Assembly (NCBI GenBank): GCA_005883245.1
Contig: VAXT01000091.1
Location: 1 to 28,451, forward strand
DNA length: 28,451 nucleotides
Direction: 5' to 3'
From: Actinomycetota bacterium
Lineage (GTDB): Bacteria; Actinomycetota; Thermoleophilia; Gaiellales; Gaiellaceae
Shown here: positions 1 through 28,451 of the stretch, piece after piece
How the letters are laid out: each line of letters begins with the position of its first letter
Numbering within the stretch: the stretch's first letter is position 1
Made by a program: the position numbers and the translations under genes
Notes under the pieces: model-generated
Database searches by the model: none
What the model saw: only the letters and a program-made list of their open reading frames with translations
Told to the model about the DNA's origin: nothing

Positions 1-308
1 CGGATCATCGCGTCCGCGATCTCGACCGCCCGGATCGACGAGGCGCAGACCTTGTTGACGGTGTCCGACCCAATCTCCTTCGGGACGCCGGCGCCGATCG
101 CTGCCTGGCGAGCCGGGGCCTGCCCCACTCCCGCCTGGAGCACCTCGCCCATGATCACGTACTCGACCTCTCCGGGCTCGAGAGCGGCACGTTCGAGCGC
201 GGCCTTGATCGCGATCGCGCCCAGCTCGGGCGCCTTGTAGCCGGCGAGCCCGCCGCCTAGCTTCCCGAACGGCGTGCGGGCCGTCGCGACGATGACGGAG
301 CGGCTCAT
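1..308 (-). CDS. Acetyl-CoA C-acyltransferase (thiolase), N-terminal part; runs off the window edge
   Basis: Manual translation from ATG at 308: MSRSVIVATARTPFGKLGGGLAGYKAPELGAIAIKAALERA...QAPARQAAIGAG...TVNKVCASSIRAV. It contains the thiolase RTPFG, ARQA and NKVC(A)S catalytic-Cys motifs. Not in the ORF track. Confidence 0.92.
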   Translation of the reverse strand, partial: MSRSVIVATARTPFGKLGGGLAGYKAPELGAIAIKAALERAALEPGEVEYVIMGEVLQAGVGQAPARQAAIGAGVPKEIGSDTVNKVCASSIRAVEIADAMI

Positions 309-359
309 GGCGTTGAGCGTAACAACGAGCGTCGAGCCCGCCGCGCGGCGCCCGAGGGG

Positions 360-390
360 CTCTGTAACTCCTGCTACGTTGGAGTTAGAG
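360..390 (+). promoter_or_regulatory. Inverted repeat overlapping the regulator's Shine-Dalgarno
   Basis: TAACTCC (365-371) / GGAGTTA (381-387), extendable by CTC/GAG; lies between the divergent thiolase and regulator starts. Confidence 0.4.
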
Positions 391-1083
391 ATGGATCACC
401 TGGCCGCAGTGGGCGACCCCGAGCTTCGCGAGGCGCTGCTCTTCGCGAGGAGCCACGCGCGCCCTGTGACCGCCGACGAGCTCGCCCACGAGAAGGGCTT
501 GCACCGAAACGTCGCGCGCTCCCGGCTGGAGCGGCTCGTCGAAGCTGGATTGCTCGCAGTCGGCTACGAGCGCCGCACCGGGCGCTCCGGCCCCGGCGCC
601 GGCCGGCCCGCGAAGACCTACTCGGTGGTGCCGCAGCTCGAGTCGATCGAGTTCCCGCTCGGTCGGGGCGAGTCACTCGCAGGCCTGCTCGTCGCAGCAC
701 TCGTCGCGCGGGGCGGCGAGAAGCCGCTACGTGACGTCGGCATCGAGTTCGGACGCGACCTCGCCCGGTCGGCGAAGCTCCGCCCAGCCAGGAGCCTCGA
801 GACCGGCTTCGAGCGAGTGTGCGCCGCGGTTCGACGCCTCGGCTACCAGGCCTCGCTCGAGCAGATCGGCGTCAAGGGCGCCGTCATCGCCACCCCCACG
901 TGCCCGCTACGCCCGCTCGTGCGGGCCCGGCCAGAAGCGGTGGAGATCGACCGTGGGATGTGGGCCTGCCTGGCGAGCTGTGCGCTGGACGGGGTCGAAG
1001 TCGGTCGGGTCCGGTGCGAGACGCGCGACTGCTTCGACGACCACGCTTCGTGCAAGGTCGTCTTCGAGTTGCGCAGACGTTGA
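391..1083 (+). CDS. Winged-HTH transcriptional regulator with Cys-rich C-terminal domain (SufR/COG2345-like)
   Basis: ORF 274..1083; ATG 391 chosen because GGAG precedes it. N-terminal HTH (ADELA..GLHRNVARSRLERLVEAGLL, GRPAKTY) and C-terminal TCPL...C..C...C...C...C. Confidence 0.75.
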   Translation: MDHLAAVGDPELREALLFARSHARPVTADELAHEKGLHRNVARSRLERLVEAGLLAVGYERRTGRSGPGAGRPAKTYSVVPQLESIEFPLGRGESLAGLLVAALVARGGEKPLRDVGIEFGRDLARSAKLRPARSLETGFERVCAAVRRLGYQASLEQIGVKGAVIATPTCPLRPLVRARPEAVEIDRGMWACLASCALDGVEVGRVRCETRDCFDDHASCKVVFELRRR

Positions 1084-1085
1084 GT

Positions 1086-1114
1086 TTCTAAATACCGTTA
1101 TCTGGTATAAAGAA
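1086..1114. promoter_or_regulatory. AT-rich imperfect palindrome (putative operator) upstream of the methyltransferase
   Basis: TTCTAAATACC-N7-GGTATAAAGAA, 9 of 11 positions complementary; an AT-rich island in GC-rich DNA, overlapping a TATAAA hexamer. Confidence 0.55.
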
Positions 1115-1121
1115 CTCCGAC

Positions 1122-1709
1122 ATGCAACCCGCGACGGCCAAGTTCGGCAGCCTCGAGCTCGTCACGAGCCCGTCGGTCATGACCCCTCGCGAGACGAGCA
1201 CAGGACTGGTCGCCTGTGTTGCCGACCACCTCGAGGACCGGCCTGGAGTCGTCGTCGACGTCGGCACCGGCTCCGGCGCGATCGCGCTGGCCGTCGCCCA
1301 GGCAGCGCCGCACGCGGCCGTCTGGGCGACGGACGTCAGCTCCGCCGCCGTGGAGCTGGCCAGGCTGAACGCGCGCCGGGCCGGGCTCGAAGACCGGGTG
1401 ACCGTTCGTCACGGGAACCTGCTCGACCCATTCCCAGGGGCTGCCGACGTGATCGTCGCCAACCTGCCATACCTTCCGATCACGGAGCGACGGCGCTATC
1501 CCGAGCTCGATCGCGAGCCCGTGAACGCGGTCTTCGCGGACGGCGACGGGCTCGGGCTCGTCCGCCGGCTCGTCGCCGCCGCGCGCAGACGCCTCGCGCC
1601 GGACGGACTGCTCGCGCTCCAGGTCCGCGGCCGGATCCACTCCGCGCGCCGGCCTGAGCTGCAAGCCCTCGAGCACCTGCTGGCTTACCCGGCAGCGATC
1701 GCCGCTTAG
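1122..1709 (+). CDS. SAM-dependent methyltransferase, HemK/PrmC-like catalytic domain without the N-terminal domain
   Basis: MTPRE motif, VDVGTGSGAIA SAM-binding motif, ANLPY (cf. NPPY), GDGL; only 195 aa. Confidence 0.8.
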   Translation: MQPATAKFGSLELVTSPSVMTPRETSTGLVACVADHLEDRPGVVVDVGTGSGAIALAVAQAAPHAAVWATDVSSAAVELARLNARRAGLEDRVTVRHGNLLDPFPGAADVIVANLPYLPITERRRYPELDREPVNAVFADGDGLGLVRRLVAAARRRLAPDGLLALQVRGRIHSARRPELQALEHLLAYPAAIAA

Positions 1710-1779
1710 ACCCCGTCCGGGGCACCGGTACGATCAGTGGGCGCGCCGCCGGTGCGTAGTTCCTCATGCGGCAACACCG

Positions 1780-3495
1780 ATGATCAAGCTCCCCTTCACA
1801 GACCCAGGAAATCCGGACACCCGGTCGCCGCTGCGTTTTCTGCTCTGGATCGCACGGCTCCAGTGGACGACCCTGCTCGCAGGGATCACCTTCGGCGTGA
1901 TCTGGATGGTCTCGCAGGCGCTCATGCCCGCGGCGATCGGGCAGGCGATCCAGCAGGGAATCGTCGACAGCGACAACCAGGCGCTCCTCCAGTGGTCGCT
2001 GATCCTGCTCGGGCTCGGCGCCACCACGGCCGCAGCGGGCGTGATGCGACACCGCTGCGCGGTCTCCAACTGGCTGCAGGCCTCCTTCCGCATGGCCCAG
2101 ATCGTGGCGCACCACGCCGCGCGCACCGGGCCCGCGATCAAGAAGGGTCACTCGACGGGAGAGGTCGTCGCCACGGTCTCGAACGACGCGATGCGAGCGG
2201 GTGGCGCGTTCGACATCACCGCGCGGCTGGCCGGAGCGATCGTCTCGTACATCGTCGTCGCGATCATCCTGCTCTCCTCGTCCGTGGTGCTCGGGCTCGT
2301 CGTCCTGCTCGGCGTGCCCATGCTCGTCCTGCTCATGGGCTTCGTGATCAAGCCGCTCCAGGCGCGCCAGGCCGACCAGCGCGAAGAGGTCGGCAAGCTG
2401 ACCGCGCTCGGCGCCGACACAGCCGCGGGGCTTCGCGTCCTGCGGGGGATCGGCGGCGAGCAGGCGTTCTTCTCGCGCTACCGCACGCGCTCGCAGGAGG
2501 TCCGCCAGGCGGGCGTTCGCGTCGCTCTCCCGCAGTCCACGCTCGACGCGGCCCAGGTGTTCATTCCGGGGCTCTTCGTCGTCCTCGTCACCTGGCTCGG
2601 CGCGCGCTTCGCCGTCGAGGGGAAGATCGACCCGGGCGAGCTCGTCGCCTTCTACGGGTACGCGGCGTTCCTCGTGTTGCCGCTGCGGACGGCGGCGGAG
2701 GCGGTCGACAAGCTGACGCGGTCGTTCGTCGGCGCGCAGCGGATGCTCCGGATCCTCGCGGTCAAGTCCGACATCGCCGAGTCGGCACGTCCCATGCCCG
2801 AGCCCCCGGCCCTCGTCCCGCTCCACGATCACGGGTCGGGACTTCGCGTCGAGCCCGGGCGCCTGATCGGGCTCGTCTCCGCGCAGCCCGACGAGGCGGC
2901 GGCCATCGCCGACCGCCTGGGCCGCTTCGGCGACCACGACGGCGTCCACCTCGGCAACATCCCGCTCACGGAGCTCTCGATCGACGCCGTGCGCCGTCGG
3001 ATCGTCGTCAGCGAGGCCGACCCGGTCATCTTCTCCGGGACGTTGCGGCGCGAGCTCGACCCCTGGGAGCGCGCGGACGGAGACGACGAGCGGATCCACA
3101 GCGCGATCGCGGTCGCCAATGCAGAGGACGTCGTCGAGGCGCTCCCCGATGGTCTGGACGCCTACGTGGACGAGCGCGGCCGCTCCTTCTCGGGCGGGCA
3201 GCGACAGCGGCTCGTGCTCGCGCGCGCGCTTCTCTCCGAAGCGGAGGTTCTCGTCCTCGTCGAGCCGACAAGCGCCGTCGACGCGCACACCGAGGCTCGC
3301 ATCGCCCGCCGCCTCCGGGAGGCGAGGGCCGGCAAGACGACGGTCGTGATCACCGCCAGCCCGCTGATGCTCGACCAGACGGACCGTGTCTTCTTCGTCG
3401 ATGGCGGACGGGTGGTCGCGGAGGGAAGCCATCGCGAGCTTCTGTCCGCGCACGAGGGCTACCGCTGGACCGTGACGCGAGGTGAGGACCTGTGA
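1780..3495 (+). CDS. ABC exporter fused TMD-NBD subunit (degenerate Walker A/B)
   Basis: N-terminal TM helices; SGGQRQR signature; Walker B LVLVEPTSAVD; no GxxGxGKS motif. Confidence 0.9.
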   Translation: MIKLPFTDPGNPDTRSPLRFLLWIARLQWTTLLAGITFGVIWMVSQALMPAAIGQAIQQGIVDSDNQALLQWSLILLGLGATTAAAGVMRHRCAVSNWLQASFRMAQIVAHHAARTGPAIKKGHSTGEVVATVSNDAMRAGGAFDITARLAGAIVSYIVVAIILLSSSVVLGLVVLLGVPMLVLLMGFVIKPLQARQADQREEVGKLTALGADTAAGLRVLRGIGGEQAFFSRYRTRSQEVRQAGVRVALPQSTLDAAQVFIPGLFVVLVTWLGARFAVEGKIDPGELVAFYGYAAFLVLPLRTAAEAVDKLTRSFVGAQRMLRILAVKSDIAESARPMPEPPALVPLHDHGSGLRVEPGRLIGLVSAQPDEAAAIADRLGRFGDHDGVHLGNIPLTELSIDAVRRRIVVSEADPVIFSGTLRRELDPWERADGDDERIHSAIAVANAEDVVEALPDGLDAYVDERGRSFSGGQRQRLVLARALLSEAEVLVLVEPTSAVDAHTEARIARRLREARAGKTTVVITASPLMLDQTDRVFFVDGGRVVAEGSHRELLSAHEGYRWTVTRGEDL

Positions 3496-5234
3496 ACGAG
3501 CTGCTCCCGATCGCAGCCGGCGACGAGCTGCGCGCTCAGGCGAAGCGGCTCGGACGCCGCAACCGGCGGGCGCTGCTCGGGATGGTCGGCCTGCACGCCG
3601 CCGCCGCCACCGCGGGCCTCGCCGGGCCGCCGGTGCTCGGCGCGCTCGTCCAGTCAGTCCAGCAGGGCACGACGACGAAGCACGTGGACGAGATCGTCGG
3701 CCTGCTCGCGATCTTCCTCGTAGTCGAGACGATCCTGACCTGGTTCGCGCGCCGGGCGTCGTTCGTGCTCTCGGAGAAGATCTTCGCCGAGTTGCGGGAG
3801 GACTTCATGCGCCGCGTGCTGGCGCTCCCGCTCTCGACCGTCGAGCGTGCCGGAACCGGCGATCTCGTCTCGCGGACGACCGCCGACGTCGACTCGCTCG
3901 CGCGCACCGTCCGCTTCGCCGTTCCGGAGACGCTCATCGCGGGGATCACGACCCTGCTCACGGTGGTCGCCGCGATCTGGGTCAATGCGCTCGCCGCCCT
4001 GCCGGCGCTGGCCGGCGTTCCGCTGCTCTTCTTCAGCACGCGCTGGTACCTGAAGCGGGCCCCCGCCGGCTACCTGTGGGAGCGCGCTTCGTACGCAACC
4101 CTGGCGGGCACCGTCAGCGAGACGGTCGAGGGCGGCCGCACGGTCGACGCCCTCAACCTGCGGGAGAAGCGCGTCAAGCGGATTGACGACGATCTCGACA
4201 ACGCCTACCGCGCAGAGATGCGCACGCTCTTCCTGCGGACGGTCTGGTTCCCGACCGCCGAGTTCGCGTACGTGCTCCCGGTCGCGACCGCGCTCGCCTG
4301 GGGCGGCTACCTCGTCTCGCAGGGCCAGGCCACAATCGGCGAAGTGACGGCCGTCTCGCTGTACATGGTCAAGCTCGCCGACCCGGTCGACCGGCTCATC
4401 TCGTGGTTGGACGAGATCCAGGTCGGCGCGACGTCGTTCGCGCGCCTCGTTGGGATCGTTCGCGTCCCGCCCGATCGCGAGGCGAAGGACGACGAGCCTG
4501 AGAACGAGCGCATGCGCGCCGAAGACGTGCGCTACGCGTACTACGCGGATCGAGACGTCCTGCACGGGATCGACCTCGACCTCGAGCCGGGCGAGCGCGT
4601 CGCGGTCGTCGGGCCCTCGGGCGCGGGCAAGTCGACGCTCGGGCGCCTGCTCGCCGGGATCCACCCGCCGCGCGAGGGCCTCGTCGAGGTCGGCGGCGTG
4701 CGGCTCGTCGACCTCCCGCTGGACACGCTGCGCAAGAAGGTCGCGCTCGTCACGCAGGAGCAGCATGTGTTCGTCGGGACGCTGGCCGAGAACCTGCGGC
4801 TCGCGCGGCCGGAGGCGACGGACGAGCAGCTCGTCGATGCACTCGCCGCGGTGGACGCGCTCGACTGGGTGCAGGTCCTGCCCGAGCGCCTGAATACCGT
4901 CGTCGGCGCCGGCGGCCACCCGTTGACGCCCGCTCAGGCCCAGCAGGTCGCGCTCGCGCGGCTCGTGCTCGCCGACCCGCACACGCTCGTCCTCGACGAG
5001 GCCACGTCGCTGCTCGACCCGCGCGCCGCACGTCATCTCGAGCGCTCGCTTGCCTCGGTGCTCGAGGGGCGCACCGTGGTCGCGATCGCGCACCGCCTGC
5101 ACACGGCGCACGACGCTGACCGGGTGGCGGTGGTCGAAGACGGGCTGCTCGAGGAGGTCGGAACGCACGCGGAGCTCGTCGAGCAGGGCGGTTCGTACGC
5201 CGCGCTCTGGGACTCCTGGCACGGCGATCGCTGA
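3492..5234 (+). CDS. ABC exporter fused TMD-NBD subunit (heterodimer partner)
   Basis: GTGA overlap with upstream gene; Walker A GPSGAGKST; Walker B LVLDEATS; H-loop IAHRL; signature degenerate (LTPAQ). Confidence 0.92.
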   Translation: MNELLPIAAGDELRAQAKRLGRRNRRALLGMVGLHAAAATAGLAGPPVLGALVQSVQQGTTTKHVDEIVGLLAIFLVVETILTWFARRASFVLSEKIFAELREDFMRRVLALPLSTVERAGTGDLVSRTTADVDSLARTVRFAVPETLIAGITTLLTVVAAIWVNALAALPALAGVPLLFFSTRWYLKRAPAGYLWERASYATLAGTVSETVEGGRTVDALNLREKRVKRIDDDLDNAYRAEMRTLFLRTVWFPTAEFAYVLPVATALAWGGYLVSQGQATIGEVTAVSLYMVKLADPVDRLISWLDEIQVGATSFARLVGIVRVPPDREAKDDEPENERMRAEDVRYAYYADRDVLHGIDLDLEPGERVAVVGPSGAGKSTLGRLLAGIHPPREGLVEVGGVRLVDLPLDTLRKKVALVTQEQHVFVGTLAENLRLARPEATDEQLVDALAAVDALDWVQVLPERLNTVVGAGGHPLTPAQAQQVALARLVLADPHTLVLDEATSLLDPRAARHLERSLASVLEGRTVVAIAHRLHTAHDADRVAVVEDGLLEEVGTHAELVEQGGSYAALWDSWHGDR

Positions 5235-5308
5235 GCGCCCGTCCCTCGTTAGGGCCTGTCCCTTGTGAGGCCTCGTCGGCGGCGAGCAGGCGCTCTAGGG
5301 TCCCCGCT

Positions 5309-6769
5309 CTAGGCTGCCCGGTCCTCGAACGCTGGCTCGCCGACCGGAGCTTCTTCGTGTCCGGGCATCGGCTGGTTGCGGAGGAGCAGCCCTCCGATCG
5401 CGGCTGCACCCATCGCGAACAGCGCACCGACGAGGAACGCGAGGTGGTAGCCCCCGGTCAGAGCGCTCGCCTGCGACTCACCCGCGTCGAGCAGGTTCGC
5501 CGTACGCGAGTCCGCGACGCTCGCCAGGACTGCAAGGCCGACCGCGCCGCCCATCATGAACGAGGTGTTGACGATCCCCGACGCGAGTCCCGCTTCCTCC
5601 GGGGCGACGTCGCTCATCGCGGCCAGCAGCACCGGGTTGAAGGCCATGCCGGCGCCGAAGCCGAGCAGGATCATGCTCGGGAGGATGTCGACTACAAAGG
5701 TGCCGTCGACCGGCGCCCGCGTGAAGAGCAGGAGCCCGACGGCGGCGAGGCCGAGGCCGGTCGCCAGCGGGGCCCTGAACCCGAACCGCATCACGAGCTT
5801 CGCGGACAGGCCGATCGAGAACGCGGCCATGATCAGGTTCGCCGGCAGGAACGCGAGCCCGATCTCGAGCGGGCTGTATCCGAGCACGAGCTGCATGTAG
5901 AGCGCCGACATGAAGAACCACGCGAACATCGCGGCTGCCCAGAGCACGCCGACCACGTCGGCCGTCGCCATGTTGCGCAGCCGGAAGAGCCGGAGCGGCA
6001 TCAACGGAGACGAGTTGCGGGTCTCGATGAAAAGGAAGGTCACGAGCAAGGCTCCGGACAGGCCGAGCAGGCCGAGCGTCCGGAACGTCGCCCACCCGAT
6101 CTCGTTCCCGTTGACGATCGCGTAGACGGCGATTATCAGTGCGGCGGTCACGGTCACCGCTCCCGGGATGTCGAGGCGCTTGCTCGCCGTCGGCAGGTGC
6201 GATTTCGGCAGCAACCGAAGCGAGAGCAGGACGACGAGCGCTCCGATGGGCACGTTGACGAGGAAGATCCAGTGCCAGCTGATGAGGTCGGTGATGATTC
6301 CGCCGAGGAGGACTCCGATGCTCCCGCCGCCGGCCGCGACGAACCCGAAGATGCCCATCGCCTTCGCGCGCTCACCGGGATCGGTGAAGAGATTGACCAT
6401 CAGGGAGAGCGAGACCGCCGATGCGACCGCGCCGCCGAGCCCCTGCACGCTGCGTGCGACGACGAGGGAGCCCTGCGACGTCGCCAGGCCGCACGCGAGC
6501 GACGCCAGCGTGAACACGCTGATCCCGATCAGGAACAGACGCCCGTGGCCGTAGAGGTCGCCGAGCCTGCCGCCCAGCAACAGGAAGCCGCCGTACGTGA
6601 GTAGATAGGCGTTCACCACCCACGCGAGCGACGTGTCGCTGAAGCCAAGGTCGTCCTTGATCGACGGCAACGCGACTCCGACGATCGTGACGTCGAGCAC
6701 GATCATCAGGCTCGCAAGACAGAGGACGTACAGGGCGAGCCAGCGGGTTCGGGCGTCGAGTTCGGTCAT
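5309..6769 (-). CDS. DHA2 (EmrB/QacA-like) 14-TMS MFS efflux permease
   Basis: LDVTIVGVALPSI, WVVNAYLLTYGGFLLLGGRLGDLYG, WHWIFLVNVPIG motifs; 486 aa, hydrophobic. Confidence 0.92.
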   Translation of the reverse strand: MTELDARTRWLALYVLCLASLMIVLDVTIVGVALPSIKDDLGFSDTSLAWVVNAYLLTYGGFLLLGGRLGDLYGHGRLFLIGISVFTLASLACGLATSQGSLVVARSVQGLGGAVASAVSLSLMVNLFTDPGERAKAMGIFGFVAAGGGSIGVLLGGIITDLISWHWIFLVNVPIGALVVLLSLRLLPKSHLPTASKRLDIPGAVTVTAALIIAVYAIVNGNEIGWATFRTLGLLGLSGALLVTFLFIETRNSSPLMPLRLFRLRNMATADVVGVLWAAAMFAWFFMSALYMQLVLGYSPLEIGLAFLPANLIMAAFSIGLSAKLVMRFGFRAPLATGLGLAAVGLLLFTRAPVDGTFVVDILPSMILLGFGAGMAFNPVLLAAMSDVAPEEAGLASGIVNTSFMMGGAVGLAVLASVADSRTANLLDAGESQASALTGGYHLAFLVGALFAMGAAAIGGLLLRNQPMPGHEEAPVGEPAFEDRAA

Positions 6770-6782
6770 TCCTTGGCGAACC

Positions 6783-6812
6783 CGATGAATTTCACTCGGC
6801 TGTGTCGTCGTA
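6783..6812 (+). promoter_or_regulatory. Putative ECF56/SigG-type promoter upstream of the STAS gene
   Basis: CGATGA (6783-6788)-N18-GTCGTA (6807-6812); ATG at 6824. Same architecture at 19128 and 24564. Confidence 0.65.
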
Positions 6813-6823
6813 TCGGCAGCGAC

Positions 6824-7015
6824 ATGAATGACTACGTGTGCGACCTCAGCGGCGCGCGACCGACCGCCGCCACGGTCGACTCCCTCGCGCGGCTCGCCCT
6901 CCTGCTCCGGCGCGAGGGCTCACGGCTCGTTCTCCGGCACGCCTCGCCCGAGATCGTCGAGCTGATCGCGTTCATGGGAATGAGCGACGTGCTACGAGTC
7001 GATCCGCGCGGGTAG
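6824..7015 (+). CDS. Small STAS-domain protein
   Basis: MNDYVCDLSGARPTAATVDSLARLALLLRREGSRLVLRHASPEIVELIAFMGMSDVL, a minimal STAS pattern; start 6824 is in frame with ORF 6773 and just after the promoter motif. Confidence 0.7.
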   Translation: MNDYVCDLSGARPTAATVDSLARLALLLRREGSRLVLRHASPEIVELIAFMGMSDVLRVDPRG

Positions 7016-7948
7016 ACCGAAGAGCGGGAACAGCGTCTCGGTCTCGAGGAAGAACGTGAGCTCGACGATCTTGCCGTCCTCGATCTCGAGCACCTGGAGC
7101 GCCCACGGGTCGTAGCCGCTGCCCGTCTCGCTCGGCTTGTACTGGCCGAACGCGGGCGCGCCGTTGGCGGACACCGTGGGGATCATCTTCGAGCCCTTGC
7201 AGCCGATGCCCGGGCCGTACCACCACGCAAAGATGTCGTCGCGGCCGCGCAGCCACATGTCGAACGGAGGCATCGACTGCGTCGCGTCCTCCTGGATCAG
7301 GGCCACGAGCGCGTCCATGTCGTACTGCTCGAACGCCTCGACGTAGCGCGCGAGGAGCTCGGCGTCGGCCTTGTCGACCGAGCGCGACGCGTCGGCCAGG
7401 TCGAGCTTGCTCTCCTCGAGCGTGGCCCGCGCCCTCTGGAGCGCGCTGTTCACCGACGCGACGCTCGTGTCGAGCAGCTCCGCGACCTCGCCTGCCTTCC
7501 AGCGCAGGACCTCGCAGAGGATCAGGACGGCGCGCTGGCGCGGCGGAAGGTGCTGGAGGGCGGCGACGAGCGCCAGCCGGATCGTCTCGTTCGACTCGGC
7601 AACGACTGCGGGGTCGGGGATCGGCTGCACCCAGGTCGCCTCCGGCAGCGAGTTCAAGCTCTCCTCGACCGGCTCGCGCGAGGGGCCGAGGTCCATCGGG
7701 CGGGCACGCCGCTCGCGCCCGCTCAGCATGTCGAGGCAGACGTTCGTCGCGATCTTGTAGAGCCACGAGCGGAGCTGCGCGCGCCCCTCGAAGCGGTCGA
7801 TGGCACGCCAGGCGCGGATGAACGTCTCCTGGACGGCGTCCTCCGCCTCGAACGGCGACGCGAGCATGCGGTAGCAGTGCGCGGTCAGCTCTCCGCGGTA
7901 CTGCTCGAACTGTGCCTCCAGCTCCTGGGCGGCGGGGCTCGTCTGCAC
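6992..7948 (-). CDS. ECF sigma-70 factor with C-terminal SnoaL-like extension (ECF56/SigG-like)
   Basis: Region 2 HCYRMLASPFEAEDAVQETFIRAW...RSWLYKIATNVCLD; region 4 LPPRQRAVLIL..VLRW...SVNSALQRAR; C-terminal YVEAFE.YD..ALV...DAT.SMPP extension. Confidence 0.9.
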   Translation of the reverse strand: MQTSPAAQELEAQFEQYRGELTAHCYRMLASPFEAEDAVQETFIRAWRAIDRFEGRAQLRSWLYKIATNVCLDMLSGRERRARPMDLGPSREPVEESLNSLPEATWVQPIPDPAVVAESNETIRLALVAALQHLPPRQRAVLILCEVLRWKAGEVAELLDTSVASVNSALQRARATLEESKLDLADASRSVDKADAELLARYVEAFEQYDMDALVALIQEDATQSMPPFDMWLRGRDDIFAWWYGPGIGCKGSKMIPTVSANGAPAFGQYKPSETGSGYDPWALQVLEIEDGKIVELTFFLETETLFPLFGLPARIDS

Positions 7949-7957
7949 GTCTTCACC

Positions 7958-8416
7958 CTAGCCAACGAGCTCCATCACAAGGATCTCGATCTTCCCGAAC
8001 GTCTCGTCCTGCTCGGTCTCGGTGCCGACACGGGCGAAACCGCATTTCTCCAGTACCCGGATCGAGCCGATGTTCGTCGTCGCCACCTCCGCGTAGAGCG
8101 GTCGGATGGTGAGCTCCTCGACGAACTCGGCCAGCGCCCGGGTCGCAAGGCCGCGGCCCCAGAACTCCCTGCCGAGCCAGTAGCCGACCAGGCGCTTGCC
8201 CTCCCGCTCCCAGCTGCTGATGTTGCCGGCCACCTCGCCGTCGGAGACGATCGTCTGCACGATGAGCTCGTCGTCGTCCATGATCCTGTGCCAGTGCTCG
8301 AAGAACGCCTCGCGCTCCCTGGCCGGGAACGCGGCCATCTCCACGGCCTCGGGATCACGCTGCTGCTCGAAGAAGACCGGAAGGTCGTCCTCGATCACGT
8401 CACGCAGCACTGCCAT
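7958..8416 (-). CDS. GNAT family N-acetyltransferase (RimJ/RimL-like)
   Basis: VGYWLGREFWGRGLATRAL and NIGSIRVLEKCGF motifs. Confidence 0.9.
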   Translation of the reverse strand: MAVLRDVIEDDLPVFFEQQRDPEAVEMAAFPAREREAFFEHWHRIMDDDELIVQTIVSDGEVAGNISSWEREGKRLVGYWLGREFWGRGLATRALAEFVEELTIRPLYAEVATTNIGSIRVLEKCGFARVGTETEQDETFGKIEILVMELVG

Positions 8417-8423
8417 GGTCAGC

Positions 8424-8453
8424 CGAGGGACAGTCCCCAGGGCCTGTCCCTCG
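8424..8453. terminator. GC-rich stem-loop downstream of the peroxiredoxin gene (terminator or REP-like)
   Basis: CGAGGGACAG (8424-8433) / CTGTCCCTCG (8444-8453), 10-bp perfect stem; no clear U-tract. Confidence 0.5.
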
Positions 8454-8462
8454 CCGCATTCG

Positions 8463-9061
8463 TTACGGAGTCGTTCCGACCACGGCCGAATCCTGCTCCG
8501 GTTGCGGCACGACTCGGATGTACGGCTTCGGCGAGTCCCACTCGCCGAAGATCTCCTTCGCCTCGTCGTCCGAGACCGAGCCCGCGATGATCACGTCCTC
8601 GCCCTGCCGCCAGTTCACCGGCGTCGCCACCTTGTGGTTCGCGGTGAGCTGGAGCGAGTCGATCACGCGCAGCACCTCGTCGAAGTTACGGCCGGTCGTC
8701 ATCGGGTAGATGAGGATCAGCTTCACCTTCTTGTCCGGCCCGACGACGAAGACGTTCCGCACGGTCTGGTTGTCCTCGGATAGTTCGGCGCCTCGCCCTG
8801 CGTCTCTTCGATGTCCTTGGCCCAGCCCTTGTGGTCGCTCGTCGTGTCGACGGAGAGCCCGATGATCTTCACGTTCCGCCGTTCGAACTCGGGCTTGATC
8901 CGCGCCATGTAGCCGAGCTCGGTCGTGCAGACCGGAGTGAAGTCCTTCGGGTGCGAGAAGAGCACGGCCCAGCCGTCGCCGATCCAGTCGTGGAAGCGGA
9001 TGTGCCCTTCGGTCGTGTCCGCCTCGAAGTCCGGTGCCGTGTCGCCGATCTTCAGTGCCAT
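8463..9061 (-). pseudogene. 1-Cys peroxiredoxin (Prx6 type), frameshifted near 8776-8780
   Basis: N-terminal half (ORF 8723..9061) has [12 protein letters not shown]...QGEAPNYP. C-terminal half is in another frame (ORF 8463..9155): [37 protein letters not shown]...ATPVNW. The linker expected in Prx6 appears missing. May be an assembly artefact. Confidence 0.8.
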
Positions 9062-9144
9062 GGGGTCCTCCTTCGCCAGAAAGCGTGTATCCCATCACAA
9101 CGGCGGGCTCCGCGGCGGTATTCGCCTGTGGCATGCTCAACCAC

Positions 9145-9387
9145 ATGGATGACACCCAGATCCACGAGCGGATCGAGAAGCTCGTCGCCGAGGAGCACGA
9201 GCTCTACGACCGCGTCGGCGAAGGCGGGCTGAACGCCGACGAGCACAACCGGCTCGAGTCGATCAAGGTCAGCCTCGACCAGTGCTGGGACCTGCTCCGT
9301 CAGCGCCGCGCGTTCCGTGAGTCGGGCCAGGATCCGGATGCGGCTCACGTGCGCGACCCCGAGACCGTCGAGCGCTACGAGCAATAG
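9145..9387 (+). CDS. DUF2630 family protein
   Basis: [20 protein letters not shown]...[13 protein letters not shown]...[12 protein letters not shown], a characteristic actinobacterial DUF2630 pattern; ATG 9145 is in frame with ORF 9034. Confidence 0.85.
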
Positions 9388-9403
9388 CGGCTGATCCGCG
9401 AGA

Positions 9404-10633
9404 ATGGCCGATGTGAGCGACGCCGGCGCACATCCAGGCGAAGCGGCGGAGCTCCAGCGCGAGCGCGATCGCGCCGAGGAACGCGAAGCCGCCGTTCGGG
9501 ACGTCGTCCAGACGATCGCGCGCACGACCTTCGACCTCGATGCGGTCCTGCAGACCGTGATCGACCGGGCGGTCCGACTCTGCCACGCGGACACCGGCAA
9601 CATCGCCCGCCGCGACGGCGACAAGGACGAGTACCGGATCGCGGCCTTCACGAGCATGACCCCCGAGTACGAGCGTCTTGTTCGAGAGCGCTTGTACAAG
9701 CCCGAGCGCGGGTCGATCGTCGGCCGGACGCTGCTCGAGAAGCGGATCGTGCACATCGGCGACGTGCTCGAGGATCCGCAATACGCCCTACCCGACCTGC
9801 AGAGGCTCGCGGGCTACCGCACCGCGCTCGGGGTCCCGATGATGCGGGAAGGCGTGCCGATCGGCGCGATCGCGGTCGCCCGCAACCAGGTGCGGCCGTT
9901 CGACGCCATGGAGATCAGGCTGATCGAGACGTTCGCCGACTTCGCGGTGATCGCGATCGAGAACGTCCGTCTCTTCCAGACTGTTGAGCGCCAGCGCACC
10001 GAGTTGGCGCAGTTCGCACCACACGTCGCGAACCTGCTCTCGACCGGAGACGGAGAGCAGCTCCTCGCCGGTCACCGCCGCGAGATCACCGCGCTCTTTT
10101 GCGATCTGCGCGGCTTCACGTCCTTCTCGGAGACCGCCGAGCCCGAGGAGGTCTTCAGCATCCTGCGCGAGTACCACACCGCAGCCGGCGAGGTCGTCTC
10201 GGCGAACGAAGGCACCATCGAGCACTTCGCAGGAGACGGGCTGATGGCGTTCTTCAATGATCCGGTCGAGATCGACGATCACGAGCTCGCGGCCGTGCGC
10301 ACCGCTGCGACGCTGGCCGAGCGCTTCACGACCCTCGCCGCGGACTGGCGCAAGCGTGGCTACGACCTCGGCCTCGGCATCGGGATCGCGACCGGCTACG
10401 CGACGCTCGGGCGGATCGGGTTCGAAGGACGCTACGAGTACGGCGCGATCGGCAATGCGGTCATTCTTGCCTCACGGCTGAGCGACGCAGCCGCGCCCGG
10501 CGAGATCCTGCTCAGCCAGCGTACCGACGCTTCGCTCGAGGGGCGAATCGCGACCGATCCCGTTCCCGTGCTGCGGCTCAAGGGCTTCACGCGGCCCGTC
10601 GTCGCGATGCGCCTGGTCGAGCTCTCCGGCTGA
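9404..10633 (+). CDS. GAF domain + class III adenylate/guanylate cyclase domain protein
   Basis: GAF (FDLDAVLQTV...GSIVGR..LEKRIVHIGDV..DP.Y...RT.LGVPM); cyclase LFCDLRGFT, FAGDGLM, GIGIATG, LASRL, LKGF. Confidence 0.88.
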   Translation: MADVSDAGAHPGEAAELQRERDRAEEREAAVRDVVQTIARTTFDLDAVLQTVIDRAVRLCHADTGNIARRDGDKDEYRIAAFTSMTPEYERLVRERLYKPERGSIVGRTLLEKRIVHIGDVLEDPQYALPDLQRLAGYRTALGVPMMREGVPIGAIAVARNQVRPFDAMEIRLIETFADFAVIAIENVRLFQTVERQRTELAQFAPHVANLLSTGDGEQLLAGHRREITALFCDLRGFTSFSETAEPEEVFSILREYHTAAGEVVSANEGTIEHFAGDGLMAFFNDPVEIDDHELAAVRTAATLAERFTTLAADWRKRGYDLGLGIGIATGYATLGRIGFEGRYEYGAIGNAVILASRLSDAAAPGEILLSQRTDASLEGRIATDPVPVLRLKGFTRPVVAMRLVELSG

Positions 10634-10675
10634 ACCGAAAGCCAGCCAGCAGACCGTCAGTAGCATCGGTGGTCG

Positions 10676-13231
10676 ATGATCCGCGTCGCGCTCAGGGGGC
10701 TGCTCGGACGAAAGCTGCGGACGTCGCTGACCGCGATCGCGATCGTGCTCGGCGTCGCGATGGTCGCAGGCACGTTCATGCTGACCGACTCGATCGACAA
10801 GGCGTTCGACTCGATCTTCACCGACGTCCGCGCGGGGTCGAACGCCGTGATCAGCGGCAAGACTGCGTTCGACATCTCGGGCGACTCAGGCTCGGTGGCG
10901 CCGAGCCTCGACGCCTCACTCCTCGGAACGGTTCGCAGTCTGCCCGACGTCGAGGCGGCCGAGGGCAGTGTCGACGGCCAGGCGCAGCTGATCAGAAAGA
11001 ACGGCAAGGCGATCGTCTACGGCGGCGCGCCGAACCTCGGCTTCAGCATCGCGAACGGCGCGTCGCGCTTCAACCCGCTGACCCTCGTCGACGGATCGTG
11101 GCCGCAGCAGGGCGACGTTGTGATCGACAAGTCGACCGCGAAGAAGGAGCACTTCAAGATCGGACAGTCGGTGGGCGTGCAGGCCGAAGGACCGGCGCGG
11201 CGGCTGCGTATCTCCGGCTTCGTCCGCTTCGGCTCGGTCGCCACGATCGGCGGCGCCACGCTCTCCGGCTTCGCGCTGCCGACGGCCCAGGAGCTGTTCG
11301 ACAAGCGCGGCCGGCTGGACGAGATCGCGGTCGCCGCCAAGCCGGGCGTGTCGGACGAGCAGCTCGTCCGTGAGCTCCAGGCGAACGCGCCGCCGACCGC
11401 TCAGGTGAAGACGGCGGCCCAGCAGGCCGCGGATGACGCATCCGATACGAACAGCTTCATCTCGTTCCTGCGCGGCTTCCTGCTCGCCTTCGGCGGGATC
11501 GCCCTCTTCGTCGGCAGCTTCGTGATCGCAAACTCGCTCTCGATCACGATCGCGCAGCGAACGCGCGAGTTCGCAACCGTGCGCACGGTCGGCGCTTCCC
11601 GCCGACAGATTCTGACCTCGATCCTGATCGAGGCGGTCGTCGTCGGCGTGCTCGCGTCGCTCGTCGGGCTCCTGGCCGGCTTCGGGCTCGCCAAAGCGCT
11701 GTTCGCGCTCTTCGACGCCGTCGGCTTCACGCTGCCGAATAGCGGCCTCATCCTGACGCCGACCGCCGTCGTGATCGCGCTCACCGCCGGGATCGTGGTC
11801 ACGATCCTCGCGAGCATGCGGCCCGCGATCCGCGCGACGCGCGTGCCTCCACTGGCGGCCGTCCAGGAGGGGGCGATCTTGCCGCCCTCTCGACTCGCCT
11901 TCCTGCGTGTTCCCGGCTCGATCCTCCTGACGGTGCTCGGGTTCGCGGCCCTCTCCTGGGCCCTGTTCGCCGACCACAGCACGACCGGGCTTCTCGTCTG
12001 GATGGGCCTCGGTGCGCTGATGATCTTCCTCGGTGTCGCACTGCTCGCCGAGCGGCTCGTGCGGCCTCTCGCCACGTGGCTGGGCTGGCCCTCGGCGAGG
12101 CTCGGCGGCGCCGCGGGCGCGCTCGCGCGGAGCAACTCGCGGCGGAATCCACAGCGAACGGCATCGACGGCTTCGGCGCTGATGATCGGGCTCGCGCTCG
12201 TCACGCTCGTCGCGGTGCTCGCGGCCGGGATCATCTCGACGTTCCGGAGCGCCGTCGACGATCTCTGGAAGAACGCGGACTACGCCCTCACGGCCCAGAA
12301 CAACTTCTCGCCGATGCCGGTCAGCGTCGCGGCCGCCGCCGCGAAGGCGCCGGGCGTCGAGGCGGTCGGCAACGTCCGGGCCGGCCAGGCAAAAGCCTTC
12401 GGGAACGTCTACAACGCGACCGCGGTCAACCCCGCGGCCGGCCGAATCTTCTCCATCGACTGGAAAGACGGCTCCGATGCGGTTCTCGCTCGCCTCGGCG
12501 CCGACGGGGCCTTCGTCGACGACGGCTTCGCAAGCGACCACGGCCTCAAGGTCGGCTCGGCGTTTCGACAGACCTTCGCCGACGGCGAGACCGCACCCTT
12601 CCGCGTGCTGGGCATCTTCAAGCCTCCGACCGGTGGATCGCCGTTCGGCCCGGTCACGATCTCCGCCAGTACGTGGGACCGCTTCAACGACCAGCCGCAG
12701 AACCTCTACTCGTTCGTGATCATGAAACGCGGCGAGACGGACGCGAACCGGGCCGCCCTCGACCGCACGCTGAAGGAGTTCCCGAACGCCAAGGTGCAAA
12801 CCCGCTCGGAGTTCGTCGACAACCAGATCTCAGGGCTGAACTCCGTGCTCAACATCCTCTACATCCTGCTCGCGCTCTCGGTGCTGGTGAGCTTCTTCGG
12901 GATCGTGAACACGCTCGTGCTCTCCGTCTTCGAGCGGACACGGGAGATCGGAATGCTGCGCGCCGTGGGCATGACCCGGCGGCAGATTCGGCGCATGATC
13001 CGCCACGAGAGCATCATCACGGCGGCGATCAGCGGCGTCCTCGGAATCTTGCTCGGGATCGCGCTGGGAGCCCTCCTCGTAGCCCGGGTGGACTTCATCG
13101 ACTTCACGCTGCCCGTCACGCAGCTGGTCATCTTCGCCGTCGCAGCGATCGTGGTCGGGATCATCGCGGCCATCTTTCCGGCGCGACGAGCCGCGCGGCT
13201 GAACGTGCTGCAGGCGCTCCAGTATGAGTGA
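10676..13231 (+). CDS. Large FtsX/MacB-type ABC permease (two FtsX repeats)
   Basis: RKLRTSLTAIAIVLGV; IAQRTREFATVRTVGAS and FERTREIGMLRAVGMT repeats; 851 aa. Confidence 0.9.
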   Translation: MIRVALRGLLGRKLRTSLTAIAIVLGVAMVAGTFMLTDSIDKAFDSIFTDVRAGSNAVISGKTAFDISGDSGSVAPSLDASLLGTVRSLPDVEAAEGSVDGQAQLIRKNGKAIVYGGAPNLGFSIANGASRFNPLTLVDGSWPQQGDVVIDKSTAKKEHFKIGQSVGVQAEGPARRLRISGFVRFGSVATIGGATLSGFALPTAQELFDKRGRLDEIAVAAKPGVSDEQLVRELQANAPPTAQVKTAAQQAADDASDTNSFISFLRGFLLAFGGIALFVGSFVIANSLSITIAQRTREFATVRTVGASRRQILTSILIEAVVVGVLASLVGLLAGFGLAKALFALFDAVGFTLPNSGLILTPTAVVIALTAGIVVTILASMRPAIRATRVPPLAAVQEGAILPPSRLAFLRVPGSILLTVLGFAALSWALFADHSTTGLLVWMGLGALMIFLGVALLAERLVRPLATWLGWPSARLGGAAGALARSNSRRNPQRTASTASALMIGLALVTLVAVLAAGIISTFRSAVDDLWKNADYALTAQNNFSPMPVSVAAAAAKAPGVEAVGNVRAGQAKAFGNVYNATAVNPAAGRIFSIDWKDGSDAVLARLGADGAFVDDGFASDHGLKVGSAFRQTFADGETAPFRVLGIFKPPTGGSPFGPVTISASTWDRFNDQPQNLYSFVIMKRGETDANRAALDRTLKEFPNAKVQTRSEFVDNQISGLNSVLNILYILLALSVLVSFFGIVNTLVLSVFERTREIGMLRAVGMTRRQIRRMIRHESIITAAISGVLGILLGIALGALLVARVDFIDFTLPVTQLVIFAVAAIVVGIIAAIFPARRAARLNVLQALQYE

Positions 13232-13237
13232 AGACCG

Positions 13238-13681
13238 CTACCGCTTAGTCGGCCCGGCGATCGCGTCCGAGGCGCGGAAGCGCTCGCCCAGGATGCGCCC
13301 GAGGTCGAGCACGAAGCGCAGCGCGAGCCGCGGTTGCATCAGACGCAGCCGCTGGAACGCCCCCTGCGTGAGAACGAGCGCCTCGGCCTCCTCGAGCGCG
13401 ACGACGTCCGCCGACCGTGGTAGCCCGTCGAAGAAGCCGACCTCGCCGAAGAGGTCGCCCGGCTCGAGCACGCGGACGCGCTTCGCCCCTTCGTCGCTCG
13501 GCACGAGCACCTCGAACGAGCCGCGCGAGATGACGAAGAAGCTGCGGTCGAGCTCGCCTGTGCGAACCGCAAACTCACCCGGGGCGTAGATGCGTGCCTG
13601 CGTGTACTCGAGCACGACCGTGAGGTCGGCCTCGTGCAGGTCGGCGAGGAAACCCCGGTGCTCGCCGTTCGACTCGCTCAT
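13238..13681 (-). CDS. Stand-alone cyclic-nucleotide-binding domain protein
   Basis: ATG 13681 overlaps the globin TGA (ATGA). YAPGE...G...FFVISRGSFEV...PGDLFGEVGFFDGLPRSADV; no C-terminal HTH. Confidence 0.85.
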   Translation of the reverse strand: MSESNGEHRGFLADLHEADLTVVLEYTQARIYAPGEFAVRTGELDRSFFVISRGSFEVLVPSDEGAKRVRVLEPGDLFGEVGFFDGLPRSADVVALEEAEALVLTQGAFQRLRLMQPRLALRFVLDLGRILGERFRASDAIAGPTKR

Positions 13682-14094
13682 CCAGCCCCAGTCGCAGCCC
13701 CTTGCAGCATCACGTCCTGCACCACGACGAAGGCCTCCTGCCACGCGGTCGTGTACTCCGGCTTCCATTGGTCACCCGCGATCTCGGCCATCGAGCCGAT
13801 CAGGACCTCGCCGACGACCGGGTAGTGCTCCGGTTGCGCCCCGTACTGGACGTGGCGGGAACCGAGATCCTGCAGGTCGGGGACGATGTCGTCCAGGTCG
13901 CGCAGCGACTCCCGCAAGACGACGAGCATGTTCAGCAAGGCCTCCCGCTGTCGCTCCATGTCGACGTCGGCGAACAGCGGCTGGACGGCCGGCGCCGTCT
14001 CGAACAGGCGGTCGTAGAACGTCTTCATCAGCTCGTCGCCGCGCGGAGCGACGAGGTCGAAGCTTTCCTCGAGGGTCTCTACGTCAACAGACAT
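13678..14094 (-). CDS. Single-domain 3/3 globin (flavohaemoglobin/Vgb lineage)
   Basis: FY (B9-B10), P..QPLF (CD1), RQ (E7), LG.RH (F8 His), GAQPEHY (G5), AW in helix H; GGGGAG RBS upstream. Confidence 0.92.
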   Translation of the reverse strand: MSVDVETLEESFDLVAPRGDELMKTFYDRLFETAPAVQPLFADVDMERQREALLNMLVVLRESLRDLDDIVPDLQDLGSRHVQYGAQPEHYPVVGEVLIGSMAEIAGDQWKPEYTTAWQEAFVVVQDVMLQGAATGAG

Positions 14095-14124
14095 AGCGGC
14101 AGCTCCCCTGACTCGTGGACACCC

Positions 14125-15774
14125 CTACCCCGCGAGTGTCGCACCCCCCACCAGGCGAGACAAGGCCTGCCACTTGCCGTGCTCGAACGCATCGAGATCG
14201 GAGCTGAGGTCGATTCCCTGCTCGACGCCGGCGGTGACGTCGTCGAACAGCTCGGGGTCGCCGAGGATGATCGCGCCGGCGAGCCGGCCGTCGTCCAGCA
14301 CGAGCTTCCGGTAGCGGCGCGTGCCGTACGCGCTGACGAGGACCGTCCTCGAGTCCTCGCCGCTCGCCTCGACCGCGCCGATCGAGAGCAGGTCGATGCC
14401 GGGCACCTTCAGCCGGGCGGGCTGTGCGAGGAGACTGAAGGCCGCTTCGCCGCCGACGATGCTGGTCGCGGCGACCTGTGCCTGCTCCACGCTCGCCGGC
14501 CAGAGCCCGTAACGCCGCCCCTGGTGGTCGACGACGTCGCCCACGGCGTAGATGTGCGGGTCCGAGGTCTGCATCGCGTCGTTGACGGTGACTCCGCCGG
14601 CTACCTCGAGCGCGGCAGCCTTGGCGAGCTCCGAGTTCGGGACGACTCCCGTCGCGGCGAGGCAGAGCTCGGCGTCGATCGTCCCCCCGTCGACCAGCTC
14701 GACGCCCGTCACAAGCTCGTCGGCGACGATCCGCTCCGCCTCGATCAGCGGCAGGAGCTCGATGCCGAGGTCGTGGAGCATCTCCCAGAGCAGCGCGCCC
14801 GCCTGCTCGTCGAGCTGCCGGCTGAGTGGCCACGGGCTGCGGTCGAGCATGACAACCCGGAGGTCGAGCTGCGTCAGGTAGTACGCGGCCTCGAGCCCGA
14901 GCAGGCCGGCACCGACGATCACGACCGTCCGACAGCGGTGCCGCCGGACGTGCTGCTGGATCTGCACGGCGTCGTCGATCGTCCGCAGCACGAAGCTGCC
15001 CGCCGCGCCGAAGCCGTCGATCGGTGGGACGAGCGGAGCCGCCCCGGTCGCGATCACCACTCGGTCGTACGGGATGCGTTCCCGGTCGGCGAGGACCACG
15101 TCGCCGCTCTCGCGGTCGATCGCCGTGACGGGCAACCCGCGCCGGTAGTCGATCCTCCGTGACCCGGCCCAGTCACGCCGGTTCAGGTAGAGGCTCTCGA
15201 TCGACACGGACTCGGAGACGAGCCTCGTGATCCCCATCCGGTTGTAGAAGGCATACGGCTCGTCGCCGATCAGGGTCAGCTCCGCGTCGGGCAGCACGCG
15301 GCGAAGCTCCTCGGCTGCGGTCACGCCCGCGACACCCGCTCCGATGACGACGACTCGTCCGATCTCGGTCTTGAGCTCGGGGACAACGGCGACGGCCCGG
15401 GTCGGCTCCTCGCTCGGTTCCTCGGGGGCCGGATGCGGATCGACGACGACCGGGCCTTCGACGCGCGACACGCATGCCATCCGGCAGCCCGCCCCCAGCC
15501 CTAGACGCTCCAGGGTGCGACGCTCGGCCGAGCGCATGGCCGAGAGGTTCTCCTCGCCCTCGATGATGCGGACGGGATCCGAGCCGCACATGCCCATGCG
15601 GCAGCCGTGCTCGATCGGCACCTGGCTCGCCTCGGCGATGTCCAGCAGTTTGTCGCCCTTCTTAGCTCGCACCGTCGGGCCATTCGTGAAGGCGACCGAG
15701 ACCTCGCCCGCATGGACGGCTTCCGCGACGCGCAGGAGCTCGTCGGCCGGATGCGCTGGCGTGGGCTCGGTCAC
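14125..15774 (-). CDS. [2Fe-2S] ferredoxin domain fused to a NAD(P)H/FAD-dependent pyridine nucleotide-disulphide oxidoreductase (rubredoxin/NirB-N-terminal type)
   Basis: N-terminal GCRMGMCGSD...RMAC; FAD motif IGAGVAG; YNR; NAD motif VGAGLLGLEAA; TSDPHIYAVGD; YRKLVL..GRLAGAIILGD. Confidence 0.85.
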   Translation of the reverse strand: MTEPTPAHPADELLRVAEAVHAGEVSVAFTNGPTVRAKKGDKLLDIAEASQVPIEHGCRMGMCGSDPVRIIEGEENLSAMRSAERRTLERLGLGAGCRMACVSRVEGPVVVDPHPAPEEPSEEPTRAVAVVPELKTEIGRVVVIGAGVAGVTAAEELRRVLPDAELTLIGDEPYAFYNRMGITRLVSESVSIESLYLNRRDWAGSRRIDYRRGLPVTAIDRESGDVVLADRERIPYDRVVIATGAAPLVPPIDGFGAAGSFVLRTIDDAVQIQQHVRRHRCRTVVIVGAGLLGLEAAYYLTQLDLRVVMLDRSPWPLSRQLDEQAGALLWEMLHDLGIELLPLIEAERIVADELVTGVELVDGGTIDAELCLAATGVVPNSELAKAAALEVAGGVTVNDAMQTSDPHIYAVGDVVDHQGRRYGLWPASVEQAQVAATSIVGGEAAFSLLAQPARLKVPGIDLLSIGAVEASGEDSRTVLVSAYGTRRYRKLVLDDGRLAGAIILGDPELFDDVTAGVEQGIDLSSDLDAFEHGKWQALSRLVGGATLAG

Positions 15775-15806
15775 GCACCGAGCCTAAAACGAGTTGGCGC
15801 GCCGGG

Positions 15807-16556
15807 CTAGTAACGGTGGCGCTCGATGAACTCGAGCATCCGGTTCCACGCGTCCGCGGACGCCTCCGCGAACGCTTCCTGGCTGCGGTCGAAGAAACTG
15901 TGCGGCGCGCCGGGATAGGTCACCACCTCGTGCTCGACGCCGGCCGCAGTCAGGGCCTCGTCGAACTCCGCGTTGTGCTCGGCGGTGATGTTCCTGTCGG
16001 CGCCGGCCTGAAGCGCGAGGATCGGCGCGGTCATCTCGGCCGCGCGCGTCGTCGGGCCGCGCGTGTCGCGATCGACCGTCGACCCGTAGAAGCCGACGGC
16101 CCCCTTCAGGTCGTGCCCGCTCGCCGCGGCCAGCCACGAGTTGCGCCCGCCGAAGCAGAAGCCGACCGTGAAGTTTGAGGTCACGCCCTGGTCGAGCAAC
16201 CACGCGATGACGGCGCTGAGGTCGGTCTGCACCTGGTCCGGCGTGCCCAGGCTCACGTGGTGCGGGTAGTCGAAGTCGTCGCCCCTCTTCCCCACTCCCG
16301 CCGTCCGCCCGAAGTAGTCGAAGGCGATCGCGGCGATTCCGCGCTCGGCGAAGCGCAGCGCCAGCTCCTCGTAGAAGCGGTAGAGCCCGCGCACATCGGG
16401 CAGGATCGCGACGCCGACGTCGGTCGGATCCTCTGGCAGCGCCGCGAAGGCCGCGAAGCGGTTGCCGTCCTCGCTTTGGAGCTCGAGGTCGCGGTGGTCG
16501 ACCGCGCCACCCTCGATCGGCGCAATCGGCGGCACAGCGTCGAGCTCGAAGCACAT
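15807..16556 (-). CDS. Dienelactone hydrolase family protein
   Basis: LPDVRGL, GFCFGG nucleophile elbow, GAD, YPGAPHSF. Confidence 0.9.
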   Translation of the reverse strand: MCFELDAVPPIAPIEGGAVDHRDLELQSEDGNRFAAFAALPEDPTDVGVAILPDVRGLYRFYEELALRFAERGIAAIAFDYFGRTAGVGKRGDDFDYPHHVSLGTPDQVQTDLSAVIAWLLDQGVTSNFTVGFCFGGRNSWLAAASGHDLKGAVGFYGSTVDRDTRGPTTRAAEMTAPILALQAGADRNITAEHNAEFDEALTAAGVEHEVVTYPGAPHSFFDRSQEAFAEASADAWNRMLEFIERHRY

Positions 16557-16603
16557 GCGGCGAGCCTATCCTGAGCCGGCGGGGACTAGACTCGAATCCG
16601 AGG

Positions 16604-17719
16604 ATGGCGAAGACGTTCACCGCCGAGGACTTCGGCGCGCGGATCGAGCGAGCGGGTCGCATGGCCGAGGCGGCGGGCCTCTCCGGCGTCGTCGTCACGC
16701 CCGGTGCCGATCTCCTGTATCTGACCGGCTACGTGCCCGTCGCGATCACGGAGCGGCTGACGATGCTCGTCGTCCCGTCCGACCGCGAGGCGGCGATGAT
16801 CGTCCCCGTCCTGGAGCGGCCGGACGCGGAGTCGGCGCCGGGGAGCTCGAACCTGACGCTCTCAGACTGGGCCGACGGCAACGACCCGTACGAGGCGGCG
16901 GCCGAGCTGCTCGATCCCGAGGGCCGCTACGCGATCTCGGACGCGGCCTGGGCGATGCACCTGCTCGGCCTTCAGCGCGTCCTGCCCGATTCCCACTACG
17001 TCTCGACGAGCGACGCCCTGCCGATGCTGCGGGCGGTCAAGGACGCGGACGAGCTCGAGCTCCTGGCCGCCGCGGGCGAGGCGGCCGACGCCGCGTTCTA
17101 CGACATCGTCGGCGTGCGCTTCTCGGGCCGCAAGGAGTCCGAGGTCGCGGCCGACCTCGCCGAAGCTTTGAAGGCCCACGGCCACTCCACCGTCGAGTTC
17201 ACGCTCGTCGGCTCCGGGCCGAACGGCGCCAATCCCCACCACGAGTTCGGAGAGCGCGTGCTGCGGGAGGGCGACATGGTCGTCCTCGACTTCGGCGGGA
17301 TCAAGGACGGCTACACGTCGGACACGACACGCACCGTGCACGTCGGCGAGCCGACGGAAGAGGAGCGGAAGGTGCACGAGATCGTCGAGCAAGCCCAGCA
17401 GGCCGGGTTCGAGGCCGTCCGGCCGGGCGTCGCCTGCCAGGAGGTCGACCGCGCCTCGCGCAAGCTGATCGTGGACGCCGGCTACGGCGAGCGGTTCGTC
17501 CACCGGACCGGGCACGGCATCGGCCTCACCGCGCACGAGCCGCCCTACATGGTCGAGGGCGAGGAACACGTCCTGGAGCCCGGCATGTGCTTTTCGATCG
17601 AGCCCGGGATCTACCTTCCGAACGAGTTCGGCGTTCGGATCGAGGACATCGTCGCCGTCACAGACGACGGCGGCCGGCGCCTGAACACGACGCCGCGCGA
17701 GCTCACGATCGTCGCGTAG
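16604..17719 (+). CDS. M24 family aminopeptidase P / Xaa-Pro peptidase
   Basis: Creatinase-like N-terminal domain; VLDFGG, YTSDTTRT, TGHGIG..HEPP, SIEPG, RIED metal ligands. Confidence 0.92.
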   Translation: MAKTFTAEDFGARIERAGRMAEAAGLSGVVVTPGADLLYLTGYVPVAITERLTMLVVPSDREAAMIVPVLERPDAESAPGSSNLTLSDWADGNDPYEAAAELLDPEGRYAISDAAWAMHLLGLQRVLPDSHYVSTSDALPMLRAVKDADELELLAAAGEAADAAFYDIVGVRFSGRKESEVAADLAEALKAHGHSTVEFTLVGSGPNGANPHHEFGERVLREGDMVVLDFGGIKDGYTSDTTRTVHVGEPTEEERKVHEIVEQAQQAGFEAVRPGVACQEVDRASRKLIVDAGYGERFVHRTGHGIGLTAHEPPYMVEGEEHVLEPGMCFSIEPGIYLPNEFGVRIEDIVAVTDDGGRRLNTTPRELTIVA

Positions 17720-17765
17720 CGCGAGCTCAAGTCGTGAAGCTCGACGACGAGCGCGGGCGGCAGGT

Positions 17766-18467
17766 CTACGGCCGGAGCGACTCGCCGAGCCACTCCGCCA
17801 GGCGGTCGAGGACCGCGGCGCCCGACTCATAGGTGCCGTCCGTAGGGAGGGCCGCCAGCGCAACGGCGAGCCTCGAGCCGACGATCCCCATCTGCCGGAC
17901 CAGATGCCGCCCGTCGGGATCGGGGCCCCAGCCGCCCTTGAGCTCCACGTCCTCGCGCAGGGCCCCGAGCCCCCAGCGCTGCTCGGGAACGACCTGCCGC
18001 ATGCAGGCTCGAACCGGCTCCGAGCCCGGGAGCTCGGGCAATGCAGCCATGAGCTGGACCTGCGCCCTGAGCGACCACTCGGTCTGGCCGAACGGCGTGT
18101 AGCCCGCCCGGAGGATCCGCGGCTCGACCCTCGTCTCCGTGTCTCCGGCGGAGGCGAGGACGTCCTGGACTGCCGCGGCGGCCTCCTCAGGCGGCCCGAG
18201 CCGTTCCCACAACGCCAGCGCGGCCTCGTTGTCGGAGACCGTGAGCGCAGCGTCGACCAGCTCCCGGTCGCGTCCGTCGGCACCGCGCGCCTCGACCGCG
18301 AGCGCGAGCGGCACCTTGATCGTCGACCAGGCAACGCCACCTCTGAGCGGCCCGAGCTCCTCGACCTGCTGCCCCGCGCCGAGCACGGAGAGTGCCAGCC
18401 CGACCTCGCCCTCGACGGCCGCCTCGAGCGCCTGGAACCGTGCCCGATCCGTGGCCGCGATCTGCAA
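17766..18467 (-). CDS. Serine hydrolase of the class A beta-lactamase/PBP fold
   Basis: SxxK (WSTIKVP), SDN (TVSDNEAA), KGG (LKGGWG); TTG start uncertain; no signal peptide seen. Confidence 0.7.
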   Translation of the reverse strand: MQIAATDRARFQALEAAVEGEVGLALSVLGAGQQVEELGPLRGGVAWSTIKVPLALAVEARGADGRDRELVDAALTVSDNEAALALWERLGPPEEAAAAVQDVLASAGDTETRVEPRILRAGYTPFGQTEWSLRAQVQLMAALPELPGSEPVRACMRQVVPEQRWGLGALREDVELKGGWGPDPDGRHLVRQMGIVGSRLAVALAALPTDGTYESGAAVLDRLAEWLGESLRP

Positions 18468-18474
18468 CCGGCGG

Positions 18475-19068
18475 CTAGCGACGCGCAGCGTACGTGGTCA
18501 GTAGAGCACCGTTCCCGGCCACCTGGCCGTCGACCAGGCTCCAGGCCCTGAGCGCGCCGTCGTCCGGAAGAAAGCGCTTGCCGCCTCCGAGTGCGACCGG
18601 GTCGATCATCAGTCGTAGCTCGTCGACGAGGTCGCGCTCGATGAGCGCCTGCACGAGCTGCGTGCTGCCGATCACGTGCATGTCGCCGCCGTCCTCCTGC
18701 TTGAGCGCACCGACCGCCTCCCCGAGGTCACCCCGGAGCAGCGTCGAGGGCTGCCACCCGAGCGGCTCGCTCAACGTCGTCGAGGCGACGTATTTCGGCT
18801 TTGTGTTCAGAGGCTCGGCCACGACCTGCTCCTCCTCGGGCGCGTTTGGCCAGTAGGCGGCGAAGATCTCCCACGTCCTGCGCCCGAGCAGGAAAGCCCC
18901 CGCCTCGAGGATGCTGTCGAGGACCCACTTCATCGTGCCCTCGTCCTCCATGTACTGCATGTGCCACCCGCCGTGCTGGAAGCCGCCGCTCGGATCCTCC
19001 TCGGGCGAACCGGGCGCCTGGGCGACTCCGTCGAGGCTCATGAACTCGTTCACGACCACCTTGCGCAT
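18475..19068 (-). CDS. Dihydrofolate reductase-like (RibD C-terminal domain) protein
   Basis: MSLDGV, LLGRRTWE, KYVASTTL, IGS.QLVQ.LI..DLVDE, P..LGGGKR. Confidence 0.9.
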   Translation of the reverse strand: MRKVVVNEFMSLDGVAQAPGSPEEDPSGGFQHGGWHMQYMEDEGTMKWVLDSILEAGAFLLGRRTWEIFAAYWPNAPEEEQVVAEPLNTKPKYVASTTLSEPLGWQPSTLLRGDLGEAVGALKQEDGGDMHVIGSTQLVQALIERDLVDELRLMIDPVALGGGKRFLPDDGALRAWSLVDGQVAGNGALLTTYAARR

Positions 19069-19101
19069 TTCGTCCTCCTTCGCTCTGTCAGCCGTTGCTC
19101 A

Positions 19102-19128
19102 GACGATCCGGCCGCGTCGAACTCATCG
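19102..19128 (-). promoter_or_regulatory. Putative ECF56/SigG-type promoter upstream of the DHFR-like gene
   Basis: Minus strand CGATGA (19128-19123)-N18-GTC (19104-19102) then TGA; the -35 overlaps the GFA stop codon; followed by an AAGGAGG RBS. Confidence 0.7.
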
Positions 19129-19590
19129 GCCGAGAGCGGCGTCGAGCCGCTGACGGCTCTCGGCCGGCCACAGGGTCTTGGAGTCGTAGTAGAGGTCGAA
19201 CGCCGGCGTCGACTCGGGGAGCGTGACCCAGGGCAGCTTCGACCTCGTGAAGATGTGGACGTCCGGGGCGACCGACGACGGCTCGTCGAGCGTCCCCGCG
19301 CGGACGAACCGAACCGCTGGCCGCCCGTACTCGCTGTAGACCGCGACCTGGCACGACGGGCAGCGGAAGATCGTCTGCGTGCTGCCGTCGTCGCGCGGGA
19401 CTTCGACGGGCTGCGGCTCGCCGGCGAAGAGCTCCATGCGATCGGCCTCGAGCAGCAGGTTGATCACGAACGCACTCCCGGTCTGGCGCTGGCAGTTCAG
19501 GCAGTGGCAGCAGTGCACGAACATCGGCTCGGACGTGAGCCGGTAGCGAACGGCTCCGCAGGAACAGCCACCCTCTCGTGCGACGGCCAC
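19123..19590 (-). CDS. GFA/CENP-V family Zn-binding protein
   Basis: GGCSCGAVRY, HCCHCLNCQR, FRCPSCQ, PDVHIFT. GTG 19590 preferred: TACTGT -10 lies 6 nt upstream, in frame with ORF 19123..19635. Confidence 0.9.
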   Translation of the reverse strand: MAVAREGGCSCGAVRYRLTSEPMFVHCCHCLNCQRQTGSAFVINLLLEADRMELFAGEPQPVEVPRDDGSTQTIFRCPSCQVAVYSEYGRPAVRFVRAGTLDEPSSVAPDVHIFTRSKLPWVTLPESTPAFDLYYDSKTLWPAESRQRLDAALGR

Positions 19591-19699
19591 GGGAGGACAG
19601 TACTCGTAACCACACGCGGATTCCGAGGCGCTCATCCAGCGCTACCTGGGCGCCCCCGCCGGCACCGGAGGACGAGCTCGGGCGAGCTACGCTGCGCGG

Positions 19700-20378
19700 G
19701 TGGCCGATCAGAGCGACACGCTCGTCTTCGTGCCGGCCTGGAACGAGGAGGAGAATCTGCCGGCGGTTCTCGAGGAGCTGCACCACGAGCTCCCGGCGGC
19801 GGACGTCCTCGTCGTGGACGACGGCTCGACGGACGGGACGGCCGGAATTGCGGCGGGACACGGCGCCGACGTCCTCTCGTTCGGCGCCAACCGCGGGCTG
19901 CCGGCGGCGATCTCGGGCGGCTACGGGTATGCGGTCGAGCGCGGATACGAGTTTTGCGGCCGCGTCGACGCCGACGGACAGCACCCGGCTGACGAGCTTC
20001 GGCGCTTGCTCGAGCGCGTGCGCGCCGGCACGTGCGACGTGGCCGTCGGATCGAGGTACGCCAACCGCGGTCCTGCGCCGCTCGATGGCGGTTGCCCTCA
20101 GGCGTCCCTTCCTCGACGCGACGAGCGGCCTCTACGCCGCCAATGGGAAGGCGCTGCCGATCCTCGCGCGCCCGTACGACAGCGCGGCGCCCGAGGTGCA
20201 GGCGCTCCTGCGGCTCCACGAGGCGGGGCTCCGGGTCGACGAGGTTCCGGTGCACATGCGCGAGCGGGCGGGCGGCGAGTCGAAGCTCCGCGGCAAGAAG
20301 GCGGTCATGGTCGTGCTCACGGTCGCGGGCACGCTGCTCACGTTCGAAGGGCTGAGGCGGGCTCGTGGCCGTCGCTGA
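19700..20378 (+). pseudogene. Glycosyltransferase family 2 (DPM-synthase-like), frameshifted near 20061-20064
   Basis: N-terminal half: VPAWNEE, VVDDGSTDGT, RVDADGQH, AVGSR. C-terminal half in another frame (ORF 19578..20378): DATSG..AAN, PEV, EVPVHMRERAGGESKL. May be an assembly artefact. Confidence 0.78.
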
Positions 20379-20901
20379 GCCGAGACGACTCGTGGCTGTG
20401 TTCGGCTACTCCGCGCGCAGCGTCGAGGGACTGCATCCACTCTGCGTGCTGAGGCTGCGTCACGGGGAGGAGCTCGCGGACGGGGCAGAGGCGGTCGTCC
20501 TCTCCGGCTGGTCGAGACACGGGGCGAAAGGCGGCGAGGCCGAGCTGATGCGCGACGCCTGGTGCGGGCCCGACGTGACCCTAGTCTGCGACCCGACGGC
20601 ACGAAACACGATGCAGAACGCGGCGGGGGTCGCCGTGCTCGCGCGTGAGGTGGACGCCGACGAGGTGGTCGTCGTGACGTCGCGCTGGCACGCGCCTCGG
20701 GCAGGCGCGCTCGTGCGGGCGGCTCTTGGAGGCTCGAAGCTGCCCGTTCGCACGTCGTCCCCTCGTGGACGGCTCCAACCGCGTCTCCTCGCGCGCGAGA
20801 TCGCCTGCCTGGCGGCGCTGCCTTATCAGCTGCTCCGCGTCCGTGCGCTTCGCAGAGACGAAAGCTCGCTGCGAGCGTCGTCGAGCCTCCGCTCACGCTG
20901 A
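20365..20901 (+). CDS. YdcF/ElyC (DUF218)-like protein
   Basis: VFGY...RL...VVLSG...EAELMR...ARNTMQNA...VVVVTSRWHAPRA. Confidence 0.75.
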   Translation: MAVAEPRRLVAVFGYSARSVEGLHPLCVLRLRHGEELADGAEAVVLSGWSRHGAKGGEAELMRDAWCGPDVTLVCDPTARNTMQNAAGVAVLAREVDADEVVVVTSRWHAPRAGALVRAALGGSKLPVRTSSPRGRLQPRLLAREIACLAALPYQLLRVRALRRDESSLRASSSLRSR

Positions 20902-22046
20902 TGACCGCCCTGCTCCTGTACGGCGACACCGAGCGTTCCCCTGCGCTCCGCCACGAGGTGCCGATCCCGATCGGCGATCCCTTTCTCTTCGTCGAGCTGG
21001 ACGGGAGGCAGTACGTGCTGACCAGCCGGCTCGAGGAGGGGCGTGTGAGGCGAGCGCTGCCCGAGGCGGAGGTGCTCGACTATTTCGGGCTCGGGTACAA
21101 GGAGTTGGTCGAGGGCGGCTTATCCATCGCGGAAGCGAGTCGCGAGGTCGAGGCACGTGCGGTGCGGGAGATCGGGGTCGCCGAGGCGATCGTCCCCGGG
21201 GCTTTCCCTCTCGCGCTCGGCGATCGGCTGCGGGACGAGGGGATCGTTCTCACCGTCGACGATGCCGCGATCGATCTGCGGCGGCGCGCCAAGACACCCG
21301 CCGAGCTCGACGGGATCCGGGCAGCGCAGCGAGCCGCAGAGGCCGGCATGACTGCAGCGCGCGACCTGCTCGCGCGCGCACTGCCCGAGGACGGCCGTCT
21401 GCACGTGGACGGAGAGCCGCTCCTCGCCGAAGACGTCCGCGCGGCGCTGCGAGCCGCCTGTGCTGAGCATGGTGCCTCGTGCCCTCCAGACGTGATCGTC
21501 TCGTCGGTGTGGCAAGGCGACGGGCACGAGCCCGGCGCCGGCCCGCTCCCGGCCGGGCTGCCGGTCCACGTCGACCTCTGGCCGCGGCACGAGGAGAGCG
21601 GCTGCTGGGCTGACATGGCGCGCACGTTCCTCGTCGACGAACCACCCGACGCGCATGCGGAGACAATCGCCCGGAGTGCTGAGCTGGCCCGGGACGCACT
21701 CGAGCAGGCGCGGGCGGCGGTCCGTCCGGGAGCCCTCGGCCGGGAGCTCTTCGACGCCACGTGCGACCTGTTCGAAACCGCCGGCTTCGCCACGCAGCGC
21801 ACCGCCCAGGGCGGAAGGGGAGACGGCTTCCAGTGGTCGCTCGGCCACGGCGTGGGCCTCGACGTGCACGAAGGCCCGCCCCTCGGCCTTGCGGGGCACC
21901 TCCCATTCGTCGTCGGCGACGTGATCGCGCTCGAGCCGGGGCTGTGGGACAACCGGTTCGGCGGAATCATCTTCGAAGACCTCGTGCTCGTCACCGAGGA
22001 CGGGCACGAGGTCCTCACCGAGTTTCCGTACGACTTGACGCCGTAG
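20901..22046 (+). CDS. M24 family metallopeptidase
   Basis: VDLWP, WADMARTF, LGHGVGLDVHE, ALEPG, FEDLVLVT; TGATG overlap with upstream gene. Confidence 0.9.
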   Translation: MTALLLYGDTERSPALRHEVPIPIGDPFLFVELDGRQYVLTSRLEEGRVRRALPEAEVLDYFGLGYKELVEGGLSIAEASREVEARAVREIGVAEAIVPGAFPLALGDRLRDEGIVLTVDDAAIDLRRRAKTPAELDGIRAAQRAAEAGMTAARDLLARALPEDGRLHVDGEPLLAEDVRAALRAACAEHGASCPPDVIVSSVWQGDGHEPGAGPLPAGLPVHVDLWPRHEESGCWADMARTFLVDEPPDAHAETIARSAELARDALEQARAAVRPGALGRELFDATCDLFETAGFATQRTAQGGRGDGFQWSLGHGVGLDVHEGPPLGLAGHLPFVVGDVIALEPGLWDNRFGGIIFEDLVLVTEDGHEVLTEFPYDLTP

Positions 22047-22128
22047 GCCGATTACCTGCGCGTCAGCGCGTTGGCCGGCGCCCAGGCACGAGATCGTTTG
22101 ATCTCGGCATGAAAGGATCCAGCCTGGG

Positions 22129-23076
22129 ATGACCGAGTCGCCTTCACGCCGCGTCGAGGTCACCGCAGCGGAGTTCGCCGAGCTCTTTCGGGGCGTCAGC
22201 TCCTGGGGGCGCTGGGGCGAGCGCGACGAGCGTGGGGCGCTGAATCGCCTCGCGCCCGAGCGGGTGGTCGCCGCGTCGCGTCTCGTGCGCGACGGGACAA
22301 CGGTGACGCTGAGCTTGCCGATGAACACGAAGGCCGCGGAGGACAACCCCGAGCCCGCGGTGCACTACATGACGACCACCCAGGCCGTCGGCGAAGACGA
22401 GTCGGGGAAGCTGCGGTTCGCGAAGGACTTCGTAGGCGCCGACTACCACCACGACGGCCACACGCACATCGACGCGCTCTGCCACGTCATCTACGACGGC
22501 TCGCTCTACAACGGGGCTCCGGCCGGGGCCGTGACCGACCGAGGGGCCGCGGCCGATTCGATCGAGGTCCTCGCGAACGGCTTGGTCGCCCGAGGCGTAC
22601 TGCTCGATATCCCCCGTCTCCGGGGAGTGCCGTGGCTGGAGCCGGGCGAGCACGTCTTTCGTGACGAGCTCGAGGCCGCCGAGCTCGAGCAGGGCGTGAC
22701 CGTCGGCGAGGGTGACGTGCTCCTCGTTCGCACCGGTCACACCCGTCGCCTCGGCGAGCTGGGGCCGTGGCCGACGGCGACTGCCAAATCGGGCCTGCAT
22801 CCCACTGCGATGCCGTTCGTCGCGGAGCACGGGGTTTCAGTGCTCGGCGGCGACGGCAACAGCGACACCGCCCCCAGCCGCACCGAAGGCGTCGACTTCC
22901 CGATCCACGTCCTGGCGCTCAACGCCATGGGCGTCCACCTGCTCGACTACCTGCAGCTCGAGGACCTGCTGGCCGCCTGCGAACGGGCAGGGCGTTGGGA
23001 GTTCCTCTTCGTCGCTGCACCCCTCCGCATCACGGGGGGAACGGGCTCGCCGCTGAACCCGCTGGCCGTCCTCTGA
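22129..23076 (+). CDS. Cyclase family (kynurenine formamidase-like) metal-dependent hydrolase
   Basis: WGRWGERDERGALN, THIDALCH, RGVLLDIP, GDVLLVRTG, GVHLLDYLQLEDL, GGTGSPLNPLA. Confidence 0.88.
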   Translation: MTESPSRRVEVTAAEFAELFRGVSSWGRWGERDERGALNRLAPERVVAASRLVRDGTTVTLSLPMNTKAAEDNPEPAVHYMTTTQAVGEDESGKLRFAKDFVGADYHHDGHTHIDALCHVIYDGSLYNGAPAGAVTDRGAAADSIEVLANGLVARGVLLDIPRLRGVPWLEPGEHVFRDELEAAELEQGVTVGEGDVLLVRTGHTRRLGELGPWPTATAKSGLHPTAMPFVAEHGVSVLGGDGNSDTAPSRTEGVDFPIHVLALNAMGVHLLDYLQLEDLLAACERAGRWEFLFVAAPLRITGGTGSPLNPLAVL

Positions 23077-23095
23077 GCGGGCCACGCGTCCGCGG

Positions 23096-23695
23096 CTAGG
23101 CGTCCTCGTATTCGTCGTGTCGGCGCCACCACTCATAGGGCTTGGTCTGCGGGTACCCGGCGGGCGAGTCCTCCCAGCTCTCCTGACGGCCGAGCGGCGT
23201 CAGGTCGAGGAACGTCCAGACACTGCCGAGAGCCTCGACCCCGCGGCTCGTCGTGAAGTACGTCCAGTCGACATTGAAGTCGCTCTCGAATGACGAGTAC
23301 CACGGGATCGTCCAACCCATCCGCTTTCGGTACGCCTCGATCTTCGCGATCGGCGCGCGGGACACGAGCGCGAAGGACGCGTCGCGGGCATGGAGGTGGG
23401 CCAGATGGCCGATCTGGTCGACGAACATGGAGCAGCCGTCGCAGCCGACGTCCTGGTTCGGTCCGAACATGAAGTGATAGAGGAGCAGTTGCCTGCGCCC
23501 CTCGAACAGGTCGAGCAGCGAGGCCTTGCCGCCCGGCCCGTCGAAGACGTAGTCCTTGTCGATCCGGACCCTCGGCAGCCGACGACGCTCGGCGGCGAGC
23601 GCGTCTCGTGCCCGGGTGGCTTCCTTTTCCTTGGCAAGGAGCGCCTCCCGCGCTGCTTGCCACTCCGTCTGGGAGACGACCGGTGGAAGGTCCAT
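23096..23695 (-). CDS. DUF899 family thioredoxin-like protein, probable in-frame internal deletion near 23265
   Basis: MDLPPVVS..EW.AAR..LL.KEK, LFEGRRQL, YHFMFGP, GCDGCS, VSRAP, RHDEY; FNVD joins directly to WTYFT. Confidence 0.85.
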   Translation of the reverse strand: MDLPPVVSQTEWQAAREALLAKEKEATRARDALAAERRRLPRVRIDKDYVFDGPGGKASLLDLFEGRRQLLLYHFMFGPNQDVGCDGCSMFVDQIGHLAHLHARDASFALVSRAPIAKIEAYRKRMGWTIPWYSSFESDFNVDWTYFTTSRGVEALGSVWTFLDLTPLGRQESWEDSPAGYPQTKPYEWWRRHDEYEDA

Positions 23696-23729
23696 GGCGC
23701 TCCTTTCAGTGGTTCGTCGAGTTCTCGAC

Positions 23730-24467
23730 TCAGTCCGGGTACTCGTCCTTGCGCCAGGCGCGGGGCTCCTCGGGTTGCTCTTTCGGCGTTCGCTCGAGCA
23801 GGAAGGTGAAGTACGGCGCGACAAACGGGTCGGGCGCCGCCACCGTGTAGGTGTGGTAGACGGTTCCGTTCTCGCGAGCGAAGGCGATCCAGCTCGGGTT
23901 CTCGCGCATGCCGTCCTCGAGCTCGGCCCCGACCTGGTCTGACCACTCCTCGAGCCAGTCGGGCGGGTCGTCGATCAGCTGCTTGATCTCGGGCACCTCC
24001 TGCGCCTGCTCCTTCTTCAACGCCAGGCCGAAGTCGAAGGCGAAGTCGGTGTCGTAGGTGGAGACGTAGGGGAACTGCCAGCCCATGCGCTTCTTGTAGG
24101 CGGTCAGCCGCTCGATCGGCGCCCGCGAGAAGCAGATGAGCGTCACATCGCGGTGATTGAGGTGGACGAGCCCGCCGTCGAGCTCGTCGGCCAGGCTGCT
24201 GCAGCCGGGGCAGGCGCCTTTCGTGTAGGCCGGGCCGAACATGATGTTGTAGGCGAGGAGCTGGGAACGCCCGTCGAAGAGCTCGGCGAGCGTCTTCTTG
24301 CCCCCCTCGGTGTCGAACAGGTACTCCTTCTCGACGGGGACCCAGGGGAGATCGAGACGCTTTCTCTTAACCTCCTCGTCTCGCTCGGCCTGCTCGGCCT
24401 CGAGCTTGGCGAGCTCGTCCCGGGCCGCCTGCCATTGCTCGCGGGTGCCGATCTTGTGTTCGGGCAT
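23730..24467 (-). CDS. DUF899 family thioredoxin-like protein (second paralogue)
   Basis: ATG 24467 with AAAGGAG RBS; LPWV.VEKEY.F, LFDGRSQL, MFGP, ACPGCS, SRAP, RMGWQFP. Confidence 0.87.
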   Translation of the reverse strand: MPEHKIGTREQWQAARDELAKLEAEQAERDEEVKRKRLDLPWVPVEKEYLFDTEGGKKTLAELFDGRSQLLAYNIMFGPAYTKGACPGCSSLADELDGGLVHLNHRDVTLICFSRAPIERLTAYKKRMGWQFPYVSTYDTDFAFDFGLALKKEQAQEVPEIKQLIDDPPDWLEEWSDQVGAELEDGMRENPSWIAFARENGTVYHTYTVAAPDPFVAPYFTFLLERTPKEQPEEPRAWRKDEYPD

Positions 24468-24537
24468 CTCCTTTCCCTCCTGTTGCTCGTGTGAACCGAC
24501 ACATTCGTCGGCTCGGACGCTACCGATCACGAACTGA

Positions 24538-24564
24538 GACGCGCGGCGACCCGGAAACTCATCG
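24538..24564 (-). promoter_or_regulatory. Putative ECF56/SigG-type promoter upstream of the DUF899 pair
   Basis: Minus strand CGATGA (24564-24559)-N18-GTC (24540-24538) then TCA; intergenic and correctly oriented. Confidence 0.7.
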
Positions 24565-24593
24565 CAGCAGGCGCACGAGTAACGTCTCTCGCG

Positions 24594-25913
24594 ATGCGCC
24601 TCCTGGACCGGACCCGAGCGGTGGTGGATCGGCTCGTCGCGTTCCTGGCGCTGGTTGGCGCGGACCCGCACGACGACGAGGACCTACGTGCTCGAAAGGC
24701 GCTGCTGGTCCTGATCTCGGTCTTGATCCTGCCGGTCGCTGCGCTCTGGGGCGCGCTGTATCTCGCGTTCGGATCCCCGGTCGGGGTGGTGCCGCTCGTC
24801 TACTTCGGCATCCTGCTCGGTGCGATCGCCGTGTTTTCGCGCACGCGCGACTTCCCGTGGCTGCTCCGGGTGGCCCAGATCGACATCCTGCTCGCGCCGA
24901 CGCTGTCGATGATCCCGCTCGGTGGGTTTCTCGACGCGGGCGGCGTCGGCCTGTGGGGGATTCTCGCCCCGCTCGGGGCGCTCGTGTTCAGCAACGTCAG
25001 GTCGGCGGCCCGCTGGTACGTCGCGTACGTCGTCGTGTTCCTCGGATCGGGAATCGTGGGCGAGATCATCGGCCCGGTCTGGGAGCCGCTACCCGTCTGG
25101 TTCACGAGCACGATGCTGGCGCTGAACATCGCGGTCGGCGGCACCATCGTGTTCACGCTGCTCGCGGTGTTCGCAGGCCAGCGCCGCGCTGCCCTCGCAG
25201 CGCTCCGGCTGGAGCAGGCGAAGGCCGAGAACCTCCTGCTCAACATCCTCCCGCGCTCGATCGCCGACCGGCTGAAGGCCCAGGCGCAACCGATCGCGGA
25301 TCAGTTCGGGTCGGCCTCGATCCTGTTCGCCGACGTCGTCGACTTCACACCCTGGTCGGAGCGTCTCCCGCCCGCCGAGGTGGTCGGCTACCTCGATCAC
25401 CTGTTCAGTCGCTTCGACGACCTCGCGGAACGCCACGGGCTCGAGAAGATCAAGACCATCGGCGATTGCTACATGGCCGCCGCGGGAGTCCCGACGCCGC
25501 GCCCCGACCACGCTCGCGCTCTCGCGCTCATGGCGCTCGACATGCTCGACGCGATGCGCTCGGACGACGAAGTCGGGCGCCTCGGCCTCGAGCTCCGGGT
25601 CGGCATCAACTCGGGCCCGGTGGTGGCGGGCGTGATCGGCCGAAAGCGCTTCCTCTACGACCTCTGGGGCGACGCCGTGAATACGGCCAGTCGCATGGAG
25701 TCCCACGGGACGCCGGGGCGAATCCAGATCACCGGGGCAACCTACGAGCTACTCGCGGACGAGTTCGAGTGCGTGCCTCGGGGGACGATCACCGTGAAGG
25801 GAAAGGGCGAGGTCGAGACGTGGTACCTCGTCGGTCGACGGGGCGATGGCGCGTCGGCCGCCGACGAGGCACGCGAGCACACGCTCGCCGAACGAGGGCT
25901 CGAGTCCTCGTGA
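24594..25913 (+). CDS. Membrane-anchored class III adenylate cyclase (Rv1625c-like architecture)
   Basis: About six TM segments; ILFADVVDFT, EKIKTIGDCYM, YDLWGDAVNTASRMES, KGKG; all canonical adenylyl cyclase residues (D, D, K, D, N, R) present. Confidence 0.92.
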   Translation: MRLLDRTRAVVDRLVAFLALVGADPHDDEDLRARKALLVLISVLILPVAALWGALYLAFGSPVGVVPLVYFGILLGAIAVFSRTRDFPWLLRVAQIDILLAPTLSMIPLGGFLDAGGVGLWGILAPLGALVFSNVRSAARWYVAYVVVFLGSGIVGEIIGPVWEPLPVWFTSTMLALNIAVGGTIVFTLLAVFAGQRRAALAALRLEQAKAENLLLNILPRSIADRLKAQAQPIADQFGSASILFADVVDFTPWSERLPPAEVVGYLDHLFSRFDDLAERHGLEKIKTIGDCYMAAAGVPTPRPDHARALALMALDMLDAMRSDDEVGRLGLELRVGINSGPVVAGVIGRKRFLYDLWGDAVNTASRMESHGTPGRIQITGATYELLADEFECVPRGTITVKGKGEVETWYLVGRRGDGASAADEAREHTLAERGLESS

Positions 25914-25923
25914 CAGAAACCCA

Positions 25924-25953
25924 GACAGCCGGCGGCGGTGGCCGCCGGCTGTC
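25924..25953. terminator. Perfect 13-bp hairpin between convergent cyclase and kinase genes (likely bidirectional terminator)
   Basis: GACAGCCGGCGGC-GGTG-GCCGCCGGCTGTC; a second small hairpin CTGAAG-GGC-CTTCAG overlaps the kinase stop. Confidence 0.7.
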
Positions 25954-25976
25954 CCTCCCGGAACCCTGAAGGGCCT

Positions 25977-27366
25977 TCAGCTCATGAGAATCTGGTCTCG
26001 GCGCCGGCGCGCGAACGTCGAAATCGGGCTCTGCTCGCCTCCATGTCCCTTGCGTGGGATCACGACCTCGAAGCGCGCCCCGTGCGGCACCGCAGGCTCG
26101 TATGCGCGCGAACCGGTCGAACAGGCGAGGAACGAAGTCACGCGGGACACCGTCGCCCCGATCCTCGACCACGAGACGGAGGTGCCGGTCCTCCCCGACC
26201 GCGCTGATCGTGACCGGCGGCTTGCCGTGCCGCAGCGAGTTCGCGACCAGGTTCGAGACCATACGATCCAGCGCTTCCGGATCCACCACCGCCTGCATGT
26301 CCGGCGGAACCGCGATCGTGACCGCCTCCAAGCGGATATCCACCAGCGAACGGACGAGCTCCTCGATCTTGGGCCGGAGGTGAACGGGCTCAGGCGAGAT
26401 ACGGATCGCCGCCAGGTCGAGGCGAGACAGGTCGAGCAGCTGTTCGGCCAGATTCCGCATCCGGGCGATCTGCTCTCGTAGCGCTTCTTGCAGCTCCAGG
26501 CGCTTCGGCCTCGCCAGCTCGTCGTCTCTCTTGTTCAACGTGACGGAGATGCCGTAGATGTTCGACAAAGGGGTCCGCAGCTCGTGTGTAGCGAGCGCGA
26601 TGTACTCGGTCTTCAGAACGTCGAGCTCCTGCAGCTCTTCGCGGGCGAGAGCGTCTTCGAGCAAGGTTGCGGCCACGACGCCGACCGTCGCGAGCGCCTC
26701 CTCGTCGGTCTCGGTCAGTGAGACCGGGGCGGCGCGCGCGCCGCAGAGAAAGGCGAGACAGCGGTCCTCGCTGATCAGCGGGAGGACAAACGCAGAGGTG
26801 AGATCTCCAGCGGTAAGGAAGACGAGGCTCTGCGTCTCCTGCGCAAGGGAGATGCTCGCGGTCCGTTGTTGGTCGACACGCTCGGCCGGAGCGTCGCCGG
26901 CGAACGCGATCTGTCCGACCTCGTCGGCTTCGTCGTCGTATTGCACTGCCGCCACGGAGTCGAACTCGAACGTCTCCGCCACGGCGGCGCAGACGCGCTC
27001 GAGAAGAACCGAGGAGGTGGGACGACTGCGGCCCGCGATCGAAACGCGTCGGAGAGCCTCGAGCGTCTTCCCACGGCCCGGCGCGAGGCTGATCATTGGC
27101 TCGCCGCGAGCGCGGCCGACGTTCATCAGCGTGTAGGAGCGATCTCCGATCGAGAGTGTGGCCGACTCGGCACCGTCCTCGCTCAGCCAGGTCTCGACGA
27201 CGTCGAGGACGCCCATGACCGCACGGGACTCCCATTCGGATTCGACGCAAACCTGGTTCCGTGATCGATCGAACGAGATCGACGACCTGTCGAAGATCCT
27301 CGCCAGCCGGTCCACGAGGGCGGGGACGCCCGTAGCGTCCTCGACCGCGACACGAATCTCGACCAT
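25977..27366 (-). pseudogene. GAF-containing sensor histidine kinase, frameshifted near 26103-26108 with loss of the G2 box
   Basis: H-box ATHELRTPL, N-box NLVANSLRHG, G1 VEDRGDGVP, F-box LFDRFAR. It then jumps frame to YEPAVPHGARFEVVIP...ILMS* (TGA 25979-25977); no GxGLGL motif. Confidence 0.8.
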
Positions 27367-27371
27367 CGGGC

Positions 27372-27450
27372 CCCTCCCAGGTTGGAAGCCTCATCGCCGA
27401 CCGGGCTGTTGAGGTCGGCTGGAACATGCTCCAACCTGCTCTGCTGAGGG
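27372..27450 (-). promoter_or_regulatory. Structured 5' leader of the kinase gene that can pair with its RBS
   Basis: Nested stems: 27378-27386/27430-27438 (9 bp), 27396-27402/27413-27419 (7 bp), and 27372-27376/27446-27450, which covers the GGAGG SD. Confidence 0.5.
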
Positions 27451-27703
27451 TGGACTGTTGGCGGCTCGCTTGTTCTGACCCGCCCGTACTCGACTGCGCC
27501 GAAGGTTATGGACGCGAGCGTTTGGGAACATACCAGGGAACCGTCAAACCGACAGATCGTGCTTGATTGGAGTTCGCTAAAATCCATCGTTCCTCGTCGC
27601 TCAGAGCGCCGGAGTGAAGCTGCTGGTCACGCTGACGATGGCTGAAAATTCGAGGATCGAACAGCCTCCCGATGGGCCTGCGAACGCCCGGATCGTGCCG
27701 AGC

Positions 27704-28318
27704 ATGACCGAGGGCGAGCCGATGCATCTTCGTGTGCTGATTGCGAACGAGAAGCGCGATCGGCTCGAACTGCTCGCGCAGGTCGTAATCGGCCTCGGCC
27801 ATGACGTGATCGCTCGCGAGATCTACGTCAAGGAGGTTGGAGCCGCCACCGAGAGGGAGCGGCCGGATGTGGCCCTCGTCGGTCTCGGCCTTAGCTCGGA
27901 GCACGCCCTCGACCTGATCACGGAGATCGTCCGTGAAGCCGCGTGTCCCGTGATCGCGTTGCTGCACGCGAAGGATCCTGTCTACGTCCGGGAAGCGGCG
28001 AAGCGCGGCGTTTTCGCCTACATCGTGGACGGCGACGCTGCCGAGCTGCAGAGCGCAATCGACATCACGCTGCAGCGCTTCGCCGAATACCAGAGCCTCC
28101 AGGGCGCCTTCGGCCGGCGGGCGCTGATCGAGCAGGCGAAAGGCATCTTGATGGCGCGGCACGCGATCGATGCCGACGGCGCCTTCGACATGCTCCGGGA
28201 CCACTCGCAGCACAACGGCCGGAAGCTGGTCGACGTCGCGCAGGCGATCGTCGACAGCCATTTGCTGTTGCTAGTGCCGGCACAGGCCACGCCGGGAAGT
28301 CCCGAGCCGGCACAATAA
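27704..28318 (+). CDS. ANTAR-domain antitermination regulator with atypical receiver (AmiR/NasT-like)
   Basis: LRVLIANE...PDVALVG...CPVIAL...GVFAYIV receiver-like fold; RRALIEQAKGILMARH.....AFDMLRDHSQHNGRKLVDVAQAI ANTAR motif. Start is 27704 or 27722. Confidence 0.9.
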   Translation: MTEGEPMHLRVLIANEKRDRLELLAQVVIGLGHDVIAREIYVKEVGAATERERPDVALVGLGLSSEHALDLITEIVREAACPVIALLHAKDPVYVREAAKRGVFAYIVDGDAAELQSAIDITLQRFAEYQSLQGAFGRRALIEQAKGILMARHAIDADGAFDMLRDHSQHNGRKLVDVAQAIVDSHLLLLVPAQATPGSPEPAQ

Positions 28319-28335
28319 GACGCTGGCGGCTTGAC

Positions 28336-28451
28336 CTAGCTGCTCTTTGCGACGGCGTAGAGTCGCCATTCGCCGGGAATGCCCTTGAGCTCGTGCGAGC
28401 CGCGGTCTTCGAAGGTCAGTCCCGAGCCGGCGACGAGGTCTCTGACAGTCG
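28336..28451 (-). CDS. C-terminus of a class III adenylate/guanylate cyclase-domain protein (partial)
   Basis: Manual translation TVRDLVAGSGLTFEDRGSHELKGIPGEWRLYAVAKSS*, the typical C-terminal tail of actinobacterial cyclase domains; not in the ORF track. Confidence 0.85.
   Translation of the reverse strand, partial: TVRDLVAGSGLTFEDRGSHELKGIPGEWRLYAVAKSS

Follow-up and report, generated by a model that had tools for sequence, protein, structure and literature searches.

What is the function of a single-domain globin gene that lies between the genes of a flavoprotein reductase and a cyclic nucleotide (cNMP)-binding protein? Such a gene trio was found in the window (contig VAXT01000091.1, the whole 28,451-nucleotide stretch of DNA from a Gaiellaceae bacterium analysed here). 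Three co-oriented ORFs read from the minus strand encode, in this order, the reductase (RED), the globin (GLB), and the cNMP-binding protein (CNB). Which enzyme reduces a single-domain bacterial globin in the cell is in most cases, as for VHb and Cgb, not known or under dispute, and the triad operon of this soil actinobacterium offers a natural system for the reduction and regulation of such a globin. The interpretation that I favour, and place slightly on the probable side, is that the operon encodes an NADH-FAD-[2Fe-2S]-haem chain ending at GLB, with CNB as a regulator, NO dioxygenation as the likely reaction, and an origin by the swapping of an electron acceptor.

Is the trio a true operon? 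The RED gene (14125..15774, minus strand) starts with a GTG codon at 15774, and no Shine-Dalgarno sequence was seen upstream of it. Six nucleotides before the GTG there is a −10-like hexamer, TAGGCT (15781..15786, minus strand), a candidate promoter of a leaderless transcript. In all eight orthologous loci examined, a TAnnnT hexamer precedes the RED start codon by 6 to 9 nucleotides, while the upstream genes are unrelated and none of the eight has a Shine-Dalgarno sequence before RED. By my rough estimate, DNA with 70% G+C would have TAnnnT at that spot by chance in about 1% of loci. Thus, the recurrence of the hexamer despite the differing upstream genes indicates that the operon signals are more than chance. 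A scan for a consensus sigma-70 promoter and a terminator gave no match. The RED/GLB gap of 30 nucleotides contains a Shine-Dalgarno-like AGGGGAG (14103..14109, minus strand), 8 nucleotides before the ATG of GLB, and similar purine-rich motifs were found in the equivalent gaps of L002 to L006, that is, in five of the six loci checked. The GLB stop codon overlaps with the CNB start codon in an ATGA (13678..13681, minus strand), which may support translational coupling; this 4-nucleotide overlap is kept in five of six orthologous loci checked. The initial annotation had listed the three genes, the GTG, the hexamer, the gap with its ribosome-binding site, and the overlap, and all of them were found in place.

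Expression is suggested by soil RNA libraries, in which contigs match the window exactly in parts of GLB and CNB and at the GLB/CNB junction, while one contig covering part of RED has a single-base difference. None of these contigs spans the RED/GLB junction. Such libraries could include contaminating DNA. Two nearby genes were considered as further members and rejected. A dienelactone hydrolase gene (15807-16556), upstream of RED and separated from it by 32 nucleotides, occurs in none of the other triad loci, and the conserved −10-like element sits in that gap. A GAF-adenylate cyclase gene (9404-10633), 2.6 kb away, is not conserved beside the triad elsewhere. Cyclase-AAA_16 genes flank four loci of the RED family.

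Is the triad conserved? A neighbourhood search, which the initial annotation had called for, recovered the triad as a unit in 11 further loci from Gaiellaceae/Thermoleophilia MAGs, Chloroflexia MAGs, and one metagenome, with 49-83% identity between orthologues. Two gene orders exist among them, RED-GLB-CNB and GLB-CNB-RED, and this recurrence in two orders indicates that the linkage is functional. The genes flanking the triad are not conserved between loci. The module is absent from three genomes of the same genus and from almost all of 400 sampled Thermoleophilia genomes, and thus it is accessory. A search of the 400 genomes with RED gave only NirB-like or other Pyr_redox_2 proteins with neither a globin nor CNB nearby; this sample missed the triad-bearing species, which were recovered by a separate related-locus search. 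Most of what a family-neighbour search brought up were shadow ORFs in antisense, a PASTA Ser/Thr kinase in 13 loci, whose orientation varied, and an FG-GAP protein in 7 loci. None of these was convincing as a partner.

RED has 549 amino acid residues and consists of a Fer2 domain (residues 34-105; 15460..15675; Pfam 1.4e-7, 31.8 bits against a cut-off of 21), a FAD/NAD(P)H-binding Pyr_redox_2 core (residues 140-432; 14479..15357; Pfam 1.2e-62), and a Rubredoxin_C-type C-terminal domain (residues 454-520; 14215..14415; Pfam 1.6e-12), all on the minus strand. GxGxxG motifs are present at residues 145-150 and 288-293, and their glycines are invariant in A2. An Asp/Glu at position 311 suggests a preference for NADH. 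The AlphaFold model (pLDDT 87.6, pTM 0.84) was compared with known folds by Foldseek, and the flavoprotein part was found to be closest to putidaredoxin reductase (PdR), BphA4, and TodA (TM-scores by target 0.87-0.91); by sequence, it matches PDB entry 1q1r (1.8e-38). With a glutathione-reductase fold, a C-terminal domain, and no redox-active Cys pair in the sequence of the FAD domain, RED belongs to the ferredoxin-reductase class. It has no FNR domain. These Pfam and fold matches bear out the earlier description of RED as a pyridine-nucleotide-disulphide-type flavoprotein fused to a ferredoxin. The best NCBIfam match is the N-terminal part of NirB (TIGR02374), the nitrite reductase large subunit, which combines an FAD/NAD domain with BFD-type [2Fe-2S] and sirohaem/[4Fe-4S] nitrite-reductase domains. 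The score of 294.7 bits lies below the cut-off of 578, the match covers no more than positions 1-394 of the 794 in the model, and the sirohaem/nitrite-reductase domain is lacking; RED is thus not a NirB.

The Fer2 domain does not have the four-Cys plant/vertebrate-type motif (CX4-5CX2C...C). The candidate cluster ligands are Cys58, Cys63, Asp66, and Cys101 (C58-X4-C63-X2-D66...C101; codons between 15603 and 15472), and all four are invariant in 52 family members. In contrast, Cys97 is not invariant and is replaced with Thr in L046. The invariant Cys3-Asp1 motif may be a testable case of cluster tuning. The PdR-putidaredoxin (P450cam), BphA4-BphA3, and TodA-TodB systems have the same flavoprotein fold and feed electrons one at a time from NADH through FAD and [2Fe-2S] to a haem or iron protein. 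The match of the flavoprotein fold with ferredoxin reductases feeding haem or Rieske oxygenases speaks for the proposed chain. RED differs from those chains in that its ferredoxin is fused N-terminally and has CX4CX2D...C instead of four Cys ligands, while its electrons are predicted to go to a globin and it is predicted to carry a cNMP-binding subunit.

GLB (13678..14094, minus strand) is a 138-residue single-domain 3-on-3 globin (Pfam Globin 2.4e-14) of the M/F (flavohaemoglobin-like) lineage, as indicated by scores of 54.3 bits for PF00042 (cut-off 22) and 19.2 bits for Protoglobin, which is below the cut-off of 25. An alignment to VHb assigned Tyr27 (B10), Phe41 (CD1), Gln49 (E7), Ala52 (E10), Leu53 (E11), His81 (F8), and Tyr91 (G5). 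Thus the four residues noticed initially (Tyr-B10, Gln-E7, His-F8, and Tyr-G5) are indeed present, and the VHb/Hmp-type pocket comprising these four and Leu-E11 is conserved in all triad orthologues. However, the proximal His-F8/Tyr-G5/Glu-H23 triad of Hmp and VHb is incomplete. Glu137 of VHb aligns to Ala133 of GLB, a point that had been overlooked, and the H23 position is Ala or Ser in the triad orthologues. At E10, GLB has Ala, while in the 15 non-triad relatives compared this position is mostly Lys (nine) or another bulky residue. GLB matches the N-terminal part of the NCBIfam Hmp model (1.7e-22), but it is not a flavohaemoglobin; with 79.9 bits it stays below the NF009805 cut-off of 432, and the FNR domain is absent. 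Hmp/FHP and VHb have Tyr-B10, Gln-E7, Ala-E10, Leu-E11, His-F8, Tyr-G5, and an NAD(P)H-flavin-haem path in common with the window. In contrast, Hmp/FHP has a fused FNR-like module, whereas in the window the reductase is a protein of its own, with the glutathione-reductase/ferredoxin-reductase fold and an additional [2Fe-2S] step. The PDB matches of GLB include HGbRL (3.6e-22, the best), HGbI (1e-20), VHb (5e-17), Cgb, and thermoglobin. The Methylacidiphilum globins HGbRL (3wfw) and HGbI (3s1i), its closest solved sequences, belong to the same M/F lineage and lack helix D. HGbRL has a fused Roadblock/LC7 domain, and its haem is closed by Lys52 at E10 (PMC4476040). GLB, unlike HGbRL, is single-domain and has Ala at E10 and its own reductase. 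A phylum-wide search with GLB gave mostly Hmp-length proteins of 24-45% identity, which are little informative about the GLB clade.

Is the combination new, as had been suspected? In part. A globin with a separate flavoprotein has precedent. [quoted passage not shown] Compared by description, both systems have a single-domain flavohaemoglobin-like globin and a flavoprotein in one transcription unit (with the 30-nucleotide gap here), but the Bjgb-Flp system has neither a fused ferredoxin nor a cNMP partner, and its nitrate/NasS-NasT context is absent here. Acinetobacter baumannii has a haemoglobin that lacks an NADH-reductase domain and acts as an NO dioxygenase via a separate NorW-type Pyr_redox_2 flavoprotein (PMC11836069). 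In that system, the cognate reductase is neither genetically linked nor proven, and both a ferredoxin domain and a cNMP protein are missing. The suspicion holds for the cNMP-binding subunit and the fused ferredoxin, since I found no literature report of either with a globin, nor of Gaiella globins.

CNB (13238..13681, minus strand) is a stand-alone protein of 147 residues (Pfam cNMP_binding 2.3e-18), for which Pfam and NCBIfam gave no HTH or enzyme domain. It is not a CRP/FNR transcription factor, scoring 34 bits against the CRP cut-off of 266. Its sequence retains the phosphate-binding cassette G-E...R-[ST]-A (Gly79-Glu80...Arg89-Ser90-Ala91; 13409..13447, minus strand); across 52 family members, Gly79 is invariant, and the conservation of Glu80 and Arg89 is 90% or higher. 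Structure prediction of RED with CNB gave ipSAE values of 0.83, 0.84, and 0.82, while the best of three controls gave 0.00. Of 80 solved complexes, 58 reached this mark, as did 2 of 110 mismatched pairs; these counts apply only roughly, because the alignments used here were my own. The predicted interface includes RED residues 458-461, 484-487, and 505 in the Rubredoxin_C-type domain. CNB is thus predicted to be a regulatory subunit of RED, in agreement with the earlier assignment of a cNMP-binding third subunit.

The partnership of CNB with the reductase extends far beyond the triad. In 68 loci of Actinomycetota, Chloroflexota, and Pseudomonadota (Solirubrobacterales, Chloroflexota, Rubrobacteraceae, Streptomyces, Nocardioides, Coxiellaceae, and others), the Fer2-FAD module is fused to an N-terminal NapH-like membrane Fe-S domain (X) of about 350 residues with at least six predicted membrane helices and with CX3CP and CxxCxxCxxxC motifs. 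The Fer2-FAD-Rubredoxin_C module of these proteins is homologous to RED (37-53% identity) and has the same C-C-D-C ligands, but RED is soluble and globin-paired, unlike these membrane reductases. A CNB gene lies upstream in 44 of the 68 loci, or 44 of the 60 having upstream sequence, often with 1- or 4-nucleotide overlaps; these CNBs are 27-48% identical to that of the window (43-48% in the closest, L064 and L065). None of the 68 loci has a globin nearby. In contrast, both a globin and CNB are present in the window and in all 10 complete X-less loci. Thus, the old and widespread partnership is that of CNB with the reductase, not with the globin, and the RED family with its X-fused and X-less forms is wide and previously uncharacterised. 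Since every intact locus lacking X has a globin, the globin seems to fill the acceptor slot; judging from these loci, it is a lineage-specific acceptor replacing the membrane Fe-S domain. In a phylogenetic tree, all globin-linked REDs fall on one side of a weakly supported branch, within a clade that is itself well supported and also contains X-fused forms. The Fer2 domains have a net charge of −2 to +6 in the globin-linked forms versus a median of −4 in the X-fused forms, opposite a net charge of −17 for GLB.

How might the chain work? RED would take electrons from NAD(P)H, probably NADH, and pass them via FAD to its own N-terminal [2Fe-2S] cluster held by three Cys and one Asp. The cluster domain would deliver single electrons to the haem of GLB. 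RED is a natural ferredoxin-reductase/ferredoxin fusion, comparable to the PdR-Pdx chain feeding P450cam. CNB is predicted to dock on the N-terminal leader, the Fer2 domain, and the flavoprotein C-terminal domain of RED, and binding of cAMP or cGMP may move the hinge and lid of CNB, both in the predicted interface, and gate electron delivery. The haem reaction would most likely be NO dioxygenation with O2, or some related redox turnover of a small ligand, sustained by re-reduction of the ferric haem. Tyr-B10, Gln-E7, and Ala-E10, which Hmp has as well, speak for NO dioxygenation. Points against it are the missing Glu-H23 and the fusion of most near relatives of GLB to signalling domains. The 78%-complete genome has no narG or nirK above the cut-off, and hence no evident internal source of NO. 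No gene for an NO-responsive regulator and no nitrogen-oxide, nas, or nar gene was seen within the window. In favour of the module, no globin of flavohaemoglobin length, and so no other candidate, was found in the genome. The module may have descended from a CNB and a membrane NapH-like Fe-S-Fer2-FAD reductase by loss of the membrane domain and recruitment of the globin.

Could the module be a haem-based gas or redox sensor instead? GLB might sense O2, NO, CO, or the NADH-linked redox state via RED, and pass its state to RED-CNB or have it integrated with cAMP, while RED merely keeps the haem ferrous. I regard this as unlikely but as the main rival, since in its nearest relatives the globin is mostly joined to a signalling domain: at 44-60% identity these are CheW, MCP, PAS, or dCache domains, and TPR fusions also occur. 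Close stand-alone relatives have as neighbours the genes of a response regulator of the LuxR type, a GAF-PAS histidine kinase, and a GAF-ANTAR regulator; a paralogue in the same genome and a relative of 65% identity have response regulator and histidine kinase genes next to them. The clade thus looks sensor-rich. Moreover, its best solved match, HGbRL, is a putative sensor (PMC4476040), CNB consists of a signalling domain, and class III cyclases are plentiful in the genome. However, GLB has no fused transmitter and is not a globin-coupled sensor, and no output domain (HTH, kinase, cyclase, or MCP) was found in the three proteins or as a conserved neighbour. The dedicated, strictly linked reductase and the exact replacement of X by a globin fit an acceptor role better. 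Moreover, the Lys at E10, with which HGbRL closes its haem and which most of the sensor-fused relatives compared keep, is lost from the triad globins.

Alternatively, RED-CNB may be an enzyme for another acceptor (O2, quinone, nitrite/hydroxylamine, or a metal), with GLB as an accessory for O2 buffering or delivery (as in VHb) or as a scavenger of peroxide or ROS, and not as the end point of electrons for NO chemistry. That single-domain globins deliver O2 in the manner of VHb is a well-established proposal, the RED family operates without globins in the 68 X-fused loci, and the NirB N-terminal model is the best family match. This seems improbable, because those 68 loci have their own fused membrane Fe-S acceptor and the globin is there when that domain is missing, and because RED falls far short of NirB. 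That three unrelated genes were packed together by chance is hardly credible. The unconserved flanking genes and the absence of the module from close relatives would suit such packing, but the recurrence of the same families in two phyla, two gene orders, and conserved overlaps, and a RED-CNB complex predicted with clean controls, have effectively refuted it.

Returning to the globin-reducing chain under CNB control, the soluble, conserved reductase in the same operon allows a direct reconstitution of haem re-reduction in GLB. The predicted binding of CNB to the reductase, and its occurrence with the reductase in dozens of genomes of several phyla, suggest how cAMP or cGMP might act on electron transfer itself rather than on transcription. 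It is conceivable, although I would put it short of an even chance, that the CNBs are second-messenger subunits of an undescribed phylum-spanning group of NADH-FAD-[2Fe-2S] injectors in which cNMPs directly switch electron flow, into a membrane Fe-S domain or, in the present lineage, into a haemoglobin. If true, the operon would be the first soluble and tractable case of cNMP-gated electron transfer and of a genetically defined cognate reductase for a single-domain globin. The exchange of a membrane Fe-S acceptor for a globin would represent modular evolution of redox chains, and it points to the membrane flavo-iron-sulfur proteins as a family that is large and uncharacterised. In metagenomes, 120 RED homologues of at least 72% identity were found.

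It was confirmed that the three minus-strand genes reported by the initial annotation lie at 15774–14125 (RED, GTG start, 549 aa), 14094–13678 (GLB, 138 aa), and 13681–13238 (CNB, 147 aa). Pfam resolves the reductase RED into Fer2 (34–105), Pyr_redox_2 (140–432), and Rubredoxin_C (454–520), while GLB is a Globin domain and CNB a cNMP_binding domain alone. The signals read on the same strand are also present: a TAGGCT hexamer 6 nt 5′ of the RED GTG, an RBS-like AGGGGAG inside the 30-nt gap between RED and GLB, and an ATGA overlap at the GLB/CNB junction. The window has a G+C content of about 70%, its relatives are Gaiellaceae/Thermoleophilia MAGs, and consensus promoter and terminator scans gave no match. 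In 8 orthologous loci, whose upstream genes are unrelated, a TAnnnT hexamer lies 6–9 nt ahead of the RED start codon, and a Shine-Dalgarno sequence is absent before that codon in all 8. An SD-like motif in the RED/GLB gap and a 4-nt GLB/CNB overlap were each found in five of the six loci checked. The conservation of the hexamer, the SD-like gaps, and the overlaps across loci makes a leaderless, translationally coupled operon a reasonable candidate reading. Contigs from soil RNA libraries are identical to the window at 13726–13991 (GLB), 13451–13720 (across the GLB/CNB junction), and 13448–13673 (CNB), and another at 14608–14783 (RED) shows one difference. These are consistent with expression of the triad, with DNA carry-over as a possible source.

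The gene neighborhood recurs in MAG and metagenomic loci in two gene orders. A single-protein scan found the order RED-GLB-CNB in six MAG loci and one cut locus (62–83% identity), and none of the window's flanking genes stands beside the triad in the scanned loci, except for a short FtsX-like tail in locus L003. One globin from the representative library lies on a metagenomic contig with the order GLB-CNB-RED; identities to the window's proteins are 60% for the globin, 57% for CNB, and 49% for RED, and on this contig the stop codon of CNB overlaps the start of RED. The RED profile scan added two Chloroflexia MAGs, one for each gene order, and another Gaiellaceae MAG. The triad is an accessory module, absent from three same-genus genomes and from almost all of 400 Thermoleophilia genomes sampled. 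Soil metagenomes are rich in RED homologues (at least 120 at 72% identity or more among the matches listed). Two Actinomycetota MAGs have truncated RED remnants, L072:4001-5572 (residues 8–373) and L115:4001-4735 (residues 8–247), which look like decayed or rearranged triads. In L072, which has a cyclase-AAA_16 gene upstream, the remnant is directly followed by CNB without a globin.

How is the triad related to other reductases? I performed HMM searches on 80 loci from the RED profile scan plus locus L047. The Fer2-FAD-Rubredoxin_C module makes up the C-terminal portion of a protein about 890 residues long in 68 of these loci. The N-terminal part of about 350 residues (here called X), to which no Pfam family matched, is an uncharacterised membrane domain in which at least six helices are predicted and which carries CX3CP and CxxCxxCxxxC motifs. 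Its invariant motifs are W-R-N-x-C-P, G-K-S-G-W-C-x3-C-P, and C-x2-C-x2-C-x3-C. The model of X is a confident bundle of long helices (pLDDT 91); its likeness to NapH-type or polyferredoxin membrane proteins is weak, and its AlphaFold DB fold neighbors include entries named cyclic nucleotide-binding proteins. The hosts of X-fused forms include Solirubrobacterales, Chloroflexota, Rubrobacteraceae, Streptomyces, Nocardia, Mycobacterium, Nocardioides, Coxiellaceae, and Burkholderiaceae, among others.

A CNB homologue lies directly upstream of the X-fused reductase in 44 of the 68 loci, or 44 of the 60 with enough upstream sequence, and in 21 of these 44 its end shares 1 or 4 nt with the start of the reductase gene. 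None of the 68 loci has a globin. The 13 loci lacking X comprise 10 complete triads, one cut by a contig end, and the two truncated remnants. The reductase family of which CNB is a subunit extends far beyond the triad and is undescribed. A tree built from the reductase module nests the globin-linked forms in a 100%-supported clade with X-fused forms of Rubrobacteraceae, Chloroflexota, and Dormibacterota; they lie on one side of a branch with a support of 21, a separation neither shown nor rejected. In the simplest history, CNB and the reductase are an old unit, and one lineage exchanged the membrane acceptor domain for a soluble globin. CNB with the X-fused reductase is itself a widespread two-gene unit without a described function, as seen in Paraconexibacter sp. 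AEG42_29 (L101:2375-5608), Streptomyces sp. WAC06614 (L108:2197-5527), Nocardioides sp. Root682 (L130:2361-5512), a Coxiellaceae MAG (L090:1166-4244), and about 60 further loci.

The reductase had been described as a rubredoxin/NirB-type pyridine-nucleotide flavoprotein fused to a ferredoxin, which agrees with the Pfam domains; the nearest NCBIfam model for the flavoprotein part is NirB, matched over its N-terminal half (294.7 bits, far under the cut-off of 578). In the confident RED model (pLDDT 87.6, pTM 0.84), the best superpositions of this part are with putidaredoxin reductase, BphA4, and TodA (TM by target 0.87–0.91), and the sequence matches agree. Those enzymes are NADH-dependent and feed haem or Rieske oxygenases via a [2Fe-2S] ferredoxin, whereas RED carries its ferredoxin fused. 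Across 52 sequences, the candidate cluster ligands C58, C63, D66, and C101 never vary, unlike C97. E. coli SdhB offers a precedent for Asp as a cluster ligand. The Fer2 domain has a charge of −2 to +6 in globin-linked forms versus a median of −4 in X-fused forms, and GLB has a net charge of −17. A less acidic Fer2 facing an acidic globin would be the expected direction, which is weak evidence as the forms compared are not phylogenetically independent.

Co-folding of RED with CNB, using my own family alignments (52 rows per chain), predicted a complex with ipSAE values of 0.83, 0.84, and 0.82, while the best of three controls gave 0.00. Of 80 solved complexes, 58 attain this mark, as do 2 of 110 mismatched pairs; with own alignments supplied, these counts apply only approximately. 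The predicted interface comprises residues 8–37 and 49–51 (the N-terminal helix and Fer2), 332–336, 458–461, 484–487, and 505 of RED, and residues 9–33, 45–52, 74–76, and 102–118 of CNB. The last segment is C-terminal to the phosphate-binding cassette, whose G79-E80 and R89-S90-A91 are conserved family-wide. In other cNMP domains, the region after the cassette forms a hinge and lid that move upon ligand binding. The predicted interface at 102–118 and the conserved cassette support a reading of CNB as a regulatory subunit that may clamp or release the ferredoxin domain. The window encodes two class III nucleotidyl cyclases (9404–10633 and 24594–25913, both on the plus strand), one of them GAF-linked, and tblastn gave about ten cyclase-like matches across the genome. 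These cyclases could plausibly supply the ligand of CNB; they have no conserved position beside the triad.

Alignment to VHb bore out the distal and proximal residues read earlier (Tyr-B10, Gln-E7, His-F8, and Tyr-G5), together with Leu-E11; Ala replaces Glu-H23. The best solved matches of GLB are Methylacidiphilum HGbRL and HGbI, then VHb, FHP, and Hmp, and the NCBIfam model it comes nearest to is Hmp, in the globin portion (79.9 bits versus a cut-off of 432). The initial interpretation as a whole is partly supported. An electron path in which NAD(P)H would reduce FAD, then [2Fe-2S], then haem is the best-supported inference because of the fold, the strict linkage, and the complementary distribution of X and the globin. 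The haem chemistry favored is NO dioxygenation, suggested by the distal pocket and a genome in which no flavohaemoglobin was found. This 78%-complete genome has one truncated haemoglobin and neither narG nor nirK above the cut-off, and no nitrogen-oxide gene or regulator was seen within the window.

Alternatively, GLB may be a sensor, and the main argument comes from its nearest relatives. When 1.84 billion representatives were searched exhaustively, 108 clusters fell below 1e-30. In many of the nearest, the globin is fused to CheW, PAS-MCP, PAS, or dCache signaling domains, or else to TPR repeats, a DUF3050 domain, or a protoglobin. Stand-alone close relatives adjoin a GAF-PAS histidine kinase, a GAF-ANTAR regulator, or, in the case of a paralogue in the same genome, a response regulator. 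However, the triad has no output domain, and its globins have Ala or Ser at E10, as does VHb, instead of Lys, the residue with which HGbRL closes its haem (PMC4476040). Lys occupies E10 in 9 of the 15 non-triad relatives compared, and the rest have Met, Arg, or Ala.

The paralogue, a second single-domain globin (contig C74:7515-7982, minus strand; L045), is 61% identical to GLB, has no reductase or CNB nearby, and adjoins a LuxR-type response regulator (L045:6357-7019). Recurrent CheW-globin fusions (P0186, P0163, P0227, and P0201), globin-PAS-MCP (P0241 and L007:4968-7067), DUF3050-globin (P0243), and protoglobin-globin (P0214) proteins carry myoglobin-like (M/F-lineage) rather than protoglobin-type globins. 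Tandem-globin giants with 7 to 14 domains were also found (P0124, 2461 aa; P0125, 2352 aa; P0126, 1842 aa; P0138, 3690 aa; 26–37% identity to GLB). The metagenomic locus L051:1345-5758, where a 53%-identical stand-alone globin precedes two Pyr_redox_2 proteins, the first of them 781 aa long and also carrying Fer4, may be another, independent globin/flavoprotein-reductase pairing.

Split globin/reductase systems are known. Bradyrhizobium Bjgb is a single-domain globin whose FAD/NAD(P)H flavoprotein, Flp, is encoded by a gene of its own (PMC4724949), and an A. baumannii haemoglobin without its own reductase is served by a NorW-type reductase (PMC11836069). The literature search found no paper in which a globin is joined with both a ferredoxin-reductase fusion and a cNMP-binding protein; the triad varies the split theme in a new way.

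Three other genes of the window were noted. A 112-aa AhpC/TSA-type peroxiredoxin ORF (8723–9061, minus strand) matches only positions 1–81 of the 124 in the model and may be truncated or have a miscalled start or stop. An ANTAR response regulator (27614–28318, plus strand) has a NasT-like architecture, and no nitrate-assimilation genes were seen near it. An ECF sigma factor (6992–7948, minus strand) has a C-terminal SnoaL_2 domain.
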